IMG/VR virus record: IMGVR_UViG_3300035687_000001
Length of the DNA: 64,000 bases
Source of the DNA: a virus
Strand: one strand, 5' to 3'
Made by a program: the position numbers and the translations under genes. The notes beneath the pieces were generated by a model. It had not been told where the DNA came from and did not search any database. It worked only from the letters and a program-made list of their open reading frames with translations. The stretch's first letter is position 1. Every line of letters begins with the position of its first letter. This document shows positions 1-64,000 of the stretch, one piece after another.

Positions 1-238
1 AGTTCTGCCAGAGACTGCCGTCCTTGTAGAACTGGCCGCCTCCCTTTCTGTACTCGTGGTGACACTGGCTGGTCTTCAGATCGTGCAGGTGCAGCCCATG
101 GCCGCACCCACAGATCGCCTTCGGAGGCGGCGCGTCGCCGTTCTGCAAGAGCTTCGCCTGTCGGAGACCGCTCGCGCGGCCCATGGCGAAGAAGACCAGC
201 GCGAGCAGTGCGCCGATGATGAGGGTTAGGGGGTCCAC
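1..238 (-). CDS. hypothetical membrane-anchored Cys/His-rich protein, partial (3' end beyond window start)
   Basis: GTG 238 is 7 nt after AAGGAG and overlaps stop of 226..615; translates VDPLTLIIGALLALVFFAMG (TM helix) then CGCGHGLHLHD..CHH; high GC3; frame open to nt 1. Confidence 0.5.
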   Translation of the reverse strand, partial: MDPLTLIIGALLALVFFAMGRASGLRQAKLLQNGDAPPPKAICGCGHGLHLHDLKTSQCHHEYRKGGGQFYKDGSLWQN

Positions 239-615
239 GGTGTCTCCTTTCGTTTCCAGACGGCCAGCCGGACGAGTCCCACCTTCTCGCAGGCGGAGAT
301 GGGTTCGTTGTCCCACGAGACCGTGGGGGCGTCCGGGACCGTGTAGTCGGTGATCTCGATGCCGGTAGCCACCCGGTTCTCGGTGATCCGGGGGCCGGTC
401 ACCAGCCGGAAGTCGAACTCCTCGGTGGGCGTCCCCCAGTACCGGCACACGCCCACGCAGAAGGGGTGACGGCCGATGTCCCGGATGACGTCGCCGTCCG
501 GGTGGTGCTCGATCAGGGGCTTGCCGTCCGGGTGGTGGTGGTAGCCCAGCTGGCAGCCGCAGGGGACCGGAATCTCACCCTCCAGTCTCATGTGCGGCTG
601 CGTCGAGACGGTCAT
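226..615 (-). CDS. hypothetical protein (129 aa, Cys/His-rich)
   Basis: ATG 615 in ATGA overlap with stop of 612..1319; MTVSTQPHMRLEG..; rest of track ORF 226..1104 is R/A/G-rich shadow. Confidence 0.65.
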   Translation of the reverse strand: MTVSTQPHMRLEGEIPVPCGCQLGYHHHPDGKPLIEHHPDGDVIRDIGRHPFCVGVCRYWGTPTEEFDFRLVTGPRITENRVATGIEITDYTVPDAPTVSWDNEPISACEKVGLVRLAVWKRKETPWTP

Positions 616-1319
616 CGCAGTCGCACCTCCAGCGGCCAGAAGTCGTCTCCAAGGTCGCCGAGACGGCCATGCGGCTCGCTGAACACCCGGGGCAGGCTCA
701 GCTTCTCCGTGACGGTTCGAGAAGTCCTGCCGAGCACCAGGAGCCCAGAGAACTGGTTGAGCAGCCCCTGGGGCATGTGGACCTTGTAGAAGTAGCCCTG
801 CCGGATGTTCGCCAGCACGTGGATCCGCCCGGCCCGGCCAACCTGGAGCAGGTGCTGGAGCCCGTTCAGGAGGCTCTTCCCCGCCTCGCTCGGGTCGTAA
901 CTCGCGGGCAGCGTGGCGAGGTCGAGGATGTCGTGCAGCTCCGGCACCGTCACCAGCATCGGCGCGATGTCCTCGCCCTGCTCGATACGCGCGGCGCGCT
1001 CCAGTGCGATGAGATTGAGTCGCGCCACCTGAGCCGCGCAGCTGGACAGCGAGATGAGCCACCACGGCGGCCGGTCGCGAGGTCCGTGGTACTCCTCGTC
1101 CCACCAGACTTTCGGGTCCAGTTGAACGCGGTCGCCCTCATGCTTGCGGGCCCTCAGTCGGACCAGGTTTTCTCCGGCGCCGTAGGAGTCCCGCTCGATC
1201 ACGAGCAGGTGCGCACGCTCCTGCCACGCCCAGACGGCCTCCAGGCCGCTTTCGTACCGGCCCAGAGGGATCCCCGGCGTCGTGCTGTGCCGGAAGCGCA
1301 GCTTCTTGAAGAAGGTCAT
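612..1319 (-). CDS. FtsK/SpoIIIE-like protein with degenerate Walker A/B (possible pseudo-ATPase)
   Basis: Track ORF, normal composition; HLLVIERDSYGAGEN at Walker A position (no GKS/T), VQLDPK, MLVTVPELHDIL at Walker B position, GRAGRIHVLANIRQ; alignable by eye to CDS 46491..48548. Confidence 0.6.
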   Translation of the reverse strand: MTFFKKLRFRHSTTPGIPLGRYESGLEAVWAWQERAHLLVIERDSYGAGENLVRLRARKHEGDRVQLDPKVWWDEEYHGPRDRPPWWLISLSSCAAQVARLNLIALERAARIEQGEDIAPMLVTVPELHDILDLATLPASYDPSEAGKSLLNGLQHLLQVGRAGRIHVLANIRQGYFYKVHMPQGLLNQFSGLLVLGRTSRTVTEKLSLPRVFSEPHGRLGDLGDDFWPLEVRLR

Positions 1320-1329
1320 CAGCTGCCTC

Positions 1330-1698
1330 TCAGGACCAGTTGCCGTAGTGCACGTCGTCCGGGCCCACGGCAGCGAAGCCGTCGTAGTGCGCGCTCTGGC
1401 GCTTCTGGTCGCGGCACTGCTCGACCTCGCGGAAGAACTCCTCGACCATGTACGTGATGCCGTACTCGTCCTCGATCCGGCCCTCGGCGTAGGTGACCTC
1501 GGCCGTCAGGAACTCGCGCCAGGTCTTCGCGTCGAACAGCCCGGCGGGGGTGCCCGGGATGTCGTTGCCGTTGAAGCCCTGCCAGACGAAGACCCAGCCG
1601 CCCGAGCGCTTGCCGATGTGGACCTCGGCCTCACGGCCGGGCTTGCCGCATTCGCCGCAGTCCTGCGGGTCGCGGTGCAGGTAGAAGTTAGTGGACAC
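1330..1698 (-). CDS. hypothetical protein (122 aa)
   Basis: GTG 1698 is 8 nt after GGAGG of cassette P1; VSTNFYLHRDPQDCGECGKPG..; upstream part of track ORF 1330..2121 is R/P/G-rich. Confidence 0.7.
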   Translation of the reverse strand: MSTNFYLHRDPQDCGECGKPGREAEVHIGKRSGGWVFVWQGFNGNDIPGTPAGLFDAKTWREFLTAEVTYAEGRIEDEYGITYMVEEFFREVEQCRDQKRQSAHYDGFAAVGPDDVHYGNWS

Positions 1699-1706
1699 GG
1701 TGTGCT

Positions 1707-1762
1707 CCTCCGGTGCGGGATGCGTCTCGGCACATACTACCCGAACGGGTAGGGTCAGGCAA
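1707..1762 (-). promoter_or_regulatory. promoter/operator/leader cassette P1
   Basis: Box cctccggtgcgg 1707-1718; core CTACCC-N4-GGGTAG 1737-1752; minus-strand TTGCCT(1757-1762)-17 nt-TAGTAT(1734-1739); precedes CDS 1330..1698. Confidence 0.6.
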
Positions 1763-2222
1763 GCCCCAGTCCCAGGGTGAGGAATTTGAGGCTGAAGGAC
1801 TTGGATGCCGTGCGCACGATCTCGCCGTGGTCGAAGGCCAGCTCGTCCACGTTCACCTCGTGCAGCGGCAGCCATGCGGCCATCAGGGCATCGTCGGCGC
1901 CCCGCACCGGCGGGCGGGGGCCGGTCAGCAGGATGGCGAAGGGGAAGCTGACGTACCTGCCCCGGTGGTCGCGGTCCGGGTGCGCGCGGACCGGCTGCGG
2001 GATCCAGTTGTTGCTCTCGAACGGGATCGCCAGGCCGGTCTCCTCGGCCAGCTCGCGCTCGCAGGTGCCCTCCACCGGCTCGTAGACCTCGACATCGACA
2101 CAGCCGCCCGGCAGCGCCCACTTGCCGTCGTCCTGGCGCTGGATCAGCAACAGCGAGACGCCGCCGCTCTCGGCGTCCTCGTGGAAGACCACCGCGTCGG
2201 CGGCCAGCACTACCTCGATCAT
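1755..2222 (-). CDS. Nudix hydrolase
   Basis: Nudix box GGCVDVEVYEPVEGTCERELAEETGL; ATG 2222 after GGAGGA; track ORF 1755..2402 trimmed. Confidence 0.85.
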   Translation of the reverse strand: MIEVVLAADAVVFHEDAESGGVSLLLIQRQDDGKWALPGGCVDVEVYEPVEGTCERELAEETGLAIPFESNNWIPQPVRAHPDRDHRGRYVSFPFAILLTGPRPPVRGADDALMAAWLPLHEVNVDELAFDHGEIVRTASKSFSLKFLTLGLGLA

Positions 2223-2251
2223 GAGTCCTCCTCGTTTGGTTTCCATGAGTC

Positions 2252-2536
2252 TCAGCGACGGCGGCGGTTCAGTCCGTCCTCGACCTCGTCGGTGATCTGG
2301 TCCTGGAAAGCTCGGACCTGGTTCTCCAGCGGCGCCGTCTCCGCGCGCTCGGCCGCGTTGGCCGCCCGTACCTGGACCTCGTAGCAGCCCTTGACGCGAC
2401 ACGACGTCACGACCTTGCGGCCCATGTCTGACGGAAACTCCATCCCGCTGAAGTCGTGTTCGTGCTCGCCGGGCTCCACCGACACGACCTTGCGCGGCGG
2501 GAAGATCCAGGCCTTGAGCTTCTCGATCGGATTCAT
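2252..2536 (-). CDS. hypothetical protein (94 aa)
   Basis: ATG 2536 (MNPIEKLKAW) 2 nt after stop of 2539..2862; track ORF 2252..2575 trimmed. Confidence 0.65.
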   Translation of the reverse strand: MNPIEKLKAWIFPPRKVVSVEPGEHEHDFSGMEFPSDMGRKVVTSCRVKGCYEVQVRAANAAERAETAPLENQVRAFQDQITDEVEDGLNRRRR

Positions 2537-2538
2537 GA

Positions 2539-2862
2539 TCACTCCTCGTTGGATTCCATCAGCTGCTCGTGACATCGGCAGCAGGTCTTGGGACGCCCGT
2601 CGTTGTCCAGGGCGTCCGCGCCGTTGAAGATCGGCTGCGGGACCTCGGTGGTCTCGCGCAGGTACGTCAGGCCGTTCTCGGCGGCCCAGATCTCGATCTC
2701 GCTCTCCAGCACCGCACCGGCGCGCACGGGACCGGTCGTGCTGGTGCCCATCGCCTCCAGGGTGCAGCGCGGGCAGTACTCCTCAGTTCGCCAGGCGTAG
2801 CCCACGACGTCGGTCGAGCTGCCGCCGTAGGACTGGGTGAATCCGGTTCCATTCCAGCGCAT
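2539..2862 (-). CDS. hypothetical protein with CPRC..CCRC zinc-ribbon-like motifs (107 aa)
   Basis: ATG 2862 (MRWNGTG) 2 nt after stop of 2865..3113; N-terminal extension in track ORF 2539..3003 is R/G-rich. Confidence 0.65.
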   Translation of the reverse strand: MRWNGTGFTQSYGGSSTDVVGYAWRTEEYCPRCTLEAMGTSTTGPVRAGAVLESEIEIWAAENGLTYLRETTEVPQPIFNGADALDNDGRPKTCCRCHEQLMESNEE

Positions 2863-2864
2863 GA

Positions 2865-3113
2865 TCAGCCTTCCTGGGGGAGTTCGGGCGTGGCGGCGAA
2901 GTCGCCGCCCTCGTGCTGGCGCTGAGCCTCGGCCAGCATGTCCGCGAAGGTGATCCGCAGCCGCCACTGGCCCGCGTACTCCGGGCGGGGGTCGGGCTCC
3001 CACTCGCCGATGCGGATGCTCCGGCCTTGCGGGTTCTCGACCTCGACGAAGCGCGGAGCCTCGTGGCTCGGTGGGCCGTCGAAGATGATGTGGATGGCGC
3101 TGGGTTCGTTCAC
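2865..3113 (-). CDS. hypothetical protein (82 aa)
   Basis: GTG 3113 after GAAAGGA; VNEPSAIHIIFDGPP..; the 99 nt upstream (alt ATG 3212) have clearly lower GC3 and hairpin potential, so treated as non-coding. Confidence 0.55.
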   Translation of the reverse strand: MNEPSAIHIIFDGPPSHEAPRFVEVENPQGRSIRIGEWEPDPRPEYAGQWRLRITFADMLAEAQRQHEGGDFAATPELPQEG

Positions 3114-3211
3114 GAGCGAGATCCTTTCAGGGAGAGCCGGGGCGGCTGACCTGCGCAGTGCCTTGAGGCGCCCACATGGACAGGTAATGGCAGCGCCGCC
3201 CCGGCAGGTCA

Positions 3212-3577
3212 TCAGCCCCAGGTCACGCGACGGTTGTGGGCGACCGCGTACTCGGCGATCGCGAGCAGCTCGCCGAGCTTGTCCTGGGTATAGCCCGACC
3301 GGCGGCCGCCCTCGATCCAGCGCGGGTTGTCCAGATCGGCCACCGCCGGGCGGCCCTCGTCCTTCGGCGCGAGACCCAGGGCGATCAGCACCCGGCCGAG
3401 GAAGTCGTGCCCCGTCGGGTACTCGAAGTCCGCCGGGAGGTTCCACGGGTCCGTCGGCAGGCCGAGGGTCTCCAGGAGCATCCCGGCGTTGGCGTTGTTG
3501 ACGTTGATGCCGGGCGAGGCCTCCCACACCGAGTCGTGGTCGAAGTTGGTGCACTCGACGTTGAATTCGACGCTCAT
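3212..3577 (-). CDS. hypothetical protein (121 aa)
   Basis: ATG 3577 is 5 nt after GGAGG of cassette P2; MSVEFNVECTNFDHD..; track ORF 3212..3913 trimmed. Confidence 0.75.
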   Translation of the reverse strand: MSVEFNVECTNFDHDSVWEASPGINVNNANAGMLLETLGLPTDPWNLPADFEYPTGHDFLGRVLIALGLAPKDEGRPAVADLDNPRWIEGGRRSGYTQDKLGELLAIAEYAVAHNRRVTWG

Positions 3578-3582
3578 GGTGG

Positions 3583-3643
3583 CCTCCAGTGCGGCTCGGG
3601 TGGTGATGTGGCCCACCCTACCCGATCGGGTAGGGTCACGCAA
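3583..3643 (-). promoter_or_regulatory. promoter/operator/leader cassette P2
   Basis: Box cctccagtgcgg 3583-3594; core 3618-3633; TTGCGT(3638-3643)-17-TAGGGT(3615-3620) on minus strand; precedes CDS 3212..3577. Confidence 0.6.
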
Positions 3644-3652
3644 GCGGGAGGG

Positions 3653-3684
3653 CCCGCGTCCGGCTCGCCCAAGCAGACGCGGGT
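3653..3684 (-). terminator. possible hairpin terminator after CDS 3739..4470
   Basis: 8-bp stem cccgcgtc/gacgcggg with 16-nt loop; second short hairpin ccgctg/cagcgg at 3699-3716; no clear U-tract. Confidence 0.35.
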
Positions 3685-3738
3685 CCTCGACCTCCGGGCC
3701 GCTGTTGCAGCAGCGGGCGATCCCCGGATGAGAAAAGA

Positions 3739-4470
3739 TCAGTTGTCGAAAAAGAAGATGTACCGCAGCTGGTCCGGCTCGAAGCCCTCGGCCGCCCCGG
3801 CGATCTTGAGGTTGGCCATGCTGGCCAGCAGCCCCCGGGCGACCTCGGCCCAGGTGTGCGACCAGGCGACCTCGGTCAGGTAGGCGACTCCGTTGATCTT
3901 CGAATCGTGCCACGAGTCCTCGGGCACTTCGATCCCGTGGGCCGCGATCAGCTCACGCATCTCGTCATTGGTCACGACCTGCAAGCCCCGGAAGCTGAGC
4001 GGCTGACCCCAGGAGTCCGGCTCGCCGTCCTTCTCGTAGGTCTGGAACTGCCGGGCGTCCACGTGACCGCACTGGCGAATCAGCCTGTGGTCCCAGGGAA
4101 CGGCCTCCAGCTCCTTGAGGGTGAGCCACGAGTGGCTGTGGCCATCGCAGCCCCACTCGTCGATCTCGGTTTTCACCTCGGCGCTGACGTCCTCCGGCAC
4201 ACCGCGCGGCTTGGAGATCGGAGTGATCGGCTCGCCGGTCTTGACGCTGGCGAACCCGATGCCGTTGCGCACGCCCGCGAGCATCGAGAAGACGCGGTAG
4301 TTCCGGTCCTCCCAGATGACGTCGTCGTGGTTGAGGGCCAGCGGGCGGCTGGCGGGCCCACCCTCCTTCTCGTCGCCCGGCTCGTACCACTTGTTGTGCT
4401 CGGGCGGGGTGAACGGGTACCAGGTGTCGCCGATCTTCTTCTCGGCGTACATGTGGATGTCGCAGCCCAT
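3739..4470 (-). CDS. hypothetical protein (243 aa)
   Basis: ATG 4470 7 nt after GGAGG of cassette P3; MGCDIHMYAEKKIGDTWYPF..; track ORF 3739..4701 trimmed. Confidence 0.75.
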   Translation of the reverse strand: MGCDIHMYAEKKIGDTWYPFTPPEHNKWYEPGDEKEGGPASRPLALNHDDVIWEDRNYRVFSMLAGVRNGIGFASVKTGEPITPISKPRGVPEDVSAEVKTEIDEWGCDGHSHSWLTLKELEAVPWDHRLIRQCGHVDARQFQTYEKDGEPDSWGQPLSFRGLQVVTNDEMRELIAAHGIEVPEDSWHDSKINGVAYLTEVAWSHTWAEVARGLLASMANLKIAGAAEGFEPDQLRYIFFFDN

Positions 4471-4477
4471 GAGGCCT

Positions 4478-4529
4478 CCTCCAGTGCGGTGGTCCCGCAA
4501 CACTACCCGTTCGGGTAGAGATGTGGCAA
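4478..4529 (-). promoter_or_regulatory. promoter/operator/leader cassette P3
   Basis: Box 4478-4489; core 4503-4518; TTGCCA(4524-4529)-18-TAGTGT(4500-4505); precedes CDS 3739..4470. Confidence 0.6.
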
Positions 4530-4594
4530 GGTCACCCGCCAGATAGGCTGACAGAGTTCGAGCATCGCTCAGGAACCGAGGGGGCAACGCCAGC

Positions 4595-5122
4595 ATGGTG
4601 AACCCGGAACGGGCGCTGGCCCTGACCGAGGCCGTCAAGCTGCACGCCGGATCGTTCGGCGACAAACAGTTCGAGGAAGACCGAGATGCGGTGCTCGCCA
4701 CGGCGGTGCGCTTCTACGCCTTCCTCACCGGCCCCGCGACGGCAACAGTGGCCTTCGGCCCCATCGTGAAGCAGAACACTCTGGAACCCACCGGAAAGGC
4801 TGGTACTGCCATGGCCCAGATCCACGACGACGAGGAATTCGACGTCTCGCTCACCGCTGCCGACGCCAAAGGCGCCGAGGTCCTCGACAAGGCGGGCGAC
4901 ACCTCCGACGACCCGGCGTTCGTCAGCTCGGACGAGAGCGTCTTCACCTACCGGATCGACTCGAACGACCCGCGCCAGGCCACGGTCGTCGCCGGGATGC
5001 CGGGCTCGGCGGTCGGCACGATCACCCTGGGCAGCATCACGGTGACCCACGCGGTGGACGTGGTCGCGGGCGACGTCGCCGTGGTGAACGTCAGCGAGGG
5101 TGCGGCCCGCAAGCAGGCCTGA
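4595..5122 (+). CDS. hypothetical protein with Ig-like (Big_2-type) C-terminal region
   Basis: Only well-formed plus-strand ORF in a gap between minus CDS; C-terminus VVAGMPGSAVGTITLGSITVTHAVDVVAGDVAVVNV resembles bacterial Ig-like repeats; followed by hairpin 5166-5219. Confidence 0.7.
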   Translation: MVNPERALALTEAVKLHAGSFGDKQFEEDRDAVLATAVRFYAFLTGPATATVAFGPIVKQNTLEPTGKAGTAMAQIHDDEEFDVSLTAADAKGAEVLDKAGDTSDDPAFVSSDESVFTYRIDSNDPRQATVVAGMPGSAVGTITLGSITVTHAVDVVAGDVAVVNVSEGAARKQA

Positions 5123-5165
5123 TCGGCTACCCTGACCCGTGGGTTAGGGGCCCGCCTCAACGCAG

Positions 5166-5219
5166 CGAACCCCCGCCGGATCTGTCTCCCTAGGACAGTG
5201 CTCTCCGCGCGGGGGTTCG
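5166..5219. terminator. bidirectional hairpin terminator between convergent CDS
   Basis: 11-bp stem cgaacccccgc/gcgggggttcg with inner ctgtc/gacag stem; lies between stops at 5122 (+) and 5232 (-). Confidence 0.6.
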
Positions 5220-5231
5220 TTGTGTCCGGGG

Positions 5232-5624
5232 TCAGTAGACCGAGGTGCCGTCCGGCCAGCGGACGTCCGCCTTCTCGATGATCAGCTTGCCCCGGCGGAT
5301 GCCGTATCGCACGATGTCGCCCTGCTCCTCGCCCTCGCGCACCAGCCAGCCCACCGTGTCGCGGTCGGGGCCGATCAGCTCGGCGATCTCCTTCAGGTGG
5401 TTCTCCAGCTTGTAGTGCTTGCGCCGCTCCTCGGGGCCGACGACCGCGACGGCCGTGCGCGTGATGATCTCGTCGTCACCCTCGGTCCGCGTCTTCACGG
5501 CCAGCTCGAACCAGACACCCCGCAACGCGCCGAGGGAATCCACGTACTCGCTGCCCACGACCGCGCTCCAGGGCAGCGGCGGATCGATCTCGATGCGGCC
5601 TTCCAGGCTGCTGTAGTAACCCAT
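5232..5624 (-). CDS. hypothetical protein (130 aa)
   Basis: ATG 5624 after GGAGGA; MGYYSSLEGRIEIDPP..; track ORF 5232..5846 trimmed. Confidence 0.7.
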   Translation of the reverse strand: MGYYSSLEGRIEIDPPLPWSAVVGSEYVDSLGALRGVWFELAVKTRTEGDDEIITRTAVAVVGPEERRKHYKLENHLKEIAELIGPDRDTVGWLVREGEEQGDIVRYGIRRGKLIIEKADVRWPDGTSVY

Positions 5625-5644
5625 GTGTCCTCCAATGTGGACAG

Positions 5645-5995
5645 TCAGACCCATTCCATTTCGTACTCCTCGGCCAGGCCGGAGAGCCAGCTCCCGGCCC
5701 ACGCGTCGCCCAGCTGCATCGCCTGTCGCAGCGCGTAGATCAATCCGACCAGCTGGTTGCGCGTGAGGTTCATCGCGCCGAGGCGCTCGGGCCAGCGGTA
5801 GGACTCCTGGATCGGGATCCCCGTGTAGTCCTCTCCCCAGGCCCACCCGCAGAAGAAGGCGATCTCCAGGGCGTTGGCCATGTCCTGGCGGCAGCCCTCG
5901 CAGCCGGTGAGCGAGTGGAGGGTTTGCCCATCGCGCTCGATCGCCTTGACGAGTGCCTCGACGGCCTCGGGACTGCCGAAGGTGAACAGCTCCAT
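5645..5995 (-). CDS. hypothetical protein (116 aa)
   Basis: Track ORF; ATG 5995 overlaps TAA of upstream CDS by 1 nt. Confidence 0.75.
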   Translation of the reverse strand: MELFTFGSPEAVEALVKAIERDGQTLHSLTGCEGCRQDMANALEIAFFCGWAWGEDYTGIPIQESYRWPERLGAMNLTRNQLVGLIYALRQAMQLGDAWAGSWLSGLAEEYEMEWV

Positions 5996-6447
5996 TACGC
6001 GACCCGCCCCCCGGACAGACGCCGGTCCGCGATCAGCCCAGGAGTCAGCTCGACGACCTCATCCCAACGCGGAACGATGATCTGCCGGGCCTCCTCCTTC
6101 GCCTCGTCCCAGGTCGGCGCGTTCGGCATCAGCGGCGCGTCTTCGGTGAAGAACCCGAAGTCCGATCCGGCGGTGAACTCGATCGGCAGACCATGCAGCT
6201 GGAACCAGTACTCGGAAGCGGCCTGGCCAGCGGCATCCACCAGCAGCATCCCCCGGTAGAGAGTCCAGTCCTTGGCGCTGCCGTCCGCCGGGTACTTGAA
6301 GCTCCTCAGGTCGCAGTAGGCGCCGGTGATCTCGCTGGACCAGAAGGAGGTCTCCAGCGTGATCCCCCGGCTTCCCAGGCCGACCTCCTTGGCCGTGATG
6401 AGGTGCCCCAGCTCGTGCGCGGCAACCATCTCGTCAGGCCACTTCAT
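5995..6447 (-). CDS. zinc metallopeptidase-like protein (HExxH, FtsH/M41 protease-domain-like)
   Basis: Track ORF; VAAHELGHLI motif near N-terminus and later AAGQAASE, resembling the FtsH protease domain. Confidence 0.7.
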   Translation of the reverse strand: MKWPDEMVAAHELGHLITAKEVGLGSRGITLETSFWSSEITGAYCDLRSFKYPADGSAKDWTLYRGMLLVDAAGQAASEYWFQLHGLPIEFTAGSDFGFFTEDAPLMPNAPTWDEAKEEARQIIVPRWDEVVELTPGLIADRRLSGGRVA

Positions 6448-6659
6448 CAGGACTCCCAGTGGTTGAGGTAGGAGCCCGCGTCAGCGACGCGGCGCTGGGC
6501 AGCGGCCAGCTCGGCCTGGAGCTTCTTGATCTCTGCCTCGTAGACCCGGGCCGCGCGGTTGAACGCGGTGTCCTCGGTCTCCGGCGGCATCTCGACGATG
6601 GGGCGCGGGTAGGTGTACTCGTGATACGCCTCGGCGCGCACGGCCAGCAGGTCCCTCAC
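6447..6659 (-). CDS. hypothetical protein (70 aa)
   Basis: Track ORF; start and stop overlap the neighbouring CDS. Confidence 0.65.
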   Translation of the reverse strand: MRDLLAVRAEAYHEYTYPRPIVEMPPETEDTAFNRAARVYEAEIKKLQAELAAAQRRVADAGSYLNHWES

Positions 6660-7144
6660 TCTCCCTCACCCCGCGCCACGTCCTCGGCCTGCTCGTCGAT
6701 GAAGTAGCCCGGCGCGCGCGGCCCTCGGGGACGCGGCTCCGGAAGACCCGCCTTGTCGAGAGCGGCGAGCATCCGCTTCCGGTCCTCGTAGGGCAGCGGC
6801 TTGAGCACCTTGCCGGTCGGGTCGGCCTCGCGCACCAGGTCCGGTCCGAGCACCTTGTCCAGCTCGGCGATGATGACCTGGAGCCCGTAGCTCTCGGGCG
6901 TGAAGTCCGGCTCCCGGTCCAGCATCTGATAGGCGGTGTCGCGCGCCCTGCTTGCGGCCTGGAGGCCCTCGTCCGCCACCGTGACCGTCATGACGCGCCC
7001 TTCGGTCGCCTTGCGCAGCTCGCGCTCGTAAACCTCGGCTCCGCCCGCGAACGCCTGCCCGGCGTCCTGGGTTGTGATCGCGGCTCGGCGGAAGGCGTAG
7101 AGCGCCTCGACGCGCAGTGCGCGCAGCTCTTCGTCAGTACTCAT
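6656..7144 (-). CDS. hypothetical protein (162 aa)
   Basis: ATG 7144 (MSTDEELRAL) in ATGA overlap with stop of 7141..7350; track ORF 6656..7324 trimmed. Confidence 0.65.
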   Translation of the reverse strand: MSTDEELRALRVEALYAFRRAAITTQDAGQAFAGGAEVYERELRKATEGRVMTVTVADEGLQAASRARDTAYQMLDREPDFTPESYGLQVIIAELDKVLGPDLVREADPTGKVLKPLPYEDRKRMLAALDKAGLPEPRPRGPRAPGYFIDEQAEDVARGEGE

Positions 7145-7350
7145 GACCTGTCCTCCAGGGGGACGATGACGGCCTCGTGGCCGGTGACATACAGAACCCA
7201 CGCGGCCGCTGCCTCCTTGCAGCCGGGCAGATTGCAGACGTAGGTGGACGCGTGCGGCTCGCCGTCGACCGGGATGCCGGTGGGCCAGCAGGAGCGCTCG
7301 TGAAAGCCCTGGTCGTGGAGGCACGAGGGCATGGGGACGAGGTCCGCCAT
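7141..7350 (-). CDS. hypothetical Cys-rich protein (69 aa)
   Basis: Track ORF; six Cys; start overlaps stop of 7350..7451. Confidence 0.65.
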   Translation of the reverse strand: MADLVPMPSCLHDQGFHERSCWPTGIPVDGEPHASTYVCNLPGCKEAAAAWVLYVTGHEAVIVPLEDRS

Positions 7351-7451
7351 CAGTTCTTCTCCCGCGCGTCCTTGAGGGCCTTGGCCAGCGCGCGCTGGGT
7401 CTCCCTCTCGCGGGCTTCGCGGGCCTGCTTCTCGGCTTCGGTCTCCGGCAT
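7350..7451 (-). CDS. small charged helical protein (33 aa)
   Basis: ATG 7451 is 7 nt after GGAGG of cassette P4; MPETEAEKQAREARERETQRALAKALKDAREKN; below ORF-track size cutoff. Confidence 0.5.
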   Translation of the reverse strand: MPETEAEKQAREARERETQRALAKALKDAREKN

Positions 7452-7458
7452 GATCGGA

Positions 7459-7514
7459 CCTCCAGTGCGGTCGGGTGAGCCTCCAGGTTACCCTACCCAG
7501 AAGGGTAGGGTCAA
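7459..7514 (-). promoter_or_regulatory. promoter/operator/leader cassette P4 (class with -35-like hexamer abutting core)
   Basis: Box 7459-7470; core 7493-7508; TTGACC 7509-7514 directly abuts core; -10 candidate TAACCT 7485-7490 at 18 nt. Confidence 0.5.
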
Positions 7515-7518
7515 CCGG

Positions 7519-7614
7519 TTACAGAAAGCAGTACGCCGCCGCGAGCGTGAGGAACACGATGGCGGCGGCGCTGCCGACGAAGGCGCGCGCGATGCGCAGC
7601 CCAGTCGAAGACAT
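7519..7614 (-). CDS. small hydrophobic membrane peptide (31 aa)
   Basis: ATG 7614 after GGAG; MSSTGLRIARAFVGSAAAIVFLTLAAAYCFL; fills gap between 7622..7987 and P4. Confidence 0.45.
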   Translation of the reverse strand: MSSTGLRIARAFVGSAAAIVFLTLAAAYCFL

Positions 7615-7621
7615 GGATCTC

Positions 7622-7987
7622 CTACGGGGTAAAGGGAACGGTCGGGTGGAGCTGGAGCGTACCGTCCGCGCTCAGCTCCGAGATCAGGAAGTAGTTGTTG
7701 TGGCTCGGGTCCTTGGACCAGGCGTCCGGCCAGCGCGTCGACTGCCAGATCGCGATCTCGCCGACGAGGGTGAACTGGCTGACCCACTCCGCCGGGTTGT
7801 TCGTCAGCGGCGTCAGGGGGCTGAAGGCCAGCAGCTTCTCCAGGTAAGTCCGCATGAGCGGCCAGTTCGTCTCGGGGTTCGGGACGTCGGCGAAGTTGCC
7901 GACGATGGTGATCAGCGGCGTCTTGATCACATCCGGCGCGTTGATCGCGGTCAACTCGGCGATGGCGTGATCACCCAGTGCAGTCAT
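7622..7987 (-). CDS. hypothetical protein (121 aa)
   Basis: ATG 7987 (MTALGDHAI) after AAGGAG; track ORF 7622..8014 trimmed. Confidence 0.7.
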   Translation of the reverse strand: MTALGDHAIAELTAINAPDVIKTPLITIVGNFADVPNPETNWPLMRTYLEKLLAFSPLTPLTNNPAEWVSQFTLVGEIAIWQSTRWPDAWSKDPSHNNYFLISELSADGTLQLHPTVPFTP

Positions 7988-7998
7988 CTGATCTCCTT

Positions 7999-8042
7999 GG
8001 TCCGGCGGCTTCACCAGTTGAGGTGCATAAGGCCGCCGGACC
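7999..8042 (-). terminator. hairpin terminator after CDS 8051..8155
   Basis: 11-bp stem ggtccggcggc/gccgccggacc, 22-nt loop. Confidence 0.5.
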
Positions 8043-8050
8043 GCAGGAAA

Positions 8051-8155
8051 TCAGCGGCGCGGGCACTTCCCGATGTGGCCATCCGGCCAGCCGCCGCAGA
8101 TCGTGCACTGGTCCGGGTGCAGCACAGACAGCACGGTCTTCCACAGTCGTCTCAT
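8051..8155 (-). CDS. small CxxC..C zinc-ribbon-like protein (34 aa)
   Basis: ATG 8155 8 nt after CACTGGAGG; MRRLWKTVLSVLHPDQCTICGGWPDGHIGKCPRR; rest of track ORF 8051..8755 is R-rich shadow. Confidence 0.5.
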   Translation of the reverse strand: MRRLWKTVLSVLHPDQCTICGGWPDGHIGKCPRR

Positions 8156-8319
8156 GGCGCGTTCCTCCAGTGATCGTCGGTCCCGGCAGGGCGCCGCATC
8201 AGGATCCGCTCGCTGTTCTGGGCCACCCAGTGGCGGGCCCGCTCTTCGGTGGGAAAGGGCCCCAGGGTCTGGTTCGGGGCCTGGTCGGGGTAGCGGATGC
8301 CGTACTCGAAGCCGCCCAC
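8152..8319 (-). CDS. hypothetical protein (55 aa)
   Basis: GTG 8319 7 nt after GGAGGA; very high GC3; ATGA overlap with 8051..8155; VGGFEYGIRYPDQAPNQTLGPFPTEERARHW.. Confidence 0.55.
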   Translation of the reverse strand: MGGFEYGIRYPDQAPNQTLGPFPTEERARHWVAQNSERILMRRPAGTDDHWRNAP

Positions 8320-8322
8320 CGC

Positions 8323-8802
8323 TCAGTCCTCCGGCCAGTCCTTCGAGGTCAGGACCGACGAGTTGCCCTCCTGGTCCGTGGCCACGGTGATCAGCCCGGA
8401 CTTGCGCATGATGTGGTTCGTCGAGCCCATGCGCGAGGACATGTCCGGGAAGACCATCTTCTCCTCGTCCTCGCGCTCCTCCGGCTCGCCGTAGCACTCG
8501 GCGTTCGGGTCCACCTCGAACCAGGCGTGCCCGAAGCTGGACGCGAAGACCTTGCCGTTCTCGTACGCGTAGGCGTAGTCCGTCGTGCCCGAGTTCTCCC
8601 ACGGCCAGGGCCACGGCTCGGTCGGCCGCGTGACGTCGTCGCGCGCGGCGAAGAACGCCGTCACGGCCGTGCGGTACTCGTGCTCGGTCGTCGGGAAGAA
8701 GACGGCGTCGTCGATCCCGGCCGGGTAGCCGTCCCAGGTGATGGAGCCCAGCCACTCAGCCTTGCGGCCGCGCCCCACGTAGAAGTCCGCTCGTGTGCCC
8801 AT
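8323..8802 (-). CDS. hypothetical protein (159 aa)
   Basis: ATG 8802 (MGTRADFYVGRG) 8 nt after AAGGAG; alt ATG 8808 is too close to the SD; track ORF 8323..8886 trimmed. Confidence 0.7.
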   Translation of the reverse strand: MGTRADFYVGRGRKAEWLGSITWDGYPAGIDDAVFFPTTEHEYRTAVTAFFAARDDVTRPTEPWPWPWENSGTTDYAYAYENGKVFASSFGHAWFEVDPNAECYGEPEEREDEEKMVFPDMSSRMGSTNHIMRKSGLITVATDQEGNSSVLTSKDWPED

Positions 8803-8804
8803 GG

Positions 8805-9158
8805 TCATTTCTCCTTCGGTGTGATGTTGTCGGTCTGCTCCAGGAGCTGCTGGAGGGCCTGAAGATCGGAGATCTCCCCTTCCCACAGCTCGATGCGCTT
8901 CCGTCGTCGAGCGATGCGGTCCCTGACCGACTCCACGGAGAAGCTGTCCGGGCGCTCGAAGGTGACCGGCACCGTGAGAGCGCGCAGCCGGAAGTTGTGT
9001 CGGACCTGTCCCTCAGCGCCGATCACGTGCGCAATCGGCCACGAGGATCGCCCATCTCGTACCGGGCGCGCCAGCAGCAGCCACCAGCCTCCGTGGTAGA
9101 TGAACATCCCCGGACGCAGATGGCTGATCGCCCACTCGCGGCGTGGAGGCGGCGTCAC
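8805..9158 (-). CDS. hypothetical protein (117 aa)
   Basis: GTG 9158 in GTGA overlap with stop of 9155..9640; alt internal ATG (MFIYHGGWW); track ORF 8805..9551 trimmed. Confidence 0.55.
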   Translation of the reverse strand: MTPPPRREWAISHLRPGMFIYHGGWWLLLARPVRDGRSSWPIAHVIGAEGQVRHNFRLRALTVPVTFERPDSFSVESVRDRIARRRKRIELWEGEISDLQALQQLLEQTDNITPKEK

Positions 9159-9640
9159 TGCTCCACCAACGGCTCGAAGCGCACCAGGACGAAGCGCGTC
9201 TCGCCGGGCCCGAGGTAGCTGTTCGCTCGGTGCTTGACCACGCGCTCGGCCACCTCCTCGGTGATCAGCACCCGCGACTTGTCCGGGTCGCTGAAGCGCG
9301 CGACCTCGACCTCGGCGCCGAGAGGGAGATCGCCGGACATCCCCATCAGGAACCACTCCGAGCCGAAGGCGGGCATCCGGATGAACTTCGGCGGCTCTCG
9401 CCGGAAGTGGTACTTGCCGTCCGGGATGCGCGGGAGCCGCCCCGTCTGGTGGCAGGCTGCCCAGTGCTCGTCGGCCGCCTCGATCAGCTGGTTCAGCGGC
9501 AGGAAGGCGACGGACTCGCCGAGCACGGCGTGCTCTCCAGGGCGCGGGCAATCGAGGTGCACCAGCTGCCAGCGCTCATAGCCGTTGTTGAGTGGCTGCT
9601 GCACGGGCATGCCGACGAACTGGCCGTAGGGGATCGACAT
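9155..9640 (-). CDS. hypothetical protein (161 aa)
   Basis: Track ORF, normal composition; start overlaps stop of 9640..9855. Confidence 0.75.
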   Translation of the reverse strand: MSIPYGQFVGMPVQQPLNNGYERWQLVHLDCPRPGEHAVLGESVAFLPLNQLIEAADEHWAACHQTGRLPRIPDGKYHFRREPPKFIRMPAFGSEWFLMGMSGDLPLGAEVEVARFSDPDKSRVLITEEVAERVVKHRANSYLGPGETRFVLVRFEPLVEQ

Positions 9641-9855
9641 CAGTTACCGCCTGCCACTGCTCCTGCGATGGCGATGTTGACCGCCAGCTGGGTGTTCGGA
9701 TCCAGTGCGCCACCACCGCCGCTTGCGGGCGGCTTCGGCGGCTTGTTCCACGGGTCGTTGCCCGTGAGGTAGACGTGCAGCCGCTGCCACCACGGCCGGT
9801 GACCCGGCTTCCGCCGGGCCCAGGCTGGCTCATCGAAGCCGTCCCACATGCCCAT
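9640..9855 (-). CDS. hypothetical protein (71 aa)
   Basis: Track ORF; coupled to both neighbours. Confidence 0.6.
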   Translation of the reverse strand: MGMWDGFDEPAWARRKPGHRPWWQRLHVYLTGNDPWNKPPKPPASGGGGALDPNTQLAVNIAIAGAVAGGN

Positions 9856-10037
9856 CAGCTCTTCCTCCAGGGATAGCCGTTGTTCAGCAGGCCACCGAGC
9901 ACAACGGCCAGCAAGGCGGTGGGTACGCCGATCGCGGCCGAGCCGCCCAGGAACAGGGTCAGGGCGGTCGTCGCCAGCGACACGCTGAAGACGACGTAGA
10001 GCGCAGCTCGGACCCGGCGCCGTGCGGTCGCGGTCAT
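9855..10037 (-). CDS. small membrane protein (60 aa, two hydrophobic helices)
   Basis: ATG 10037 in ATGA overlap with stop of 10034..10297; MTATARRRVRAALYVVFSVSLATTALTLFLGG.. Confidence 0.6.
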   Translation of the reverse strand: MTATARRRVRAALYVVFSVSLATTALTLFLGGSAAIGVPTALLAVVLGGLLNNGYPWRKS

Positions 10038-10297
10038 TCTTTGTCCTCCAGCAGGGTCTCGGCCCAGAACTGGTCTCGCTCGCGCGCCACGAGCCTGGCG
10101 ATGTGCAGTTCCCGCTCTGTGGCCGTGGGCAGCCACCTCTGAAGTCGAGCCACGTCGGCAGACGGCGCCTCGGTCTCGATCAGGATCACGTAGCGCACCC
10201 GACGAGCGATGCAGTCGTGGAACTGGCAGACGTCGCGCGGGCCCTGGTGACTGATGAACGGGTTGTTGGCGGACACGTGGGTGTCGGTGATGTTCAT
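10034..10297 (-). CDS. hypothetical protein (87 aa)
   Basis: ATG 10297 (MNITDTHV) in ATGA overlap with stop of 10294..10875. Confidence 0.65.
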   Translation of the reverse strand: MNITDTHVSANNPFISHQGPRDVCQFHDCIARRVRYVILIETEAPSADVARLQRWLPTATERELHIARLVARERDQFWAETLLEDKE

Positions 10298-10875
10298 CGG
10301 CCCGCCAGCTTCCGCGCACGCTCCATGACGCCGGGCTCCTGCGCCGTGCCGCCGCCGTTGACGAGCAGGAACAGCTCGGCCTCGGACTCCGGGCTGGGCA
10401 GCTGCGCCTCGACCATCGGCAACTGGAACCCGTGGCCCTGGTGGCGCTGCATCGGCAGCGTGAGCCAGCTGTACTTGACCCACTTCTGCCCGGTCTGCGC
10501 GCCGCCGAAGTCGATGGTCTGCTCGACGTGCTCCGGGTCGAACCAGTCGGCCGGGACGGTGAGCTGGTTCTCGAACCACCAGCGCGCGGTCTCGATGCGC
10601 TGCTTGCCGTCCACGCAGCCGTAGACGATCGCGTCCTCGCGCTCGTAGACGTCGCCGGTCGTCTTCTTCCAGCCGGGGTTGTCGCGCAGGTTGATGATCA
10701 CGATGCCGACCGGGACGCCCATGATCCAGGACCGCACCAGCTCACGGCGCTGGCCAACGGTCCAGACGTGGTCGCGCTGGTAGGGCGGGTTCATGTCCAT
10801 CTGCGGGACCATCTGCCGCGCCACCTCGCGGGCGTTGCGGTTGGTCGGGGAGAGGCGGTACTCGGGGAGCGCCAT
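10294..10875 (-). CDS. DUF262 (GmrSD N-terminal-type, ParB/Srx-fold) domain protein
   Basis: Track ORF; NPPYQRDHVW and VDGKQRIE motifs typical of DUF262; first gene after cassette P5. Confidence 0.8.
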   Translation of the reverse strand: MALPEYRLSPTNRNAREVARQMVPQMDMNPPYQRDHVWTVGQRRELVRSWIMGVPVGIVIINLRDNPGWKKTTGDVYEREDAIVYGCVDGKQRIETARWWFENQLTVPADWFDPEHVEQTIDFGGAQTGQKWVKYSWLTLPMQRHQGHGFQLPMVEAQLPSPESEAELFLLVNGGGTAQEPGVMERARKLAGR

Positions 10876-10880
10876 GCTGA

Positions 10881-10937
10881 CCTCCAGTGCGGTCTCGGTG
10901 ATGACCCCACACTACCCGATCGAGTAGTGTGGGGCAA
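10881..10937 (-). promoter_or_regulatory. promoter/operator/leader cassette P5
   Basis: Box 10881-10892; core 10912-10927 within 30-bp imperfect palindrome 10905-10934; TTGCCC(10932-10937)-17-TAGTGT(10909-10914). Confidence 0.6.
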
Positions 10938-10944
10938 CCCCGTC

Positions 10945-11400
10945 TTACAGCGACTCGGCCCGGAGAGGGAAGTACCGCCGGTTCAGGTGCTCGACGATCT
11001 CGGCCGCGTCGGCCGCGCGCAGCTGCATCTCGCACCGGCAGGCGACGAGAGCGTCCCGCATGCGACGCTGCTCCTCCACACCGACGGCCCAGCGCTTGCG
11101 CGCGCCGGAGTCGTCGTGGTTGGCCGCCATGAAGGCCGACTGCTCTTCCAGGTACACGGCGTAGCAGTACGGGCACACCTGCCCGGTGTTCGGCGTGAGC
11201 TGGCAGTGCAGGCGCCCGACCTCGTAGTTCTCCCACCTGCTCGCGGCCCAGGCGTCGAACGTGATCCAGCCGTCGTGGCCGTAGGTCATGCCGGACGCGG
11301 GGTTCTCGTCCGGCAGCCGGGTTAGGCCGCCACCGTAGGAGATCGGCTTGGTGACCCTGCGGTCGAAGAGGGCGTCAGTGATCTTGTCGAGCCAGCCCAT
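10945..11400 (-). CDS. hypothetical Cys-containing protein (151 aa)
   Basis: ATG 11400 (MGWLDKITD) 2 nt after stop of 11403..12092; track ORF 10945..11817 trimmed. Confidence 0.7.
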   Translation of the reverse strand: MGWLDKITDALFDRRVTKPISYGGGLTRLPDENPASGMTYGHDGWITFDAWAASRWENYEVGRLHCQLTPNTGQVCPYCYAVYLEEQSAFMAANHDDSGARKRWAVGVEEQRRMRDALVACRCEMQLRAADAAEIVEHLNRRYFPLRAESL

Positions 11401-11402
11401 GA

Positions 11403-12092
11403 TCAGTCCTTCTCGTCGGCGAGGTGCGCGCGAGGGTTCTTGACCCCGCGCTCCTTGCGCGCCCGCGTCACGGCGGCGTCGTAGTCGATGTTCATGTGGA
11501 CGACGTCGTAGTTCGCGGTGTGGACCTCGCCCGGGTCGTACTCCTTGTAGTCGTCCTCGACCTCGCCGTGGTGGTCGATCATCGGCAGGTGGCTGGGGAT
11601 GTCGTCCCCCTCCAGGTAGACGGCGGGCGGCGGCGTCCAGCCTGCCGCGAGGAGCAGCGCGCGGATCTCCATCGCCTGGTCCCGCATGCCGCCTTCCAGC
11701 GAGCCGACCTGGGAGACGATGTAGTCGACGATCGGCTGGGCGTCCTCCTCGAACGGGATGACGTCCACGGCAGGCTCGATGTCGATCTCGCCGATGGCGC
11801 AGCCGCCGCCGGTGCACTCCCCGCCGACCTGCTTGGCCAGCTCGTCGGCCTTCTCGTGCACGGCCTGGATCTCGTCGTAGTCGAAGTCCGGCTTGTGCAG
11901 GGTGACCGACGAGTAGGTCTCCTCGGGGATGTAGGGGTCGGCGACGGACAGCGGGTCGTCGGCCTCGGAGAACGGCTCGCCCTTGGCGTAGTTGAAGACG
12001 GAGCCGACGGTCCAGCCCTCGATCTCGCCGAGCTTGACCAGCTTGGCGGCCGCGTCGGCGTCGGGGACGTTGAAGAACAGGTCACGGATCAC
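11403..12092 (-). CDS. hypothetical acidic protein (229 aa)
   Basis: GTG 12092 after GGAAGGA of cassette P6; VIRDLFFNVPDADAAAKLV..; track ORF 11403..12554 trimmed. Confidence 0.7.
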   Translation of the reverse strand: MIRDLFFNVPDADAAAKLVKLGEIEGWTVGSVFNYAKGEPFSEADDPLSVADPYIPEETYSSVTLHKPDFDYDEIQAVHEKADELAKQVGGECTGGGCAIGEIDIEPAVDVIPFEEDAQPIVDYIVSQVGSLEGGMRDQAMEIRALLLAAGWTPPPAVYLEGDDIPSHLPMIDHHGEVEDDYKEYDPGEVHTANYDVVHMNIDYDAAVTRARKERGVKNPRAHLADEKD

Positions 12093-12099
12093 GGGGATT

Positions 12100-12155
12100 C
12101 CTTCCGATGCAGGATGTTGCGAGTCGACACTACTCGATCGAGTAGTGTCGGTCAA
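12100..12155 (-). promoter_or_regulatory. promoter/operator/leader cassette P6 (variant box)
   Basis: Variant box ccttccgatgcag 12100-12112; perfect 24-bp palindrome gacactactcga/tcgagtagtgtc 12126-12149; TTGACC(12150-12155)-17-TAGTGT(12127-12132). Confidence 0.6.
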
Positions 12156-12367
12156 ACGCGGCGGCGCGGGTGCGGCCGCTCCTTGCGCTCGATGAAGTAG
12201 CTGGCCTTGACGGTCACGGCCGCGATGCTCGCGTGCCTGCGGGACAGCCCGCCCGCCATCAGGTCCTCGACCAGCTGCTCGTGCTGGTCCTCGACGGTCG
12301 GGTGGGACGAGTTGGTGCCCGCGCACGAGCACCGGACGCCGCAGAGCATGAGTGCGCAGGTGGCCAT
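12152..12367 (-). CDS. hypothetical Cys-rich protein (71 aa)
   Basis: ATG 12367 (MATCALMLCGVRCSCAG) overlaps stop of 12367..12666 by 1 nt. Confidence 0.6.
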   Translation of the reverse strand: MATCALMLCGVRCSCAGTNSSHPTVEDQHEQLVEDLMAGGLSRRHASIAAVTVKASYFIERKERPHPRRRV

Positions 12368-12666
12368 CAGCCCTTCTCCTGCCACTTGCGGCGAGCCTGT
12401 TCGTTGGCGATCGCGCGGGCGAGGTCTTCCAGCTCGATGTATCCCATGCTGAGCAGGTCGCTCTGCGGGTCCTCGATGTGGACCACAGGGCCCTTGTACG
12501 CGGGCGCCACGGGCCACGGGGCGTCGTACCCCTCGGCCTCCACGACTTCGGCACACGCGCGCAACCAGGCGCTCGTACGCTCCTTCCCGGCCCGCTGGGC
12601 CAGCTCGGCTACACGCCGGAGTGCGGAGATGATCGGACCCCGGGGGTTCGCGACGCTGCGGCCCAT
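12367..12666 (-). CDS. hypothetical protein (99 aa)
   Basis: ATG 12666 (MGRSVANPRG) 2 nt after stop of 12669..13040. Confidence 0.65.
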   Translation of the reverse strand: MGRSVANPRGPIISALRRVAELAQRAGKERTSAWLRACAEVVEAEGYDAPWPVAPAYKGPVVHIEDPQSDLLSMGYIELEDLARAIANEQARRKWQEKG

Positions 12667-12668
12667 GA

Positions 12669-13040
12669 TCAGATCACCTCCGAGATCGCGACGTACTTCT
12701 CGCCCCTGCGGTTGTGGAAGATCGGCATGTAGCCGGTGCTCTTCTCGCCGACGCGCACGACGATCTCGTCCCCATCGGGCACGTAGCCACCCGCCAGCCA
12801 GGTCTTCAGGCACTCGACGGCCCCCTCCAGCGTGGTGCACTGACCGGTGATGTCGGTGTCGTGTTCCTCCGGCGAGCCGAGCCAGTACTGGACGACGTAC
12901 CAGAGCTTCTCGTTGCCGCCGGACTGGTAGATGCCGTAGTTGTTCAGGTCGACGCGCACGGAGAAGAGATTGTTGCTGGCGTTCTTCTCCCGTGACACCA
13001 CCCAGCCCTCGGGCCAGGTGACAGTTTCGGGTTCGATCAT
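12669..13040 (-). CDS. hypothetical protein (123 aa)
   Basis: Track ORF; AAGGAGAG upstream of ATG 13040. Confidence 0.75.
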   Translation of the reverse strand: MIEPETVTWPEGWVVSREKNASNNLFSVRVDLNNYGIYQSGGNEKLWYVVQYWLGSPEEHDTDITGQCTTLEGAVECLKTWLAGGYVPDGDEIVVRVGEKSTGYMPIFHNRRGEKYVAISEVI

Positions 13041-13069
13041 CGGATCTCTCCTTGCTGAACGTTGACAGC

Positions 13070-13112
13070 GACGCAGCGTTCCTTACGCCCTGGGGGCAAG
13101 AAACGCTGCGTC
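13070..13112 (-). terminator. hairpin overlapping stop of CDS 13111..13359
   Basis: 11-bp stem gacgcagcgtt/aacgctgcgtc, 21-nt loop. Confidence 0.5.
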
Positions 13113-13359
13113 AGCCGGTGTGCGGGGTGGACTGAGATCGGACCTTTGCGGCGACCACGTACGGATCGGCGAAGGCGTGGGTGCAGTGGCCCATCTGCGC
13201 GGCCACCAGGCGGGCCTCGAAGGCGCTCTCGGCTTCGACCTCGACCACGAGCACCTCGGGGGTGAACCACGGGCCGCCCCAGAGCTGGTCCGGCGCGCCC
13301 GGCGGGCGCTTCATCGCGCTGTGCTCGACGACGTGGACATCAACGGTGAAGACGGACAT
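13111..13359 (-). CDS. hypothetical protein (82 aa)
   Basis: ATG 13359 (MSVFTVDV) 8 nt after GGGAGG; track start 13368 abuts the SD. Confidence 0.65.
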   Translation of the reverse strand: MSVFTVDVHVVEHSAMKRPPGAPDQLWGGPWFTPEVLVVEVEAESAFEARLVAAQMGHCTHAFADPYVVAAKVRSQSTPHTG

Positions 13360-13364
13360 GCGGA

Positions 13365-13544
13365 TCACCTCCCGAGGATGTAGATGGCTCCGGTAGCCAG
13401 GAACCCTGCCGAGATCACAGAGGCCAACGTCACGAGGAGCATGACCTCAGCCCAACGATCCTGAGCTGCGCGTAGTACTGCGGCGAGCCAGAAGAACACG
13501 CCGGTGGCGAGCCAGAGGATGATCCAGAAGTACTCCCAGAACAT
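13365..13544 (-). CDS. small membrane protein (59 aa, two TM)
   Basis: ATG 13544 (MFWEYFWIILWLATGVFFWLAAV..) overlaps stop of next small ORF. Confidence 0.6.
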   Translation of the reverse strand: MFWEYFWIILWLATGVFFWLAAVLRAAQDRWAEVMLLVTLASVISAGFLATGAIYILGR

Positions 13545-13648
13545 CAGCGCACCTTCGCGAAGAGGATGCAGCCCACGATGAACAGCAGGGCTCCGAGGAC
13601 CCACATCAGCGTCCAGAAGCCGTCGTCGCTCAGCTCGATCGCGTACAT
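13544..13648 (-). CDS. small membrane peptide (34 aa)
   Basis: MYAIELSDDGFWTLMWVLGALLFIVGCILFAKVR; start and stop each overlap a neighbour by 1 nt; below track cutoff. Confidence 0.45.
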   Translation of the reverse strand: MYAIELSDDGFWTLMWVLGALLFIVGCILFAKVR

Positions 13649-13731
13649 CAGCGCACCCCCGCTCTGACGAACAGCCACAGCAGCGCGTAGCGCTTCCACA
13701 TCTCGACGTAGAAGCCCGGCAACGGGTCCAT
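13648..13731 (-). CDS. possible small hydrophobic peptide (27 aa)
   Basis: ATG 13731 2 nt after stop of 13734..13973; MDPLPGFYVEMWKRYALLWLFVRAGVR. Confidence 0.35.
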   Translation of the reverse strand: MDPLPGFYVEMWKRYALLWLFVRAGVR

Positions 13732-13733
13732 GA

Positions 13734-13973
13734 TCACAACCTCGATCCTGCGACGGAGCACGCCATGCCGAAGATGGCGATCACCGCGAGCAGCGTGGTC
13801 GGGACGAAGATCCACAACCCGACATTGCCCAGCGTCTCGTTCTGGTTGATCGCACCGATGCAGACCACGGCGAGACTGCCGAAGAACAGCACGAGCCACG
13901 TGACCACGATGGCCACGAACACACGCCCCTCACGCCGGACGGAGGCCTCGATTTCAGCCTGGGTCTTGTCCAT
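13734..13973 (-). CDS. small membrane protein (79 aa, two TM)
   Basis: Track ORF; VFVAIVVTWLVLFFGSLAVVCIGA and LWIFVPTTLLAVIAIFGMA helices. Confidence 0.65.
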   Translation of the reverse strand: MDKTQAEIEASVRREGRVFVAIVVTWLVLFFGSLAVVCIGAINQNETLGNVGLWIFVPTTLLAVIAIFGMACSVAGSRL

Positions 13974-13975
13974 GA

Positions 13976-14290
13976 TCAGTCCTTCCAGACGATGACGAGC
14001 GCGTACTCGTCGCGGACCTCGAAGGTCCAGTCCTGCTCAGCGGCCAGCGACTTGCCGGTCTCGCTCTCGACGTACTCCAGGGTCCAGGCCTCCTTGCCGT
14101 ACCAGGCGATCTCTACGCGGCCCTTGGGCAGCTCGGCCGCGTGGTGCCCGGCGGAGTTGAACTCGCGGACGTTGACGTCGTAGAACTTCGCGGCGTCGAT
14201 GGCCACGGTGGCGCTGATGGCCGCTTCGAGCGAGCTGCCGTCCCCCGCCCAGGCCGGGCCGAGGATGTAGCTGTCGGAGTGGGCTCCCAT
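13976..14290 (-). CDS. hypothetical protein (104 aa)
   Basis: ATG 14290 5 nt after GGAGG of cassette P7; MGAHSDSYILGPAW.. Confidence 0.75.
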   Translation of the reverse strand: MGAHSDSYILGPAWAGDGSSLEAAISATVAIDAAKFYDVNVREFNSAGHHAAELPKGRVEIAWYGKEAWTLEYVESETGKSLAAEQDWTFEVRDEYALVIVWKD

Positions 14291-14295
14291 GATGA

Positions 14296-14356
14296 CCTCC
14301 GGTGCGGTCCTTGAACTGACAAGACCCACACTACCCGAGTGGGTAGTGTGGGTCAA
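14296..14356 (-). promoter_or_regulatory. promoter/operator/leader cassette P7 (extended-palindrome subfamily)
   Basis: Box 14296-14307; leader hairpin 14306-14326 (CTGAC loop); 32-bp palindrome gacccacactaccc-N4-gggtagtgtgggtc 14323-14354; TTGACC(14351-14356)-17-TAGTGT(14328-14333). Confidence 0.65.
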
Positions 14357-14370
14357 GCCTACTGGCTGGG

Positions 14371-15144
14371 TCAGGCGAAGATGACGTCGGTGAGCAGCGT
14401 GAAGGCGATCGTGCCGACCGCCAGTATCGAGGTCGCCACCTCGAAGGCCAGCACCGCGCGGGGACTGAGCCCGGCGGCGCTGAGTACCCGGCTGAAGATC
14501 CGCCCGCCGTCGAAGGGGAACAGCGGGATCATGTTCAGGATGCCGAGCGAGACCGAGAGCAACCCGGCCAGCACGAGCGCCAGGGAGGCGTTGTCCGCCA
14601 GGCTGAACAGGCGGACGGTGCCCACGACGCCGATCTGGCTGTGATCCATCACGGCGAGGACGGTGCCCCAGATGAGCAGGCCGAGCGCAGGGATCCCGAG
14701 CACCGGCACCACGTAGGCCGCAAAGAGCTTACGTCCCAGCCACAGCAGCGTCGCGGCGGCGAGGTAGGCCAGACAGCCGGTCCAGTTGCCGATCGTCAGC
14801 GCGGCGAGGCTGAGCAGAACCAAGCCGAGCGCCAGGTTGATCACGACGCCGGAGCCCATGATCCAAGTGAACTGCCGGTAGGGCAGCTCGTCGATCCGCT
14901 TCTCGTCCCGTTCGTCGGCGCGCACGAAGGCGCCGAGCACCCAGGGGGACAGCTGGAACTTTGTCACCGTGCCGTCCGGGTTCTTCTTCCGGTAGACGGT
15001 GAACGTGGGCGGGAAGGGGAAGCCCACCCCCGCCGAGTGGATGCGGACGCCCGCGCGGCGCATGGACGCGTAGTGCCCGGCCTCGTGAGCGACGATAGTG
15101 CCGAGGAACAGCACCGCCGCCAGGGTGATCCAGAGTGCGCTCAT
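14371..15144 (-). CDS. M50 family site-2 protease (RseP-like intramembrane metalloprotease)
   Basis: HEAGHYASM (HExxH) in first TM region; NMIPLFPFDGGRIF motif near C-terminus; multiple TM helices; ATG 15144; track ORF 14371..15252 trimmed. Confidence 0.85.
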   Translation of the reverse strand: MSALWITLAAVLFLGTIVAHEAGHYASMRRAGVRIHSAGVGFPFPPTFTVYRKKNPDGTVTKFQLSPWVLGAFVRADERDEKRIDELPYRQFTWIMGSGVVINLALGLVLLSLAALTIGNWTGCLAYLAAATLLWLGRKLFAAYVVPVLGIPALGLLIWGTVLAVMDHSQIGVVGTVRLFSLADNASLALVLAGLLSVSLGILNMIPLFPFDGGRIFSRVLSAAGLSPRAVLAFEVATSILAVGTIAFTLLTDVIFA

Positions 15145-15181
15145 TGGTCTTCTTCCTGTTGGGGGAGACGGTATCCGGCGA

Positions 15182-15481
15182 TCACGGCCGCTCCTCGATC
15201 CGCAGCCGGATCGCGCGGCCGCGCCCGGCTGCTTCCTCGGCCTTGTAGCCATGGGCGAAGTTGATGTTGAAAAGGCTCTTGTGGGTGATCATCTCCGGTA
15301 CGCCCGTGTTGCGCGGGTGGCCCTCGCGATCGTCCAGCCAGCCGAGGTAGTCGCCGTTGGGACTCTGGATCACCTCGACCGGCACCGGGTTCGCGCACCC
15401 GTGCATCTTCACCGTGCGGCAGTCGCTGATCACGATCCACTCGCCGTCGCCCTTGGGATAGCCGAACATCTCCCAGCTCAT
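15182..15481 (-). CDS. hypothetical protein (99 aa)
   Basis: Track ORF; ATGA overlap with 15478..15843. Confidence 0.7.
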   Translation of the reverse strand: MSWEMFGYPKGDGEWIVISDCRTVKMHGCANPVPVEVIQSPNGDYLGWLDDREGHPRNTGVPEMITHKSLFNINFAHGYKAEEAAGRGRAIRLRIEERP

Positions 15482-15843
15482 CGGCGCACGTCCCGCAGGA
15501 TCTCGGCGATCAGGTTGCGCAGCTCGACGGCCGAGTCACCGTCGTGGTCACGGGCGATCTGCTCCATGCCGTCCAGCGCGCGCATGAGCAGCCGGGTATC
15601 GCCGCCCGAGGTCGCCAGCGCGCGGCGCACCCGCAGGAGGTCCAGCGCCAGCTCGGCGCCCTCCTCGGTGTCGTACGCCTCGGGCGTCATGATCCGCATC
15701 GCGTCGTAGCCGGAGTAGTCGAACCACTGCATGCAGATCGTGACCGGGCCCATCGTCGCGTGGTCGTAGAGCCGGTAGTGCACGTCGTCGCGGTGCCGGT
15801 GGCTGTCAGCCTCGGGGTCGACGCCGTAGTTCACGTAGGACAT
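15478..15843 (-). CDS. hypothetical protein (121 aa)
   Basis: ATG 15843 8 nt after GGAGG of cassette P8; MSYVNYGVDPEADSHRH.. Confidence 0.75.
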   Translation of the reverse strand: MSYVNYGVDPEADSHRHRDDVHYRLYDHATMGPVTICMQWFDYSGYDAMRIMTPEAYDTEEGAELALDLLRVRRALATSGGDTRLLMRALDGMEQIARDHDGDSAVELRNLIAEILRDVRR

Positions 15844-15851
15844 GGGTTCCT

Positions 15852-15900
15852 CCTCCAGTGCGGATCCACCCAGACTACCCGAACGGGTAGGGTTGGTCAA
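15852..15900 (-). promoter_or_regulatory. promoter/operator/leader cassette P8
   Basis: Box 15852-15863; core 15875-15890; TTGACC(15895-15900)-17-TAGTCT(15872-15877). Confidence 0.6.
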
Positions 15901-16076
15901 CGAGACCGTCCACCCGCTCGAAGGTAGGCGGTGAGGAAGCGATCCCAGGCCCGGCGTCGCTGTTTGCGAGCCCTGAACCAGCCCGGCGTCAGAGGGATCC
16001 TCCGGCGCTGCTCTTCGACCCAGGTCAGCCACTCGCGCTCGGCTGCCGAGATGTCCTCCAGAAAGGGATCAGTCAT
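15897..16076 (-). CDS. hypothetical basic protein (59 aa)
   Basis: ATG 16076 overlaps end of 16069..16530 by 8 nt; MTDPFLEDISAAEREWLTWVEEQRRR..; weak RBS; 3' end overlaps P8. Confidence 0.45.
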   Translation of the reverse strand: MTDPFLEDISAAEREWLTWVEEQRRRIPLTPGWFRARKQRRRAWDRFLTAYLRAGGRSR

Positions 16077-16530
16077 CGGTCCGCCAGATGCTGACCTCGG
16101 TGACCGGGAAGGAGAAGCCGAAGGCCAGGCCGTCCTCGGTCTTGCCGAACGCCTCGATCACGCCACCGCTGCGCCCGACCTCGCTGACCCGGATGCCGTC
16201 GCTGTCGGTCAGTAGAGCCGAGACGATGAAGTCGAGCAGCTCCTTCGGCTCCGGCAGCTCGCGCTCGGCCATCTCCTCGGCGCTCTTGGCCTGTTCGACG
16301 TCGGAAGCCAGCACGCAGACGTTGTTCACGCCGCCGTTGGCGTTGCCCCAGTAGAAGGCGCACGGCTTCCCGTCGACCTCGCCGTCCGGGATGTAGTCCT
16401 CCACCTCGAACTCGAAGCCCTTCAGGTAGAGACGCTCGCCGTCGAGGCCGTTCTGCCGGATCAGCACGAGGTCCTTGGTGTTGTTGTTGTTGACGCGCGC
16501 CAGCGCGCCTCGCTTCATCGGTTCGATCAT
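16069..16530 (-). CDS. hypothetical protein (153 aa)
   Basis: Track ORF, normal composition; ATGA-coupled to 16527..16871. Confidence 0.75.
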   Translation of the reverse strand: MIEPMKRGALARVNNNNTKDLVLIRQNGLDGERLYLKGFEFEVEDYIPDGEVDGKPCAFYWGNANGGVNNVCVLASDVEQAKSAEEMAERELPEPKELLDFIVSALLTDSDGIRVSEVGRSGGVIEAFGKTEDGLAFGFSFPVTEVSIWRTDD

Positions 16531-16871
16531 GTCTGCTCCTCGGTTTTCTTCAGCTCGTCCATGAGCGACTTGAGCTGCTGGCGGATGCGGTCGATGCTCG
16601 CGATAGCCTCGGCCCAGTCGAAGTACTCGGTGCTCTCGGCCAGGATCTTCTCGACGCTCTTGCGGAAGTCACGCAGCTGGTGCAGTTCGGTCATCACCTC
16701 GAAGGCGGGCGTGCCGGAGTAGTACTGCTGGTCCGGCGAGAGCGTCAGTCCGATGAGGACTTGAGCGTCTCGCAGCTCCCTCCGGACCTTGTTCAGCTCC
16801 TCGGCGATCGTCGGGTGCGCCGGGTAGAACTGATCGCCGATCTTGATCATCGGCCCCTTCGGCGCGGTCAT
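16527..16871 (-). CDS. hypothetical protein (114 aa)
   Basis: Track ORF; coupled to metallophosphoesterase gene. Confidence 0.75.
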   Translation of the reverse strand: MTAPKGPMIKIGDQFYPAHPTIAEELNKVRRELRDAQVLIGLTLSPDQQYYSGTPAFEVMTELHQLRDFRKSVEKILAESTEYFDWAEAIASIDRIRQQLKSLMDELKKTEEQT

Positions 16872-17686
16872 CCGTCCATCTCCTCAAGCCAGAGGTGCGG
16901 GGCCGGAACCTCTTGCAGGGTCCTGGTGTCGAGCAGCACGAAGTTGCCCGGCTCGCCGTCCATGTCCAGGCCCATCACGCGGGTGCCGTACGGCTCGATC
17001 GTCTGCCGGACGACGCGGTGGTAGTGCCCGTGGACGAGCAGCTCGGGCTGGACCTTGTCCACGACGTCCTGGAGCTGATCGCGGTGCGCGTCGCTGCGCG
17101 CGAGGTCCATCACGTCCCAGATGCTCGGCGGCTGGCCGAAGGCCATCTTCACCGCGCTCGGCGAGTCGTGCGTCAGCATGGCGTGCACCTTGCCCGGCCG
17201 CTGGGCGTGCTTGATCTGCTCGCCGGTGAGGGTCTCCTCGGGCCACCAGGACCGGCCCTTGACCCGCACGGCCGCATCGACCGACACAGCGCCACCCAGG
17301 CCCACCCAGGTCTTGCGGTGCCAGGTCCAGCGGTGCCCACGCGGGATCCAGAAGATCGACGCCTCCGGCCCGGGGCGGTCGATCGGGACGAGCCCGTGAT
17401 TCCCGTGGCTCAGCTCCTCCTCGCGTAGCGCGATCAGCTCGGGGTGCCACTCGTGGTTGCCGTCCACGAACCACAGCTCGATGTCGGCGAGCTGGAGCGA
17501 GAACGAGATGTCGTCCAGGAACTGGCGCCCGGTCGCGCCCGGCCAGACGCCGAAGTCGCCCGCGTGCAGGATGATCTTGCGCTCCTCGCGCTTGAGCAGT
17601 TGCCGGGCCTTCCCGATCACGTGGCGAGCCCAGCCGCTGTTGCCGTGCCAGTCGCCCGCCAGCACCACGGCTCCGGGGTCCGTCAT
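16868..17686 (-). CDS. calcineurin-like metallophosphoesterase
   Basis: GDWHGN, HAGDFG, DGNHEWH, LTHD, LVHGHYH motifs in canonical order; ATG 17686 in ATGA overlap. Confidence 0.85.
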   Translation of the reverse strand: MTDPGAVVLAGDWHGNSGWARHVIGKARQLLKREERKIILHAGDFGVWPGATGRQFLDDISFSLQLADIELWFVDGNHEWHPELIALREEELSHGNHGLVPIDRPGPEASIFWIPRGHRWTWHRKTWVGLGGAVSVDAAVRVKGRSWWPEETLTGEQIKHAQRPGKVHAMLTHDSPSAVKMAFGQPPSIWDVMDLARSDAHRDQLQDVVDKVQPELLVHGHYHRVVRQTIEPYGTRVMGLDMDGEPGNFVLLDTRTLQEVPAPHLWLEEMDG

Positions 17687-17931
17687 CGGTTCCTCGCGTT
17701 CATCTTCAGCGCGTAGGCCTTCAGGCCCGCGATCGCGGGGCCGGTCAGGGTCTCCACGCTGACCACCCGGCCGTCGTCGAGCACCGTGCCGTCGAGTCGG
17801 TCCCAGACGTCCTCCCAGTCGACCTGGATGGCCTGGTACCAGCCGTCCACGATGTCGTCCACGGCGCACTTGACCTCGTCCGGGATCTCCTCGAAAGAAG
17901 TCCGCGAGGTGATCTCCAAGTAGTCGCTCAC
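17683..17931 (-). CDS. hypothetical protein (82 aa)
   Basis: GTG 17931 in GTGA overlap with stop of 17928..18197; VSDYLEITSRTSFEEIPDE.. Confidence 0.65.
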   Translation of the reverse strand: MSDYLEITSRTSFEEIPDEVKCAVDDIVDGWYQAIQVDWEDVWDRLDGTVLDDGRVVSVETLTGPAIAGLKAYALKMNARNR

Positions 17932-18197
17932 ACGCCCTCCGGCTGACTCGACGGGAACTCGTCCGGCCACCCGGTCTCCTTGACCTTGAGGTAGTCCTCG
18001 AAGGCCTTGCGCTGGGCGTCGTCCCAGTACTGGGACGCGTCGCGCAGCGCGGTCAGCAGGCTGGCGACCTGATCGACCGCTTCGCAGGTGGTGGCCTCTT
18101 CGAGCAGGCTCAGCGCACGGTCGGCCTGCTGGACGGTCAGTGCCGCCACGCCGTGCGTCCGCATCCGTTCGATGAGCGCTGCGGTGGTGCCATCCAT
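17928..18197 (-). CDS. hypothetical protein (89 aa)
   Basis: ATG 18197 after GAAGGAGGA; MDGTTAALIERMRTHG.. Confidence 0.7.
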   Translation of the reverse strand: MDGTTAALIERMRTHGVAALTVQQADRALSLLEEATTCEAVDQVASLLTALRDASQYWDDAQRKAFEDYLKVKETGWPDEFPSSQPEGV

Positions 18198-18265
18198 CGG
18201 ATCCTCCTTCAGTCGGTGCTTCACGACTTCCCTTCGCTCTCGTGGCGGGTGCTCGACCGGCGTGG

Positions 18266-18481
18266 TCACGACTCCATCGCTTCGCGCAGGACATACAGGC
18301 CCTCCGAGGTGATGTTGCACTTCCAGACCCGGTCCTCGTCCGCCAGCTCGGCGGTGATCAAGCCGCGCCGGACGAGGGCGTCGAGCGTCCGGACGTAGGT
18401 CGACTTCGCCAGGAACGTGACGTCCGGCCCGCGCCAGTCGACCTCGGAGAGCACCTGGTGCTGGGTCTCGCTGAGCTTCAT
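18266..18481 (-). CDS. winged-helix (MarR-like) DNA-binding protein (71 aa)
   Basis: Track ORF; TYVRTLDALVRRGLITAE....ITSEG pattern typical of wHTH. Confidence 0.65.
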   Translation of the reverse strand: MKLSETQHQVLSEVDWRGPDVTFLAKSTYVRTLDALVRRGLITAELADEDRVWKCNITSEGLYVLREAMES

Positions 18482-18484
18482 GGA

Positions 18485-18727
18485 TCACTCCTCGATGAGA
18501 CGGCATTCGGGGCAGTCCGGGCCGGTACACGGCTTGCCCGCCGGAGGACCAGGACACTGCTCGGGGGAGTGGCGCTGGCGCATGGACTTGCAACGCTCCG
18601 GCGCGTGCTCCGGGCACTCGGGCACGGTCTGGTCCTCTGGGACCAATCCGCACGGCGCCTTCGGGCAGGGACACTCGTCTTCGAGCGGGTGGCCGGACCA
18701 GCTCCGGCCGATGTGGTGGCTCAGCAT
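18485..18727 (-). CDS. hypothetical Cys/Pro-rich protein (80 aa)
   Basis: Track ORF; about 12 Cys in CPCP, CPEH, CPGPP, CPEC patterns. Confidence 0.6.
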   Translation of the reverse strand: MLSHHIGRSWSGHPLEDECPCPKAPCGLVPEDQTVPECPEHAPERCKSMRQRHSPEQCPGPPAGKPCTGPDCPECRLIEE

Positions 18728-18730
18728 GAT

Positions 18731-19009
18731 CTACATCCCCTCGGTGGTCTTGATCCAGATGCGGTCACCGTCGGCGTAGTCGTAGAGGCCGCGCATGATC
18801 TCGTCGAACATCCCCACCGAGCTGCCGAACTTGGCGAAGTCGCTGAACTCGTCGAGGATGTCCTGGATCTCGAACGTCCAGTCGTTCCGGAAGAACGCAG
18901 AGATCTCGATACGCCCGGCGACCTTGCTGGCCTTCTCGCCCAGGGTCAGCGTGTCGTCGTGGTAGAAGTCGCTCAGGTCGAGCGTGTAGGTCCAGACGTT
19001 CGTGGGCAT
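18731..19009 (-). CDS. hypothetical protein (92 aa)
   Basis: Track ORF; ATG 19009 5 nt after GGAGG of cassette P9. Confidence 0.75.
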   Translation of the reverse strand: MPTNVWTYTLDLSDFYHDDTLTLGEKASKVAGRIEISAFFRNDWTFEIQDILDEFSDFAKFGSSVGMFDEIMRGLYDYADGDRIWIKTTEGM

Positions 19010-19014
19010 CGCGG

Positions 19015-19074
19015 CCTCCAGTGCGGCTTGGGTGCGTTCCCCACGATACTACCCGTTCGGGTAGTGGTTGTCTA
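19015..19074 (-). promoter_or_regulatory. promoter/operator/leader cassette P9
   Basis: Box 19015-19026; core 19049-19064; TAGACA(19069-19074)-17-TAGTAT(19046-19051). Confidence 0.6.
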
Positions 19075-19362
19075 CCCGCGCCGGGCGCGCCACTTCGCCA
19101 GCAGGTCGGCGCCCTTCGAGGTGACCCGCAGACGGCGGCGGGCCTGGTGCCCGACCATGATGTGCTCGCTGTGCACGATGGCCTCGGCCGCGAGCAGCAG
19201 CAGCACGGGGTGCCGGTCCTGCGGCTTGTGGACGAACACCTCGCGCTGGAGGTAACTGACGCCCAGGCCGCCCGGGTTGAAGGAATGCAGGTCGCCGTCC
19301 TCGGCTGCCACCAGCGTCTCCTGACGCTCGGGCGTCCACGCGATCTCGCGCGTCTCGCTCAT
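19072..19362 (-). CDS. winged-helix DNA-binding protein, candidate regulator (96 aa)
   Basis: Track ORF; sole CDS between cassettes P10 and P9; C-terminal RLRVTSKGADLLAKW resembles a wHTH wing. Confidence 0.65.
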   Translation of the reverse strand: MSETREIAWTPERQETLVAAEDGDLHSFNPGGLGVSYLQREVFVHKPQDRHPVLLLLAAEAIVHSEHIMVGHQARRRLRVTSKGADLLAKWRARRG

Positions 19363-19367
19363 CCTGA

Positions 19368-19435
19368 CCTCCAGTGTGGTCCTGCACGTGCAGATGGATG
19401 GGCATCACGCTACCCGTTCGGGTAGATCGGCTCAA
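19368..19435 (-). promoter_or_regulatory. promoter/operator/leader cassette P10
   Basis: Variant box cctccagtgtgg 19368-19379; core 19410-19425; TTGAGC(19430-19435)-17-TAGCGT(19407-19412). Confidence 0.6.
19382..19393. promoter_or_regulatory. 12-bp perfect palindrome CTGCACGTGCAG in leader of CDS 19072..19362
   Basis: Lies between -10 of P10 and its SD box; not present in other cassettes. Confidence 0.4.
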
Positions 19436-19505
19436 GAGGCCAACCGGATGATCACAGGCCAGACAGGCTGTAGGCCGTTCGTTGAGGGTACTTCTGCCGT
19501 CATGA

Positions 19506-19543
19506 CACGGGCCCCGTCCGGCCGAAGCCAGGCGGGGCCCGTG
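19506..19543 (-). terminator. hairpin terminator after CDS 19554..19859
   Basis: 11-bp stem cacgggccccg/cggggcccgtg, 16-nt loop. Confidence 0.6.
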
Positions 19544-19553
19544 GTGTGCTCGA

Positions 19554-19859
19554 TCAGGCAGGAACGTCGAACAGGTCGACGATCTTGCCGTCGTACAGCT
19601 CGCCCTCGACCTGCTCGGCGTTGGTCCAGCCCGGCACCGTGAGCGTGCCCACGAGCATGTCCACGGTCGGGTCGTCGAGGTAGCCCTCCACCGTGGCCTC
19701 GTCGGCCAGGTCGTCGAGCAGCCGGACCGGCTCGTCCTCGGGGTTGGTGTAGTTGAGCCAGCTCAGCTTTTCGGCGAGGTCGGCCAGGGCCGTCTCGTTG
19801 CCGTCCACCTGAAGCCAGAAGGTGCCCTTGACGCTGTCGAGGTACTTGCGGAACTGCAT
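19554..19859 (-). CDS. hypothetical protein (101 aa), paralog of 20155..20535
   Basis: Track ORF; shares FWLQVDGNET, L-VP-W and LY-G...LF with 20155..20535. Confidence 0.75.
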   Translation of the reverse strand: MQFRKYLDSVKGTFWLQVDGNETALADLAEKLSWLNYTNPEDEPVRLLDDLADEATVEGYLDDPTVDMLVGTLTVPGWTNAEQVEGELYDGKIVDLFDVPA

Positions 19860-19870
19860 GATCGTCTCCC

Positions 19871-20158
19871 TCAGTCGTCGTCGGTGTCGGCGGCGCGCAG
19901 CTCGCGCATCGCGTCGTCGTAACCGACCCAGTTGTCCACGCCGTACTGCTCCAGGGCGTTGAGCTTGTCCTGGTCCTCGATCAGGCGCTTGTACCGGTTG
20001 GGGCCGACCACCACGTGCGTGGACAGGTAGCCCGCGATCCGGCGCAGATCCTGTTGCACCTCGTCTCCGGTGCTGCGAGCGCCGGACTTGCGGTCCTGCT
20101 CGTCGAACCAGTCGGCCAGGAAACGCAGCTTGCCCGCGTCGTCGTCGATCCTGCTCAC
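19871..20158 (-). CDS. hypothetical protein (95 aa)
   Basis: Track ORF; GTG 20158 in GTGA overlap. Confidence 0.7.
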   Translation of the reverse strand: MSRIDDDAGKLRFLADWFDEQDRKSGARSTGDEVQQDLRRIAGYLSTHVVVGPNRYKRLIEDQDKLNALEQYGVDNWVGYDDAMRELRAADTDDD

Positions 20159-20535
20159 GTGGTCGCCGTCTCGTGGAACAGCTTGGCGACCCCGCCCTTG
20201 TACAGGTCCCGCTCCATGCGGCTGCCGAAGTCGATCGGCGCGGGCCAGTTCGGCACCCGCAGCACGCCGGTGACCTTGTGGTCGCTGGCCATGTAGCCGC
20301 CCTCCTCCTCGTCGGCCTGCTCGATCAGGACGTCCACGTAGGACTCGTCCTTGGCGTGGTCGGTCGAGTCGAGCACGAAGGGTGAGCCGGGCTCGCCGTC
20401 GTCGTAGAGCACCTTGAGCGCGGCCAGGGCGATGTACAGCCGCTCCAGTTCGGTCTCGTTGCCGTCGACCTGGAGCCAGAAGCGCCAGGTCTCACCCTCG
20501 TGCTCGTTCTCCTCGGTGAGCTTAATGAACTTCAC
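20155..20535 (-). CDS. hypothetical protein (126 aa), paralog of 19554..19859
   Basis: Track ORF; GTG 20535 after AAGGAG preceded by CCACACCGAAGG box variant. Confidence 0.75.
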   Translation of the reverse strand: MKFIKLTEENEHEGETWRFWLQVDGNETELERLYIALAALKVLYDDGEPGSPFVLDSTDHAKDESYVDVLIEQADEEEGGYMASDHKVTGVLRVPNWPAPIDFGSRMERDLYKGGVAKLFHETATT

Positions 20536-20660
20536 GATCTTCTCCTTCGGTGTGGAGGGGCGGCCACCGCGAGCACGGTACTTCCGCCGAAGCGGCCCGC
20601 GCCCGACCAGCCCAGCGCGCTACTCGCGGTCGTTCTGCGGCTGTCCACGCCGCCCCTGGT

Positions 20661-21053
20661 TTACTGCTTGAACTCGGGGAAGCAGCCCATGTGCCCCTGC
20701 GGACCGGTCGGCCCGCCGCAGCGCGTGCAGTGCATGCTGACGCACACGCCGTTGATCTCCGAGCACAACGGGCCGTGGATCGGCGCGACCGCCTGGCTGC
20801 CCTCGCCGGACTGGCCGCGCACCGCGAGCAGCACCGGCTTTCCCGAGGGGACCAGGAACGGCACCATGCCCATCTCGCGGCCGACGCCATCCTCGCGCGG
20901 CAGGCGGCCGGTGATGACCTCCAGGCCACCCCACGAGTCGAACACGATCCAGCGCTGCTCGGCGGGCTCCTTCAACTCCGGGTGCTGATCCGGCCAGAAC
21001 AGCGCGACCGCGCTGCCGACGTCGTAGAACATGCCGGGCGTGTAGTCGCTCAC
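20661..21053 (-). CDS. hypothetical protein (130 aa)
   Basis: Track ORF; GTG 21053 in GTGA overlap. Confidence 0.7.
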   Translation of the reverse strand: MSDYTPGMFYDVGSAVALFWPDQHPELKEPAEQRWIVFDSWGGLEVITGRLPREDGVGREMGMVPFLVPSGKPVLLAVRGQSGEGSQAVAPIHGPLCSEINGVCVSMHCTRCGGPTGPQGHMGCFPEFKQ

Positions 21054-21418
21054 CGGTTCTCCTCCATCATCTGGTCGACCCAGCGCCGTCGCTGAACGTG
21101 CTCCTCCAGGGCCTCGGCCGAGGGCAGCACGATCTCGATGGCCCAGCCGTGGAGCGCGCGGCCCCGGCGGTCGCGCCAGATGTTGCCTGCGTAGTCGATG
21201 ACCGGCACTCCGGCGGGCACGGTCTCTCCAGCGAGGAAGACGCGCCCCATCTGCGGGCTCGGCACGAGCTGACTCCAGGAGTCCGGGATGACTTCGATCA
21301 TGCCCTGCTTGTCCCAGGAGCCGAGGATGTTGCGCCCCAGTTCGATGAACTCGCCGTCCGACGTCTCGACCGCGAGGCTGGTCCCCTCCGGGCTCTGGTA
21401 TACCTCGGGCAAGATCAT
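21050..21418 (-). CDS. hypothetical protein (122 aa)
   Basis: ATG 21418 (MILPEVYQSPEG) in ATGA overlap; track ORF 21050..21649 trimmed. Confidence 0.7.
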   Translation of the reverse strand: MILPEVYQSPEGTSLAVETSDGEFIELGRNILGSWDKQGMIEVIPDSWSQLVPSPQMGRVFLAGETVPAGVPVIDYAGNIWRDRRGRALHGWAIEIVLPSAEALEEHVQRRRWVDQMMEENR

Positions 21419-21834
21419 GACTGCTCCTCTCCGGCGTGCTTCCACCCGGCCAGCGGCGTCTCGGCGGCCCGGCGGCACGCGGCTTGGAGGTTCCAGGCGC
21501 GCACGGTCAGGGTGAAGGGCTCGTACTCCACCGGCTCGGCGCCGTCGCGGTAGTACCCATCGCCGTCGCGGTAGGCGCCCTGCACCATGACCTGGAAGTG
21601 GAACTGGTGGCCGCGCCGCGCGTCCCCGCTGTCCCGGCAGAAGGTGCACAGGCCGTCAGCCGTGCTGCTGGCCGCGCGCGAGCGCTCGTTCTCCTGGCAG
21701 CTGATGCACTTCACCTGGCCGGGCGTGAGCGGCCCGGTCGGCGCGTCGTAGTCGTCGACCCTGTTCACGGCTCGTGCAGCATGATCGAACTCTCGCGCGG
21801 AGTTGCGCAGCATCTCCTCGGTGGCCTCGTCCAT
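21415..21834 (-). CDS. hypothetical zinc-ribbon protein (139 aa)
   Basis: ATG 21834 overlaps stop of ParB-like gene by 1 nt; CISC...CTFC motif; track ORF 21415..22548 trimmed. Confidence 0.7.
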   Translation of the reverse strand: MDEATEEMLRNSAREFDHAARAVNRVDDYDAPTGPLTPGQVKCISCQENERSRAASSTADGLCTFCRDSGDARRGHQFHFQVMVQGAYRDGDGYYRDGAEPVEYEPFTLTVRAWNLQAACRRAAETPLAGWKHAGEEQS

Positions 21835-22643
21835 CACGCCAGCTTGAAGTGCTCGTCGGTCAGCTCGGGCAGCCCCTTGAGCACGAGGACCTTGATCTTC
21901 TTCCCCTCGCGCTTGGCGTTCCAGGCCTTGGTTCCGGCGGCCAGGAACGGCTTCACCGGCTTCTCGCCGCCCTTCTGCGCGTGGCGGATGATCAACGCCC
22001 GCAGGGCCAGCTCCGGATCGCCCTGGTGCAGCCCCTCGCCGCGCATGACGCCTTCCCAGAACTCCAGGGCCGTGGCCGCGTCGATCCGGAAGGTGAGGAA
22101 GTACAGGCAGCCGAACGCCGCCGGGAGCCCGCCGATCTCGTTGCGCAGCCCCATGCCGTAACGCACTGCCTGGCCGATCGCGTCGCGGTTCGCCACGACG
22201 TAGTCGACGATCTCGGTGTCGGTGGGCTTGTAGACCTCGCCCCGGACTTCTTCGACCTCCCAGAGCAGCGCGAGCCGGGCCACGGCCGAGGCCGATTTCG
22301 CCGACGGGACGTCGTGGCCCATCTTCAGCTCGTCGGACGCGGTCCGGCGCCGGTTCCGGTCCATCTTGAAGCGGTCTTCGCGCGGGATGCCCTCGATGAT
22401 GAAGAACTCGACCGTCACGCCCGCCTCGACCAGCGCTTCCAGCCGGTGCTGGCCGTCGATCAGGTGACCGTCCTCGTCGAACTTGATCGTCTCGCCGATG
22501 TTGGGGAACTGGTTGTTCCGCATGTCCCGGGCCATCTTGCCGACCCACGAAGGCGACGGTGAGCGGTTGTCGCTATTCGTGAGCAGCCACTTCTTCGCCA
22601 GCTGCGGTGTGACCGGCATCTTCTTGGCCCTCAGGTTGCTCAA
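21834..22643 (-). CDS. ParB N-terminal-domain (ParB-like nuclease) protein
   Basis: Track ORF; DEDGHLIDGQHRLEAL motif; TTG 22643 6 nt after GGAGG (alt ATG 22619); first gene after cassette P11. Confidence 0.8.
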   Translation of the reverse strand: MSNLRAKKMPVTPQLAKKWLLTNSDNRSPSPSWVGKMARDMRNNQFPNIGETIKFDEDGHLIDGQHRLEALVEAGVTVEFFIIEGIPREDRFKMDRNRRRTASDELKMGHDVPSAKSASAVARLALLWEVEEVRGEVYKPTDTEIVDYVVANRDAIGQAVRYGMGLRNEIGGLPAAFGCLYFLTFRIDAATALEFWEGVMRGEGLHQGDPELALRALIIRHAQKGGEKPVKPFLAAGTKAWNAKREGKKIKVLVLKGLPELTDEHFKLA

Positions 22644-22658
22644 AATCAGCCTCCATTC

Positions 22659-22711
22659 CCTCCGGTGCGGGTTGCTCCAATCAGACTACCCGATTAGGTA
22701 GGTTCTGACCA
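22659..22711 (-). promoter_or_regulatory. promoter/operator/leader cassette P11 (weak -35)
   Basis: Box 22659-22670; core ctacccgattaggtag 22686-22701; TAGTCT 22683-22688; -35 position reads TGGTCA. Confidence 0.5.
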
Positions 22712-22722
22712 GAGAATCTCCA

Positions 22723-22784
22723 CTTTCCCAGCATAAGACGTGTCGTGACTACACATTGTCACATAGCTTCTGAGCTGGGGAAAG
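22723..22784 (-). terminator. possible long-loop hairpin in low-GC gap after CDS 22844..23068
   Basis: Imperfect inverted repeat ctttcccagc / gctggggaaag enclosing gtgac..gtcac. Confidence 0.3.
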
Positions 22785-22843
22785 TGTCGAGTCGCCTCAG
22801 GCGCTACCTCGGCACCTGGAGATCAATTACTACTCTCTGTGAT

Positions 22844-23068
22844 TTATTCTACGTAGCGCCACATACGCGGGTCGACGCGGGCATTCCGCGCCGATTCGGA
22901 GCGCAGGTAGGCGTGCACCCAGAGGATGTCGCCCTGCTCGATCTCGGTGCGCCTCGGCGTGAAGAGCACCTCGCAGTGGTAGCCGTCGCCGATGCTCACG
23001 ATGGTCCAGGGCCCGACCCTCCAGGGCTCGCCGAGGAATCGGACAGGCACCCTCGTGATGTCGTTCAC
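22844..23068 (-). CDS. hypothetical protein (74 aa)
   Basis: GTG 23068 in GTGA overlap; VNDITRVPVRFLGEPWRVGPW..; track ORF 22844..23302 trimmed. Confidence 0.6.
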   Translation of the reverse strand: MNDITRVPVRFLGEPWRVGPWTIVSIGDGYHCEVLFTPRRTEIEQGDILWVHAYLRSESARNARVDPRMWRYVE

Positions 23069-23409
23069 GGGTACCGCTCGATCGACCCGTTCGGCCAGAT
23101 CAGCATGGTGTTGTGCTCGCTCGCGATGGGGCAGTGCTTGGCGTCGCGCAGGTGCAGCCGGGCAGCGCGGCGCGCCTCGTTCAGCGAGTGCCCGAAGAAC
23201 TCGCATTCGCTGGTGATGTCGATGTCCCGCAAAAAGCCCAGCGGGGTGCGCACCAAACAGGGGATCGCCACTCGGATCGTGCCCTGTGACCAGGTGTGCC
23301 ATGGCGGGATCGTGGGCCAGGCCTTAGGGTCGTTGTCCCGGTTGGCCGCCCAGCACCGCGCGCACTCGCATACCGGCTGCTCCTCGTCGAAGAGGCTCGG
23401 GGCCGTCAT
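23065..23409 (-). CDS. hypothetical Cys-containing protein (114 aa)
   Basis: ATG 23409 (MTAPSLFDEEQPVCECARCW) in ATGA overlap; track ORF 23065..23655 trimmed. Confidence 0.7.
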   Translation of the reverse strand: MTAPSLFDEEQPVCECARCWAANRDNDPKAWPTIPPWHTWSQGTIRVAIPCLVRTPLGFLRDIDITSECEFFGHSLNEARRAARLHLRDAKHCPIASEHNTMLIWPNGSIERYP

Positions 23410-23630
23410 TCCGGATGCCGCTCGAACCAGGCCTTGACCGCACCGTGCAGGTCGTCGAGAGCCTTGGCGGCGTCCCCGGCGCGGTCCATGATCTCCTGGC
23501 CGTCGGGCCATTGCTTCGCGTCCTGCTCCAGGTCCTCGACGTCGTACAGCGCGCTGAGCACGGTGTCCTCGTCGTTCTCCACCGGCCCGGTCTTGCGCAG
23601 CTCCTGCTGGCGATCGCTGAGGGGGTTCAT
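23406..23630 (-). CDS. hypothetical acidic protein (74 aa)
   Basis: ATG 23630 (MNPLSDRQQEL) in ATGA overlap with 23627..23836. Confidence 0.65.
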   Translation of the reverse strand: MNPLSDRQQELRKTGPVENDEDTVLSALYDVEDLEQDAKQWPDGQEIMDRAGDAAKALDDLHGAVKAWFERHPE

Positions 23631-23836
23631 GCTGGTCCCGATCCCTTCGGCGCACGGCCGTGCGCCAGCTCGTTGTTGGACCAGCTCGTCATGGCATGGT
23701 TCGGCCCGGCGAAGTGCGCGTGGTCGATGCAGATGAGGTAGCCGTTGACCACGGTCAGCGCGGCGTCCAGCCAGGCCACCGGGCGCTCCCCGGGTTCCAG
23801 GAAGAGGCACACGCTGCACCGCAGCGGCTGGCGCAT
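23627..23836 (-). CDS. hypothetical protein (69 aa)
   Basis: ATG 23836 (MRQPLRCSVCLFLEPG) overlaps stop of 23836..24267. Confidence 0.6.
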   Translation of the reverse strand: MRQPLRCSVCLFLEPGERPVAWLDAALTVVNGYLICIDHAHFAGPNHAMTSWSNNELAHGRAPKGSGPA

Positions 23837-24267
23837 CACGCCGGGCTCCCTGCGGGCAGCTGGCGGCCGATCTCCCAGTTGTCGTAGACGGTGCCGCCGG
23901 TGCTGGTGCGCATGTACGGCAGGAAGACCTGCGGCGTGGTGACCATCTCCGTCTGGATGATCGCCATCTGCGCGCGTACCCAGTCCCGCAGGATGCGCCA
24001 GGCCACACGCTCGGCGTGCTCGAAGGTCCAGTACCGGCGGTCGACCTTCTGGGCCTTCAGCGTGGCACTCACCTTGTCGACGTGCACCGGCAGCGTGTAG
24101 TGGTACGTGTCGCCGTCGAAGACGAGCGCGAAGGTCAGCGCGGTGACGCGCCGGGCGTCGTCGTACTCGGTGGCGATGCCCCGGGCACCGGCCTTGATCA
24201 GCATCTCGGTGATCTCGTTGACGCTCTTGGTCGGCGCCACGGTCGAGGTGTAGTTCGCGATGGGCAT
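23836..24267 (-). CDS. hypothetical protein (143 aa)
   Basis: ATG 24267 (MPIANYTSTVAPTKSVNEIT); track ORF 23836..24369 trimmed. Confidence 0.7.
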   Translation of the reverse strand: MPIANYTSTVAPTKSVNEITEMLIKAGARGIATEYDDARRVTALTFALVFDGDTYHYTLPVHVDKVSATLKAQKVDRRYWTFEHAERVAWRILRDWVRAQMAIIQTEMVTTPQVFLPYMRTSTGGTVYDNWEIGRQLPAGSPA

Positions 24268-24272
24268 GATGA

Positions 24273-24557
24273 TCAGTCCTTGTCGTCTTCCCGGGCGCGA
24301 GCAATAAGTCGCTTCCGGGGGCCTTCGGTGAGGCGCTCCATCCAGAGCCTGGCCCAGTACGGGTACCACAGGGCCAGGCTGGCCGCGCCGAGGCAGAACA
24401 TGATCAGCCCCAGGATCGACCCGTCGAGGTCCACCTTCATCACGTCCCGGGCCCAGTAGGTCAGGCCGAGGTTGAGCAGCATGCAGGGGCCGACCAGTGT
24501 GGTCAGGTCGGCCAGGAAAATCAGCCCCACCAGCAGGTAGGCGTTGTTCCTCTTCAC
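24273..24557 (-). CDS. membrane protein (94 aa)
   Basis: GTG 24557 in GTGA overlap; three hydrophobic helices. Confidence 0.6.
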   Translation of the reverse strand: MKRNNAYLLVGLIFLADLTTLVGPCMLLNLGLTYWARDVMKVDLDGSILGLIMFCLGAASLALWYPYWARLWMERLTEGPRKRLIARAREDDKD

Positions 24558-24778
24558 CGGCCGGTCAGCTCCTTCCAGATGTGGTTCCAGCCCACGAAGA
24601 AGTCGAGCATGAAGGCCAGGCCTGCCATGATCGTGAAGTTCGCGGCCAGCAGCAGCGCGCCCCACCACGGGAACCAGATCAGCAAGGTCAGGGCGACCAT
24701 GATCAGGCCGAAGCCCACGCCCGCCAGAGCCCACCATCCGGGCCGGTGCTCTTCCGAGCTGCGATGCTGGCCGCTCAT
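24554..24778 (-). CDS. membrane protein (74 aa)
   Basis: ATG 24778 (alt GTG 24781); WWALAGVGFGLIMVALTLLIWFPWWGALLLAANFTIMAGLAFML. Confidence 0.6.
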   Translation of the reverse strand: MSGQHRSSEEHRPGWWALAGVGFGLIMVALTLLIWFPWWGALLLAANFTIMAGLAFMLDFFVGWNHIWKELTGR

Positions 24779-24966
24779 CACCGCAGCCTTCCGATCGCCT
24801 GGACGACGTTGCCCAGCTCGGTGCTCAGGTCGTGGAAGGCCTCGGCCTGGGCCAGGGCGATGTGCGCCTGAGCCAGCTCCATCGACTGCTCACGCTTGAG
24901 GCCGTCGGACTTCGCGGCCTCCTTCAGCGCCTCGTTGGCCGCGTTGCGGCTGGAATGGAACGTCAT
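24778..24966 (-). CDS. hypothetical helical protein (62 aa)
   Basis: ATG 24966 after GGAGAGGG; MTFHSSRNAANEALKEAAK.. Confidence 0.65.
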   Translation of the reverse strand: MTFHSSRNAANEALKEAAKSDGLKREQSMELAQAHIALAQAEAFHDLSTELGNVVQAIGRLR

Positions 24967-24968
24967 GC

Positions 24969-25217
24969 TCAACCCTCTCCGAGGCACTTCGGATAGCTGC
25001 ACATCCCGGCGCAGGCGACCTGACACACACCCTTGGCGCGGACCACGTCCAGCGAGCACTCGGTGCAACGCCAGTGTGTGCGCTTCGCCCGTCGGAACCA
25101 GCGCACGCGCTTCTCGATCGAGAAGAGGTTGTGGGCGAGCATCCCTCGCTGCATGCAGGGCTCGGTGCGCAGGCGCTCGTACTGCGCCTGGGTCATGGGG
25201 TCGTCGAAGTGGATCAC
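24969..25217 (-). CDS. hypothetical Cys-rich zinc-finger-like protein (82 aa)
   Basis: GTG 25217 in GTGA overlap; WRCTECS..CQVACAGMCSYPKC. Confidence 0.6.
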   Translation of the reverse strand: MIHFDDPMTQAQYERLRTEPCMQRGMLAHNLFSIEKRVRWFRRAKRTHWRCTECSLDVVRAKGVCQVACAGMCSYPKCLGEG

Positions 25218-25405
25218 TCGTCCACCCGCTCGACGGGGCCGATGGTGCGCTTGGCGAGCTTCCGCGCGCCGGGCAGCGACAGCCGCACCCACTCGCGCGC
25301 GTCCGCCTCGTTGCCGCAGGGCAGGAACTGTTCGTCCTCGGGGTCGTCGGCCGGGAGCACGTAGCCCCAGACCACGTGCTCCGTGGTGCTGATCATGGGC
25401 AGCAT
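25214..25405 (-). CDS. hypothetical protein (63 aa)
   Basis: ATG 25405 overlaps TAA of 25405..25611. Confidence 0.6.
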   Translation of the reverse strand: MLPMISTTEHVVWGYVLPADDPEDEQFLPCGNEADAREWVRLSLPGARKLAKRTIGPVERVDE

Positions 25406-25611
25406 TACTCGCCTTCCTGCTTGAGTTCGGCGGCGGCCGCAGCGTGATCGGCTCGGATCGCCTCGTTGCGGTGCCGGGAGGGGATGAGCACGCCCCGAGT
25501 GCCGCCGCAGCGGTGGCAGGCGTGCCGCCAGGTCAGGCTGGCGCCGGAGCGCTTCCACCCGCACTGGGCGCACACCCACGTGCCGCACACGGGGCACTCG
25601 GGGATGATCAT
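25405..25611 (-). CDS. zinc-ribbon protein (68 aa)
   Basis: Track ORF; CPVCGTWVCAQCG ... CHRCGG. Confidence 0.65.
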   Translation of the reverse strand: MIIPECPVCGTWVCAQCGWKRSGASLTWRHACHRCGGTRGVLIPSRHRNEAIRADHAAAAAELKQEGE

Positions 25612-25913
25612 CAGCGAGAGCAGCGCGGGTCGGCGAGCTTGACCAGCGTGACGGTGGAGGTCAGGCCGCCGCCGTTCTGGCCACCGGCGGTGTCCGAGCC
25701 TCGCGAGGTGACGGCGAGCGAGTCGCCTGCGGTGTTGCAGAACTCGATGACGTTGCGGAAGCCGTCCGGCAGCTGGTAGGCGCCGACGATCTTCGGGGGC
25801 TTGACGTTGGCCGGGAGCGGGTCCGGACCGGACTGCTGGGACAGACCGGCGCAGCCACTCAGGGCGAACAGCGCGACGATGGCGCTGGCGCCGATGGCGA
25901 TCTTCTTGTTCAT
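25611..25913 (-). CDS. lipoprotein (100 aa)
   Basis: Track ORF; signal peptide MNKKIAIGASAIVALFALSGC with LSGC lipobox; first gene after cassette P12. Confidence 0.8.
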   Translation of the reverse strand: MNKKIAIGASAIVALFALSGCAGLSQQSGPDPLPANVKPPKIVGAYQLPDGFRNVIEFCNTAGDSLAVTSRGSDTAGGQNGGGLTSTVTLVKLADPRCSR

Positions 25914-25921
25914 GGGGTGCT

Positions 25922-25981
25922 CCTCCGATGCGGGGCAGGTAGATATGGGTAGACCCTACCCGAGTGGGTAGGGTCGGTCAA
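25922..25981 (-). promoter_or_regulatory. promoter/operator/leader cassette P12
   Basis: Variant box cctccgatgcgg 25922-25933; extra GGTAG/GGGTAG half-sites 25939-25952; core 25956-25971; TTGACC(25976-25981)-17-TAGGGT(25953-25958). Confidence 0.6.
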
Positions 25982-25990
25982 GCGGGTCGT

Positions 25991-26287
25991 TCAGCTCTCC
26001 AGGGCCTTGCGGATCGTATGCTCCAGCAGCTCGGCCACCCGGCGCTGCTCAGCCTTGATCGAGCGCTCCGCGATAGTGCCGTAGGGGTCTGCGCTCGCCA
26101 GCGGCGCGTAGCCCAGCGCACGCAGCCCCTCGGCGAAGGTGATCACGTCCTCCAGAGCACGGAAGACCTCGCCGCCGAGCACGCCCAGGGCCCGGCGGTA
26201 CTCCGTGCCGTTGACGTTGACGACCACGAGCCGATCGGCTTGCTCGGCCAGCAGCACGCGGTTCTCGTTGATCTCCTCGGCGGCCAT
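25991..26287 (-). CDS. hypothetical protein (98 aa)
   Basis: ATG 26287 (MAAEEINENRVLL) overlaps stop of 26287..26808. Confidence 0.7.
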   Translation of the reverse strand: MAAEEINENRVLLAEQADRLVVVNVNGTEYRRALGVLGGEVFRALEDVITFAEGLRALGYAPLASADPYGTIAERSIKAEQRRVAELLEHTIRKALES

Positions 26288-26808
26288 CAGCTGAAGACCT
26301 TGAGCACGGCGGCCTCGATGCGGTCGGCGATCTGTTCCTGAGCCTGCCGCCATGCGAAGGCCTCATCAGGGCTCGTGCCCTCGACCCACCCCTTGGACTC
26401 CTCACGCAGCTCTTCGGCCACCGTGAGCGCCTCCTGGGCGGCCATGAAGGCCTTGCCCGCCGCCTCGCCGCGCCGTACGCCGACCATGGCGCCCACCGGC
26501 GCGCTGACCCAGCCGGGCTGGGTGGACAGCTCGATCTCGTGCGCCGTGCGCGCGTAGTCGCGCAGCGCCTGCCGCGCCTTGCTGATCGTGTCGGTCATGG
26601 AATCCTCCTTAGGGGCCCTCAACAGGCTTTCCAGCGAGATCAGCACAGAGAGCCGGTCCTCGTAGGGCAGCTGGACGAACTTGCGCTCGATCAGCAGCTT
26701 GATCGCTTTGGGGTGCAGCAGATCTGTCGCGGTGCTGGCCGTGGTGAAGGGGCCGTGTTCATGTCGCAGGTCTCCAAGCCCCGCCAAGAGATCCCAGATG
26801 TCGCTCAT
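26287..26808 (-). CDS. hypothetical protein (173 aa)
   Basis: Track ORF; ATG 26808 in ATGA overlap; strong internal in-frame SD AAGGAGGA before ATG 26598 could give a shorter isoform. Confidence 0.65.
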   Translation of the reverse strand: MSDIWDLLAGLGDLRHEHGPFTTASTATDLLHPKAIKLLIERKFVQLPYEDRLSVLISLESLLRAPKEDSMTDTISKARQALRDYARTAHEIELSTQPGWVSAPVGAMVGVRRGEAAGKAFMAAQEALTVAEELREESKGWVEGTSPDEAFAWRQAQEQIADRIEAAVLKVFS

Positions 26809-27053
26809 ACCAGCTCCTTCTTGATCTTCACCAGTAGCCCGCGAGCGAGGTACAGCTGCCCGGCCGTGTGTCCCTCGCCGAAGTCGGTGCCGCTCGCCTC
26901 GGCGTTGAGATTCCCGACCTCGGCGAGCCCGTCCAGCACGGCGAACAGCGCGTCCTGCTGCTGCCTGATGACCTGGCCTGGCCTCAGGCGGGCTTCCAGC
27001 GTGTCCACCAGCGCCACGACGTCGGCCAGCAGCCAGGCGTACTCGTCGCTCAT
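26805..27053 (-). CDS. hypothetical protein (82 aa)
   Basis: ATG 27053 (MSDEYAWLLADVV) in ATGA overlap. Confidence 0.65.
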   Translation of the reverse strand: MSDEYAWLLADVVALVDTLEARLRPGQVIRQQQDALFAVLDGLAEVGNLNAEASGTDFGEGHTAGQLYLARGLLVKIKKELV

Positions 27054-27319
27054 CCCAGGACCTCCGTGATCGAGTGGTGGATGAGGCTGATCAAGCGGAA
27101 GCGCGCCATGCCCTCGTCGCGGGCGGGCTCCTGGGCGGGGAAGTACTCGGCCCACTTCACGAAGCTCTCGACGGCCTCCTCCATCACGCCCAGAGCGGCG
27201 TGCAGGGCCTCGTAGGGGCTGGTACTCCCCTCGTACGGGAAGTGCTCGTCACGGAGCTGCTGGCGGGTCTCCTGGATGCCGTGGTGCAGGTCCCGCGCTT
27301 CCTTGGCGAACTCGCTCAT
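27050..27319 (-). CDS. hypothetical protein (89 aa)
   Basis: Track ORF; coupled. Confidence 0.7.
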   Translation of the reverse strand: MSEFAKEARDLHHGIQETRQQLRDEHFPYEGSTSPYEALHAALGVMEEAVESFVKWAEYFPAQEPARDEGMARFRLISLIHHSITEVLG

Positions 27320-27573
27320 GCCTCCGCCACCCGCACGATCGCTTCGAGCAGCTGCCGGGCCAGGCTCTGCTTGCCCCGGATGTAGGCGTTCTCCTCGGCG
27401 TTGACCGCGTACGCGGGGTCGAGTTCGGTGACCTGGCGCAGGATGCCGGTAACGGCCTCCAGAGCGTCCATCTGCCGGTCGACGAAGGCGTGCATCTCGC
27501 CCAGGTCCAGGGCGTCCATCAGCGACTGGGCCGAGGCGACGATCTCGTCGTGGTGCGGGCGCGGCGCGCTCAC
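27316..27573 (-). CDS. hypothetical protein (85 aa)
   Basis: Track ORF; coupled. Confidence 0.7.
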   Translation of the reverse strand: MSAPRPHHDEIVASAQSLMDALDLGEMHAFVDRQMDALEAVTGILRQVTELDPAYAVNAEENAYIRGKQSLARQLLEAIVRVAEA

Positions 27574-28361
27574 TTCACCACGACCTCGACGTAGCGCGCG
27601 AGGACGCGGCGGGTGCCGTCCGGGCCGTACTCCGGCATCGTGTCCATGAGGCGGTAGTGCGTGACCTCACCGCTCACGTCCCGCATGAAGAAGTTGGTCT
27701 CGACGATGTCGCTCTGGAGCAGCTGGTCACCGTTGGAGTCGATGTAGGTGTACTTCGGCTCGGGCTTCGGCGCGGGCTTGAGCTTGGCCAGCTGCTCCCG
27801 CAGGCTCGCCTCCTCCTGCTCGGCGATGTCCTCCAGGCTGCGGTAGTAGCTCCGGCCGGTGATGCCCTCGGCACCCGGGCCGAACTCGTAGGCCATGAAG
27901 CCCTCACGCTGGTAGCCCTTCACCGAGCCGTCGGCGGCCACGTAGTCGAAGCGCTGCGGGGTGAAGGGCTCGTCGCCCTCCCACAGCTCGTCGCCGGTCT
28001 CGCTGTCCACCAGCTCGTACCGCTGCACCTCGTGCTTGTTCTCGGGCTCGACCGGCAGGAAGCACCGGGCCACGGCCTCACGCCGGTCCTCGGGCATCTC
28101 CAGCATGGCCGCGTCCACGACCAGGTTGGCCGGGTAGTTGCGGGTCAGCTCGTGGATACTGCCACGCAGCTTCTGCGGCAGGCCGGTCTGCGAGTAGGGC
28201 TCGACGACCTCGGCCGGGTGCGGGGTCACGTTTTCGTCGAACAGGTACCGGAGCAGGCCACGGCGTTCCTCGGCGGTCAGCATGTCGATGCTCTTGAGCG
28301 CCACCGTCCTGCCGGTGAACGTGCGGTGCAGCTTCTCCAGGCTGCTCATCAATTCAGTCAC
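27570..28361 (-). CDS. hypothetical protein (263 aa)
   Basis: GTG 28361 7 nt after GGAGG of orphan box cctccaatgcgg 28369-28380 (alt ATG 28349); track ORF 27570..28430 trimmed. Confidence 0.7.
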   Translation of the reverse strand: MTELMSSLEKLHRTFTGRTVALKSIDMLTAEERRGLLRYLFDENVTPHPAEVVEPYSQTGLPQKLRGSIHELTRNYPANLVVDAAMLEMPEDRREAVARCFLPVEPENKHEVQRYELVDSETGDELWEGDEPFTPQRFDYVAADGSVKGYQREGFMAYEFGPGAEGITGRSYYRSLEDIAEQEEASLREQLAKLKPAPKPEPKYTYIDSNGDQLLQSDIVETNFFMRDVSGEVTHYRLMDTMPEYGPDGTRRVLARYVEVVVK

Positions 28362-28475
28362 TTGTGGGCCTCCAATGCGGCGGTAATGCGGGCGAAAGTC
28401 ATCTTCTTTGTAAGACTTTGTGGTGCGCAATGTAGCAAGAAGTCCCTGCGAATGCAGGACCTATCGCAAGATCGG

Positions 28476-28988
28476 TCATTTGTCATCCAGCTCGACGCCC
28501 AGGTCCACCAGGGCGTTCTGGAGCTGCTCGTGCATGTCGTTCAGCTCGATGATCGCGGCGGTGTACTCGATGTCGTTGCTCAGCCCGTCCACGACGTACT
28601 TGCGCGGCTTGACGACCAGCTCCAGGAAGGTGCTGATGGCCTGGACCGTGAGGTACTCGGCGCGCTTCTCGGGGGTGTCCTCGGCCTTGAACCACCGCAT
28701 CTCACCCCGAAGGCGCTCGGCAAGGGCCTCTGCCAGCGAAGCCTCTTCCTCGACGGGCTCAGGCAGGGTCAAGCCGGTCTGCTCCGCGAACATCACCAGC
28801 TTCCGCTCGCAGGCGTCCCGGGTGCTGGCGATGTTGGGGAAGCCCTCGAACGTCACGCCGGTCCAGTTGAAGAGGATGTCCCAGGCCTGGTTGTCAGGGC
28901 TGGGCTTGACCACGAAGGCCACGCGCGCGCCCACATTGCCCAGCCAGTGGCTGGTGTCCTGCTGAAGCTGCCACGTGATGCGTCCCAT
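28476..28988 (-). CDS. hypothetical protein (170 aa), ITW-family paralog
   Basis: ATG 28988 (MGRITWQLQQDTSHWLGNVGARVAF); tandem with related 28991..29530. Confidence 0.7.
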   Translation of the reverse strand: MGRITWQLQQDTSHWLGNVGARVAFVVKPSPDNQAWDILFNWTGVTFEGFPNIASTRDACERKLVMFAEQTGLTLPEPVEEEASLAEALAERLRGEMRWFKAEDTPEKRAEYLTVQAISTFLELVVKPRKYVVDGLSNDIEYTAAIIELNDMHEQLQNALVDLGVELDDK

Positions 28989-28990
28989 GA

Positions 28991-29530
28991 TCAGCGCTCC
29001 CTGTCCCAGCCGAGGCGACGCAGCTCGGTGAGCAGGTCGTCCAGCCGCAGGTCGAACTCGGCGAAGGCGTGGCCGCCGCCGTCGACCAGCTCGCCCGCGA
29101 TCTCGCCCAGGTACGTGCGCGCCTGCTGGGTGGTGGTGAAGGCGGCGCGGGCTCCCTCGACGCGCAGCGTGGTCCACGGCTCGTCGATGATCCCGGAGAG
29201 GGTCTTGGCCACCTCATCGGTGATCTGTTCGGCGCGCGAGGGGCCGACGGGTTCCGGCGGGGTCACCAGGCCGGTCAGGCTCAGGAAACGCTCCAGCTCG
29301 ACCTCGGCGTGTTTGCGGGCGTCGAGTTGGTTCATCGGAACCAGCCGCTCCGTTTGACCGCCCAGGAGGTGGCTCTTCAGCTGCCACTCGCACCGGTAGA
29401 CGCCGGTCAGCGTCTCGTCCAGCGTCTGAGGGACGTCGGCGATGAGAGTGAAAGCCACTACGCGACCCAGGCGAGCCTGCCAAGTGTTGTCGACCGGGCT
29501 GAGGACGCGGCGCCAGGTAAGTGTGCTCAT
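28991..29530 (-). CDS. hypothetical protein (179 aa), ITW-family paralog
   Basis: Track ORF; MSTLTWRRVLSPVDNTWQARLGRVVAF. Confidence 0.75.
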   Translation of the reverse strand: MSTLTWRRVLSPVDNTWQARLGRVVAFTLIADVPQTLDETLTGVYRCEWQLKSHLLGGQTERLVPMNQLDARKHAEVELERFLSLTGLVTPPEPVGPSRAEQITDEVAKTLSGIIDEPWTTLRVEGARAAFTTTQQARTYLGEIAGELVDGGGHAFAEFDLRLDDLLTELRRLGWDRER

Positions 29531-29533
29531 GGA

Positions 29534-29926
29534 TCAGCTCTCCTCGGGGATGAAGACCTCGCGACGAGCGCGGGCGTCGTATTCGAACTGGCCGATGATC
29601 AGCCAGCCGTTGCCGGTGAAGCGGGCGACCGGGTTGGTGCCGCCCTTGTCCATGTGCGCGACGACCTCGCCGTGCGTCCGGAGGTAGCCCACGACCTTCA
29701 GCGCCTCGGCGTGCACGCTGCCGCCCCAGACCCGCAGCGAGCGAGGGCTGGAGACGTGCGGGATGCCCGCGTGGTCGGCGATCTCCACGGCTTCGGCGGC
29801 GGTGTGCGCCACGATGTACCACGTGCCCTGGGACTGGCCCAGCCGAGCGCCCAGCAATTCGCGCGTGTCGCGCGGCAGGTAGCTGTCGCAGGACTGCTTG
29901 GCCTCGTAGATCTTGAGCTGCGGCAT
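29534..29926 (-). CDS. hypothetical protein (130 aa)
   Basis: Track ORF; first gene after cassette P13. Confidence 0.75.
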   Translation of the reverse strand: MPQLKIYEAKQSCDSYLPRDTRELLGARLGQSQGTWYIVAHTAAEAVEIADHAGIPHVSSPRSLRVWGGSVHAEALKVVGYLRTHGEVVAHMDKGGTNPVARFTGNGWLIIGQFEYDARARREVFIPEES

Positions 29927-29935
29927 GGAAACCGA

Positions 29936-29995
29936 CCTCCGGTGCGGTCTTGAACTGATACGCCCACCCTACCCGATCGGGTAGGGTGGGCGCAA
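29936..29995 (-). promoter_or_regulatory. promoter/operator/leader cassette P13
   Basis: Box 29936-29947; perfect 28-bp palindrome cccaccctacccga/tcgggtagggtggg 29963-29990; TTGCGC(29990-29995)-18-TAGGGT(29966-29971). Confidence 0.6.
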
Positions 29996-30000
29996 GGGGT

Positions 30001-30207
30001 TCAGCAGGGTTGCGTCAACGTGACGTGCTGGACGGCGACACCGTCTTCACTCAGTTCACCGTCGGTCAGCATGATATGAGCCTCGACGGCAACCAGCTTC
30101 AAGCCCTCGCGATGGAAGATGGTGCCCACAGGCACAAAGGGCATCATCCCTACCCAGTCGCGGGTGTGACGGCTGCTGATCACGCTCACGTAGGTCTTCA
30201 GCATCAT
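30001..30207 (-). CDS. hypothetical protein (68 aa), paralog of 30242..30442
   Basis: ATG 30207/30204 (MMLKTYVSVISS); shares TY(V/I)S, P..P.GT(I/V)F, AVQ(H/Y)V with neighbour. Confidence 0.6.
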   Translation of the reverse strand: MMLKTYVSVISSRHTRDWVGMMPFVPVGTIFHREGLKLVAVEAHIMLTDGELSEDGVAVQHVTLTQPC

Positions 30208-30241
30208 CGCTCTCTTCGAAGAAGTGCACGGCGTAAGTGGT

Positions 30242-30442
30242 TCAGCTACGCGGGAAGGCGCTGACGTACTGCACGGCCTCCGCGTCGAAGTCGGGCGCGT
30301 CATCCAGGTCGACGAACGAGCTGGTGACCACGTAGAAGTGGCCGCCGGTCCGGAAGACCGTGCCCTCGGGGAGCAGCGGGTACAGGTCGTGGCGCTCGTC
30401 GCCGCCGCCGGGGGTCTCGATGCTGATGTAGGTGTCGAACAC
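30242..30442 (-). CDS. hypothetical protein (66 aa)
   Basis: Track ORF. Confidence 0.65.
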   Translation of the reverse strand: MFDTYISIETPGGGDERHDLYPLLPEGTVFRTGGHFYVVTSSFVDLDDAPDFDAEAVQYVSAFPRS

Positions 30443-30452
30443 GATGCTCTCC

Positions 30453-30686
30453 TCAGGCCTGGATGCGCAGGTGGCGGTTGGCGGCGTCGTGGGCCGGGCC
30501 CACGGGGATCTCGTGGATGGCCTCCATGTCGTAGTGGTCGCCCGCCTCGATCACGCGCGCCACCACGATGACGGCGCCCGGCTCGGGGACCACCTCGTCG
30601 ATCATGAGCCGCGCGTGCAGCTCGATGTCGACGAGGGTGAGCCCCACCAGGTCGGCGGTGGCGTTCTCGGCGGTGAGCATCTGCAT
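30453..30686 (-). CDS. hypothetical protein (77 aa)
   Basis: Track ORF; first gene after cassette P14. Confidence 0.7.
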   Translation of the reverse strand: MQMLTAENATADLVGLTLVDIELHARLMIDEVVPEPGAVIVVARVIEAGDHYDMEAIHEIPVGPAHDAANRHLRIQA

Positions 30687-30691
30687 GGTGG

Positions 30692-30751
30692 CCTCCGGTG
30701 CGGCTCGGTTGGTGATACCTGAACCCTACCCGTTCGGGTAGTGTGCGTCAA
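30692..30751 (-). promoter_or_regulatory. promoter/operator/leader cassette P14
   Basis: Box 30692-30703; core 30726-30741; TTGACG(30746-30751)-17-TAGGGT(30723-30728); overlaps last codons of 30726..31199. Confidence 0.6.
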
Positions 30752-31199
30752 GCCATGCAGCGGAAACGGGCGACAACATGAGCTGCTGGAAACAGCCGAT
30801 CGGCGGCTTCCTCACACCGTCGAAGATCACCTTGGACTTGAGCGCGAGGCTGTCGTCCTGGCGCCAGCGCCACAGCATGGTGCGCACCGCCGAGGGCAGC
30901 GCACGCCACTCGCTGGTGCCCATCCGCTCGTAGAAGCGCCACGACCACGCGTTGTGCTCCAGCAGCGTGCCCTTGCGCATCTCCAGCAGCACCTCCAGCT
31001 CAAGCTCATCGGGCGCCTGGGCGATGCGGCGGGAGGCGGCCGCACGGAAGCTCTCGTTGGCCTCCTGGGCCACCTGAGAGGCCGTGGCAGCGTCCAGACC
31101 CTTGACGACCCAGTGGCCGGTCCACAGGTCGGTGACGGCCATCTCCTGCGGCGTGCGGTGGCCGCGCAGGACGTCGAGGAAACGGTCTTCGATGATCAC
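30726..31199 (-). CDS. hypothetical protein (157 aa)
   Basis: Track ORF; ATGA-coupled; C-terminal HYPNG is encoded by the cassette palindrome. Confidence 0.75.
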   Translation of the reverse strand: MIIEDRFLDVLRGHRTPQEMAVTDLWTGHWVVKGLDAATASQVAQEANESFRAAASRRIAQAPDELELEVLLEMRKGTLLEHNAWSWRFYERMGTSEWRALPSAVRTMLWRWRQDDSLALKSKVIFDGVRKPPIGCFQQLMLSPVSAAWLDAHYPNG

Positions 31200-31750
31200 T
31201 TGTCCAGCTCCGCCAGCAGGGCCTCGCCGAGGTCGGTCAGGATGACCTGGTGGTAGGCGACCGTCGTGGCGTTGACCTTCGCCGGGCGGATGTCGTAGGC
31301 CAGGGCCTTGAGGTTGCGCAGGCGGCGCAGGGCCTGGCGGCGCTCCTCCGGGATCCCGATGGGCAGGCGCCCGATGACCTCGCAGAAGTTCCGGTCCAGC
31401 AGGCTGTCCTCGTCGGCGCGGTGCACCACGGTGGTGGCCGTGACCGAACGCAGCGCGAAGGCGAAGGCCCGGCGGTTGTCCGCGCTGATGCGGCCCAGGA
31501 TCTCGGTGGCGCGCGCCTTCAGCTCGATCGCGTCCACGACCTCGTCGGCGTCCACGCTGTGCTCGGCGAGCAGCTCGCGGGCGGTGAGCGAGACGACCTT
31601 CACGTACTTGAGCACCTCGGCGTGGCCCGACCCGAGGGCGGCGACCATCTCCTCCAGCTTGTTGCGCTGGACGCGGTAGAGGTTGATCAGGTCCTGCGCG
31701 TCCTCGGTCAGCTCGGCGGTCTCGGTGATCTCGTCGAAGTCGTTCAGCAT
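31196..31750 (-). CDS. hypothetical protein (184 aa)
   Basis: Track ORF; first gene after cassette P15. Confidence 0.75.
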   Translation of the reverse strand: MLNDFDEITETAELTEDAQDLINLYRVQRNKLEEMVAALGSGHAEVLKYVKVVSLTARELLAEHSVDADEVVDAIELKARATEILGRISADNRRAFAFALRSVTATTVVHRADEDSLLDRNFCEVIGRLPIGIPEERRQALRRLRNLKALAYDIRPAKVNATTVAYHQVILTDLGEALLAELDK

Positions 31751-31755
31751 CGTGG

Positions 31756-31815
31756 CCTCCGGTGCGGCGTTCAGCGGGTATGACCGACCCTACCCGAATG
31801 GGTAGGGTCGGTCAA
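31756..31815 (-). promoter_or_regulatory. promoter/operator/leader cassette P15
   Basis: Box 31756-31767; 26-bp palindrome 31785-31810; TTGACC(31810-31815)-17-TAGGGT(31787-31792). Confidence 0.65.
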
Positions 31816-31823
31816 GGGGTGAA

Positions 31824-32207
31824 TCAGGAGAGGTGGACGATGACCGCGTGAGCGTCATCGCCCGTCCACTCGACCTCGAAGCCCTCGCCCCGGAATACCT
31901 CGGTGAGCGTCTGGGCGGCCACCAGGTCCGGCCCACCGTGGCCGAAGAAGATCTCGTACGCCTCGCCCTCAGCGCGACCATTGCGGTAGAGGGGCTGACC
32001 GTTGCGCCACACCAGCTGCTGTCCCTGACCGCCGAAGTGCCAGGCGTGGGGCTGCTCCGTACGAGCCTCGGCGCTCGGCAGACCCAGGTCGGAGAAGGTG
32101 GTGCAGCTCCGGCAACACGTCATGACGTTCAGCGCGAGGTGCACACCTCGCGCCCGGACGCCGTTCACGGCGGCCTCGAAGCGGACCTGGGCGTTAGTGA
32201 GAGACAT
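31824..32207 (-). CDS. hypothetical protein (127 aa)
   Basis: Track ORF. Confidence 0.7.
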   Translation of the reverse strand: MSLTNAQVRFEAAVNGVRARGVHLALNVMTCCRSCTTFSDLGLPSAEARTEQPHAWHFGGQGQQLVWRNGQPLYRNGRAEGEAYEIFFGHGGPDLVAAQTLTEVFRGEGFEVEWTGDDAHAVIVHLS

Positions 32208-32209
32208 GA

Positions 32210-32464
32210 TCAGGCGTCCTTTCCATCTTCGCTGAGCAGACCGGCCAGATTCAGGACCTTGACCACGCGACGCTCGGCTTCGGCCTTGGCCGCCTCCAGG
32301 TCCGCGAAGGTGAAGTGCCGGTCGCGGTCCTTACCGCCCAGGGTGACCTCGACGGTGAACTGCTCGGTCTGCCCCGAGACGAAGGCGCAGGTGAGCTGTC
32401 CGAGGTTGCCGACGTGCTGCGTGCCGCTGAACGAGTGCTTCGTGGTCCAGGTGAGCCGAGACAT
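32210..32464 (-). CDS. hypothetical protein (84 aa), ITW-family paralog
   Basis: ATG 32464 after orphan box cctccagtgtgg 32473-32484; MSRLTWTTKHSFSGTQHVGNLGQLTCAF. Confidence 0.7.
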   Translation of the reverse strand: MSRLTWTTKHSFSGTQHVGNLGQLTCAFVSGQTEQFTVEVTLGGKDRDRHFTFADLEAAKAEAERRVVKVLNLAGLLSEDGKDA

Positions 32465-32502
32465 GATCTTGACCTCCAGTGTGGTCGAGAAGCGGAGAAG
32501 GT

Positions 32503-32533
32503 CCGGCGGGACGCAGAGGGTGCGCCCCGCCGG
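32503..32533 (-). terminator. hairpin terminator after CDS 32538..32807
   Basis: 13-bp stem (1 mismatch) ccggcgggacgca/tgcgccccgccgg, 5-nt loop. Confidence 0.6.
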
Positions 32534-32537
32534 GTGA

Positions 32538-32807
32538 TCAGGAGTGGAGGCTGGCGCCCACGCGGCACATCGCGCACTCGCACGGCGTCTTGGCGCAGCG
32601 CTTGAAGTGCGGCAGGTGCTTGGCCGGGATACGGCCACCAGCGATCGCGCTGGACAGCGTCGCGTCGGCAAGGTACGGGCGCCCGGTGCGAGTCGAGGTC
32701 ACCCAGGCGACCATGGTGCAGCCGCAGTCGCGACAGGTGGCCTTGGGTCGGGTGTCGCGGGCGATCGAGGCGCTGATCGCGGCGTTGGCCTGAGCGGTGA
32801 TGTCCAT
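32538..32807 (-). CDS. zinc-finger protein (89 aa)
   Basis: Track ORF; CRDCGC ... CAKTPCECAMC; first gene after cassette P16. Confidence 0.7.
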   Translation of the reverse strand: MDITAQANAAISASIARDTRPKATCRDCGCTMVAWVTSTRTGRPYLADATLSSAIAGGRIPAKHLPHFKRCAKTPCECAMCRVGASLHS

Positions 32808-32812
32808 GGTGA

Positions 32813-32871
32813 CCTCCGGTGCGGTCTTGCGGTGTACTCATGACACTACCTATTCAGGTAGTGTGAGTCAA
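32813..32871 (-). promoter_or_regulatory. promoter/operator/leader cassette P16
   Basis: Box 32813-32824; core ctacctattcaggtag 32846-32861; TTGACT(32866-32871)-17-TAGTGT(32843-32848). Confidence 0.6.
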
Positions 32872-32989
32872 CCGCCGTTTGAGGGCGGGCGCACACGCCC
32901 CGCGCCGCCCGCCGACCTGGAGCATCCAGGTGATCATCAGGGTAGGGCGAGGAGGTCCGAGCAGGCCTCTCATTTCGCCGTAGAGCGGT

Positions 32990-33055
32990 GCGGAGAGGCT
33001 CGGCGGCCCCACGATGCTCAGCGAGCCTCTCCGCGTCCCCAGGCACACCTGGGGA
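32990..33055 (-). terminator. tandem hairpin terminators after CDS 33057..33584
   Basis: 8-bp stem tccccagg/cctgggga (33036-33055) then 13-bp stem gcggagaggctcg/cgagcctctccgc (32990-33034). Confidence 0.65.
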
Positions 33056-33056
33056 G

Positions 33057-33584
33057 TCAGTGGAAGGCGATGAGCCCGTCCTCGGCCGCGAGCTTGCACG
33101 CCTTGTGGAAGTCGGCGAACGGGCCGTTGTAGGGATCGTCGAGCGCGCCCAGTTCGTGGTCCGGGCCGTAGGCCTCGAAGTCGGCCAGCAGGTTCTGCGC
33201 GGCCAGCGAACCGATCGTGCCCGCGTTGTCGGCGAACCAGATCAGCTCGAAGAAGGGCTCGGTCTCCTTGCGGTCCGGGTTGTACTTCTCCTGGAGCTGC
33301 TCGCGCCACCGGCCGTAGCCTCCGTAGGAACCGGCGCGGAAGCCGTGGGTCTGCGTGGTCTCGGTGATCTCGTAGCAGCCGCCGATCAGGAGATCGTCGC
33401 GGCGCTCCAGGATCGGCACGGCGAGGAACGAGAGCGGGAAGCTGTCGTAGACGTAGGCGCTGACGTGGTTGTCGTAGTAGCACCAGCTCGTCAGGCTGCC
33501 CGGCTCGCCATCGTTCAGCTCGGGGTCCTTCTCGTGCTGGCCCATGGCCTTCAGGTGGCTGTAGGCGGTGATGTCCAGGCCCAT
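33057..33584 (-). CDS. hypothetical protein (175 aa)
   Basis: Track ORF; GAGGAG before ATG 33584. Confidence 0.75.
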   Translation of the reverse strand: MGLDITAYSHLKAMGQHEKDPELNDGEPGSLTSWCYYDNHVSAYVYDSFPLSFLAVPILERRDDLLIGGCYEITETTQTHGFRAGSYGGYGRWREQLQEKYNPDRKETEPFFELIWFADNAGTIGSLAAQNLLADFEAYGPDHELGALDDPYNGPFADFHKACKLAAEDGLIAFH

Positions 33585-33606
33585 GATGGGCTCCTCTCGA
33601 TTCGGG

Positions 33607-33840
33607 TTAGGAAAACTGCTCGGGCACAGCGGCCTTGGCCGCGTACTGCCATGTGCCCTTGCGCACGTAGGGCACGTCCTGGCCCGGGTAGAACAGGCGG
33701 TTGCTGTGTCCGCCGTCGCGGTGGCGCACGACCACCACCAGGTCCCCGTCTCCGTTGACGCCCTCGACCTCGACCACGGTCATCTCCGGGACGCCCTTGT
33801 CGAAGTACACGTCGCCCGGTTCCAGCTCGTCAGCGATCAC
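33607..33840 (-). CDS. hypothetical protein (77 aa)
   Basis: Track ORF; GTG 33840 after GGAGAG. Confidence 0.65.
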   Translation of the reverse strand: MIADELEPGDVYFDKGVPEMTVVEVEGVNGDGDLVVVVRHRDGGHSNRLFYPGQDVPYVRKGTWQYAAKAAVPEQFS

Positions 33841-33859
33841 GATCTCTCCTGTGGATCAG

Positions 33860-33886
33860 GGCCGGGGCGCGGTGTGCGCCCCGGCC
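33860..33886 (-). terminator. hairpin terminator after CDS 33895..34803
   Basis: 11-bp GC stem ggccggggcgc/gcgccccggcc, 5-nt loop. Confidence 0.7.
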
Positions 33887-33894
33887 GGGGTAGG

Positions 33895-34803
33895 TCAGTG
33901 GCTCCAGCGAGCCATCTCCGCCTGGGCGCCCCTGATGGCCGAGCGGACCTTCGCCTGGACCTTCTTGTCCAGCTGGGTGGCCATCTCCTCGGTGGTGACG
34001 CCCGCCTTGTGGGCCAGCGCGGCCAGGTAGCGCTGCGCGTCCTTGGCGTGGCTGGCGGCGTACTCGCCGCAGACCCGGACGTGGTAGGCGTTGTCCGTGG
34101 CGCCCTGGAAGACCTGCGCCGGGGTGCCGAAGAAGATCGACATCGCCGCGTCCTCGATGTACTCGCTGCGGACCTTGGACTCGCGCTTGATCTCGTAGCC
34201 GATGCCGTCCAGAACCGGGGTGCCGTCCGGGTTGGTGATCGCCTCGGCGGCGTTCTTCGCGGCCTTGGTGGCCTTCTTGGCGTCGCGGGCGGCGGCAGCG
34301 GCCTCGCGCTCCTCACGAGCGGCGATGCGGGCCGGGGTGTCGATGCGGGCGTCACGCTTGGCCTGCATGACCTCGGCGGGCAGGTTCGGGAAACAGCGGG
34401 CGCAGGCGGCCTCGCCGGAGAGATTGCCCATCTCGTCCTGCTCGGTGCCGGAGAACTGGGTCAGCCAGCCGAAGTCGGTGTCGTCGAAGCAGGTGTCGCA
34501 CGAGGTCGAGGTGTGCACGTGGCCGCCGGTGTTGGTGACCAGGTAGTAGCGGGTCCAGCCGCCACGGCCCCGGTACTCGTCGTCCAGCGTCTCGCGCTCC
34601 TCGATCAGCGTGTTGCGCTCGATGACGAAGTTGCGGATGTCGGTCTCGGCCTTCGCCTTGGCCTGATCGGTGACGTAGACGCCGCCATCGATCGTGTACT
34701 CGGCGCGGCGGATGCCCATCTCGATCTCGGCGCGGCGGACCATGACGGCGGCGAAGCGGGTGTCGATCTCGGCGGGGGTGGCGGTGGCGAGGTTGGCGAT
34801 CAT
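33895..34803 (-). CDS. hypothetical protein (302 aa)
   Basis: Track ORF; first gene after cassette P17; central Cys cluster (SCDTC..CARC) and Lys/Ala-rich linker. Confidence 0.8.
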   Translation of the reverse strand: MIANLATATPAEIDTRFAAVMVRRAEIEMGIRRAEYTIDGGVYVTDQAKAKAETDIRNFVIERNTLIEERETLDDEYRGRGGWTRYYLVTNTGGHVHTSTSCDTCFDDTDFGWLTQFSGTEQDEMGNLSGEAACARCFPNLPAEVMQAKRDARIDTPARIAAREEREAAAAARDAKKATKAAKNAAEAITNPDGTPVLDGIGYEIKRESKVRSEYIEDAAMSIFFGTPAQVFQGATDNAYHVRVCGEYAASHAKDAQRYLAALAHKAGVTTEEMATQLDKKVQAKVRSAIRGAQAEMARWSH

Positions 34804-34808
34804 CTGGG

Positions 34809-34871
34809 CCTCCGGTGCGGCTCGTTCTTGCTGACAAGAATGAGATTACACTACCCACTTGGGTAGTGCAA
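34809..34871 (-). promoter_or_regulatory. promoter/operator/leader cassette P17 (-35-like hexamer abutting core)
   Basis: Box 34809-34820; leader hairpin ttcttg-ctga-caagaa 34825-34840; core 34851-34866; TTGCAC(34866-34871)-17-TAATCT(34843-34848); TGACCTGCG 34880-34888 just upstream. Confidence 0.55.
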
Positions 34872-34914
34872 CCCCCTCTTGACCTGCGGTTATGCGGTTG
34901 TCAGCTCCAGATGA

Positions 34915-35295
34915 TCATGCAGTCTTCGGGCGGAAGCCGTAACGCGCCTCGTGCAGGTCGGCGGCCAGCTCCTTGCCCAGGTTGGCGATGGCCTGCGTCG
35001 TGCTCTCGATGAACGAGGGCAGGTCCTCGCCCTCGACGAGCAGCTTGGTCAGCCGCTCGTTGGCCTTGACCAGCTTCGCGCGGCCCAGCTCGATGTCGCT
35101 CTCCAGCGTCACTCCGGCCAGGTGAGCGGCGAAGACCTTCTTCTGCCAGGCCTGCGAGCGCGACGGGGGCGCCTCGTTGGTGTAGCTCGTCCAACCGCCG
35201 CAGGTGCACTTCACGTCGGTGCCCGACGTACCGCGCATGCCCTTGATCGGGCTGCCGCCCCGCAGGCGCTTGGTGGCGATGAGTTCGTGCTTCAT
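34915..35295 (-). CDS. hypothetical protein (126 aa)
   Basis: ATG 35295 8 nt after GGAGG of cassette P18; MKHELIATKRLRGGSPIKG.. Confidence 0.7.
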   Translation of the reverse strand: MKHELIATKRLRGGSPIKGMRGTSGTDVKCTCGGWTSYTNEAPPSRSQAWQKKVFAAHLAGVTLESDIELGRAKLVKANERLTKLLVEGEDLPSFIESTTQAIANLGKELAADLHEARYGFRPKTA

Positions 35296-35303
35296 GGTGG
35301 GCT

Positions 35304-35366
35304 CCTCCGGTGCGGGCCTTCGTGCTGACAAGGACGACCCTACCCTACCCGTTCGGGTAGTGTCAA
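35304..35366 (-). promoter_or_regulatory. promoter/operator/leader cassette P18 (-35-like hexamer abutting core)
   Basis: Box 35304-35315; leader hairpin 35317-35333; core 35345-35360; TTGACA(35361-35366)-18-TAGGGT(35337-35342, second of two tandem TAGGGT). Confidence 0.55.
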
Positions 35367-35671
35367 CCGCTGGGCTGCACCGCCATGTGCGTGTAGGTGA
35401 TGCCGTCGATCTCGACCCCGTCGTCCAGCTCACGCCACGGCGCGTCCTGAGCGGCCTCGTGCAGGCTCAAGACGCCCTGCTGCTGGCGGTCATTGTCGGG
35501 GAACCAGAAGGGCACCACAGAGCCGTTCAGCTCGCGCAAGAGCGGGTTCAGCCGGTGCGGCTCCACGTCGCGCAGGTGCAGGCGGATGTCCGCCAGCGGC
35601 TGTGGGTTGCCCAGTGCCGGAGTGAGGAACTGGTAGGCGGCCATGAGCCGCTCGGTCAGCTCGACGTCCAT
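35363..35671 (-). CDS. hypothetical protein (102 aa)
   Basis: ATG 35671 9 nt after AAGGAGGG; track start 35677 (GTG) too close to the SD. Confidence 0.7.
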   Translation of the reverse strand: MDVELTERLMAAYQFLTPALGNPQPLADIRLHLRDVEPHRLNPLLRELNGSVVPFWFPDNDRQQQGVLSLHEAAQDAPWRELDDGVEIDGITYTHMAVQPSG

Positions 35672-35673
35672 GA

Positions 35674-35982
35674 TCACTCACCCTCCTTGTCCTGCTGCGC
35701 CCGTAGGCGGGCCTCGATGCCGTTCTGGTCGTCGTAGATCACGATGGCGTTGCCCCCGGCCCGGCGGACCTCGCGCAGCGCCTCGGCCGCGACGTAGTCG
35801 AAGTTCGGGCTGGCCATCCGCTTGCCGTTACTCGGCCGGGTGATCTCCCAGCAGAAGTGGCCCGCCGGACGCAACACCGTGATCACGGTCATCGCGCGGT
35901 ACTCGTCGAGCATGTCCAGCGGATCGGGGTTGTGCTGGTGTGCCTTGGCGGCCGGGTCCCAGTCGCCGAATTCGTCGGTCAT
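35674..35982 (-). CDS. hypothetical protein (102 aa)
   Basis: Track ORF. Confidence 0.7.
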   Translation of the reverse strand: MTDEFGDWDPAAKAHQHNPDPLDMLDEYRAMTVITVLRPAGHFCWEITRPSNGKRMASPNFDYVAAEALREVRRAGGNAIVIYDDQNGIEARLRAQQDKEGE

Positions 35983-36170
35983 CAGAAGTCACCAGCCTGA
36001 CTGTGTCCGCCCGCCCAGGCTTCCGGCAGGAAGCCGTTGCCGGAGAGCCAGTTGTCCAGCCCCTCGACCAGCTCGATGAGGCGCGCGGTTTTCCCCGCGC
36101 TCAGTTCGCCGTAGTTGGCGTGCTCCTCGTTCAGCCTGCGGATTTCGGCCAGTGCAGCATTGGGGTCCAT
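35982..36170 (-). CDS. hypothetical protein (62 aa)
   Basis: ATG 36170 after AAGGAG; MDPNAALAEIRRLNEEHANYG..; track ORF 35982..36920 trimmed. Confidence 0.65.
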   Translation of the reverse strand: MDPNAALAEIRRLNEEHANYGELSAGKTARLIELVEGLDNWLSGNGFLPEAWAGGHSQAGDF

Positions 36171-36185
36171 TGCGGACTCCTTTCT

Positions 36186-36213
36186 GGCGGGGGCTCCACC
36201 GGGAGCCCCCGCC
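36186..36213 (-). terminator. hairpin terminator after CDS 36221..37114
   Basis: 12-bp stem ggcgggggctcc/ggagcccccgcc, 4-nt loop. Confidence 0.7.
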
Positions 36214-36220
36214 GGTTGTC

Positions 36221-37114
36221 TCAGCGGATGACGGCCTTGGCGGGCCGCTTGAAGTAGGCGAAGGTCTCGTCGTCCGAGGCCTGCTCGAAGGTGGCGGTGA
36301 AGGCCACCCGGGTGCCCTGCTCGACGTCGGCGATCGCGGCCGGGACGGTGCCCCAGACCCGGGCGCCGTTGTCCAGGGTCACGGTCATCACCATGCGGAT
36401 GCCGCCGGTGAAGTCGTTGTCCCGGGTGTCCAGCTTGGTCACGGTGCCCTCGATCACCACGCGGCCCTCGGGGGCCGGACCGGCGTCGCTCTTGACCGCC
36501 GCGATCTCCGCGTTGCGCTGCTCCTGCTCGGCGAAGCGCTCGTCGAGCTGGGTCAGGATCCGGCTCACGAAGGCCAGCTGCTTCACGGAGACGTCGCCGC
36601 CGTACTGGCGAGCCTTGTGGGCGATGTCGGCGAGCGGGCCAACGCCCCAGATGTCCGCACCGGCGGGAGCGGCAGCCTCGATGTTCCAGGCGTAGGTGGC
36701 GTAGGCAAGGTCCTGGTAGGCGTCGCAGGCGGCCAGGAAGCCGTCCAGCAGCTTGTGCGCCTCGCGGGCGGCCTTGGCCTCGGCCATCATCCGCTTGACC
36801 TCGTCCTTGGCCATCGCGAAGCGGCCGACGAGGCAGTTCAGACCGACCTCGACCAGCGCGTTCGACGGGTGGTGGAAGAGGACCGCGACGTAGCGCAGGT
36901 GCTGGCCGCAGGCGTCGCACTGGTAGTGCGGGTGGACGAGCACGTAGGGGAAGCCCTCGGTCTCCATCGCGCGGACCGCCTTGCGGCCCCGGCTGTCGTC
37001 GGCACGGAACGGGCTGGTGTCGGTGTCCAGCACGCCGATGAACTTGTAGTCGGCCGGGTCGAAGTTGACGTGAGCGGCGGTGTGGACATCATGGCGGGCG
37101 ATCGAGGTGGTCAT
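36221..37114 (-). CDS. hypothetical protein (297 aa)
   Basis: Track ORF; first gene after cassette P19. Confidence 0.8.
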   Translation of the reverse strand: MTTSIARHDVHTAAHVNFDPADYKFIGVLDTDTSPFRADDSRGRKAVRAMETEGFPYVLVHPHYQCDACGQHLRYVAVLFHHPSNALVEVGLNCLVGRFAMAKDEVKRMMAEAKAAREAHKLLDGFLAACDAYQDLAYATYAWNIEAAAPAGADIWGVGPLADIAHKARQYGGDVSVKQLAFVSRILTQLDERFAEQEQRNAEIAAVKSDAGPAPEGRVVIEGTVTKLDTRDNDFTGGIRMVMTVTLDNGARVWGTVPAAIADVEQGTRVAFTATFEQASDDETFAYFKRPAKAVIR

Positions 37115-37119
37115 CGTGG

Positions 37120-37188
37120 CCTCCGGTGCGGCTCGTTCCGTGCTGACATGAGGAACTCTACACTACCTATCCGGGTAGTGTCCATACC
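37120..37188 (-). promoter_or_regulatory. promoter/operator/leader cassette P19 (weak -35)
   Basis: Box 37120-37131; leader hairpin gttcc..ggaac 37135-37156; core ctacctatccgggtag 37163-37178; TAGTGT 37160-37165; TGACCTGCG 37192-37200 upstream. Confidence 0.5.
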
Positions 37189-37225
37189 CTCTGACCTGCG
37201 ACTTTGGTTCCGGTGGTGGGTAGAA

Positions 37226-37261
37226 GGCGGCCCCCGTCCCACCGGAGTGACGGGGGCCGCC
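37226..37261 (-). terminator. hairpin terminator after CDS 37267..37875
   Basis: 13-bp stem ggcggcccccgtc/gacgggggccgcc, 10-nt loop. Confidence 0.65.
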
Positions 37262-37266
37262 GGTCT

Positions 37267-37875
37267 CTACAGGGCGTCGCGCATCTCGCCTTCGGCGATC
37301 TTGAGCAGTTCCGCGATCGAGAGCGCCTCGACGCCCACGTGGCAGGAGTGGTGCCACTTGTCCACGTGGGCGCACAGGCAGTACAGCTGGACCTCGGTCA
37401 TCGTCACGCGGTCGTCGTCGGCGAAGGTGCCCGCGAACTCGCTCCACGTGTCGTTCTGCGGCTCGCTGCTCTTGTCCCAGTCGATGCCACACAGCAGCGT
37501 GTGGATCAGCTCGTCCTGCCACGCGTAGCTGCCGTACTGACCGAACACCTTGCCCTTGAGCAGGATGTACGCGGTCAGCTCGTTCACCGAGGTCTTGCCG
37601 CCGGGGTTCATGTGCGCGAGCACGTCGGCCACGGTGGGCACCGCGAAGCCCTCGGGCAACCAGAACCGCTGGTGGCCGTTCCACTCCTCGTCGTGCTCCA
37701 GGCCGAGGTCCCGCAGAGCCTTCGCGCCGGGTAACTGACGCTTCACCTCGGCGGGCAGCTGCGGCTCCCAGTCGGCCTTGCCGATCGCTATCGGCACATC
37801 GCTGTGCTTGTCATAGCACTTGGTCACGTGCATGCGCCGCAGCAGCAGCGCCAGCTCGGGGGTGGGCTTCTTCAT
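37267..37875 (-). CDS. hypothetical protein (202 aa)
   Basis: ATG 37875 (MKKPTPELALLLRRMHV) 2 nt after stop of 37878..38204; track ORF trimmed. Confidence 0.75.
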   Translation of the reverse strand: MKKPTPELALLLRRMHVTKCYDKHSDVPIAIGKADWEPQLPAEVKRQLPGAKALRDLGLEHDEEWNGHQRFWLPEGFAVPTVADVLAHMNPGGKTSVNELTAYILLKGKVFGQYGSYAWQDELIHTLLCGIDWDKSSEPQNDTWSEFAGTFADDDRVTMTEVQLYCLCAHVDKWHHSCHVGVEALSIAELLKIAEGEMRDAL

Positions 37876-37877
37876 GA

Positions 37878-38204
37878 TCAGACTCCCGCCAGCTCGAAGA
37901 AGGAGACCTGCGCGACGGCGCCGGTCTTTTCGCCGTCGAACGCCAGCGTGCCCTCCGCATAGTCGAAGTCGCGAGCGAAGGTGACCCGGCACCGAACCAG
38001 ACCGTGCGAGTTGACGCGCTGGCCAGTCCGCTCGACACGAGCGAGCTGCTTGCCAGTGAAGCCCTCAACGATCAGGCCCGCCGGAGTGATGGCCACCAGG
38101 TCGTAGCGTCCACCTTGGTCAGTCTCGACGAAGAGCATGCGCAGCACCGAGCTGAACTGCCCGCGCAGCGCCTCGATCTCGGCGAGGGTGATGGTGTTCT
38201 GCAT
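37878..38204 (-). CDS. hypothetical protein (108 aa)
   Basis: Track ORF; first gene after cassette P20. Confidence 0.75.
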   Translation of the reverse strand: MQNTITLAEIEALRGQFSSVLRMLFVETDQGGRYDLVAITPAGLIVEGFTGKQLARVERTGQRVNSHGLVRCRVTFARDFDYAEGTLAFDGEKTGAVAQVSFFELAGV

Positions 38205-38209
38205 GGTGA

Positions 38210-38272
38210 CCTCCGGTGCGGTCGTGGTGTGCTGACCTGACCCACACTACCCGTTCAGGTAGTGTGGGTCAA
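38210..38272 (-). promoter_or_regulatory. promoter/operator/leader cassette P20 (extended-palindrome subfamily)
   Basis: Box 38210-38221; 32-bp palindrome 38239-38270; TTGACC(38267-38272)-17-TAGTGT(38244-38249). Confidence 0.65.
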
Positions 38273-38527
38273 CCCCCAGGGTCCGTAGGTCACATGGGCG
38301 GTGTGCTGCTCGTCGATGACGATCTCGCCACACGCGAGCATGTCGTCGAGCGCAGCGGCGGTCGGCGCGAACGTGACCGGCATCCACTCGTCGAGGTCCA
38401 ACGAGAGGCTCTCGCGGATTGCCCAGCCCTCGTCGTCCTTGCGGACCATGGGGATGCCGGTGTGCTCCGTGATCAACAGGATCGGTCGCACGATGTCGTG
38501 CATGGGACTGCGCCAGACGTCGCTCAC
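38255..38527 (-). CDS. hypothetical protein (90 aa)
   Basis: GTG 38527 in GTGA overlap; VSDVWRSPMHDIVRPILLITEHTG..; 3' end runs into P20 palindrome. Confidence 0.6.
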   Translation of the reverse strand: MSDVWRSPMHDIVRPILLITEHTGIPMVRKDDEGWAIRESLSLDLDEWMPVTFAPTAAALDDMLACGEIVIDEQHTAHVTYGPWGLTHTT

Positions 38528-39177
38528 AGCTCTTCCCCCGCCATCGTCGCGATCGCGGGCAGGACCTTGGTCGCGAACCACTCCGCCGGGCCGCCGGTGC
38601 CGGTGTGGAAGTTGCCGAAGTACTCCAGGCCGTCTCGGCCGATGTACCACTGGCACTGGTATTCGTTCTGCCAGGCCCACTCGCAGCCGCGCTCGTCGAG
38701 CCACTCGCCCAGCTCGTGGATGAACCGCGCGTGCCGCTGCGAGCACGACTCACCCCGGTCGTTCATGAAGCTGTAGGTGGTGTCGATCGAGATCTCGACA
38801 TCGGCCCAGCCGCACTCGCGCGGGTTGGCCACCACATCGGCGTCATGCTCGGCGACGTCCTCGGCGCTGACCCAGTAGCGCTCCTGCGGCAGGTCCCACT
38901 CGGCCCAGCCCACGCGCCGGGCACAGAACTTGTCGCAGTCGTGGGTCAGCAGGCCGTCGGGGCTGTAGTACATGATCAGCCACGCTTCCAGGCCGAGACC
39001 GGGCTGGTGCCAGAACTCCTTGACGCCGGGAGCCCGCGACGAGCCGCTGGCGTTGTCCAGCTCGGTCATGATCGGCGTTCCGGACGGCGTGCTGAGCAGA
39101 GCACGGCAGTACTCGAAGATCTCGCGAGGGGTCGCCTTCTCGGCGGTGCGGATCGCGATGCGGGTATCGAGAGTCAT
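38524..39177 (-). CDS. hypothetical protein (217 aa)
   Basis: ATG 39177 7 nt after GGAGG; MTLDTRIAIRTAEKATPREIFEY.. Confidence 0.75.
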   Translation of the reverse strand: MTLDTRIAIRTAEKATPREIFEYCRALLSTPSGTPIMTELDNASGSSRAPGVKEFWHQPGLGLEAWLIMYYSPDGLLTHDCDKFCARRVGWAEWDLPQERYWVSAEDVAEHDADVVANPRECGWADVEISIDTTYSFMNDRGESCSQRHARFIHELGEWLDERGCEWAWQNEYQCQWYIGRDGLEYFGNFHTGTGGPAEWFATKVLPAIATMAGEEL

Positions 39178-39198
39178 GATCAATCCTCCAGCGTGGGG

Positions 39199-39447
39199 TC
39201 AGGACAGGGCGAAGTTGATTCGGCTTTCGGTGACCTCGTACTCGGCCAACTGCTCCAGCAGCATCTCGCGGAAGTCCGCATCCGAAGCGGTGTCGACGAC
39301 CTGACCGTTTTCGATGCCCTGCCACTCGTCACCCTTGCGAATCCAGGCGCACCCCTTGGTCGCGGTCCACCCGGTCATCTCCCGAGCCGGAGTGAAACGG
39401 AAGGCGGCCTTGAGCAGGTGTTCGGTGCGGAAGGTGTCGAGCGACAT
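39199..39447 (-). CDS. hypothetical protein (82 aa)
   Basis: ATG 39447 5 nt after GGAGG of cassette P21. Confidence 0.7.
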   Translation of the reverse strand: MSLDTFRTEHLLKAAFRFTPAREMTGWTATKGCAWIRKGDEWQGIENGQVVDTASDADFREMLLEQLAEYEVTESRINFALS

Positions 39448-39452
39448 TGCGA

Positions 39453-39514
39453 CCTCCGGTGCGGTCTCTCTAACTGACAAGACCCACACTACCCGTCTGG
39501 GTAGTGTGGGTCAA
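39453..39514 (-). promoter_or_regulatory. promoter/operator/leader cassette P21 (extended-palindrome subfamily)
   Basis: Box 39453-39464; leader hairpin 39463-39484; 32-bp palindrome 39481-39512; TTGACC(39509-39514)-17-TAGTGT(39486-39491); near-identical to P22. Confidence 0.65.
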
Positions 39515-39528
39515 GCCTTAGGCGACAA

Positions 39529-39921
39529 TCACACCCGACCCATCAGCATCGCGGCGGCGCGCTTCGAGCCTTCGAGGCGGGCCGACTGCTCGCGGAGCTT
39601 CTCCTTCAGCGCCAGGCGCTCGCGATAGGCCAGCTCGGCCAGCGCCCGCTCGCCCAGGCCGCCCATGTCGGTCTCGGCGACGCGCCACAGCATGTGGTCG
39701 GTGAAGTGGGCGAAGTTGCGAACCTCGACTCCCAGGATGTCGATCACGCGGACCAGCACGTTGCGCCAGCGGTCGCCATCGGCGGTGAGCAGGGTGACCG
39801 GGACCACCTTGTCAGCGCCCAGGCCGTTGAGGTTCGGGCGCTGCACCAGCCAGCCGGTGACGCTCTGCGGGATGAGCCGGACGTAGACATAGCCGGTGAT
39901 GAGCTGCGGGGTGTGGGACAC
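39529..39921 (-). CDS. hypothetical protein (130 aa)
   Basis: Track ORF; GTG 39921 5 nt after GGAGG of cassette P22. Confidence 0.7.
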   Translation of the reverse strand: MSHTPQLITGYVYVRLIPQSVTGWLVQRPNLNGLGADKVVPVTLLTADGDRWRNVLVRVIDILGVEVRNFAHFTDHMLWRVAETDMGGLGERALAELAYRERLALKEKLREQSARLEGSKRAAAMLMGRV

Positions 39922-39926
39922 GTTGA

Positions 39927-39986
39927 CCTCCGGTGTGGCCTTTAACTGACAAGACCCACACTACCCGTCTGGGTAGTGTGGGTCAA
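39927..39986 (-). promoter_or_regulatory. promoter/operator/leader cassette P22 (extended-palindrome subfamily)
   Basis: Variant box cctccggtgtgg 39927-39938; 32-bp palindrome 39953-39984; TTGACC(39981-39986)-17-TAGTGT(39958-39963). Confidence 0.65.
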
Positions 39987-40003
39987 GCCCTGAAGCGCTG
40001 GAT

Positions 40004-40360
40004 CTACAGCTCGGCGCCCGCGCTCTCCGGCACCCGGACGAGCACGTCCTCGTTCTCGGCGGCGGTCCAGTCCTGGACGCCCTCGATCGCACCCGCGTAG
40101 GTGGCCCAGCCGCCCTCGTCGTCCTCCATCACCGGGTGCATGCCCCGGGCCTTGCCCGGCTCCGCGAAGAAGTCGGCGAAGCCCAGGTCGATCTGCTGCG
40201 TCTCCGGGTCCTGCACGAAGCCCACCAGGCGGCTCGGGGTGCCGTTCCAGAAGTCCTGGCGGCCGACCTGGCCGCGCTCGTCGCCCTCGGCCACGAGGTG
40301 GAACGGGTACGGCAGCACGCCGTCTTCGCGCGGCTGCGGCTGGATCGTGATCATCTTCAT
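40004..40360 (-). CDS. hypothetical protein (118 aa)
   Basis: Track ORF; GAGGAG before ATG 40360. Confidence 0.75.
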   Translation of the reverse strand: MKMITIQPQPREDGVLPYPFHLVAEGDERGQVGRQDFWNGTPSRLVGFVQDPETQQIDLGFADFFAEPGKARGMHPVMEDDEGGWATYAGAIEGVQDWTAAENEDVLVRVPESAGAEL

Positions 40361-40394
40361 GTAGTGCTCCTCTTCCGGTGTAGCGATCTACCGC

Positions 40395-40772
40395 TCAGGC
40401 GTTCTGGGCGGCGCGGTCGAGTGCTTCGGCCAGCATGCGCTGGCGCGGGGCGTCGTCCCACGAGGTGGGGCCGGTCAAGGCTTCGATCGCCTTGCCGATC
40501 GGGCCGTTGCCGTAGTTGTAGGTGTCGTCGCGGATCACGATCGGTCCCGCCGGGCCCTGCTCGTTCGCCGGGGTCTCGCAGACGAAGAACTGCGTGATGT
40601 GCACGTAGGCCGCGCCCTCGCCCGGCTCGCCGGTGCGCGTGAAGCCCTCCTCGGTGACCGCGTACAGGTCGGTGCCGGGGATCGGGGCCTGCCAGTACCG
40701 CAGCAGCGTCGGCTCGCCCAGCACCGGAGTGGGCACGCTGGTCAGCTCGACGTGGTCCAGGGCGATGGTCAT
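40395..40772 (-). CDS. hypothetical protein (125 aa)
   Basis: ATG 40772 5 nt after GGAGG of cassette P23; MTIALDHVELTSVPTPVLG.. Confidence 0.7.
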   Translation of the reverse strand: MTIALDHVELTSVPTPVLGEPTLLRYWQAPIPGTDLYAVTEEGFTRTGEPGEGAAYVHITQFFVCETPANEQGPAGPIVIRDDTYNYGNGPIGKAIEALTGPTSWDDAPRQRMLAEALDRAAQNA

Positions 40773-40777
40773 CGGGT

Positions 40778-40829
40778 CCTCCAGGTAGGTCGGTGAGACC
40801 TTGACCCTACCCGATCGGGTAGGGTCAAG
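40778..40829 (-). promoter_or_regulatory. promoter/operator/leader cassette P23 (perfect 30-bp palindrome)
   Basis: Variant box cctccaggtagg 40778-40789; cttgaccctacccga/tcgggtagggtcaag 40800-40829 with TTGACC on both arms; no well-spaced -10. Confidence 0.45.
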
Positions 40830-40852
40830 ACTGGACAGAAGCTGGACAGTTA

Positions 40853-41008
40853 CTAGCGGTTGTCCGGCAGCTGCACCTCGGTCCAATGCGGCTGCGCTGC
40901 ATCGACGGTGTTGTCCCGCCCAGTGATGGTGTCGAACTCGGTGATGCCGAACTCGTCCTCCCACGCGATTTCCTCGCGGGTGGGCGAAAGCCAGACTCTG
41001 CGGATCAT
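40853..41008 (-). CDS. hypothetical protein (51 aa)
   Basis: ATG 41008 6 nt after CCTGGAGG; MIRRVWLSPTREEIAWEDEFGITEFD..; below track cutoff. Confidence 0.5.
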   Translation of the reverse strand: MIRRVWLSPTREEIAWEDEFGITEFDTITGRDNTVDAAQPHWTEVQLPDNR

Positions 41009-41027
41009 GCTGACCTCCAGGGATAGA

Positions 41028-41064
41028 CCGGACGGGGCGGGAAGAGAATTGCCGCCCCGTCCGG
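41028..41064 (-). terminator. hairpin terminator after ArdC-like gene
   Basis: 13-bp stem ccggacggggcgg/ccgccccgtccgg, 11-nt loop. Confidence 0.65.
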
Positions 41065-41069
41065 AGCTT

Positions 41070-42017
41070 TCAGGCGGCCGTGGTGGCCTGCTCGTCGGTC
41101 TCCTCGGTCTTGGCCTGCTCGCGGCCGAGGATCATGTCAGCGGCCTTCTGGGCCTTCCCGGCGGCCACGATGATCGCGCGCGGGTCCTCCTTGATCGTCT
41201 TGATCCAGGAGGCCAGGTAGGCGGCCGAGTTGTCGAGAGTGGCCTGGATGCCGGTCTCGGCGCAGAGGAACGCGGCGCCCATCTCGGCGATCAGCTCCTC
41301 GCGGCCGTAGGCGTGGCTGCCGAAGGCGTTGCCCCGGCTCTCCTTACGGTCCAGGCGGTGCTCGGCGGCGGTCGAGTGGGTCAGCTCGTGGAAGAGGGTC
41401 GCGTGGTACTCGTCGAGCCCCTTGAAGCTCTCCACCGGCGGCATCGTGAGCACGTCCGTGGACCAGGTGAAGTGGGCCGAGTCGCCGCCGTGCTCAATGA
41501 CCGGCTTGGCGGCCCAGGCGTCCACCACGGACTGCGCGGCCGCGTGGCGCTCTTCGGCACTGGGGACCGGGCGGGCGACCGGGAAGGCGTCCTTGGGCAG
41601 CTTCTCGATGCCCTCGGTCTGGTCCAGGTTGAACAGGTAGAAGTGCTTGAGCAGCGGGATCATCTTCTTCTTGCCGGTCGCCTCGTCCTCGATCGGCAGC
41701 AGCTTCCAGAAGGTGACCAGGGTGCCCTTCTGCGTGCCCTTCTCGCCCTTCAGGCGGCCGCCAAGCTTGGCCATCTGGTTGAAGGTCAGCCAGTACGCGC
41801 TGCGGTAGTTCTTCTCGGCCTGCTCCAGGCCCAGCAGGATGGCGTTGACGCCCCGGTAGGCCTTGCGCGAGGAGAACGACTTCGGCGCGCCGGTGACGCT
41901 GTCCCACGGCTTGCTCCACGGCGCGGTGCCGTTCTCCAGCGCGGCCAGGATCTTGGTGGTGACGACGTCGTAGACATCGACCTTGGGCTTGCGGGTGGCG
42001 GTGGTCTTCGCGGCCAT
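41070..42017 (-). CDS. ardC: ArdC-type anti-restriction protein (ssDNA-binding N-domain + zincin metalloprotease domain)
   Basis: Track ORF; N-terminal DVYDVVTTKILAALENGTAPWSKPW and C-terminal HELTHSTAAEHRLDR motifs. Confidence 0.85.
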   Translation of the reverse strand: MAAKTTATRKPKVDVYDVVTTKILAALENGTAPWSKPWDSVTGAPKSFSSRKAYRGVNAILLGLEQAEKNYRSAYWLTFNQMAKLGGRLKGEKGTQKGTLVTFWKLLPIEDEATGKKKMIPLLKHFYLFNLDQTEGIEKLPKDAFPVARPVPSAEERHAAAQSVVDAWAAKPVIEHGGDSAHFTWSTDVLTMPPVESFKGLDEYHATLFHELTHSTAAEHRLDRKESRGNAFGSHAYGREELIAEMGAAFLCAETGIQATLDNSAAYLASWIKTIKEDPRAIIVAAGKAQKAADMILGREQAKTEETDEQATTAA

Positions 42018-42022
42018 GGTGT

Positions 42023-42088
42023 CCTCCGGTGCGGACTGTGTTCTTTGCTGACAAGACCCACACTACCCATTTAGGTAGTGTGGGTCAA
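42023..42088 (-). promoter_or_regulatory. promoter/operator/leader cassette P24 (extended-palindrome subfamily)
   Basis: Box 42023-42034; leader hairpin 42042-42056; 32-bp palindrome 42055-42086; TTGACC(42083-42088)-17-TAGTGT(42060-42065). Confidence 0.65.
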
Positions 42089-42117
42089 GGGGTGGAGCGG
42101 AAGAAATCTGCGAGCGG

Positions 42118-42351
42118 TCAGCCCGCGTTGATGTGCTCGTGCACGATGCCCTGCTTGACGCGGGGTCCCGCCGTGCCGATCTTCTGGAGCTTCGCCTTCC
42201 CGTGCGCCCAGACCTCCGGCGACTGGTCGCCACGCGTGCCCTTCGCCAGCTCGCGAGCGAGCTTCGGCGTGGCCGCCGCCACGACGAGCGACGCCATCTC
42301 GTCGTGGTCGACTTTGTCTGCCGGGCGCTCGATCAGGTAGAGATTCAGCAT
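42118..42351 (-). CDS. hypothetical protein (77 aa)
   Basis: Track ORF. Confidence 0.7.
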   Translation of the reverse strand: MLNLYLIERPADKVDHDEMASLVVAAATPKLARELAKGTRGDQSPEVWAHGKAKLQKIGTAGPRVKQGIVHEHINAG

Positions 42352-42372
42352 GTCGGATCCCTTCGTGGAAGT

Positions 42373-42399
42373 GGCGGGACGCCGGTGTGGCGTCCCGCC
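42373..42399 (-). terminator. hairpin terminator after CDS 42406..42774
   Basis: 11-bp stem ggcgggacgcc/ggcgtcccgcc, 5-nt loop. Confidence 0.7.
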
Positions 42400-42405
42400 C
42401 GGGGG

Positions 42406-42774
42406 TCAGCGGCCCTGGAGGCTGAGGTAGTAGCGCTCGCGGGCGTCCTCTTCGAGGTCCTCGGCGGTCGGCGCACGGAAGGCGCCCTCGAAGTACATCT
42501 CGGTGCGGCGCTCGGCCAGCATCTCGGCGCGGGCCTCGGCCTCCGCGTCGTAGTTCACGCCGAAGCAGTAGCGCACGTGCTCGACGGTGGCGTGACGGAT
42601 GACGTCACGGATCTTGACCTGCCCAGCGTCCCACTCGGCGCGGCGAGCGTGCTGGGTGCACGAGCCGCACACGATGCCGGTGAGCGTGGCGTCCGGCAGT
42701 TCCGCGTAGGCGCCGCGACCCTCCAGCTGATCGATGGGGCGGGCCTGGCTGGCGGGGATTGCGGTGCGGGTCAT
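42406..42774 (-). CDS. hypothetical protein (122 aa)
   Basis: Track ORF; first gene after cassette P25. Confidence 0.75.
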   Translation of the reverse strand: MTRTAIPASQARPIDQLEGRGAYAELPDATLTGIVCGSCTQHARRAEWDAGQVKIRDVIRHATVEHVRYCFGVNYDAEAEARAEMLAERRTEMYFEGAFRAPTAEDLEEDARERYYLSLQGR

Positions 42775-42779
42775 TCTGG

Positions 42780-42845
42780 CCTCCGGTGCGGCGCTCGCTT
42801 CGTGCTGACGTGAGGAAGCCTACCTACCCATTCGGGTAGTGTCAA
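42780..42845 (-). promoter_or_regulatory. promoter/operator/leader cassette P25 (-35-like hexamer abutting core)
   Basis: Box 42780-42791; leader hairpin gcttc..gaagc 42797-42819; core 42824-42839; TTGACA(42840-42845)-17-TAGGCT(42817-42822). Confidence 0.55.
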
Positions 42846-43040
42846 CTACCAGGGTGCCCGGGGTCGAGGAAGAACGCGCAGGCCCTGACGCAAGATCCCC
42901 GGCGGCAGGGGGCTGATGGTCATCAGCCACATCACCAGGACGGTGAGAACCCAGGCCAGCTGATGGGTCAGCCGGAGCAGCATCAGGACGCTCCAGCCGA
43001 CCCACCTCGCGACGTAGAGCGTGAACAGGTCGTCGTACAC
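42846..43040 (-). CDS. small membrane protein (64 aa)
   Basis: GTG 43040 2 nt after stop of 43043..43486; VYDDLFTLYVARWVGWSVLMLLRLTHQLAWVLTVLVMWLM.. Confidence 0.55.
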   Translation of the reverse strand: MYDDLFTLYVARWVGWSVLMLLRLTHQLAWVLTVLVMWLMTISPLPPGILRQGLRVLPRPRAPW

Positions 43041-43042
43041 GG

Positions 43043-43486
43043 TCAGGCCTTCATCGCGGCCTGCGCCTTGAGCCGGTAGCCCAGACGAGCCTGGGGGGAC
43101 AGCCCCTTCCAGATGGCGCTCCACATCTCGTCGTCGCACGCGAACTCACCCCGGAGCGTCACCCGGGCGATCGCCTGCGCAGCGGCCTCCAGCTGCTCCG
43201 AGTCCAGAGCGGCGTCGATGCGATCGGCCTTCGGTGCCTCGACGCCCGCCGCGAGCAGGCTGTTGAGGTGGATCTTCAGCATGGTCTCGGCAGTCTCCTG
43301 CGCGGCCGCCTCCGTAGCGTGCTCGGTGGTCTGCTTGATCCCGGGCAGGTTGGCCTTCAGCTGCCACGGGGTGTCCGACCCGCGCACCATGCCGTAGATA
43401 GTGCTGAACACCCGGGTCTTGCCGACATAGCCGTACTTGACGCTGTAGCCACCCTGCTTCCACGTGATGGCGGTCGTCTGCTTCAT
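43043..43486 (-). CDS. hypothetical protein (147 aa), ITW-family paralog
   Basis: ATG 43486 6 nt after GGAGG of cassette P26; MKQTTAITWKQGGYSVKYGYVGKTRVF. Confidence 0.7.
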   Translation of the reverse strand: MKQTTAITWKQGGYSVKYGYVGKTRVFSTIYGMVRGSDTPWQLKANLPGIKQTTEHATEAAAQETAETMLKIHLNSLLAAGVEAPKADRIDAALDSEQLEAAAQAIARVTLRGEFACDDEMWSAIWKGLSPQARLGYRLKAQAAMKA

Positions 43487-43492
43487 GATCTG

Positions 43493-43554
43493 CCTCCGGT
43501 GCGGCTCGGTGCTTGACGGGGTTGACGGTACCCTACCCGAATGGGTAGTGTCAA
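43493..43554 (-). promoter_or_regulatory. promoter/operator/leader cassette P26 (-35-like hexamer abutting core)
   Basis: Box 43493-43504; tandem TTGACGG x2 in leader (43512-43528); core 43533-43548; TTGACA(43549-43554)-18-TACCGT(43525-43530). Confidence 0.55.
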
Positions 43555-43730
43555 CTCGACAGCTCCAGAGAGTCGTACTCCACCGCCACGCGCTTGCCGT
43601 CCACGATGAGTGCGGCCATGTCGATGCCGTGGCGGCCGTGGGAGAAGCTGCCCAGGTAGGTGCCCTCCACCCGGTCGCCGGTCTCCGGCACGATACCCGC
43701 CACCTCGGTGCCGATGTCCGGTTCACGCAC
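43551..43730 (-). CDS. hypothetical protein (59 aa)
   Basis: GTG 43730 overlaps end of 43723..43914 by 8 nt; VREPDIGTEVAGIVPETGDRVEGTYLG..; high GC3; below track cutoff. Confidence 0.5.
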   Translation of the reverse strand: MREPDIGTEVAGIVPETGDRVEGTYLGSFSHGRHGIDMAALIVDGKRVAVEYDSLELSS

Positions 43731-43914
43731 GAGGAGGCACCTCGATCCAGTCCTCGACGATGATGATGCGGCGCTGGTACACCCTGCCGCCGTCCCGCTG
43801 CTTGTGCGTGATCCACTCCGTGAGCGGGTAGACCTGCTCCACCTCCGGATCGTTCGGCCGGACCGCCATCGAGCCTCCGGACATCACGATGGCGTGCTCG
43901 GTGACCTCAGCCAC
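43723..43914 (-). CDS. hypothetical protein (63 aa)
   Basis: GTG 43914 overlaps end of 43907..44476 by 8 nt; alt ATG 43869 4 nt after GGAGG. Confidence 0.5.
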   Translation of the reverse strand: MAEVTEHAIVMSGGSMAVRPNDPEVEQVYPLTEWITHKQRDGGRVYQRRIIIVEDWIEVPPRA

Positions 43915-44476
43915 GGCTGGCCGCCCAGCCCTCAAGGACATCCCACAGAGCCCGCTCGCGGCACCAGACCGTGTCGATGACGTCCAGGTTCGCCGCGTTG
44001 TCCAGGTCGTGCTGAGCGGCCGAGGAGATGTAGGGGAGGCAGTTGTCAGTGGTCCACCGGCCGCCGGTGACCACCACACCGTCCTCCTTGGACAGTGGCT
44101 CGTCGTGGAGCAGGCTATCCAGCACGAGCATCCCGGCGCCCTCCAGGTGACGCCGGAACTCCAGCATGTCGACCCGGGCCAGGTAGCCGCTGACGTACGC
44201 GCGCTGTTCGACCACCACACCGTTGATCTCCCACCGGCCGCCGGGCTGACTCTGGTGGGTGAAGAACCCGGCGGTGTTCACTCGCGCGAGCATGGACAGC
44301 AGCGGCACGGTCTCGGGGTCCGGCACGTCGTAGCCACTCGGGTGCGAGCCCAGCTCACCTCTGGCCCACTTGGCGCTGCGCAGGGCCAGATCGTCGAGGC
44401 TCTGAGCTTGACGCCAGTCGCGGTACTGCCCCCAGCGATACTTGACGTCTGCCCAGGCTTCCTTCAAGTCGATCAT
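43907..44476 (-). CDS. hypothetical protein (189 aa)
   Basis: Track ORF, normal composition. Confidence 0.75.
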   Translation of the reverse strand: MIDLKEAWADVKYRWGQYRDWRQAQSLDDLALRSAKWARGELGSHPSGYDVPDPETVPLLSMLARVNTAGFFTHQSQPGGRWEINGVVVEQRAYVSGYLARVDMLEFRRHLEGAGMLVLDSLLHDEPLSKEDGVVVTGGRWTTDNCLPYISSAAQHDLDNAANLDVIDTVWCRERALWDVLEGWAASRG

Positions 44477-44901
44477 CCGAATCCCTTCTCGGCGTAGATG
44501 CGCAGCTGGTCCTCCAGCGCGTGCGAGACGCTGTGACGGCTGGCCAGGATGGCCGCCTTCGCCTCGTCGTACGGTGCGCGCGGCACGATGAAGCGCAGCC
44601 GGGCGCGGGGCGTCTTGGCGCGGAACGGCGGGCGCCGCGCGGGGTCGTACTGCGGGTCCGGCCGAGCCTCGGCGGCGGCCGCGAACAGCAAGGCGCGAGC
44701 GACGGCGGCGTAGTCCACTCCGTCGCTCTCCGCGCGCTTGCTGGCGAGCCGGTTCACTTCCGCGTCGAGCAGGATGTCCGCCTCGAAGGTCTCCTGCGCC
44801 GGGTCGATGCCGTGCTGAGCCAGGATCTTCGAGAACGTGGCCTGAATTCGGGCCACCTGCGCATAGCCGCGTGCGTACCGGCCGATGCGTTCGATCGTCA
44901 C
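44473..44901 (-). CDS. hypothetical protein (142 aa)
   Basis: GTG 44901 in GTGA overlap; VTIERIGRYARGYAQVARIQ.. Confidence 0.65.
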   Translation of the reverse strand: MTIERIGRYARGYAQVARIQATFSKILAQHGIDPAQETFEADILLDAEVNRLASKRAESDGVDYAAVARALLFAAAAEARPDPQYDPARRPPFRAKTPRARLRFIVPRAPYDEAKAAILASRHSVSHALEDQLRIYAEKGFG

Positions 44902-45341
44902 GCCTTGGCGTCCTCGGTCAGCTCGTCCTCGACGGCCATGCCGACACGTTCCACGGTGGCCACCTCCCAACTCAACGTGTAGGCGCCGTAGAGCTTCTCC
45001 ACGTGCTCCTTGGCCAGCTTCACCGCCTCGACATGATCGCGCGGCGGCCAGGTGACAAAGGTCGTGACGTAGCCGTCCATGAAGGTCACCCGCCAGATCT
45101 CCTTGTCCTTCTGGGTCTGGTGGTTCCAGGTCACGTCCCGGGGCTGCAAGGGCAGGCGCTCGCCGTTGCCCTGCGCCTTGGAGGTCCACTCCAGACTCGC
45201 GCGCCGCTGGTTCGCGGCCTTGGGGCCGGTGTGCTTGGCGACGAACTCGGCGGACCCGTCGAAGATCCGCCAGAACTCCTTGGCCATCTGCGCCAGGATG
45301 CTCGGGCCCTTCTTCTTCGGCCGCTTCTTCGGCTTGGCCAT
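44898..45341 (-). CDS. hypothetical protein with basic N-terminus (147 aa)
   Basis: Track ORF; MAKPKKRPKKKG; ATG 45341 after CCCCTGGAGGG box variant; no canonical cassette upstream. Confidence 0.75.
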   Translation of the reverse strand: MAKPKKRPKKKGPSILAQMAKEFWRIFDGSAEFVAKHTGPKAANQRRASLEWTSKAQGNGERLPLQPRDVTWNHQTQKDKEIWRVTFMDGYVTTFVTWPPRDHVEAVKLAKEHVEKLYGAYTLSWEVATVERVGMAVEDELTEDAKA

Positions 45342-45387
45342 GATCCCTCCAGGGGTGGTTCAGGATTGCGTTCTCGCAGGGTATGTT

Positions 45388-45406
45388 ACCCCGTAGCCTA
45401 CGGGGT
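45388..45406. promoter_or_regulatory. 19-bp palindrome ACCCCGTAG-C-CTACGGGGT in divergent control region
   Basis: 9+1+9 perfect inverted repeat between divergent CDS 44898..45341 (-) and 45422..45691 (+); TATCCT at 45410-45415 ends 6 nt before ATG 45422. Confidence 0.45.
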
Positions 45407-45421
45407 GAGTATCCTACGGTC

Positions 45422-45691
45422 ATGACTTACGACTCCGAGCGTGACGAGACCCCGAGCTACGAGGGCGAGGTGACCGAGGTCCGTGAGGGCATGCGCCTGC
45501 GGACCAAGGTCGTCATCGGCGCGCTCGGCGCCGGGGTCGGACTGGCAGCGACCGGGAACTGGATGCTGCTGATCATGCTGATCTGCGCCTACGTGACCTG
45601 GATGTTCGTGCGGACGTGGCTGGAGAAGCGCCGTCGGGACCGGACCTGGCGAGACGGCGGCGGAACGATCGAGCGAGGAGGGATCCTGTGA
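45422..45691 (+). CDS. small membrane protein (89 aa)
   Basis: ATG 45422 (MTYDSERDE..), two adjacent TM helices VVIGALGAGVGLAATGNWMLLIMLICAYVTWMF; no SD, possibly leaderless; GTGA-coupled to next CDS. Confidence 0.6.
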   Translation: MTYDSERDETPSYEGEVTEVREGMRLRTKVVIGALGAGVGLAATGNWMLLIMLICAYVTWMFVRTWLEKRRRDRTWRDGGGTIERGGIL

Positions 45692-46494
45692 AGCTGCCCG
45701 ATGGCGGCAAGCTCGTGTCCTGGGCGGGCTTCATCTTCGGCACGGCGGTGTCGGTCGCCGCGAACGTGCTGGCCGCCCGGATCCCGCCGGATCACGCCGC
45801 GCCGGACTGGGCGCCCCGCATTGACACCCAGCTGGGCTCGGCCGTGTGGCCGCTGGCTCTGCTGCTCTCGATCGAGGTGCTCGCCCGGGTCGCCTGGCCC
45901 AAGGGCCTCTGGTGGAGCGTCGCGCGCTTCGGCGGCCTGAGCATCGTGGCCAGCGGCGCGTTCGTCATCTCCTACCAGCACATCAACCACGTGCTGGCCT
46001 CGTGGGGTTACGAGTGGCTGAGTCAGGGCGTCGGCCCGCTGGTGATCGACGGCCTGATGGTCATCTGCGGTGTGGCGATGCTGGCCAAGCCGGGCACGCT
46101 GCGCAAGCTGCTCGCGGGCAAGGACGAGCCGGAGCAGGACGTCACCCCCAAGGCCCCGAAGTCGATGCTGCGGCCGGTGAACGAGTCGAACATCGTCGGT
46201 CTGGGCAAGCCCTCGCCTGCCGAGGAGTCGCTGACCCTGGCCGACCTGGAGCACGACGTCCCGGTGCAGCGCACCAACGGCCACCGGGTGTCGACCGCGC
46301 TGAAGAGCGGCCCGAAGGCGCCCGCGCGCCGGACGTCGGGCAAGAGCGACGAGGAGATCGCCGCCGTGCTGCGCGCGGAGATCGAGCGCCGGGAGAGCCC
46401 GGACCTCACCAAGCGTGGCGTGATGACGCGATTCGGCATCGGCGCGCCGCGCTGGGCCCAGATCACCGAGCTGCTGAAGAAGGAGGAGTCGTGA
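45688..46494 (+). CDS. DUF2637-like membrane protein with C-terminal HTH-like tail
   Basis: GTG 45688 5 nt after GAGGAGGG; four TM helices, AFVISYQHINHVLASWGY..GPLVIDGLMV signature; track ORF 45616..46494 trimmed. Confidence 0.75.
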   Translation: MKLPDGGKLVSWAGFIFGTAVSVAANVLAARIPPDHAAPDWAPRIDTQLGSAVWPLALLLSIEVLARVAWPKGLWWSVARFGGLSIVASGAFVISYQHINHVLASWGYEWLSQGVGPLVIDGLMVICGVAMLAKPGTLRKLLAGKDEPEQDVTPKAPKSMLRPVNESNIVGLGKPSPAEESLTLADLEHDVPVQRTNGHRVSTALKSGPKAPARRTSGKSDEEIAAVLRAEIERRESPDLTKRGVMTRFGIGAPRWAQITELLKKEES

Positions 46495-48548
46495 GCGGAG
46501 AGTCAAAGGGGGTGGTGAAGGAGATCCTCGGCACGGCGGGCGGAGTCCTCGTTGCCGAGGGGATCGGGCGGGGGTGGAAGCGCGGCCGCAGGCTGATGTT
46601 CCGCTGGCGGCGCGCGCTCACCCCGCTGTGGTTCGGGTTCCTGATCTTCCTCACCTGCGTCATCTGGCGCTGGCAGATCCCGCAGTGGTGGCCGGTCGTG
46701 CTGACCGTGCCGGTCGGCGGCCTGCTGCTGGCGATCTTCGGGCCGAAGCTGTCGGACCGCTGGTCCCGGGTGGCGATGGCGTTGGTGCCCAGCGGGCTCG
46801 ACAAGGGCAAGGACGGGGTGCTGGACCGGCTCGTGGAGCGGGTCTACTTCGGCACCTTGACGACCTACATCGGCACCTACATGGTCCTGCGGATCGTGGA
46901 CGGCTCCAGCTCGTTCTCGGGCTGGATGTGGCAGCTCGGCGTGGCGGGCTTCGGCGGCGCCTGGTGGTACCACCGCCGGGTGCGGGTCGCCGGGCGCGCC
47001 GACCGATTCGCGAAGAAGTGGCCGAAGCTGTCCGACAAGACGACCTGCCCGCCCCGGCTCGTGCCGCTGGTCAACTCGAAGGTGGTCGACGCGCGGGCGT
47101 ACGGGAAGACCTCGAAGCTGAAGATCCGGCTCGGCGAGGGCCACACCGTGGACTCGGTGGCGCACCTACGTGACGCGCTGGCGAGCTTCTTCGGCATGCG
47201 GCCGCAGTCGGTGTTCATCGCGCCGGACGAGGATCAGGCTCGCAATGTGATGATCACGTTCCTGCCGAAGGACCCCTGGAGCGGCAAGATCGCGCACCCG
47301 GTCTTCACCGGCGACGTCAAGCCGGGCGAGACCAGCCTGAAGTCGATGGGCAAGCGCTTCGCCATGGGTCTGTACGCCCACGGCGAACGCATCATGTACC
47401 AGCTCCAGCACACGCTCGTCGTCGGCGCGTCCGGCTCGGGCAAGTCGGGCTGGCTGCACTCACTGATGACGTGGCTGGTCAGCTTCTGCGACGTCGTGGT
47501 GGTCGGCATCGACATGGCCGCCGGGGCGACCCTGGGCGTCTGGCGCAAGACCCTGGCGCTCCCGCTCGCCGAGGAGATCGACGCGGCGATCATCATCCTG
47601 GAGCGCGTCTTCGGCGTGATCCGGGACCGGGAGGCCCGGCTGGGTCTGGCCTCGGAAGACGACGATGACGCCGAGGACAGCTTCGAGCCCTCGCGTAAGA
47701 CCCCGTGGCTGATCCTGGTGATCGACGAGTTCCCGGACCTGCTGGCCGAGGCGAAGGCGACCACGAAGTACAACGAAGACGGCAAGGCCGACGGCAACTA
47801 CCTGGCCTACGTCATCGCCCTGCTGTCGCGCATCGCGAAGAAGGCGCGCAAGTGCGGGGTCCGGATCGTCATCGCCTCTCAGAACGGGACCAAGGCGGAC
47901 CTGGGCTCGAAGGAGATGCAGGCCCAGCTGCGCGCGATCGTGGGTCTGAGCCTGGACCCGCAGCAGTCGAAGAACCTCTGGCAGAACGACATGCACCGGG
48001 GCTGGAACTCGACGAACCTACGGGACGGCCAGTTCCTCCTGAAGGACGACGAGCACGGGACTCCGGACCCGGGCAAGGGGTACTGGGTCGAGAACAAGGA
48101 CCGCCGGGACCTCGTCAAGAAGGTGGCGCCGAAGGGGTACCGCGAGGTCTATCTGGAACCGACCGCGTGGGCCATCCTCACCGGCGAGGTCGAGCCCGAG
48201 ACCGTCGAGGGTGAAGTCATCGCGGAGGAGACCTTCGGTCCCGAGTACGCGGTCCTGGAGTACCTCCGGGTCGAGGCCAAGGACGGGGCGAAGGTGGAGA
48301 CCATCTCCGACGTCCTGACCCGGGCCAAGGAGGAGACCGGCGGGTCCGGGCCCGGTACCAGCCGGGCGACGATCTACCGGCACCTGGAGAAGCTGGAGAA
48401 GGGCGAGCTGGTCATCCGCAACGGCGGCGGCGAGGGCTTCTGGAAGGCGGCCGCTGTCACGACCACCACGCCGGTGCCCGAGCCCCGTACGGAGATCGAG
48501 GGGCCGGTGGTGATCGCCAGCATCCAGGGCGAGGCGATGGCGGAGTAG
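46491..48548 (+). CDS. TraB/FtsK/SpoIIIE-family DNA translocase (N-terminal TM, ATPase, C-terminal wHTH)
   Basis: GTG 46491 after AAGGAGGA, GTGA-coupled; Walker A GASGSGKSG, Walker B LILVIDEFPDL, VRIVIASQ; C-terminal SRATIYRHLEKLEKGELV wHTH; track ORF 45846..48548 trimmed. Confidence 0.85.
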   Translation: MSGESKGVVKEILGTAGGVLVAEGIGRGWKRGRRLMFRWRRALTPLWFGFLIFLTCVIWRWQIPQWWPVVLTVPVGGLLLAIFGPKLSDRWSRVAMALVPSGLDKGKDGVLDRLVERVYFGTLTTYIGTYMVLRIVDGSSSFSGWMWQLGVAGFGGAWWYHRRVRVAGRADRFAKKWPKLSDKTTCPPRLVPLVNSKVVDARAYGKTSKLKIRLGEGHTVDSVAHLRDALASFFGMRPQSVFIAPDEDQARNVMITFLPKDPWSGKIAHPVFTGDVKPGETSLKSMGKRFAMGLYAHGERIMYQLQHTLVVGASGSGKSGWLHSLMTWLVSFCDVVVVGIDMAAGATLGVWRKTLALPLAEEIDAAIIILERVFGVIRDREARLGLASEDDDDAEDSFEPSRKTPWLILVIDEFPDLLAEAKATTKYNEDGKADGNYLAYVIALLSRIAKKARKCGVRIVIASQNGTKADLGSKEMQAQLRAIVGLSLDPQQSKNLWQNDMHRGWNSTNLRDGQFLLKDDEHGTPDPGKGYWVENKDRRDLVKKVAPKGYREVYLEPTAWAILTGEVEPETVEGEVIAEETFGPEYAVLEYLRVEAKDGAKVETISDVLTRAKEETGGSGPGTSRATIYRHLEKLEKGELVIRNGGGEGFWKAAAVTTTTPVPEPRTEIEGPVVIASIQGEAMAE

Positions 48549-48552
48549 GGCC

Positions 48553-48566
48553 GTTTGCGCAGGTCA
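48553..48566 (-). repeat. TGACCTGCGCAAAC repeat, inverted copy
   Basis: Plus strand gtttgcgcaggtca; exact reverse complement of 48674-48687. Confidence 0.7.
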
Positions 48567-48590
48567 ACGGCCCATGAGCGGCTTAGAGTG

Positions 48591-48630
48591 CAGAAGGCCC
48601 CGGGTGTGCTCGACCACCCGGGGCCTTCTG
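48591..48630. terminator. strong hairpin terminator after translocase gene
   Basis: Perfect 16-bp stem cagaaggccccgggtg/cacccggggccttctg, 8-nt loop. Confidence 0.75.
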
Positions 48631-48673
48631 CTGTCCGCCCTGCGAAGAAGGACATCTTAGCCTAACACGCGCC

Positions 48674-48687
48674 TGACCTGCGCAAAC
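48674..48687 (+). repeat. TGACCTGCGCAAAC repeat, direct copy
   Basis: Exact 14-mer. Confidence 0.7.
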
Positions 48688-48753
48688 GTGCCTCGCGCGC
48701 CTGCGAACACGTACGTACGTACTGCATGCGCACACGCTACGTGCGCGCTGCGC

Positions 48754-48777
48754 GTCTCACGTCGCATGTCTCACGTC
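48754..48777 (+). repeat. tandem GTCTCACGTC repeat (14-nt period)
   Basis: gtctcacgtcgcat gtctcacgtc. Confidence 0.65.
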
Positions 48778-48842
48778 ATGCGTAACACGCGCAGGCGCGG
48801 ACGCTGCGAGAACACGAGATTGATCAAATATGCCCAGGTCAC

Positions 48843-48856
48843 TGACCTGCGGAAAC
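48843..48856 (+). repeat. TGACCTGCGGAAAC repeat, direct copy (1 mismatch)
   Basis: 13/14 match to 48674-48687. Confidence 0.65.
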
Positions 48857-48911
48857 TCTCAGAGGCCATCCTGGGGGTCTCGGCCCGTCTCGCTCCGGGT
48901 CGCGATCATGA

Positions 48912-48944
48912 AAGAGCCCCCGGCACCGTCTCCCGGGGGCTCTT
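48912..48944. terminator. hairpin terminator after minus-strand CDS 48960..49235
   Basis: 12-bp stem aagagcccccgg/ccgggggctctt, 9-nt loop; TTT follows on minus strand. Confidence 0.7.
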
Positions 48945-48959
48945 CTCGACGCAGCGTGA

Positions 48960-49235
48960 CTAGCTCTGGTCGTCCCAGCGGAACAGCCAGCGGCCGTTGC
49001 CGTAGTCCAGCACGGCACCGGGGATCCCGTACTGAGCGTGGGTCTCGGTCAGGATCCGGGTCACCACGGGACCGGCCTGCTGGCACAGGAAGGCGTCGAC
49101 CTTGCGTCCCCAGACCCAGCCCATGATCCCGCTGGGATCGCGGTACCGCTCGAAGGTGACGTGGAACAGAGCGTCCTGCAACCACTCGGAGTCGCTCTGG
49201 TCCCGGGTCGTGTCCCGCACGGCGTCGAGTTCCAT
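48960..49235 (-). CDS. hypothetical protein (91 aa)
   Basis: ATG 49235 (MELDAVRDTTRDQ); weak RBS, alt GTG 49250; track ORF 48960..49481 trimmed. Confidence 0.55.
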   Translation of the reverse strand: MELDAVRDTTRDQSDSEWLQDALFHVTFERYRDPSGIMGWVWGRKVDAFLCQQAGPVVTRILTETHAQYGIPGAVLDYGNGRWLFRWDDQS

Positions 49236-49294
49236 GATGAGGTGTTCCACGCTCGGCGCGAGACCCAGGTTGGGTCCGGTCCCAGTACCGGCGC

Positions 49295-49645
49295 TCACGG
49301 CATGGTCCCGACCCAGCGGAGCTGGAACCGCTCGGGACTCGCCTGGGTCACGGTCCCGTCGAGGTTCAGGTCCATCGACGCCGTCGCGAGGACCTCCTGG
49401 GCCAGGTCCGTGTGGGCCCAGCCGTAGTCGTCGGCCGGTACTGCAGCCTCGATCGCGGTCCCGTCGACCCCCGTGAGGCACAGTTCCGAGATCACCCAGT
49501 ACCGGGCCGCGTGGTACCGGTCCTTGTCGGTCTCGATCGGCGCCGCCGGGTTCGGCATGATCCGCACCAGCCGCTCCTTCGCCGCCTGCGCTGCGCCGAG
49601 AACCTCCGCCATCGCGGGCGGCGCCTCGGCCTTCGTGGTTGCCAT
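49295..49645 (-). CDS. hypothetical protein (116 aa)
   Basis: Track ORF; GGGAGAGAG before ATG. Confidence 0.7.
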   Translation of the reverse strand: MATTKAEAPPAMAEVLGAAQAAKERLVRIMPNPAAPIETDKDRYHAARYWVISELCLTGVDGTAIEAAVPADDYGWAHTDLAQEVLATASMDLNLDGTVTQASPERFQLRWVGTMP

Positions 49646-49682
49646 CTCTCTCCCTTCTCAGCCCCCGGGTGTCCGGGAACTG

Positions 49683-50387
49683 TCAATTGGTCAGAAGCTG
49701 GACGATCTCCCACCACGGCCTTCCGGCGGTCATCAGCGTGGCGGTGCCCAGCAGGCCGACCCCCACGGCCAGGCCCATCGTCACGGCGCCCTCGCCGAGA
49801 TTCACCCACGACCAGCGGGACAGGGTCTTGACCCGGCCCTTCTCGCGGTGGCCGCCGACGCGGAAGCGGGCGATCTCGGGGCAGGTCCAGACCGAGAACC
49901 AGCGCTTGCCGTTGTGCTCGACGAAGGGGGCCCAGAGCGGGATCCCGCTCAGCGTGATGCTGTCCCCCCACAGGTGCGCGAAGTGGCCCAGGGTCATGGC
50001 CAGCGAGGCCCACAGGGCCCAGTCGGACGCGGGACTGGCCGAGACCCCGAAGTAGGTCCCGAGACCCACCAGGACGCCCCAGACGGCCGTGTGGGTCAGG
50101 GTCCGGTGACCCGGGAATCGGCCCATCCGGTCCTTGGGGGTCCGGGTCGCCTCCCAGACGATGATCGAGAGCTTGTTGATCAGCCAGGCCAGGATCCAGG
50201 TGATCGGTCCCAGCAGCTTCGCGGCCTTGGCCTTCGGCATGTCCAGGTCCGGCAGCAGGGCCCCGATCCCGACGATCCCGACGAAGACCAGGGTCACCAC
50301 CGCGTTGGCGGGACCCGGGTGCGGGACCACCGGGGCCACGGCGAGCGCGACCACGTACCCGGAGAGCTGGTGTCCCGTGTGTTCCAT
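49683..50387 (-). CDS. membrane-bound metal-dependent hydrolase (YdjM/DUF457-like)
   Basis: Track ORF; multiple TM helices with conserved His/Asp (LLPDLD, GHRTLTH, LGHFAHLWGDSIT..GIPLWAPF). Confidence 0.75.
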   Translation of the reverse strand: MEHTGHQLSGYVVALAVAPVVPHPGPANAVVTLVFVGIVGIGALLPDLDMPKAKAAKLLGPITWILAWLINKLSIIVWEATRTPKDRMGRFPGHRTLTHTAVWGVLVGLGTYFGVSASPASDWALWASLAMTLGHFAHLWGDSITLSGIPLWAPFVEHNGKRWFSVWTCPEIARFRVGGHREKGRVKTLSRWSWVNLGEGAVTMGLAVGVGLLGTATLMTAGRPWWEIVQLLTN

Positions 50388-50390
50388 GGG

Positions 50391-50618
50391 TCAGCCCTCC
50401 GTGGTCTCGCGCTCACGCGCGGCGTCCCGCAGCTCGGCGAGATACTGCGCGACCTGACGGCAGGCCCAGGCCTCGTCGGACATGGCCTTCACGGTGCGCA
50501 GCTGGTCCGCCTTGCCGTAGGTCTCGGCCGCTCGCTCGTACTTGCGCTGGTCGGCCAGCACCGCGTTACGCGCCTTGTTCAGCGCGTGGACGTGCTCCGG
50601 ACCCAGCTCGATGCTCAT
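50391..50618 (-). CDS. hypothetical helical protein (75 aa)
   Basis: ATG 50618 overlaps stop of 50618..50812. Confidence 0.65.
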   Translation of the reverse strand: MSIELGPEHVHALNKARNAVLADQRKYERAAETYGKADQLRTVKAMSDEAWACRQVAQYLAELRDAARERETTEG

Positions 50619-50812
50619 CAGGGACTCCAGGGATCGACGTAGGGACCGCGCTCGTCGTCTCGCGAGTCGCAGAGGGACGTGTGCTCGTGGATCTCGAACT
50701 TGCCCTCGTGCGCGACTTCGCAGGGCGTGCAGCAGTGCTGGTAGACCACCCGCACCTGCCGGAGGCAAGCCGGGGTGTCGCACTTCTTCAGCTCCCAGGC
50801 CAGCGCGATCAC
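50618..50812 (-). CDS. hypothetical Cys-rich protein (64 aa)
   Basis: GTG 50812 in GTGA overlap; KKCDTPACLRQVRVVYQHCCTPCEVAHEG. Confidence 0.55.
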   Translation of the reverse strand: MIALAWELKKCDTPACLRQVRVVYQHCCTPCEVAHEGKFEIHEHTSLCDSRDDERGPYVDPWSP

Positions 50813-51222
50813 GAGCCCACCACCGGCGAGCAGGGGCCGAGGTGCGGGTGACAGGTGCCCTGGCAGTCCCAGCACCAGCCACCGGTGCACTCCTCGCCGG
50901 ACACGCCGCTGCCGCCGCACGGGCAGCCACAGGCCCCGCAGCAGCCCCGGCGGCTGTGCATCCGGCACCAGGCGTCGCTCTGGGTCGGGGTGCAGCTGCA
51001 CTCCAGGGCGTTGTGCCGGGTGCAGCTCGGGCAGATGCCCTGGTGGTGACCCGGCTCGCCGGGCACCGGGAAGTTCGCGCGCGGGTTGAAGCCGTCCCAC
51101 TCGTGCCCGCCGGAGAAGCGGCCGCACAGCGGGCAGGGCAGCCAGAAGTAGCCGAGCAGCAGCGCGTAGCCCCGATGGACCCAGCGGGGCAGCCAGGAAA
51201 TGTCGTCGAACCGGCGGATCAT
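50809..51222 (-). CDS. hypothetical cysteine-dense protein with one TM helix (137 aa)
   Basis: ATG 51222 in ATGA overlap; about 24 Cys incl. CCGACGCPCGGSG..CTGGWCWDCQGTC; track ORF 50809..51510 trimmed. Confidence 0.65.
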   Translation of the reverse strand: MIRRFDDISWLPRWVHRGYALLLGYFWLPCPLCGRFSGGHEWDGFNPRANFPVPGEPGHHQGICPSCTRHNALECSCTPTQSDAWCRMHSRRGCCGACGCPCGGSGVSGEECTGGWCWDCQGTCHPHLGPCSPVVGS

Positions 51223-51575
51223 GAGACCGCATCTCCGATCATGAAGACGCCGTGCTGGTCGAGGTGGCAGTAGAAGTCGCCCTCGACCACGGCGTGCTGG
51301 AGCTGCATCGTGGCCGCGCGAGTCATCGGGCAGTCGCGCAGATTCGGGCGGCAGGCCAGCGGGTGCTTGATCGTCCAGCTCTCCGGGGCCAGGCTGATCA
51401 CGTGCTGGCCGTTGTCCTCGACCGGCATCAGCCGGACGACGTCCTCGGGCAGCTTCTCGGGGATGCGACCGGCGAAGCCACGTCCCATAGCGGGGACGTA
51501 CTGCCCCCACTTACTGCTCCGCTCAAAGATCACCTCACGGCTCGGCGACCACCACAACTCGGGCATCTCAGGCAT
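51219..51575 (-). CDS. hypothetical protein (118 aa)
   Basis: ATG 51575 9 nt after GGAGG (alt ATG 51566). Confidence 0.65.
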   Translation of the reverse strand: MPEMPELWWSPSREVIFERSSKWGQYVPAMGRGFAGRIPEKLPEDVVRLMPVEDNGQHVISLAPESWTIKHPLACRPNLRDCPMTRAATMQLQHAVVEGDFYCHLDQHGVFMIGDAVS

Positions 51576-51957
51576 CTCGCTCCGCCTCCAGCTCGCTGAT
51601 GCGCTCACGCAGCCGCTCGTTCTCATCGCAGACCCGGCTGAAGGCGGCCTCGACGGAGTGCTCCTCGCTCAGTACGCCACCCGCGACGAAGACGTTCCAG
51701 GTGCGTTCAGGCCAACGCTCCTCGAAATCGTGGGCGGCCGTGGCGATCGCCTCGAAGAACTGGTTCAGCTCGCTGAGGGCCAGCGAAGCCGGAACCTCGG
51801 CGATCATCTGGTAGATCTCGTCGTCCCCGCCGCTCCGCGCGGCCGATCGCATGGCCTGCTCGACCGTGTTCAGCAGGGCCTCCAGCTCCCAACCCGCGTC
51901 GAGACTCAGGTCCTGGGGGACGTAGATCCGCAGGTGGTCCTCGAAGTCCTCGCTCAT
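51568..51957 (-). CDS. hypothetical protein (129 aa)
   Basis: ATG 51957 (MSEDFEDHLRIYVPQD) in ATGA overlap. Confidence 0.7.
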   Translation of the reverse strand: MSEDFEDHLRIYVPQDLSLDAGWELEALLNTVEQAMRSAARSGGDDEIYQMIAEVPASLALSELNQFFEAIATAAHDFEERWPERTWNVFVAGGVLSEEHSVEAAFSRVCDENERLRERISELEAERDA

Positions 51958-52736
51958 GAGAACAGGTCCAGCATCGAGACGCCGTGGCCGAAGCCATTGC
52001 GCAGGGTCTCCGGGCTCATCGCTTCCATCCCCTTCTGCTGGCGCAGGCCAGCCATGGCCAGGTCCCAGCGCTCGTCGTCGGTGTTGTCGTCGTACCAGGC
52101 GTCCTCGTTGAGCGGCTCGCCCTCGCCGTCCTGAGGGCCGACCCATCCGGCGACGTACTGGTTCGGGAAGCTGTCGGTCACCGAGTACGAGGTGACCACG
52201 GGGTGCTCGGAGCCGGAGCGCAACAGCGTCTGCACCTTGTCCCAGCCCATGCCGTCGCGGTAGAGACCGGTATCGAGACCCTGCTGGATCACGTCGGCCA
52301 GCCAGGCCCGGTCCGGCCCCTCGACCCAGGCGTGGATCTCGCACTGGGCGTGCAGCCGGGCGAACAGGCACAGCGGGTCGTTGCCGAGCATCAGGATGGT
52401 GTTGAGCTGGAGGCTGAAGGTCTCCAGTGGCTTGCCTTCGTGCTGGAAGAGACACCGCTCCAAGCCGACGCTGAACGACGAGCGCAGGTAGGCCTTGTCC
52501 AGCAGCGGACCGTGCTTCTCCAGGGTGACCGGGTCCACCGAGCTGCCGTCCGGGTAGGCGTCGCGTGCGTACCTCTGCTGGGCCTCCGGCACCATCGCGG
52601 CGAACACCTCGCGGTCCGAGAACTCCGGCAAATGCGAGACGGCCAGTTTGGTGACCATGAGACCCATGTGCGCGCGCTCGGCGCCGTGGACCTCGGCCTC
52701 GCCCTCGTGCTGGGTGTGGAAGTAGATGCGGCTCAC
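51954..52736 (-). CDS. hypothetical protein (260 aa)
   Basis: GTG 52736 in GTGA overlap; VSRIYFHTQHEGEAEVHGAERAHMG..; track ORF 51954..53138 trimmed. Confidence 0.7.
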   Translation of the reverse strand: MSRIYFHTQHEGEAEVHGAERAHMGLMVTKLAVSHLPEFSDREVFAAMVPEAQQRYARDAYPDGSSVDPVTLEKHGPLLDKAYLRSSFSVGLERCLFQHEGKPLETFSLQLNTILMLGNDPLCLFARLHAQCEIHAWVEGPDRAWLADVIQQGLDTGLYRDGMGWDKVQTLLRSGSEHPVVTSYSVTDSFPNQYVAGWVGPQDGEGEPLNEDAWYDDNTDDERWDLAMAGLRQQKGMEAMSPETLRNGFGHGVSMLDLFS

Positions 52737-52954
52737 GGGTTCTCCTCGATGTAGACGGGCGAGTCCCAGCGGTGCCGCCAGGTCACGACCTTCAGTCCGG
52801 CGCGCTGGGCACGGCGTGCTTCGAGCAGCGCGTGCAGTTGAGCCTGCCGCTCGGCGGCCTCTCGCTGGGCCAGCACCAGCCGGTTCTCGACTTTGGCGAT
52901 CTGGGCGTCCAGCTCCTCGACGTTCAGGACCTGGCACTGCGGGTAGAGGCTCAT
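52733..52954 (-). CDS. hypothetical coiled-coil protein (73 aa)
   Basis: Track ORF. Confidence 0.7.
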   Translation of the reverse strand: MSLYPQCQVLNVEELDAQIAKVENRLVLAQREAAERQAQLHALLEARRAQRAGLKVVTWRHRWDSPVYIEENP

Positions 52955-53208
52955 GCGGGGTCCGGCTGCCCGTAGTAAGGATCGACGTCGGCGGCGCGGT
53001 AGTTGGACCGGGCCGCGCTGTCGAGGCGAGTGACCTTGATCCGGACACCTCGGCGCGGGACCGCAGAGCCGCCCAGCTCGTCGTACCAGGTGGTGCAGAC
53101 GGCGTAGATCGGCTGATCCGGGCCGATGCTGTCGACACGCAGGAAGCGCGTCGCGCGATTGCGCGGGTCGTTGTCGATGAAGAGAGATCCGGGCTCGGGC
53201 GTGGTCAT
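52951..53208 (-). CDS. hypothetical protein (85 aa)
   Basis: Track ORF; first gene after cassette P27; heads an 11-gene run with no further cassette down to terminator 48912-48944. Confidence 0.75.
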   Translation of the reverse strand: MTTPEPGSLFIDNDPRNRATRFLRVDSIGPDQPIYAVCTTWYDELGGSAVPRRGVRIKVTRLDSAARSNYRAADVDPYYGQPDPA

Positions 53209-53216
53209 TGCCTCAT

Positions 53217-53273
53217 CCTCCAGTGCGGATGCGTTGTCAGTGGGATACTACCCGATTGGGTAGGTGATCACAA
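53217..53273 (-). promoter_or_regulatory. promoter/operator/leader cassette P27
   Basis: Box 53217-53228; core 53248-53263; TTGTGA(53268-53273)-17-TAGTAT(53245-53250). Confidence 0.6.
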
Positions 53274-53378
53274 GCGCTTCCGGCGGCGGTCCTGCCGTAT
53301 CGAGCGCTCGCGGTTGGACAGCTTGCCCTCGCGGTAGGCCCGGACGAGACGCCGCACGAGACGCGCGAAGCCGATCAC
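53268..53378 (-). CDS. possible small basic protein (36 aa)
   Basis: GTG 53378 in GTGA overlap; VIGFARLVRRLVRAYREGKLSNRERSIRQDRRRKRL. Confidence 0.4.
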   Translation of the reverse strand: MIGFARLVRRLVRAYREGKLSNRERSIRQDRRRKRL

Positions 53379-53566
53379 AGCGGCCACGACCAGGTCACCG
53401 GCGCCATCGCGCGCAGTTCGTCGAGCTTGGCCAGCGAGAACCCCGCCAGCGGGACGAACCGGCCGCGCCAGCTGAACCCGCTGTGCTTGCTCGCACGGTG
53501 GCGGGCGAGGGTCGGCGGCGTTCTCAGCGGCAGGCTGCACACGCGGTGCAGCAGCTCCTTCAGCAT
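53375..53566 (-). CDS. hypothetical protein (63 aa)
   Basis: ATG 53566 after TGGAGGAAG; high GC3; MLKELLHRVCSLPLRTPP.. Confidence 0.55.
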   Translation of the reverse strand: MLKELLHRVCSLPLRTPPTLARHRASKHSGFSWRGRFVPLAGFSLAKLDELRAMAPVTWSWPL

Positions 53567-53593
53567 GATGTCTTCCTCCAGGGCGGAGACGGG

Positions 53594-53635
53594 CCGAGCC
53601 CGGCAGCTGGTTGTCACACCAGTTGCCGGGCTCGG
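53594..53635 (-). terminator. hairpin terminator after WhiB-like gene
   Basis: 18-bp stem (1 mismatch) ccgagcccggcagctggt/accagttgccgggctcgg, 6-nt loop. Confidence 0.7.
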
Positions 53636-53652
53636 GTTCGGGGGTGAACAGC

Positions 53653-53904
53653 TCAGACGCGGGAGCGGGTGAGCTTGCGACGCTCGTCGGGGGTCGTGCC
53701 GCCGAAGATGCCGTGGTCGAGACCGTTCTCCAGGGCGAAGCCCAGGCAGACCTCCCTGACCGGGCAGGTGCCGCAGACCGCCTTCGCCTGCGCCGTCTGC
53801 CGCTCGCCGGGCCCGAACTCGGAGACCGGGAAGAACAGCTCCGGGTCCTCGTCCTTGCACGCGGCGAAGTCGCTCCACGCGAACTGTCCGATGCGCTCGT
53901 TCAT
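53653..53904 (-). CDS. whiB: WhiB-family Fe-S transcription factor
   Basis: Track ORF; four Cys (C..CGTCPVREVC) plus GIFGG turn and basic tail; GAGGAGG before ATG. Confidence 0.9.
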   Translation of the reverse strand: MNERIGQFAWSDFAACKDEDPELFFPVSEFGPGERQTAQAKAVCGTCPVREVCLGFALENGLDHGIFGGTTPDERRKLTRSRV

Positions 53905-53967
53905 GATCGGCCTCCTCTCAGGCTTCGGTACGAAGTGAAACGGAATGGAACGTTCTGGAACAGCGGA

Positions 53968-54141
53968 TTACCGCTGGACCTCGCCACGGTCGATCACGGC
54001 CGACATCGTGTTGAGGCCGTTCTGGACCTCGTCGAGCAGGTCCGTCTCGCTCAGCTCGAAGCCCACCATGGCGGGGTCGAGGACGAACCTGACGGAGACG
54101 GTGACTTCGTACAGGCCGTTCTCGTTCTGCTTGGCGCGCAT
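53968..54141 (-). CDS. hypothetical protein (57 aa)
   Basis: ATG 54141 5 nt after GGAGG of cassette P28; MRAKQNENGLYEVTVSVRFVLDPAM..; below track cutoff. Confidence 0.6.
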   Translation of the reverse strand: MRAKQNENGLYEVTVSVRFVLDPAMVGFELSETDLLDEVQNGLNTMSAVIDRGEVQR

Positions 54142-54146
54142 TGTGG

Positions 54147-54206
54147 CCTCCGGTGCGGCTTGGTGGTGTACTGATCACAGTACCCGAATGGGTAGGGTAG
54201 GCGCAA
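54147..54206 (-). promoter_or_regulatory. promoter/operator/leader cassette P28
   Basis: Box 54147-54158; core gtacccgaatgggtag 54180-54195; TTGCGC(54201-54206)-18-TACTGT(54177-54182). Confidence 0.55.
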
Positions 54207-54209
54207 GCC

Positions 54210-54323
54210 CTACTTCCGGCGTCTCTTGCGCCAGCGCCGGAAGAGCGGCTCGACGCCGAGCCAGAGGAATGCCATACCCGCAATCGCAGCGCCGGACACG
54301 CCGATGTACCCCAGCGTGGTCAC
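54210..54323 (-). CDS. small membrane peptide with basic tail (37 aa)
   Basis: GTG 54323 in GTGA overlap; VTTLGYIGVSGAAIAGMAFLWLGVEPLFRRWRKRRRK. Confidence 0.45.
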   Translation of the reverse strand: MTTLGYIGVSGAAIAGMAFLWLGVEPLFRRWRKRRRK

Positions 54324-54616
54324 GAGGCCCGCTCCCGGCGACGGCGCTCCCACCAGTGCTCCTTGGTGAAGACCACCTTGCCGCCGACGAACTGTTGTCC
54401 GCAGGTGCGCGGCGGCTTGCGCCGGACCCAGACCTGCCCGCAGTCGTCGCACTGCCAGCGGCAGCCGACCGGGAAGTCCATGCCATGAGGCGGCGCGGAG
54501 GTCACCGTTCCGGCCGGGAGACCCAGCCGGTTCCCCTCGGGCAGCGGTGGCTTCTGTCCCCAGCCCGGGTAGCAGCGATGGTTCGACTTGGGCTTGAAGA
54601 TGACCCGGCCGCTCAC
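54320..54616 (-). CDS. zinc-ribbon protein (98 aa)
   Basis: Track ORF; CRWQCDDCGQVW. Confidence 0.7.
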   Translation of the reverse strand: MSGRVIFKPKSNHRCYPGWGQKPPLPEGNRLGLPAGTVTSAPPHGMDFPVGCRWQCDDCGQVWVRRKPPRTCGQQFVGGKVVFTKEHWWERRRRERAS

Positions 54617-54855
54617 GAGGCCAGCTCACGCAGCTCGGTCAGCACGTCCTCGGGGATGACCTCGGTCAGACCGAGCATGTCGGCCAGCTCCAGGTAGTCC
54701 TCCGGGCTGGCCGACATGGGCAGGAGGTTCTTAGCCGCCCGCACCCGCTCCTCGCGCCGGTAGGCCTGCTCGGCCTCGCGCATCTCGGCGTCGGTCTTGC
54801 CGAGCCGCGTGGTCAGCGGGTTCCAGGTGCCGTTGTTGGCGATCGTGCTGCGCAT
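54613..54855 (-). CDS. hypothetical protein (80 aa)
   Basis: Track ORF. Confidence 0.7.
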   Translation of the reverse strand: MRSTIANNGTWNPLTTRLGKTDAEMREAEQAYRREERVRAAKNLLPMSASPEDYLELADMLGLTEVIPEDVLTELRELAS

Positions 54856-55073
54856 CAGGCTGCCGCCTCCTCGATGTCGGTGTGGACCACGCCGGTGGGC
54901 TCGAAGCCGCCCCGCTCGTCGAAGGGCTCACCGTGCCAGCCGCGCTGCCAGGCGCGGTAGGACACCGTGGTCGGGTGGTAGGGGTTGCCCAGGTCGGGCT
55001 GGGCCTCCAGGTGGGCCGTGTCGCCCTGACGCCAGGCCAGGTGGGTCTGATCGGTACGCGGGATGGCACTCAT
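54855..55073 (-). CDS. hypothetical protein (72 aa)
   Basis: Track ORF; ATG after CCACACCGAAGGGAGCGGAG (orphan box variant 55082-55093). Confidence 0.7.
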   Translation of the reverse strand: MSAIPRTDQTHLAWRQGDTAHLEAQPDLGNPYHPTTVSYRAWQRGWHGEPFDERGGFEPTGVVHTDIEEAAA

Positions 55074-55100
55074 CTCCGCTCCCTTCGGTGTGGGATTGGA

Positions 55101-55149
55101 GCAACCCCCTGCTTGGCGGCCCTAGGGCATCCGCCGGGCAGGGGGTTGC
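55101..55149 (-). terminator. long hairpin terminator after Lsr2-like gene
   Basis: 12-bp stem gcaaccccctgc/gcagggggttgc with inner ggcgg/ccgcc stem. Confidence 0.55.
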
Positions 55150-55160
55150 TGGCTCTTCAT

Positions 55161-55526
55161 CTATTGACGGTGCTTGAGAGGGCCCACGGACCGCTCGAAG
55201 GCGTCCAGCACGGGTGTCGGGACCTTCCCCCGGGTGCTGACCCTCATGCCCTGCTGGTTGGCCCAGGCGCGAACATCGGCCAGCTCGGCGCGCTTGGCCT
55301 GCGCCGGGGTCATGTCCCGGCGGGCCTCCACGTCGATCAGCGGCCGCGCCGCCGTGACGTACTCGATCAGCGCCGCACGCAGGTCCTTGGCGTTGCGGTC
55401 GGAGAGGTCGATGACGTAGCTCGTGCCGTCGATGCCGAAGACGATCTCCTCGTCCGCCGCGATGTCGAGGTTGCCGCGCTGGCGCTCCAGGTCGTCGACC
55501 CGGCGACGGATCACTTGTTCCGCCAT
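55161..55526 (-). CDS. lsr2: Lsr2-like nucleoid-associated protein
   Basis: ATG 55526 after GGGAGG; N-terminal VDDLERQ..EIVFGIDGTSYVIDLSDRNAKDLRAAL and C-terminal VRAWANQQGMRVSTRGKVPTPVLDAF match the Lsr2 dimerisation and AT-hook-like domains; track ORF 55161..55601 trimmed. Confidence 0.85.
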   Translation of the reverse strand: MAEQVIRRRVDDLERQRGNLDIAADEEIVFGIDGTSYVIDLSDRNAKDLRAALIEYVTAARPLIDVEARRDMTPAQAKRAELADVRAWANQQGMRVSTRGKVPTPVLDAFERSVGPLKHRQ

Positions 55527-55636
55527 TACGGCCTCCCTTTCCGTCGGATTCTGCTGGACATTGCGCAGAGTTCTGAGGGTATTCAAGCGTATATCACTCA
55601 CCTCTTTCGATCAATAAGCGCAGGGACTTCGATACG

Positions 55637-55673
55637 AGAAGAGCCGGGAGAGGGGGTCTCTCCCGGCTCTTCT
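55637..55673 (-). terminator. strong hairpin terminator after CDS 55677..56219
   Basis: Perfect 16-bp stem agaagagccgggagag/ctctcccggctcttct, 5-nt loop. Confidence 0.75.
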
Positions 55674-55676
55674 GGG

Positions 55677-56219
55677 TCAGGCCTTGCTCGCGCACTCGTC
55701 GCCGATGCCCGCCGCGCGGGTGTGCTCCCGGGTGAGGCGCTTGCCGCACTTCCAGCACGTGCGGGTCTCCTGGCCAAACCGCACCCCGGCGGCCTCCAGG
55801 TCGGTCGCAGCCAGCTTGCGCAGCACGCCCGCCGCCGCCTTCGCCGGAAGCTTGCGCTGCTCGTCGGAGGCGTAGACGTACACGGCGGTGTTGACGTCGT
55901 TCTTGACCGCGACACGGTAGAAAGCCAGCGCGCCCTCGTTGTTGTCGATCGCGTAGCGGCCCGCCGGGATGAACGGCACCGGCTCGTTCGCCTTGACGTG
56001 AGCCGCGCGGCGGGCGGAGCGCTTGAGGTCGATCAGGGTCTGGATCTCGTGGCTGGCCCGGCTCATGGTCAGCGAGCCACCCTTGCTCAGGTGCGCCAGG
56101 TGCGTCCACGTCTCGCGGGCGGCCTCGACGTTGAACTCGGCGTACTCGGCGCAGAGCGTCTTCAGAGTCTCAACCTGAGCCGGAGTCGCGGTGCGGGTCT
56201 CGTGGCTGGTGCTGTTCAT
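55677..56219 (-). CDS. hypothetical protein with C-terminal CxxC GIG zinc-ribbon (DUF6011-like)
   Basis: ATG 56219 5 nt after GGAGG of cassette P29; C-terminus TCWKCGKRLTREHTRAAGIGDEC. Confidence 0.7.
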   Translation of the reverse strand: MNSTSHETRTATPAQVETLKTLCAEYAEFNVEAARETWTHLAHLSKGGSLTMSRASHEIQTLIDLKRSARRAAHVKANEPVPFIPAGRYAIDNNEGALAFYRVAVKNDVNTAVYVYASDEQRKLPAKAAAGVLRKLAATDLEAAGVRFGQETRTCWKCGKRLTREHTRAAGIGDECASKA

Positions 56220-56224
56220 CTCTG

Positions 56225-56287
56225 CCTCCGGTGCGGCGCTTCGTGCTGTCGAGATGAACACTACCCGTTCGGGTAGGGTGACGTCAA
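56225..56287 (-). promoter_or_regulatory. promoter/operator/leader cassette P29
   Basis: Box 56225-56236; core 56261-56276; TTGACG(56282-56287)-18-TAGTGT(56258-56263). Confidence 0.6.
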
Positions 56288-56715
56288 CCCTCGTCCTCGG
56301 CCTCGATGATGATGATCGCGTTCGGCAGCGGCAGGAGGGCGCGGTCGATCTCCTTGATCAGGAAGCCGTCCGGCTCGATGCCCTGCTCGCGGCACACGCG
56401 GTTCTGCACGACGTCCACCCAGACCCAGAAGGAAGCCCAGTCGACGCGCTGGCGGCCGAAGGCGACCCGGGGAAGCTGGAGTCCCGCCAGCCACGGATGC
56501 TGCCGGTGCAGCTCCTCGCGGAGGCACTCGACCACCGGCGGCGGGTAGAAGGTCAGCGCGGGCAGCCCGATGCCCGAGATCCGCCACATCAGCGGCAGCA
56601 GGCCCTGGTTCTCGGGGATGTCCAGGCGGGCGCGCACGTGCAGGCTGAGCAGGTCGACGAAGTGGAACCTCTCCGGGACATCGAAGAGGCTCACTCCGCC
56701 GCCGGGCTCGCTCAT
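56284..56715 (-). CDS. hypothetical protein (143 aa)
   Basis: ATG 56715 (MSEPGGGVSLFDVPERF) in ATGA overlap. Confidence 0.7.
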   Translation of the reverse strand: MSEPGGGVSLFDVPERFHFVDLLSLHVRARLDIPENQGLLPLMWRISGIGLPALTFYPPPVVECLREELHRQHPWLAGLQLPRVAFGRQRVDWASFWVWVDVVQNRVCREQGIEPDGFLIKEIDRALLPLPNAIIIIEAEDEG

Positions 56716-57080
56716 GACGCTGGCGGAGTCGCGAGATCTTCGAGGTCGATGCCCGGCGGCGGCGCGAAGCCGTTGCCGACCTCGGCGATCTTCTGCCGGA
56801 AGTTGCCCAGCAGGTCCTTGACCATCTCGCGCGCGTAGGCCTCGTCCACGCCAGCCGAGATGAACACCGTGTTGGCGAACCGCTGGAGACCGTTGTTGAT
56901 CGGGACCTCGGCGTAGAGCACCAGCGAGCTGACCATCCGCTGCTTCTCCGTCGGGTGCGGGAGGGTGCACAGGCCCAGCTCCCAGCGGACGTCGAGGCCT
57001 TGGCCGTGCTCGGCGAAGGCCTCCTCGAACCACGGCTCGACGGTCGCGAACAGCCGCTGGGGGCCGGGCGTGGCGGTCAT
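56712..57080 (-). CDS. hypothetical protein (122 aa)
   Basis: ATG 57080 (MTATPGPQRLFATVEPW) in ATGA overlap. Confidence 0.7.
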   Translation of the reverse strand: MTATPGPQRLFATVEPWFEEAFAEHGQGLDVRWELGLCTLPHPTEKQRMVSSLVLYAEVPINNGLQRFANTVFISAGVDEAYAREMVKDLLGNFRQKIAEVGNGFAPPPGIDLEDLATPPAS

Positions 57081-57430
57081 TCGCCCTCCTCGGGAATCAG
57101 GTCGAGCAGCTTGAACATGTCGTCGAAGGACAGCCGGACGTACCCGCGCCCGTCCTTCGTCGGCGCCACCTTCTCCGGCGTGACGCCGAACTCCTTCAGC
57201 TCCTGCGTGAGCTGGAGGGTCTCCAGGAACATCTCGCGGTTGCGCTCGGTGTTCGGGATGCTGTTCTGCTCGAAGTCGTAGAGCATCTTCTGGTAGACGT
57301 CCGGGGGCATGTCCTCCGGGAACTTCAGGTCCAGGAAGTCGGTCTCGGCAATCAGCCGGGTCACTTTGCGCTCGAACTGCCAGTCCCGGGCTGCGGGGTC
57401 GTAGCGAGCGCTCACCTTCGAATACGGCAT
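57077..57430 (-). CDS. hypothetical protein (117 aa)
   Basis: Track ORF; orphan box cctccagtgcgg 57441-57452 upstream without palindrome. Confidence 0.75.
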   Translation of the reverse strand: MPYSKVSARYDPAARDWQFERKVTRLIAETDFLDLKFPEDMPPDVYQKMLYDFEQNSIPNTERNREMFLETLQLTQELKEFGVTPEKVAPTKDGRGYVRLSFDDMFKLLDLIPEEGE

Positions 57431-57506
57431 TTCCCTCGCTCCTCCAGTGCGGATCGGTTGGCCTTATGGTCTCACACCGTTGGCCGCACGCCAGCATCTG
57501 TGATGA

Positions 57507-59666
57507 TCACCGGGCTGGAGCCGGGCTGTTGCTCCAGTCTGCCGGAGCGGCGAGGGAACCGGGGTCCTCCGTGGCCCGGCGGTGACAGTCGAAGAGCTTT
57601 TGCATCAGGCCTTTCTGATCCAGGGCCTTCTCGATGACGTTGCGCGGATCCCACCAGCCCTCGCCGTTCGGGCCGAAGGCGTCGGAGCGGTTGGCGTGCA
57701 CGAACTCCCAGAAGGCGGCGCCGTTCTGGGTCCGGTAGGGCTCCGGCATGGCCAGGATGCCCTCGGCCGCCTCGACCATGCCCTTGACCTCCTCGGCGAT
57801 CCCCGGGCCCTCGGGGAAGCTTTTGAGCGACCAGTCCGGCAGGTGCGGCGGCTTCACGAGCCACTGGTCGGTCACCACGTCGTAGGCCGCGTACGGCCGG
57901 ATCTCGGCGATGTCCCAGCCCTGGAGGTTGGCGAACCAGGTCTGGTCGTAGGTGCCCTCGACGCCCGGGAAGACGTGCTGCGGGTCGTTCAGCTCGGCGT
58001 GCATCTCCCGGGTGAAGCGCGCGGCGATGTCGGCGTCGGAGGCCCAGACGTCCGCGTGGTTGTGCAGCCGGTAGCTGAAGTAGTGGATACCGATCGAGAG
58101 GTCGAAGTCGCTGTTGCCGTGCAGGTCCGGCGCCGTCCACTCGCTGGCCTCGGAGCCGAAAAAGACGATCTTCGCCCAGTGCGGCCAGCCCGCGTAGCCG
58201 TGCCGCTCGCAGAACTCGGTGAACTGCCGGACCACCGAGCTGCGCACGGCCAGCTTGAGCTGCTCGCCGTCCCAGAGCCGGGTGTCCAGGCCGTAGGTCG
58301 GGCCGAACAGCCGCTCTGTGGGCGCCACGTAGCGGCCGCTGCGCCGGGCGCCCTGCTCGTAGGCCTCGTCGTGGTTGCCCGCGCTGAGCACGTGCAGCTC
58401 GTCGCCGTCGTACCGGTGCACCACGCGGTTCAGGAAGTTCAGGTTGGTGGCCTGCCAGCCCTTCAGCGCGCCGTTGAGCGCGTGCGTGGACGGGTGCGGC
58501 TCGCCGCGCCGGAGGCCGTCCACGCGCTCGTGGTAGGCCGTCTGGACGTTCCTCGGCAGCTTGGCCAGGTCCCGGGAGACCTTCGGGTGTTCGGTCAGCG
58601 GCCGGAGTGCTCCTCGTGCGCCCTCTCCGTCGGAGTCCCCGCCGGAGTCCGGTGCCAGTGCTCGCGCGGAGTTGCCTTCCGACGGCGCAGCTCCGCGCGC
58701 CACGTCGGGTGCCACGTGCCGTGGCTTTCCCTTCCCTGCGATTCGGCCATCGTGTTCCTCCATCAGGTCCGAGACGCTCTTGTCGGAGTACTCACCATCG
58801 TGGCTGATTGAGCCGTCAGCGTGCTCCCAGCCGTTCTGCGGGTCGAACTCCACTGGCAATCCGCAGGGGCAGCGGAGCTGCTCCTGGGCCCCGCGCCGAG
58901 GCATCCTGGTCAGCTCGTGCTCGGGGACCTCGCGCAGCACCCGGAAGCCGTGCGGGCTCCGCACGTCGGCGTCGTAGCCCGGGTCCGGCTCCAGCGCGTG
59001 CGCCGGGCCGGAGTGCTCGACCTGGTAGACCCGGGGGCGGCCGCCGGTGTCGATGCCGGACATCTCGGCGTAGCTGCGTGCCATCTGCGGGTCGTGCGTC
59101 GCGTAGGCACGGTCGGTCCGCGTCAGGCCGGTGGACACTTCCCCCTGGCCGTGTCGGTCGGCGGGCACCACGTTGTCCAGGTCGCGCGAGGTTCCGTGGT
59201 AGAGCGGCCGGGCCGCCGCTCTCTTAAAACCCAGGCGCCGCCGGTTGGTGCGATCCTGCACTGAGGTGCCGTTCCGGTAGGTCATCCGGTCCGCGAGGAT
59301 CCGGTGGTGGCCACCGCCGATCCAATGCTCGCCGTTGTGCTCCCAGGTGCTCGGCTCGCCGGGGCGCGGGCCGATGCCCCCGCCGCCGGTGTAGGGGTGG
59401 CGGATGTAGTGCTCCAGCCCGCTCTTGTAGAGAGTGTCCTGAGACGTGTGCAGCGGGACGTTGGCCGGGTGGTGCACCGAGCCAGCCTCCGAGGGATGGA
59501 CCATGTGGTCGTCGTCGACATCACCGGCCTCCCACGGATCTTCGTCGTGGTGGTGGATGCCGTGCTCGCGCATCAGGTGGGCGGCGTCGGAGCCGGAAAT
59601 GATCTCGTCGTACCCGTGCAGCTGATGCAAGGCGTGGCGCTGCACATGGTCCAGATCATCTTCCAC
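57507..59666 (-). CDS. polyvalent protein: ParB-like + Arr-type ADP-ribosyltransferase + Zn ribbon + RelE/ParE-like + nucleotidyltransferase domains
   Basis: Track ORF (719 aa), GTG after GAGGAGG; WIGGGHHRILA; LYHGTS..YATHD..ARSYAE..GRPRVYQVEHSGP..EPDP..FRVLREV; CPCG; KLPRNVQ..LNGALKGWQATNL..RVVHRY..HVLSAGNHDEAY; VFFGSEAS..SDFDLSIG. Confidence 0.8.
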   Translation of the reverse strand: MEDDLDHVQRHALHQLHGYDEIISGSDAAHLMREHGIHHHDEDPWEAGDVDDDHMVHPSEAGSVHHPANVPLHTSQDTLYKSGLEHYIRHPYTGGGGIGPRPGEPSTWEHNGEHWIGGGHHRILADRMTYRNGTSVQDRTNRRRLGFKRAAARPLYHGTSRDLDNVVPADRHGQGEVSTGLTRTDRAYATHDPQMARSYAEMSGIDTGGRPRVYQVEHSGPAHALEPDPGYDADVRSPHGFRVLREVPEHELTRMPRRGAQEQLRCPCGLPVEFDPQNGWEHADGSISHDGEYSDKSVSDLMEEHDGRIAGKGKPRHVAPDVARGAAPSEGNSARALAPDSGGDSDGEGARGALRPLTEHPKVSRDLAKLPRNVQTAYHERVDGLRRGEPHPSTHALNGALKGWQATNLNFLNRVVHRYDGDELHVLSAGNHDEAYEQGARRSGRYVAPTERLFGPTYGLDTRLWDGEQLKLAVRSSVVRQFTEFCERHGYAGWPHWAKIVFFGSEASEWTAPDLHGNSDFDLSIGIHYFSYRLHNHADVWASDADIAARFTREMHAELNDPQHVFPGVEGTYDQTWFANLQGWDIAEIRPYAAYDVVTDQWLVKPPHLPDWSLKSFPEGPGIAEEVKGMVEAAEGILAMPEPYRTQNGAAFWEFVHANRSDAFGPNGEGWWDPRNVIEKALDQKGLMQKLFDCHRRATEDPGSLAAPADWSNSPAPAR

Positions 59667-59698
59667 GGATCCTCCTCGGGTTCGCTCGTTGGGCGCGA

Positions 59699-60307
59699 TC
59701 AGTGGCGGCTGAACAGCCAGATCAGCAGCACGGTGGCGCCCAGGGTGACCACGTTGGCGATCAGGCGGCGGCGGCGCTCGCGCTTCTCCTCGTCGGAGAC
59801 GAACACGTCGAAGCGGATGTCGGTCAGCTTGTCGTAGCGCGGCGCCGGGGCGTGGTTCAGCGCGTGCCGGTAGGCCACTACGAGGAAGGGCAGCGCGACC
59901 CAGATCCAGGGAATGACGTCCGGCGCCAGGCCGAGCAGCACCAGCGAGAGGAAGGCGAACATGCCGACCGCGTAGTGCACGCGGCGAATGGCGTCGTGGC
60001 GGCTCTCAGCGCGCACAGCGGCCCCGGCAAGGCGCTCGTTCTCCCGGCGGACCAGGTCGATGTCCGGCATGCCGTAGAGCCGCTCGTCACGGGTGTCGCG
60101 GTACCAGTAGACGCCGTCGCTGACGTCGATCTGCACCAGGTACTTGCGCGCGTCGGACTCTCGCTGCGGGTAGCTCAGGGCCCAGACGTCCCAGGCCGGG
60201 CCGATCTGGTCCTCGTAGGTGACGTCGAACTCGACGTCCTCGGCCGGGGGCTGCTCGCGGTAGTCGCGGCGGACCTCTTCCCAGCTCAGGGGCTCGAAAT
60301 CGGTCAT
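59699..60307 (-). CDS. membrane protein (202 aa, three C-terminal TM helices)
   Basis: Track ORF; first gene after cassette P30. Confidence 0.75.
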   Translation of the reverse strand: MTDFEPLSWEEVRRDYREQPPAEDVEFDVTYEDQIGPAWDVWALSYPQRESDARKYLVQIDVSDGVYWYRDTRDERLYGMPDIDLVRRENERLAGAAVRAESRHDAIRRVHYAVGMFAFLSLVLLGLAPDVIPWIWVALPFLVVAYRHALNHAPAPRYDKLTDIRFDVFVSDEEKRERRRRLIANVVTLGATVLLIWLFSRH

Positions 60308-60312
60308 GGCAG

Positions 60313-60369
60313 CCTCCAGGTGGTGGGCGGGTCACCACTCATACTACCCGAATGGGTAGGGTAGGTCAA
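60313..60369 (-). promoter_or_regulatory. promoter/operator/leader cassette P30
   Basis: Variant box cctccaggtggt 60313-60324; core 60344-60359; TTGACC(60364-60369)-17-TAGTAT(60341-60346). Confidence 0.6.
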
Positions 60370-60680
60370 CGAGGCATCTGGACACCGGCGCGCTGGTGCG
60401 TCCGCTCGAAGGCCGAGCGGCTCATCCCGAGCTTGACGATGATCTCCATCCGCTTCAGGCCCTGCTCGGCCAGGAAGGTGGTCTCCTCGATGACCTCGGC
60501 CGCGCGGCGGTAGACCGTCGGATAGTCGTCGAGCACGCCGTGCCCCCTGGCCCAGGCGAAGCAGCGGCGGCAGAGGTGCCGGGACTTGTGCACGACGAAG
60601 CCCGGGGGCGGCTGAGTTTCCACCGTCCCCGGGACCATCGGCCAGTCGCACCTCTTGCAAGGCGGCAGGCTGGATTTCAC
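60366..60680 (-). CDS. DNA-binding protein (N-terminal CxxC..CxxC zinc ribbon + C-terminal HTH)
   Basis: Track ORF; CKRCDW..CRRCFAW then EIIVKLGMSRSAFERTHQRAG. Confidence 0.65.
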   Translation of the reverse strand: MKSSLPPCKRCDWPMVPGTVETQPPPGFVVHKSRHLCRRCFAWARGHGVLDDYPTVYRRAAEVIEETTFLAEQGLKRMEIIVKLGMSRSAFERTHQRAGVQMPR

Positions 60681-60880
60681 TCGCTCGGCACCTCGTTCTG
60701 GACCGCGTAGCGCTCGTCGAGCGCTTCCGCCACGAGGTCGAGCAACATGGCCCGCTCCGCCGCCCGGCGCGAGCGACGCTGGAGCGTCCTTGCGGCGGTG
60801 GGGGCGGACGAGATGCAGACGATCTTGTGGTGGGTGTGATGACGAGCAGCGCGGTCCCGGTGAACGGCAGTGGCTTCCAT
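60677..60880 (-). CDS. hypothetical protein (67 aa)
   Basis: ATG 60880 7 nt after GGAGG of cassette P31; track ORF 60677..61174 trimmed. Confidence 0.6.
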   Translation of the reverse strand: MEATAVHRDRAARHHTHHKIVCISSAPTAARTLQRRSRRAAERAMLLDLVAEALDERYAVQNEVPSE

Positions 60881-60887
60881 GACTTTG

Positions 60888-60949
60888 CCTCCAGTGCGGC
60901 GGTGTTCCTTGACCTCTCCAACACTACCCAACCGGGTAGTGCGTGTCAA
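60888..60949 (-). promoter_or_regulatory. promoter/operator/leader cassette P31
   Basis: Box 60888-60899; core 60924-60939; TTGACA(60944-60949)-17-TAGTGT(60921-60926); -35 overlaps terminase stop. Confidence 0.6.
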
Positions 60950-62916
60950 CGCCTCCGGCGGTGCGGGTTGCGCGCGGGGTTCAGGCCTCCGGCGCGCACC
61001 CGCGACCGGCCGCCGGGGATCAGCTGGTCGAAGACCTGCCGGTCGGCCTCCTGGCGCTGGTACGGGTTGAAGCCGCCCTGCTGGCCGGTCACGATGTTCA
61101 TCTCGCGCAGCATGCCCGCCTGCCAGTTCCGGACCTGCTCGCCGAGGATGGTCCAGACCACTTCCATCATGCACCTGGCCACGTCGTCATGGACAACGGG
61201 CCCGGTGTCCTGGTGCACGACGCGGTTGGTGGTCGCGGTGGTCTTCAGCTGGAGGAACTTCAGCTCCAGCTCGGCGGTCTCGTACCAGGGCGCCTCGACC
61301 CAGCCCTGGTTGATCGCGACCTTGAAGCACTCGGCCACCTGCCAGTTGTGCTTGGCGTCGGACTTCTGCTCGAAGATCGTCATGCGCTTCGGCGCGCGGT
61401 TCTGCCGGACCTTGCGGTTGAGCCGCTGGATCGGCATGGCCGAGTTGTGCTGGTCGAAGGTGAACTCGTCGATCTTGAAGCCCCAGATGATCTCCCACAG
61501 CTCGACGTCCACGACCTGGATGTAGTCGATCGTGTGGTCGGGGAACTCGGCCGGATCCCAGTGGTGGAGCAGATCGAAGCGGCAACGGAGGAAGCCGTCC
61601 TCGTGCTCCTCGGCGTGGCCGACCGCGAGGCCGAAGTTGTCGTTGACCTTCGATGGGTCCGCGTGTCCTTTGTAGAACGTCGTGAGGTTCTTGGCCGTGC
61701 GGGTCATCGCGAGATCGCTCTGGAAGATCGCCTCGACCTTCTTCGGGTCCAGGTAGGCGTCCACGACCGACTGCCAGTGCGAGCGCCGCTCGACGGCGAA
61801 GGTGTCGGGGTTGGCCCGCTCCAGCTTCTCCATCCGCTCGTCGTACTCCTGGATGGCGCCCTTGAGCCGCTGGAAATTCGGGTGCGGGCGCTCCAGGTAC
61901 TCCCCGAGGTCGCCGGTGAACTCCGCCGGGAAGACGGGCAGCATGTGCGCGTCTTTCCAGTCGTAGTAGATCTCCCAGCTGGCCAACTGGAGCATCATCA
62001 TCTCGGGGTACTCGGGGTTGCCCTCCTCGTCGAAGGCCAGCGTCATCTCCCAGTTCGCGTAGAACTGGCCGATCTGCTGCCAGGGGCTCGACGGATCGAT
62101 GATGAAGCCGTCCATCTTGAACTGGTCGAGCGACGGCGTCGCGCTGCCGTAGACCTCTTCCGCCGACCGCCCTGCGCCCGAGGGCACCACGTGCGCCATC
62201 TCGTCGAAGCCGAGCCCGAAGGATGCCGGGCCACGCGCGGACATCAGCGTGGCCTCCTTCGGCTGGATCGTGAAGGTCGCCATGTCCCGCGCGGTGTTGA
62301 TCCCGCGCTGGTTCTGCCGCCGCAGCCGGACGAAGTCGTGCGGGGCGTAGATGGTCAGGTTCTCGCCGAGCGACCGGGAGATGTACTTGGCGAAGCACGG
62401 GGCGCCCTGGATGACGTTGACGACGTCCTTCCAGAGGTTCTCCCGGGCCTGCTGCTTCTTCCCGGCGTAGATGAACATCGCCAGCTGCTTGTCGCGGTCG
62501 ATCCCGTAGTACTCCTGGGGATCGCCCTTGGCCATGAAGCGCCAGAGCACGTAGGCCATGGCCAGCGCCGAGACGTAGCCCTTCCCGGCGCGGCGGCCGA
62601 GGACCAGCAGGACCTCGCGGAAGTAGAAGTAGCCCTTGAGCCGGAGCGAGGCCATCCGCTGGCGGATCTTCGGCACGATGCCGTTGTTCCCGTGGCGATC
62701 GAAGGAGTCCTCCCACTCGTCGATGACCATGTGGTCGTACTCGGTGAGGAGGTCGTTGCGCAGGAAGATGACCTTGAGCAAGGTCGCCTGACGCGGGTAG
62801 AGTTGCCCCCGGCCACACCAGCGCGGGCTGATCGCGAAGGTGATGGGGTCAGGAACCGGCAGCCCCGTGAACGCTGCGAAGTCCACGGGGCTGAAGGCCG
62901 GAGGCGAGAGGGTCAT
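60946..62916 (-). CDS. terL: terminase large subunit
   Basis: ATG 62916 in ATGA overlap with 62913..63500; Walker A-like LGRRAGKGY, Walker B GFDEMAH, C-terminal nuclease-type region; first 113 codons of track ORF 60946..63255 are R/G-rich shadow. Confidence 0.9.
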   Translation of the reverse strand: MTLSPPAFSPVDFAAFTGLPVPDPITFAISPRWCGRGQLYPRQATLLKVIFLRNDLLTEYDHMVIDEWEDSFDRHGNNGIVPKIRQRMASLRLKGYFYFREVLLVLGRRAGKGYVSALAMAYVLWRFMAKGDPQEYYGIDRDKQLAMFIYAGKKQQARENLWKDVVNVIQGAPCFAKYISRSLGENLTIYAPHDFVRLRRQNQRGINTARDMATFTIQPKEATLMSARGPASFGLGFDEMAHVVPSGAGRSAEEVYGSATPSLDQFKMDGFIIDPSSPWQQIGQFYANWEMTLAFDEEGNPEYPEMMMLQLASWEIYYDWKDAHMLPVFPAEFTGDLGEYLERPHPNFQRLKGAIQEYDERMEKLERANPDTFAVERRSHWQSVVDAYLDPKKVEAIFQSDLAMTRTAKNLTTFYKGHADPSKVNDNFGLAVGHAEEHEDGFLRCRFDLLHHWDPAEFPDHTIDYIQVVDVELWEIIWGFKIDEFTFDQHNSAMPIQRLNRKVRQNRAPKRMTIFEQKSDAKHNWQVAECFKVAINQGWVEAPWYETAELELKFLQLKTTATTNRVVHQDTGPVVHDDVARCMMEVVWTILGEQVRNWQAGMLREMNIVTGQQGGFNPYQRQEADRQVFDQLIPGGRSRVRAGGLNPARNPHRRRR

Positions 62917-63500
62917 CCCTGGACGGTCTCGGAACCCCGGAAGCGCCGCGCGTCGTCCGGGAACCGCTCGCTGTAGGCACTGGTCGACATCCGCTCGCCC
63001 GAGGGCCACAGCTCGACCATGTCGCCGTCGTCGGTGGCCCAGCTGACGAACGCGGGCTCGTTGCCGGTCAGCTTCGCCTTCTGGAGCGCGTAGACCCGGG
63101 CCTTGTCCGGCGAGTCCTCCTCGGCGGCGACCTCGGGCAGATCGCGGTTCGTGAAGCACACGAACGCGCCGTACACAGCCATGCTCTGCTCCTTTGTGGA
63201 TTTGCGGAGGATCAGGTTGTACTCGACCCGGTCGCCCTCCGCCTTGCGTCCCCACCGGCTCGTAAGGACGTCGAACTGATCACCGTTGACCTCCAGCGCC
63301 GAACCGACCTCGGGAAGGTCGAAGGGGAACACCCCGAAGCCGCTGATGCCGCGATAGTCGTCCTGGCTCGCGGCATGACGCCACGCGAGGAAGGCAGCAC
63401 GCACGTCCAGGACGCTGGACTCTCGGGGCGCAGGAAGACCGGCCACCACGCACCCGGCGAGCAGCGCGGCCAGCTCCTCGGTGGTCTTCCGCTCGCTCAC
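62913..63500 (-). CDS. hypothetical protein (195 aa); small-terminase role suggested only by position
   Basis: Track ORF, coupled to terL; no recognisable motif. Confidence 0.7.
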   Translation of the reverse strand: MSERKTTEELAALLAGCVVAGLPAPRESSVLDVRAAFLAWRHAASQDDYRGISGFGVFPFDLPEVGSALEVNGDQFDVLTSRWGRKAEGDRVEYNLILRKSTKEQSMAVYGAFVCFTNRDLPEVAAEEDSPDKARVYALQKAKLTGNEPAFVSWATDDGDMVELWPSGERMSTSAYSERFPDDARRFRGSETVQG

Positions 63501-63772
63501 TTGACCTCCGACGGCTCCACGGCGAAGCCCTCGTCCTTCAGGCCCTTGCTGGCCAGGAACTCGTCCCAGCTCAGCTCGGTGTCGTCGATCAGCCGGACGT
63601 GGCGGGTGTCGCCGATGTCGTAGCCGATGCCGACCGGCTCGCGTCCGGCCTTGGCGAGATTCCGGCAGACACGGTTGGCGCGCTCCCGGGCAGCCTCCAC
63701 GGTCTCGGCACGCACCTCGGTGAAGACCAGGGTGCCCCTGTCGTCGTTGATCGCGGTCGCCTGCACGCTCAT
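63497..63772 (-). CDS. hypothetical protein (91 aa)
   Basis: Track ORF; coupled. Confidence 0.7.
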   Translation of the reverse strand: MSVQATAINDDRGTLVFTEVRAETVEAARERANRVCRNLAKAGREPVGIGYDIGDTRHVRLIDDTELSWDEFLASKGLKDEGFAVEPSEVK

Positions 63773-64000
63773 CAGTGGTGGTGTCCCTTCGTGTACTGCC
63801 GGACGATGTCGTCGAGGTTGCGCTCGGCCCTGATCACGCTCGGGCCGTCGTTCTTCAGGCCCAGCAGGTTGGACTGGACCTCGTGCGCCATCCGGTCGTG
63901 GTCGAACTCATGCCGGTCGACGCGTCCCTGGATCTCGACGTCGAAGCTCCACAGGTCCGGCACGTGCTCCACCATCGACTCGCCGGTGAGCGGGTGCTGG
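63772..64000 (-). CDS. hypothetical protein, partial (5' end may lie beyond window end)
   Basis: Track ORF 63772..63975; frame stays open to nt 64000 so start uncertain. Confidence 0.55.
   Translation of the reverse strand, partial: QHPLTGESMVEHVPDLWSFDVEIQGRVDRHEFDHDRMAHEVQSNLLGLKNDGPSVIRAERNLDDIVRQYTKGHHH

Follow-up and report, generated by a model that had tools for sequence, protein, structure and literature searches.

In the 64-kb stretch of viral DNA analysed here, which we call the window, three coupled plus-strand genes and a conserved non-coding element downstream of them may together form a TraB-like apparatus for the translocation of double-stranded DNA (dsDNA) that has a loading site of its own and may serve to spread phage DNA from one hyphal compartment to another. 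This is our best explanation of the locus, and we hold it tentatively. The element is the new finding of the analysis.

A GC3-based gene call gave 142 genes for the window, of which only four are on the plus strand. These are a single gene at 4595–5122 and the trio listed in Table 1, with ~140 minus-strand genes around them, so that the trio is the sole multi-gene plus-strand unit. The GTG at 45688 overlaps the TGA at 45689–45691 (ORF1/ORF2) and the GTG at 46491 overlaps the TGA at 46492–46494 (ORF2/ORF3), which points to translational coupling. The same 4-bp overlaps were called in relatives by independent gene callers, and the ORF3 start at 46491 is backed by an N-terminus kept in 26 homologues. 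An earlier note on this DNA had described three coupled coding sequences among minus-strand genes, and its coordinates, both GTGA overlaps, motifs and hairpins were reproduced. The phage is a tailed one, with terminase, portal and tail genes present in its relatives, and its lineage consists of tailed, uncultivated phages that infect filamentous/mycelial actinobacteria. Amycolatopsis, Kutzneria and Nocardia provide the closest cellular homologues, and the host need not be Streptomyces.

Table 1. Features of the plus-strand module and its surroundings, in window positions.
Feature	Position	Strand	Basis
Divergent intergenic region, putative module promoter	45342..45421	+	Sequence reading; promoter function inferred
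ORF1, small membrane protein, 89 aa	45422..45691	+	Gene call, hydrophobic stretch
ORF2, DUF2637-type membrane/HTH protein, 268 aa	45688..46494	+	DUF2637 in family, AlphaFold
ORF3, TraB/FtsK-like dsDNA translocase, 685 aa	46491..48548	+	PF01580, NCBIfam plasmid_TraB, Foldseek, hhalign
Perfect 17-bp stem hairpin, probable terminator of the plus-strand operon	48590..48631	+	Hairpin search; kept in close relative L001
Putative cis site, either a clt-like loading site or an operator, ~75 nt	48755..48827	+	nhmmer profile, hexamer enrichment
Palindrome GCCCAGGTCA-C-TGACCTGCGG	48831..48856	+	Repeat search
Hairpin closing the convergent minus-strand unit (gene 48960-49250)	48912..48944	-	Hairpin search

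As modelled, ORF3 consists of an FtsK-fold motor anchored in the membrane and a winged helix at its C-terminus. Its N-terminal membrane helices (residues ~9–166) contain an invariant WWYHRRVR motif and comprise hydrophobic helices at 41–59 and 69–87, followed by amphipathic helices to residue 166. The FtsK alpha-beta motor (~190–545) is a single P-loop domain with conserved Walker A (VGASGSGKSG, 312–319) and Walker B (LVIDEFPDL, 411–417) motifs, in which G312, G317, K318, S319 and E413 are invariant across the family. ORF3 matched PF01580 (E=3e-8), and a PDB profile search returned the FtsK motor (E=3e-9) as well as winged helix-turn-helix (wHTH) domains. The AlphaFold model (mean pLDDT 77) retrieved FtsK motors as top Foldseek matches (E ~1e-18 to 3e-19), with the TcpA coupling protein and EccC next in rank. 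The winged helix (~584–655) carries SRATIYRHL at the expected recognition helix and is supported by a weak HTH_20 match, by modelled helices at 584–637 followed by two strands, and by the PDB wHTH matches.

Next to this architecture, which bears out the TraB-like layout described earlier, the family ranking points to plasmid TraB. The best NCBIfam match of ORF3 was plasmid_TraB (NF041214), with 53.2 bits (E=1.8e-14) against a curated equivalog cutoff of 800 bits. That cutoff delimits a narrow subfamily, because the FtsK/SpoIIIE-like protein of the phage-plasmid pZL12 scores merely 20 bits. TraB was the top named family, above EccC and FtsK, for ORF3, for four of the five relatives tested and for gp10 of phage Gilgamesh, and the FtsK NCBIfam model did not match ORF3. 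Wherever a family member gave a significant NCBIfam match, TraB outscored chromosomal FtsK. The ORF3 profile aligned with pIJ101 Tra through the wHTH (hhalign E=1e-12; 24% identity over the motor) and also with the TraB of a Kutzneria integrative element, itself near the NF041214 cutoff. By sequence, plasmid TraB thus appears to be the closest named relative of ORF3, if weakly so.

Actinomycete TraB-type proteins (pSVH1 TraB, pIJ101 Tra, pWTY27 TraA) resemble ORF3 in length (~650–690 aa), in the FtsK/SpoIIIE motor and in the C-terminal wHTH. TraA of pWTY27 has two transmembrane helices, and ORF3 likewise has an N-terminal membrane segment. Unlike in TraB plasmids and actinomycete integrative and conjugative elements (AICEs), the ORF3 trio is phage-borne, and its accessory genes precede the pump instead of following it. 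A GntR gene of the kil-kor TraR/KorA type was found near the module neither in the window nor in the phage loci, whereas the prophage relatives from Amycolatopsis and the Kutzneria AICE do carry such a gene.

The two genes preceding the pump encode putative membrane partners. ORF1 has an acidic N-terminus, one hydrophobic stretch of 34 residues and a basic RRRDR tail. The stretch is long enough for two helices and probably forms a hairpin of them, in line with the two-TM protein proposed earlier. Family searches gave no significant match for ORF1, and most related loci have a small hydrophobic protein with a basic tail (52–89 aa) at its position. ORF2 is predicted to have four long helices, connected by a disordered linker to a three-helix HTH at the C-terminus (AlphaFold pLDDT ~88 for helices 6–132 and >90 for the HTH at 221–267). 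Its own DUF2637 (PF10935) score of 17.3 bits is below the gathering cutoff of 22.8, which its positional counterparts in loci L002 (23.2 bits) and L027 (78 bits) pass, and DUF2637 matches 24 of 26 aligned family members (E<0.01). Model and family matches together agree with the earlier description of a four-TM DUF2637-like protein with an HTH-like tail.

The ORF2 membrane domain shares 50–66% identity with DUF2637/HTH proteins encoded on the chromosomes of Amycolatopsis, Kutzneria and Nocardia. DUF2637, a domain that has scarcely been studied and is named in only two papers, has relatives directly 5′ of a translocase in Amycolatopsis prophages, where a GntR regulator is close by. In the Kutzneria AICE its relatives are near genes for TraB, a GntR regulator, a TraA-like protein, SSB and Prim-Pol. 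Similar to SpdB2-type spread proteins, ORF2 is a predicted four-TM integral membrane protein with a DNA-binding part, encoded beside a translocase. However, it has no detectable sequence kinship with pIJ101 SpdB (hhalign probability 0.2%), which leaves the Spd-type partner suggested previously unsupported. With phiC31 gp25 the hhalign probability was 2.8% and the fold match weak (E=2e-3, TM 0.28).

Upstream of ORF1 we found a TTACCC hexamer resembling a -35 box (45386–45391), a palindrome TTACCCCGTAG-C-CTACGGGG (45386–45406; also read as ACCCCGTAG-C-CTACGGGGT, 45388–45406) and a TATCCT hexamer resembling a -10 box (45410–45415). Since TATCCT is only 6 nt 5′ of the ORF1 ATG, the module mRNA beginning there is probably leaderless. 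We call the region a putative promoter, as a consensus promoter scan of 45342–45421 gave no match. Other loci have related TACCCC...GGGG motifs in front of the module. The palindrome differs from the ~30 minus-strand cassettes of the form TTGACC-N-CTACCC-N4-GGGTAG, which agrees with separate regulation of the module. The claim that it lacks a CTACCC cassette is right for the exact CTACCC-N4-GGGTAG, which is absent upstream, but a related palindrome and the TATCCT hexamer are present. Both previously claimed hairpins were found; they lack T-runs and were therefore missed by a simple terminator scan.

The antiparallel trio is present at the same syntenic position in ~25 related loci with 35–94% identity, in genomes of ~60 kb and ~150 kb, and the module's composition is ordinary for the phage genome. 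The view that it is an inserted module is therefore not supported. The trio is a core feature of the phage lineage, without sign of recent insertion. The earlier note had counted a ubiquitous and essential trio as an argument against transfer, and with ~25 related loci the ubiquity is indeed there. Two homologues carry inteins at the Walker A region. Inteins prefer conserved active sites.

The conserved element after the pump gene is a candidate loading site. It has two direct GTCTCAC copies at 48754 and 48768, a palindrome-like core GCGTAACACGCGCAGGCG (48780–48797) flanked by GTCTCR and YGAGAY repeats at its centre, and CGAGAA/CGAGAT copies downstream. An nhmmer profile found exactly one copy, always co-oriented, in each phage locus whose sequence extends far enough downstream (E 1e-5 to 3e-18), including loci outside the set used to build the profile, and no match in non-lineage loci. 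In 22 of 24 loci the element starts between -7 and +232 nt relative to the stop codon of the pump gene. The GTCTCR/YGAGAY hexamers are ~17-fold enriched with fixed geometry, and two of the five GTCTCAC copies in the 64 kb (four forward, one reverse) are within the element. Searches for an RNA gave neither an Rfam match nor a consensus structure. In some of the loci the CTGACCTGCGG motif reappears 3′ of the element. The window has 24 TGACCTG/CAGGTCA copies, and four of these fall within 48557–48850. The element could alternatively be an operator or the promoter of a short transcript; in L012 and L022 it is 0.8–2.7 kb away from the pump gene.

In position and repeat make-up the element resembles the clt site of plasmids. 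In pWTY27, the repeat-bearing non-coding clt likewise abuts the 3′ end of the gene and consists of 16 bp of traA and the adjoining 159 bp, with 7-bp direct and inverted repeats (PMC3583192). Wherever the element occurs, the SRAT[IV][YF]R motif of the wHTH is nearly invariant. The most distant homologue, P0074, has a divergent SRDRVNR in its place, and two Amycolatopsis loci about as distant (33–36% identity) lack the element.

The following scheme is inferred as regards DNA binding at the element, the way and the place to which DNA is moved, and what the phage gains from it. The operon would be transcribed from its own promoter, apart from the ~30 opposite-strand cassette promoters, and ORF3 would assemble into a membrane-anchored hexameric motor. 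The winged helix, possibly with the HTH of ORF2, may recognise the repeat-bearing element at 48755–48827 on the phage genome. The motor would then pump phage dsDNA across the membrane or a septal cross-wall, via or beside a channel of ORF2 and ORF1, so that the infection, or a prophage, could reach neighbouring hyphal compartments or cells without virions.

The coupled operon, the motor fold, the TraB ranking, the profile alignments, the DUF2637 context, the conservation, the element and its co-variation with the wHTH argue for transfer. Against it stand the score of 53 versus 800 bits, the absence of a GntR gene from the window, the dissimilarity of ORF2 to SpdB and the temperate or plasmid genes that were not seen. 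Furthermore, Streptomyces vegetative hyphae have few cross-walls and replication already spreads a phage within its compartment, which counts against spread. In the 64-kb window and in 36 kb of a 61-kb relative we saw no integrase, partition system or other temperate or plasmid sign. Conjugation of a resident element is therefore unsupported, and only spread during infection stays plausible. That Spd-like proteins of actinophages might aid the spread of phage DNA has been suggested before (Thoma et al., 2015; PMC4447253).

Precedents are the FtsK-like genes of Streptomyces phages and the conjugative phage-plasmid pZL12. Gilgamesh gp10 and Daubenski gp105, from large isolated Streptomyces phages, are annotated as "FtsK-like DNA translocase". 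Of four proteins compared with the ORF3 profile, Gilgamesh gp10 (637 aa, in a 129-kb phage, with a membrane-protein gene following it) matched best (hhalign E=1.7e-17). It differs in having only ~22% identity and no conserved downstream element at its locus, and a DUF2637 homologue was not found in the INPHARED phage collection. The tra region of pZL12/phage ZL12 (pZL12-71 to -73) places an FtsK/SpoIIIE-type gene with two adjoining genes in a phage genome, and this gene matched the ORF3-family profile at E=4e-10. However, it belongs to a separate, very distant lineage, and its neighbours encode proteins of 766 and 398 aa that are not DUF2637. In addition, pZL12 is a known plasmid prophage, whereas neither plasmid nor lysogeny genes were seen in the window.

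The strongest alternative, which we nevertheless consider unlikely, is that the phage hijacks host development. The pump would imitate the septal translocases FtsK/SffA and, with the site as an address label, load phage genomes into prespores, or it would disturb chromosome segregation or septation. In fold and in the order of its domains ORF3 equals FtsK, and chromosomal FtsK/SpoIIIE (KOPS/SRS-guided) shares with it the motor and a gamma-like wHTH for short DNA motifs. Yet TraB ranks above chromosomal FtsK in all family members with a significant NCBIfam match, and ORF3 has neither the long FtsK linker nor a divisome-type N-terminus. One addressed site would suit selective loading of phage genomes, whereas the candidate motif is clustered there without the dispersal or skew of KOPS. 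The neighbourhood encodes WhiB- and Lsr2-type developmental/nucleoid regulators, and papers on Streptomyces phages tie phage genes of the FtsK-like and WhiB-like kinds to the development of the host. Against this reading, a DUF2637 partner is what one typically finds in mobile elements.

It is improbable that the pump acts in entry or exclusion, either drawing in the rest of the phage's own long genome once a first segment has entered or blocking or expelling superinfecting phage DNA in infected or lysogenic cells. Opposite-strand membrane-protein genes of actinophages often serve immunity or exclusion, and the module has a separate promoter palindrome and three membrane-protein products. However, it is located mid-genome, between the genes for terminase and portal, rather than at a defined leading end. 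A wHTH predicted to be sequence-specific, together with only one site and that on the phage genome itself, would speak against expulsion of foreign DNA, and known defence systems were matched only by the generic P-loop.

Still less probable is a role in partition, with a centromere-like element and a pump that distributes copies of an extrachromosomal prophage or replicating genome along the hyphae. The repeats GTCTCACG...CGTGAGAC resemble split halves of the actinobacterial parS GTTTCACGTGAAAC, and the element is single-copy. However, ParA, ParB or a replication initiator was not found near the module, FtsK-type motors are not among the known partition ATPases, and no sign was seen that the phages are temperate, although extrachromosomal actinobacterial prophages are known (PMC7157519). 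A type VII (EccC/EssC) protein-secretion ATPase, to which ORF3 gave matches less strong than its TraB and FtsK ones, is hardly credible, since the matched EccC/EssC structures have several ATPase domains where ORF3 has one followed by a DNA-binding-type wHTH, and ESX substrates were not seen nearby; as hardly credible a reading, inert cargo from an integrative element, is ruled out by conservation over 35–94% identity in ~25 loci with intact motifs and inteins.

Returning to DNA transfer, it is conceivable, if rather doubtful, that a tailed actinophage lineage has a second, virion-independent mode of transmission, in which a TraB-like motor and a clt-like site pass dsDNA through cross-walls, through hyphal contacts or into prespores. 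If this is true, the infection would travel through the mycelium or into spores, much like a conjugative plasmid.

According to the GC3-based gene call, the window contains 142 genes, and all but four of them lie on the minus strand. The exceptions are a single isolated gene and three consecutive genes, ORF1, ORF2 and the ORF3 translocase, which form the module analyzed here. Both junctions within this trio are 4-bp GTGA overlaps, and independent gene callers found the same overlaps in relatives. One hairpin lies 3′ of the operon and another at the end of the convergent minus-strand gene, while a scan for consensus promoters and terminators called nothing at the module. The gene call, the overlaps and the hairpins thus confirm the observation of the earlier note, a GTGA-coupled three-gene unit on the plus strand with a hairpin of its own behind it. 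A 20-nt inverted repeat with 90% complementary arms flanks the terminator hairpin of the operon; its arms hold a GCGCAGGTCA/TGACCTGCGC motif that recurs further downstream.

Coordinates of the features discussed in the text
Feature	Sequence	Coordinates	Strand	Remark
Single plus-strand gene	window	4595-5122	plus	
ORF1	window	45422-45691	plus	89 aa
ORF2	window	45688-46494	plus	268 aa
ORF3 translocase	window	46491-48548	plus	685 aa
Hairpin	window	48590-48631		perfect 17-bp; 3′ of operon
Second hairpin	window	48912-48944		end of convergent minus-strand gene
Cis element	window	48755-48827	plus	~75 nt
Inverted repeat, arms	window	48547-48566 / 48674-48693		20 nt
Repeat of arm motif	window	48831-48856		
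Cassette example	window	39489-39530	minus	leader CCGCACYGGAGG ahead of start codon
Cassette example	window	14331-14370	minus	leader CCGCACYGGAGG ahead of start codon
Cassette example	window	60344-60385	minus	leader CCGCACYGGAGG ahead of start codon
Terminase large subunit	window	60946-62916	minus	656 aa; phrog_2, E=6e-10
N-terminus similar to extra gene's	window	23836-24267	minus	MPIANYTS...
ArdC-like protein	window	41070-42017	minus	ArdcN + zincin MPTase-PolyVal, E=1e-38
YdjM-family membrane hydrolase	window	49683-50387	minus	PF04307, E=1e-18
WhiB-like gene	window	53653-53904	minus	by-eye call from N-terminal sequence
WhiB and Lsr2 domains	L001	18115-18366 and 19577-19936		by Pfam; syntenic region
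Extra gene	L002	8756-9184	plus	between small membrane gene and DUF2637 gene
Terminase large subunit-portal gap	L002	16744-18537 and 1-1976		~15 kb of small genes
Distant module	L026	8540-13651		Amycolatopsis
Distant module	L027	8606-13124		Amycolatopsis

The same arrangement recurred in about 25 loci with translocases that are 35–94% identical. It consists of genes for a small membrane protein, a DUF2637 protein (~270 aa) and a translocase (~640 aa), antiparallel to their minus-strand neighbors, and in the 61-kb phages the module is located between the terminase and portal genes. The survey of related phages proposed earlier therefore recovered the trio, and the idea of an inserted module was not upheld. 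The window has a G+C content of 67–68% from end to end and the module does not stand out in composition; the strand skews alone change sign, as they should where the coding strand switches. Its recurrence across these loci shows that the module is long established and fixed in the lineage rather than recently inserted. An exhaustive profile search returned 126 representatives at E≤1e-30 and 1,358 at E≤1e-10; among the best 150 matches listed, most were of equal length and aligned over their full length. Some 61-kb phages (the L002 and L006 groups, with examples in L002, L003, L005 and L006) carry an extra plus-strand gene for a soluble protein of 142–145 aa, and a similar N-terminus is encoded in the window.

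Distant versions of the module were detected in two Amycolatopsis genomes, where a small membrane protein and a membrane protein of 152–173 aa accompany the DUF2637 protein and the translocase; in one of them (L026) the translocase is broken into two ORFs. A divergent GntR regulator and apparent tail genes are present, and apparent comEC, holA and rpsT genes directly adjoin; each locus thus resembles a prophage that is bordered by a TraB module of the kil-kor type.

A nucleotide search of the window against sequenced phages and plasmids gave no match. The window encodes a terminase large subunit, and a module-bearing 61-kb relative has terminase (1e-71), portal (9e-85) and tail protein genes, together with putative lysin and DnaB-type helicase genes judged by their N-terminal sequences. 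The relatives are viral entries in IMG/VR and fall into two classes of ~60 kb and ~150 kb, which share a common core. The terminase, the portal and tail genes of the relative and the IMG/VR filing together identify the window as a segment of a large tailed phage, presumably one that infects a high-G+C actinobacterium. Among cellular genomes, those of Amycolatopsis, Kutzneria and Nocardia, not Streptomyces, hold the closest homologues of the module, and the host need not be a Streptomyces. The gap between terminase large subunit and portal, ~15 kb of small genes in 61-kb relatives, is expanded to a very unusual degree in the window, where 45 kb of small genes contain no portal. An ArdC-like gene is found 3.3 kb upstream of the module, and the 157-kb relative L001 has one as well; ArdC is an anti-restriction family typical of conjugative plasmids. 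A YdjM-family gene, found 2–5 genes downstream of the translocase in most of the loci L001–L023, may be functionally tied to the membrane module. The window further holds a gene with an apparently WhiB-like N-terminus, and the syntenic region of L001 has WhiB and Lsr2 domains, which belong to host-type regulators of development and the nucleoid.

ORF3 matches FtsK_SpoIIIE, and its top NCBIfam match is the plasmid transfer protein TraB (E=1.8e-14, residues 64–485 against model positions 11–406). This match is far under the 800-bit equivalog cutoff, yet above EccC and CedB. Since even the FtsK/SpoIIIE-like protein of the phage-plasmid pZL12 reaches only 20 bits on the TraB model, the cutoff delimits a narrow subfamily. 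Of five relatives tested, four likewise had TraB in first place, as did Gilgamesh gp10; P0074, the most distant homologue, had no NCBIfam match. In profile comparisons the ORF3 family aligned with Gilgamesh gp10 (E=1.7e-17), with pIJ101 Tra including the C-terminal winged helix (wHTH; E=1.2e-12), with a Kutzneria TraB (E=1.1e-11), whose own score on the TraB model is 787 bits, and with pZL12-71 (E=4e-10). Tblastn of ORF3 gave four weak matches among plasmids and, among phages, none at E≤1e-5 and weak ones at relaxed thresholds only. The AlphaFold model (mean pLDDT 77) consists of N-terminal helices, an alpha-beta motor and a C-terminal wHTH. Foldseek placed FtsK motors at the top (E ~1e-18 to 3e-19 over ~390 columns), followed by the conjugation coupling protein TcpA and then EccC/EssC. 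The TraB-like architecture put forward in the earlier note stands as the best family assignment, with a wHTH-inclusive alignment to pIJ101 Tra, at a score well short of the equivalog level. Across 26 aligned homologues the Walker A lysine and the Walker B glutamate are invariant, a WWYHRRVR motif closes the membrane region and an SRATIYR motif lies in the wHTH. In the homologue P0026 (821 aa) an intein (PF14890) interrupts the Walker A region at profile position 312. The same position is interrupted in P0208 (1040 aa), where the split alignment and extra length point to an intein.

One block of the non-coding DNA 3′ of the translocase gene could be aligned lineage-wide. A profile of this cis element, built from 16 loci, matched exactly once per locus and always on the translocase strand (E=3e-18 to 3e-5), including in four loci left out of its building; the profile search did not find it in the Amycolatopsis, AICE, pIJ101, phiC31, pZL12 and Gilgamesh loci. 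The start of the element falls between -7 nt and +232 nt relative to the translocase stop codon in 22 of 24 loci; the remaining two have it shifted by 0.8 kb and 2.7 kb. The order of its parts does not vary: GTCTCR occurs once or twice at the 5′ side, the center is a palindrome, GCRCGT-A-ACGYGC, with AG after it, and at the 3′ side YGAGAY occurs in one to three inverted copies. The palindrome arms co-vary (GCGCGT/ACGCGC versus GCACGT/ACGTGC), and the density of the hexamers is ~17-fold higher within the element than elsewhere in the loci. Rfam returned sub-threshold noise only and RNAalifold found no consensus structure (-0.8 kcal/mol), which led us to reject a structured RNA; the element is therefore best read as a candidate DNA site. 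KOPS-like guidance was rejected since GTCTCAC is rare and local, with five occurrences in the 64-kb window, two of them inside the element, and a GATCAA strand bias proved to be codon usage. Position and repeat make-up match those described for loci of transfer (clt) in actinomycete plasmids. The clt of pWTY27 takes in 16 bp of the traA 3′ end and the 159 bp next to it, and TraA binds its 7-bp direct and inverted repeats (PMC3583192), and the wHTH of pSVH1 TraB reads 8-bp repeats (PMC3583192; PMC4447253). The SRAT[IV][YF]R motif of the wHTH is nearly invariant in element-bearing loci and differs in P0074; two Amycolatopsis loci at a similar distance are without the element. Alternatively, the element could be an operator or promoter for a short transcript ending at the next hairpin.

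The ORF2 family is probably DUF2637, which 24 of 26 aligned homologues match. In the predicted model of ORF2, a disordered linker joins four long helices to a three-helix HTH that is modeled with confidence. Its membrane domain is 50–66% identical to chromosomal proteins labeled DUF2637, HTH or 'terminase gpP N-terminus-related', and tblastn against phages and plasmids gave zero matches. One of these proteins is encoded in Kutzneria near GntR, TraA-like, TraB, SSB and Prim-Pol genes, in a region that resembles an integrative conjugative element. Similarity to pIJ101 SpdB was not detectable and phiC31 gp25 gave a weak fold match only; of the proposed comparison, the DUF2637 assignment is probable and a link to SpdB/SpdB2 was rejected at the sequence level. 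A 688-aa protein beside a Nocardia DUF2637 gene was not FtsK-like. ORF1 is a short hydrophobic protein, probably folded as a hairpin, that ends in a basic tail, and a protein of the same type occupies this position in most loci.

Upstream of about 30 minus-strand genes stands a cassette of TTGACC, the palindrome CTACCC-N4-GGGTAG, which overlaps a TAGNGT -10 hexamer, and a conserved CCGCACYGGAGG leader; this suggests a single phage regulator over dozens of small transcription units. Upstream of the module we found a different palindrome, TTACCCCGTAG-C-CTACGGGG, and a TATCCT hexamer 6 nt ahead of the ATG. The absence of the cassette noted earlier is thus borne out, and the different palindrome makes separate control of the module plausible; its mRNA is probably leaderless.

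Taken together, the best-supported reading of the trio is a TraB-like dsDNA translocation apparatus with its own loading site. Kept by a phage lineage, such an apparatus would move the genome across a membrane or septum, and spread between hyphal compartments or cells would be the most direct analogy. A rival reading is that the motor loads phage DNA into spores or disturbs host segregation; FtsK motors are its closest structural matches, and the NCBIfam chromosomal FtsK model did not match ORF3. An entry or exclusion function is another rival, and the PADLOC defence-system search gave generic P-loop matches only. A third is that an extrachromosomal form is partitioned; neither the window nor the 36 of 61 kb covered in a 61-kb relative showed lysogeny or plasmid genes, which also weakens conjugation by a marked prophage as envisaged in the earlier note. 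Type VII-like secretion (EccC scores below TraB) and inert cargo (the Walker residues are invariant) are unlikely.

FtsK-like genes have been annotated repeatedly in Streptomyces phages, none with an assigned role, and conjugative transfer via a tra gene has been reported for pZL12. Thoma et al. suggested that Spd-like proteins might aid the spread of phage DNA (PMC4447253), and our literature search found no paper testing a phage TraB-like gene. New here are the fixed trio with its DUF2637-HTH partner, its place as a core feature of an uncultivated phage lineage with two genome-size classes, and the conserved candidate cis site. How phages spread within multicellular, compartmented bacteria is little understood, and the locus offers a concrete testable system in its three-gene operon, candidate DNA site and near-invariant wHTH motif. 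Should the pump carry phage DNA from one compartment or cell to another, conjugation and infection would be less sharply separated, the persistence of plasmid-type transfer genes in lytic-looking phages would be accounted for, and tools for shifting large DNA between actinomycete hyphae could follow. Even with another role, the pair of site and motor would be a clean model of how a TraB-like motor is addressed to a replicon, and would give a first functional handle on DUF2637.

Follow-up and report, generated by a model that had tools for sequence, protein, structure and literature searches.

The question raised by positions 48549-48959 of the 64,000-nucleotide stretch analysed here (the window) is what a long gap between genes is doing directly behind the stop codon of a predicted DNA translocase, and whether it serves that translocase as the clt loci of Streptomyces plasmids serve TraB, as the first-pass annotation proposed. 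The gap is non-coding and has a strong hairpin on either side of its repeat block. GC3 periodicity is absent from it, and a protein-coding role for its sole long open reading frame (48688-48963) was rejected on that ground and because the frame is broken by a 10-nt indel among relatives. Two larger stretches left uncalled by a crude gene caller do show GC3 periodicity, so that this gap is, as initially claimed, probably the largest truly non-coding stretch of the window. Its GC content, described at first as lower, is indeed 0.64 against 0.676 in the window, but the difference is marginal.

The setting is that of a phage. Conjugative plasmids and AICEs are the home of a clt of the Streptomyces type, but the window belongs to an uncultured actinophage: it carries a large terminase gene and about 137 small genes, nearly all on one strand, a large terminase is also found in one relative, the relatives are IMG/VR viral contigs, and the plasmids of PLSDB show no DNA similarity to it. 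On these grounds the plasmid-type setting initially assumed has to be abandoned. Deposited phages likewise gave no DNA match, and a scan of GTDB representative genomes gave no close relative. Entry genes of plasmid style lie nearby, namely those for ArdC and a ParB-like protein, and relatives carry DUF932.

A cassette of three genes (45422-48548; Table 1), the only one on the plus strand of the window, ends immediately before the gap. A gene of 81-89 codons occupies the first position of the cassette in all relatives, and homologues of the second gene product in L006, L238 and L240 match PF10935 clearly. The third gene encodes an FtsK/SpoIIIE motor, as indicated by matches to Pfam FtsK_SpoIIIE (E 5.9e-8) and to the PHROG 'FtsK/SpoIIIE-like' (E 7e-16), by a Foldseek match of the predicted model to FtsK motors (E 1.8e-18, TM 0.67-0.70) and by a GSGKS P-loop visible in the translation. 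Hydrophobic helices at residues ~40-130 make up an N-terminal membrane region, and the models place a winged helix-turn-helix (wHTH) of the order H-H-H-beta-beta at residues 578-646, with a weak profile match to HTH_20 in the window protein and matches to HTH_IclR, TrmB or HTH_11 in homologues; its recognition helix, SRATxYRxL, is conserved among the homologues. Motor, membrane anchor and modelled wHTH together bear out the assignment of this neighbour as a TraB/FtsK-type translocase. Its kinship with plasmid TraB is nevertheless remote, as the best NCBIfam match, plasmid_TraB, scores 53.2 bits against a cut-off of 800, short of the equivalog level, and tblastn searches found only Streptomyces plasmid FtsK-domain proteins of 23-26% identity among plasmids and no match in 50,697 deposited phage genomes. 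An identity of the wHTH with Z-alpha is no more than a lead, the domain being a generic winged helix (best Foldseek E 1.2e-2) whose matches include Z-alpha domains but also Fur and PadR; FtsK gamma is absent among its top structural matches. PADLOC returned no defence-system match for the cassette.

Table 1. Features of the translocase cassette and of the gap behind it (window coordinates; a dot marks features assigned to neither strand).
Feature	Position	Strand	Basis or remark
Cassette gene 1, small predicted membrane protein, 89 aa	45422-45691	+	GC3 gene call; weak DUF6703 match
Cassette gene 2, DUF2637-like membrane protein, 268 aa	45688-46494	+	Weak PF10935 match
Cassette gene 3, TraB/FtsK-like dsDNA translocase, 678 aa; alternative start 46494	46512-48548	+	Profile and structure matches
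Site A, 14-mer TGACCTGCGCAAAC, inverted, 5 nt past the translocase stop, in a small hairpin (48548-48573)	48553-48566	-	Sequence
Hairpin T1, 17-bp perfect stem, likely translocase terminator in the window clade	48590-48631	.	-41 kcal/mol on either strand
Site B, 14-mer TGACCTGCGCAAAC	48674-48687	+	Conserved in L002, L003, L007, L008
Alternating purine-pyrimidine tract, 42 nt, runs of 16, 15 and 11 nt, includes the ACGT repeat	48707-48748	.	Run scan
Left repeats, two GTCTCACGTC (48754-48763, 48768-48777), unit TCTC[AG]YG, 14-nt spacing	48754-48777	+	Enrichment in relatives
Single-copy core CGTAACACGCGCAGGCG, 17 nt; family consensus CG-GTAAYGYGCGCAG-RCG	48781-48797	+	Conservation
Right repeats, two CGAGA (TCTCG on minus), inverted relative to the left repeats	48807-48819	-	2-3 [CT]GAGA copies here in nearly all relatives
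Conserved GATCA	48822-48826	.	Relatives
Site C, palindromic pair TGCCCAGGTCA-C-TGACCTGCGGAAAC	48831-48856	.	Sequence
Two GTCTCG, 10 nt apart, shortly before T2	48877-48892	+	Sequence
Hairpin T2, 12-bp stem, likely bidirectional terminator	48912-48944	.	-25 to -28 kcal/mol
First gene converging from the minus strand, 96 aa; delimits the element on the right	48960-49250	-	Gene call

All of the repeats that the first-pass annotation named are present where it placed them, including the ACGT run and the CTGCGA(G)AACACG pair. The 14-mer exceeds chance, with three matches in 64 kb, all within the gap, where 0.5 would be expected in the whole window; besides Sites A and B these include the TGACCTGCGGAAAC copy at 48843-48856, which is paired with a fourth, degenerate half-site, TGCCCAGGTCA, at 48831-48841. 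The 10-mers GTCTCACGTC and TAACACGCGC are not significant on count alone, and the GTCTCA unit is validated by its conservation rather than by its number. As a repeat family TAACACGCGC (48663-48672 and 48783-48792) dissolves on inspection, one of the two copies being merely part of the single-copy core. No region of the window is denser in TCTC[AG] than the gap, which holds two TCTCA and two GTCTCG in direct orientation, two inverted CGAGA, and the 14-mer three and a half times. The alternating purine-pyrimidine tract contains the two longest such runs of the window; bases in alternating runs of at least 9 nt account for 12.4% of the gap compared with 0.7% of other intergenic and 1.4% of coding DNA in the window, and across 27 loci alternating runs take up 9.9% of gaps versus 1.4% of flanks.

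Comparison with relatives, a check suggested along with the original proposal, gave a positive result: the gap is a strongly conserved non-coding element that follows the translocase in a family of uncultured actinobacterial phages. In most of ~25 relatives, with translocase identities of 35-94%, the stop codon is followed in the same order by TCTC[A/G] repeats, the core, inverted [C/T]GAGA, GATCA, a hairpin or palindrome and a terminator, and this architecture and its orientation are retained whatever lies downstream. In all of the lineages examined, the element sets in at the stop codon of the translocase or reaches over it. The core is found with at most 2 substitutions in the 13-nt GTAAYGYGCGCAG down to ~41% translocase identity, the exceptions being a 1-nt deletion in L024 and a few loci where it is degenerate or absent (L005, L006, L023). 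TCTCA/TGAGA is 20-fold enriched in gaps over flanks (76 observed, 3.8 expected, in 22 of 22 loci) and GTCTCA/TGAGAC 30-fold (22 relatives). The family-wide unit is not the 14-mer, real as that is, but TCTC[AG]/[CT]GAGA arranged around a single 17-nt core, and the 14-mer TGACCTGCGNAAAC is confined to a clade with ~150-kb genomes. Among close relatives the 233-nt block 48663-48895 is 89-91% identical, compared with 82-86% for third codon positions of the translocase and 48-70% for adjacent non-coding DNA, and the block evolves as slowly as the translocase gene.

The tie to the translocase is equally evident from where the element occurs. A composite-pattern scan of IMG/VR matched only translocase-bearing phages, and among phages retrieved through the neighbouring YdjM-like gene the element is present only together with the translocase. 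A looser pattern scan of IMG/VR yielded at least 120 chance matches and no new look-alike. Three relatives carry an HNH homing-endonuclease cassette immediately ahead of GATCA, and this repeated insertion independently marks the element as conserved and probably essential. The element is real and under purifying selection, and it is tied to the translocase gene both physically and in evolution. In L015 and L241 the recognition helix is altered to P[TQ]STLYRDL, and the GAGA and GTCTCG repeats are lost, with two TTCCCAC in their place; these sequences hint that helix and repeats may co-vary, the change amounting to one evolutionary event. Within the ~150-kb-genome clade, the 14-mer at the translocase stop runs in direct orientation in L003, L057 and L238, where it overlaps that codon, and is inverted in L239, and such flips of orientation with the sequence kept are the signature of a DNA-binding site. 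Site C has its counterparts in a perfect 19-bp palindrome in L057, a near-perfect 33-bp double 14-mer palindrome in L240 and a C6/G6 hairpin at the same position in a clade with ~60-kb genomes.

The hairpins reported at both sides of the repeats were recovered, with stems of 17 bp (T1, perfect) and 12 bp (T2); a consensus terminator scan called neither because both lack a T-run. The T1 stem is kept in relatives and its sequence varies. Closer to the core, the flanking stems likewise vary by lineage and are still complementary (GTCTCAGG/CCTGAGAC, TCGCACGGACG/CGTCCGTGCGA, TCTCGTCCG/CGGACGAGA), and a second hairpin of fixed position takes different sequences (C6/G6, CCCCAGG/CCTGGGG, the 14-mer palindrome). 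This behaviour fits an RNA hairpin or one extruded from DNA better than it fits linear sites, and the conserved block might encode a structured non-coding RNA, as part of a long 3'-UTR on the mRNA of the translocase or as a small RNA whose end is set by the terminator downstream. On that reading, which we consider unlikely, TCTC and GAGA repeats would pair with one another in alternative ways about a conserved loop, and the RNA would control the expression or stability of a potentially toxic translocase, or act in trans; the GAGA repeats are able to pair with the TCTC repeats on the left or with those on the right, and the T2 terminator loop retains a TCTC motif, (A)TCTC[AG/C], in both clades. 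The two clades differ in how well they suit it. In the ~60-kb clade folding z-scores are -2 to -4.8 and no terminator intervenes between the translocase stop and the element, which is co-transcribed there because the first terminator, with a plus-strand U-tract, lies beyond it. In the window clade, however, folding is no better than for shuffled sequence (z -0.4 to +1.5), a hairpin of -41 kcal/mol stands ahead of the block and no plus-strand promoter was detected, and the orientation flips of the 14-mer are incompatible with a fixed RNA fold. Nor do the stems favour a strand, since neither wobble pairs nor folding energy show plus/minus asymmetry and stem scores are 162.5 with G.U allowed versus 163 with A.C allowed. 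The covariation term of RNAalifold is weak (-0.2 to -0.8 kcal/mol), with no strand-specific wobble to accompany it, and Rfam gave no match at the gathering threshold, the best being sub-threshold terminator look-alikes.

A protein other than the translocase might also be the reader of these sites. The 9-mer TGACCTGCG occurs six times in 64 kb, always between genes, and two of its copies adjoin, on the upstream side, paralogous minus-strand promoters; its presence at three intergenic sites outside the gap suggests that a separate regulator may bind it. In Streptomyces plasmids traB acts as a kil gene and has to be kept in check by a repressor (PMC4447253). The gap could be a cluster of operators and promoters at the junction of convergent transcription, where a Kor-like repressor or activator of the phage, bound to the 14-mers or to the palindrome, would govern either read-through or a short antisense RNA that is read from the minus strand across the 3' end of the translocase gene. 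The palindrome of Site C is typical of a dimeric regulator, and a minus-strand extended -10 motif, TGnTAnnnT at ~48658-48668, recurs in five out of six close relatives as read from the alignments, but a consensus promoter scan found nothing in the gap region, and the core, aligned by eye to sigma-70, extended -10 and ECF-type promoters, was rejected as a promoter, none being consistent across lineages. Moreover, the promoter region of the translocase itself (45342-45421) contains neither repeat family of the gap and has a different palindrome, CCCCGTAG-C-CTACGGGG, and regulation from the 3' end of a gene would be unusual. An operator cluster would cover the clade-specific 14-mer while leaving out the family-wide core and TCTC/GAGA arrays, and we hold it to be quite improbable.

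With a short repeat arrayed in inverted orientation on the two sides of a unique, conserved core, the gap resembles iteron origins in its geometry, and it could be a DNA site of the phage that lies beside the translocase only by history, whether an iteron origin, a multimer-resolution or recombination site, or cos/pac. On pWTY27 the RepA protein binds a ~105-bp inverted repeat composed of 7-8-bp repeats (PMC3583192). The gap shares with this repAB iteron region the arrays of 7-8-bp repeats in both orientations and a long imperfect inverted repeat within a ~300-bp non-coding stretch; unlike iteron origins, it has no adjacent rep gene or other Rep-family neighbour and no AT-rich segment for unwinding (GC 64%), and it is linked to a translocase. 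No initiator, partition (ParAB), integrase or Xer-type gene adjoins the gap, and the origin, partition site or attachment site offered initially as alternatives thus gain no specific support; a tRNA-linked attachment site was dismissed after a tRNA scan without a match at threshold. Compensatory change maintains the symmetry of the stems, as in cruciform or fold-back sites, and Z-prone alternating tracts are enriched in the gap. Repeats aimed at a central core also recall the polarity of KOPS toward dif. As in FtsK with KOPS/dif and SpoIIIE with SRS, an FtsK-type motor with a C-terminal winged helix is found here together with oriented motifs that switch polarity at a central site. Unlike those motifs, the ones in the gap are clustered within ~150 nt rather than genome-wide and skewed (in the window, the coding strand confounds any strand skew of GTCTC), and no Xer-type site or recombinase was identified here. 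The core bears a partial resemblance to one XerC arm; a dif/Xer-like core was rejected as the second arm is absent. An unrelated prophage, L026, bears on cos: just upstream of HNH-terS-terL, the usual position of cos, it has a partial look-alike that comprises the same 17-mer, GTGAGAC in four copies and GATCAA. L026 shares no protein with the window, however, and the resemblance may for that reason be coincidence. The large terminase gene is 12 kb from the gap in the window and ~6 kb away in L006, the ~60-kb contigs begin in various places, and none of the related contigs has the element at an end. A site kept here by history would leave the strict co-occurrence with the translocase unexplained, and in sum we regard such a site as improbable.

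The reading that we favour, with a probability of about 40%, is that the gap is a cis-acting, clt-like nucleoprotein or assembly site for the TraB-type translocase of the same cassette, a reading that draws on analogy with the plasmid systems. In clt regions the sequences that the respective TraB recognises are 8-bp direct repeats (PMC4447253), the loci of pIJ101 and pJV1 combine direct and inverted repeats, and the clt of pWTY27 comprises 16 bp inside traA and 159 bp beyond it, with 7-bp direct repeats and inverted repeats (PMC3583192). The gap is like these loci in its place at the 3' end of an FtsK-like tra gene or overlapping it (it begins 5 nt past the stop, a position comparable to that of the pWTY27 clt), in a span of roughly 50-200 bp or more, in its multiple short (5-9 bp) direct and inverted repeats, and in its partner, a translocase that combines an FtsK motor with membrane helices and a C-terminal wHTH. 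At a Streptomyces-type clt the cognate TraB binds through helix alpha-3 of its wHTH, and the locus confers cis-dependent conjugal transfer. The membrane-anchored phage translocase, a hexamer if it is like TraB, would bind short repeats through its C-terminal winged helices, with the TCTC[AG]/[CT]GAGA units in inverted arrays around the 17-nt core as the family-wide candidates; in the ~150-kb-genome clade the 14-mer may be bound by the translocase or by a partner protein. The motor would then load on the phage DNA at the element and pump the double-stranded genome. Both the binding of the translocase to the element and the purpose of the pumping we infer.

The original clt model finds support in position, repeats, type of translocase and conservation, and has to be revised as regards the plasmid setting and the conserved unit, which across the family is not the 14-mer. 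The gap also departs from the Streptomyces loci in several respects, as it lies in a phage genome, its repeats differ from any described TRS, and it has a second hairpin or palindrome module and a unique, near-invariant 17-nt core. The core counts against a clt because recognition of 8-bp repeats leaves it unexplained, and we know of no single-copy, near-invariant core of 17 nt in the described clt loci, nor of an established role for clt in phages. Furthermore, the 14-mer is clade-specific and the recognition helix is not, so the wHTH cannot account for both repeat families.

FtsK-like genes are commonly annotated in actinophages, and the Streptomyces phages Mandalore, Naboo and Geonosis are similar in encoding FtsK-like proteins, for which the available portions of the reports mention no associated cis element. 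Here such a gene forms part of a conserved cassette paired with a conserved non-coding element. A doubtful extension of the clt-like reading is that these actinophages possess a working dsDNA transfer module of the Streptomyces type, in which a TraB-like pump and Spd/DUF2637-like membrane partners would act together with a clt-like site. It is just as doubtful that, as 'conjugative phages', they would move their genomes between hyphal compartments or neighbouring cells without virions, a lifestyle that the ArdC, ParB-like and DUF932 entry genes would fit. The 17-nt core, the TCTC/GAGA arrays and the 14-mer can all be synthesised, which makes the question of the substrate of a phage FtsK/TraB protein testable, and should the element prove to be a clt, DNA pumping of the conjugation type would extend to the viruses of mycelial bacteria.

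Every repeat that the first-pass annotation had listed in the non-coding gap directly 3' of the translocase gene (48549-48959) was recovered by reading 48300-49200 and by a repeat finder, and a fourth, degenerate half-site was found that forms an AGGTCA-C-TGACCT palindrome with the third copy of the 14-mer. The 14-mer occurs nowhere else in the 64 kb, where 0.5 matches would be expected for the whole window, and the counts of the 10-mer repeats in the gap are not significant by themselves. The two strong hairpins have perfect stems of 17 bp (-41 kcal/mol) and 12 bp (about -25 to -28 kcal/mol), and neither was called by a consensus terminator scan because both lack T-runs. As had been proposed, the gap is probably the largest truly non-coding stretch of the window, since it has no GC3 periodicity, its sole long ORF is disrupted in relatives by a 10-nt indel, and the other large "gaps", left by a crude gene caller, do show such periodicity. 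The lower GC content is real but only slight (0.64 vs 0.676 for the window). On the minus strand, a TGnTAnnnT extended -10 within 48651-48668, kept in five of six close relatives, would drive a short RNA through the first hairpin, antisense to the translocase 3' end; in this region (48591-48655 and 48651-48668) Rfam places a sub-threshold 'sodF sRNA' match (27.8 bits vs a gathering score of 46). At 48707-48748, two alternating purine-pyrimidine (Z-prone) runs, longer than any others in the window, lie contiguously. Across 27 loci the gaps are enriched about 7-fold in such runs, and the enrichment relative to other intergenic DNA is about 17-fold.

In all lineages examined, the translocase stop is followed by a non-coding gap. 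In the ~60-kb phages this gap measures about 170-240 nt, and in the window's clade about 340-440 nt. Anchoring the loci on a shared 13-mer revealed a common six-part architecture that can be traced down to about 41% translocase identity; not all loci share the core, since a few lineages (L005, L006, L023) have a degenerate core or none. An unbiased k-mer search that set 22 gaps against their own flanks ranked TCTCA/TGAGA first (20-fold enriched, 76 observed vs 3.8 expected, 22/22 loci), and GTCTCA/TGAGAC was enriched 30-fold; the densest TCTC[AG] region of the window is the gap itself. Thus, the GTCTCACGTC tandem belongs to a family-wide repeat, whereas TAACACGCGC does not hold as a repeat family, one copy being simply the core. 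A 24-kb prophage that is unrelated and encodes a serine recombinase has a look-alike just upstream of HNH-terS-terL (L026:10278-10472), with the same 17-mer core, four GTGAGAC and GATCAA; no proteins are common to this prophage and the window, and the look-alike is either a coincidence or a shared module.

Features of the element, its relatives and other sites (window positions unless prefixed; L, locus outside the window; %, translocase identity)
Feature	Location	Orientation or detail
14-mer TGACCTGCGCAAAC	48674-48687	direct
14-mer, exact copy	48553-48566	inverted
14-mer, one mismatch	48843-48856	
Half-site TGCCCAGGTCA	48831-48841	abuts third 14-mer copy
GTCTCACGTC	48754 and 48768	tandem
TAACACGCGC	48663 and 48783	two copies
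Element part 1		TCTC[AG] units, one to three
Element part 2	48781-48797	near-invariant core CG-GTAAYGYGCGCAG-RCG
Element part 3		[CT]GAGA units, two or three, inverted
Element part 4		GATCA
Element part 5		hairpin, or AGGTCA/TGACCT palindrome
Element part 6		bidirectional terminator, TCTC again in loop
14-mer at translocase stop codon	L003, L057, L238	direct, overlapping
14-mer after translocase stop	window, L239	inverted
14-mer palindromes	L057; L240	perfect 19-bp; near-perfect 33-bp
HNH_3 insertions	L005:2750-3400; L006:8033-8683; L239:5357-5947	61%; 47%; 63%
CACTACC-N6-GGTAGTG promoters	34849-34868; 37161-37180; ~38240-38260	minus
Leading-region-type genes, further coordinates	21834-22643; L006:1872-2882	
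CG-rich repeats 3' of remote homologues	L074:2215-2290; L079:4363-4440; L080:3901-3960	

Close relatives share 89-91% identity in the block 48663-48895; their translocases are 89-93% identical overall and 82-86% at third codon positions, and adjacent non-coding DNA 48-70%. A composite-pattern scan of IMG/VR gave matches solely in translocase-bearing phages, and of the phages retrieved through the neighbouring YdjM-like gene, only those with the translocase carry the element. Homing-endonuclease insertions are expected at unusually conserved targets. Three lineages have an HNH_3 homing-endonuclease cassette at the identical point, right after CGAGATT (equivalent to window ~48821), where it takes the place of the hairpin/14-mer module; each cassette brings its own -10 box, 17 nt after GAGATT (TATAGT, TAAAGT or TAGTAT).

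Conservation of the repeats among relatives had been raised as a check in the first-pass annotation. For the 14-mer it is restricted to the ~150-kb clade: the window clade and L057, L238, L239 and L240 have the sequence, L015 and L241 have half-sites, and within the ~150-kb clade the 14-mer is kept while its orientation changes between relatives. An operator or promoter cluster gives the best account of the 14-mer, but as a reading of the gap it is distinctly unlikely. Elsewhere in the window, a minus-strand promoter family carries a CACTACC-N6-GGTAGTG palindrome between its -35 and -10 boxes, preceded by CGCAGGTCA at the 34.8-kb and 37.1-kb copies and followed by CAGGTCA at the 38.2-kb copy. 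This family looks like a phage operator system, and it accounts for the restriction of TGACCTGCG to intergenic DNA. The cassette promoter region, conserved in relatives down to 47% identity, contains a perfect palindrome, CCCCGTAG-C-CTACGGGG (45389-45415), just upstream of a TATCCT -10 box and is a candidate Kor-like operator distinct from the gap repeats; as this box lies 6 nt before the ATG, the cassette mRNA is probably leaderless.

Evidence for base-pairing comes from the stems flanking the core, whose sequences vary between lineages while complementarity is kept, from the second hairpin, constant in position and different in sequence, and from a folding advantage over shuffled sequence in the ~60-kb clade (z from -2 to -4.8). 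We conclude that the symmetry of the element is under selection. However, it is unlikely that the element encodes a structured 3'-UTR RNA or sRNA: Rfam gives no match, RNAalifold covariation terms are weak, both strands fold equally well, and tolerating G.U or A.C in the stems gives equal scores (162.5 vs 163). Moreover, in the window clade folding does not exceed that of shuffles and the -41 kcal/mol hairpin lies between gene and block, no promoter for the block was found in the window, and the 14-mer flips orientation between relatives. None of the pairing, folding, Rfam and strand tests shows RNA to be the level of selection.

The window is not a plasmid, contrary to the context implied at first: it holds ~137 small genes, almost all on the minus strand, and a large terminase (ORF 60946-62916, phrog_2). 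No DNA matches were found in PLSDB, deposited phages or GTDB representative genomes. All 79 translocase homologues are metagenomic, on contigs that form two size clusters (about 58-63 kb; about 147-157 kb), and the cassette is common to both size classes; 17 related loci are IMG/VR viral contigs, and a Terminase_6N gene lies about 6 kb from the translocase in one relative. Plasmid 'leading-region'-type genes lie beside the cassette, namely an ArdC-type gene (41070-42017), a ParB-like protein and, in relatives, DUF932. The sole sizeable plus-strand cassette, present in all relatives examined, precedes the gap and encodes an 89-aa protein, a DUF2637-like membrane protein and the 678-aa translocase, which combines an FtsK motor (Pfam 5.9e-8; Foldseek E 1.8e-18, TM 0.67-0.70) with hydrophobic helices at the N-terminus and a winged helix at the C-terminus. 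The translocase's best NCBIfam match is plasmid_TraB, at 53 vs 800 bits far under the equivalog cut-off. FtsK-like genes, of no established role, have already been described in Streptomyces phages; by tblastn, the translocase matches none of these. The wHTH (residues ~570-650, 48220-48470) bears a weak Z-alpha likeness (HMM E about 1e-3; Foldseek E 2e-2, TM 0.78-0.83, with Fur and PadR matching equally well) and retains a helix-3 Tyr and a wing Trp. Remote homologues (24-29% identity; 72-74% GC contigs) have alternating CG-rich repeats directly 3', of the types CTACGCGCGC..., CGCGCAG... and a repeated GCGCAC reminiscent of the pJV1 clt unit CCGCACA[CG][CG].

The clt loci described to date are positioned at the 3' end of the tra gene or overlap with it, contain short direct repeats together with inverted repeats and are bound by TraB through its wHTH (PMC3583192; PMC4447253). 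The element is like them in position, repeat content and partner protein (TraB architecture), but fails on one feature of membership: a clt resides on a plasmid or AICE, and the replicon here is a phage. Two further defining features of clt are TraB binding and cis-acting transfer. The recognition helix SRATxYRxL is conserved family-wide, as are the TCTC/GAGA units. In the L015/L241 sub-lineage P[TQ]STLYRDL replaces this helix, and two TTCCCAC stand in for the lost GTCTCG pair and GAGA repeats (L015:6270-6300, L241:5270-5300), a single event hinting that recognition helix and repeat unit may co-vary. Given the match to clt in position and repeats, the TraB architecture and this hint, we favour the gap as a candidate clt-like nucleoprotein site for the translocase, with a probability of about 0.4. 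A simple clt model leaves the unique core and the clade-specific 14-mer unexplained, and that the gap is instead an origin, resolution or packaging site is quite unlikely. It would be a long shot to propose that the phage DNA spreads independently of virions, in a conjugation-like manner, in mycelial hosts; what can be filed as new is a cis element that is both conserved and defined and that is coupled to a TraB-like cassette of uncultured actinophages.
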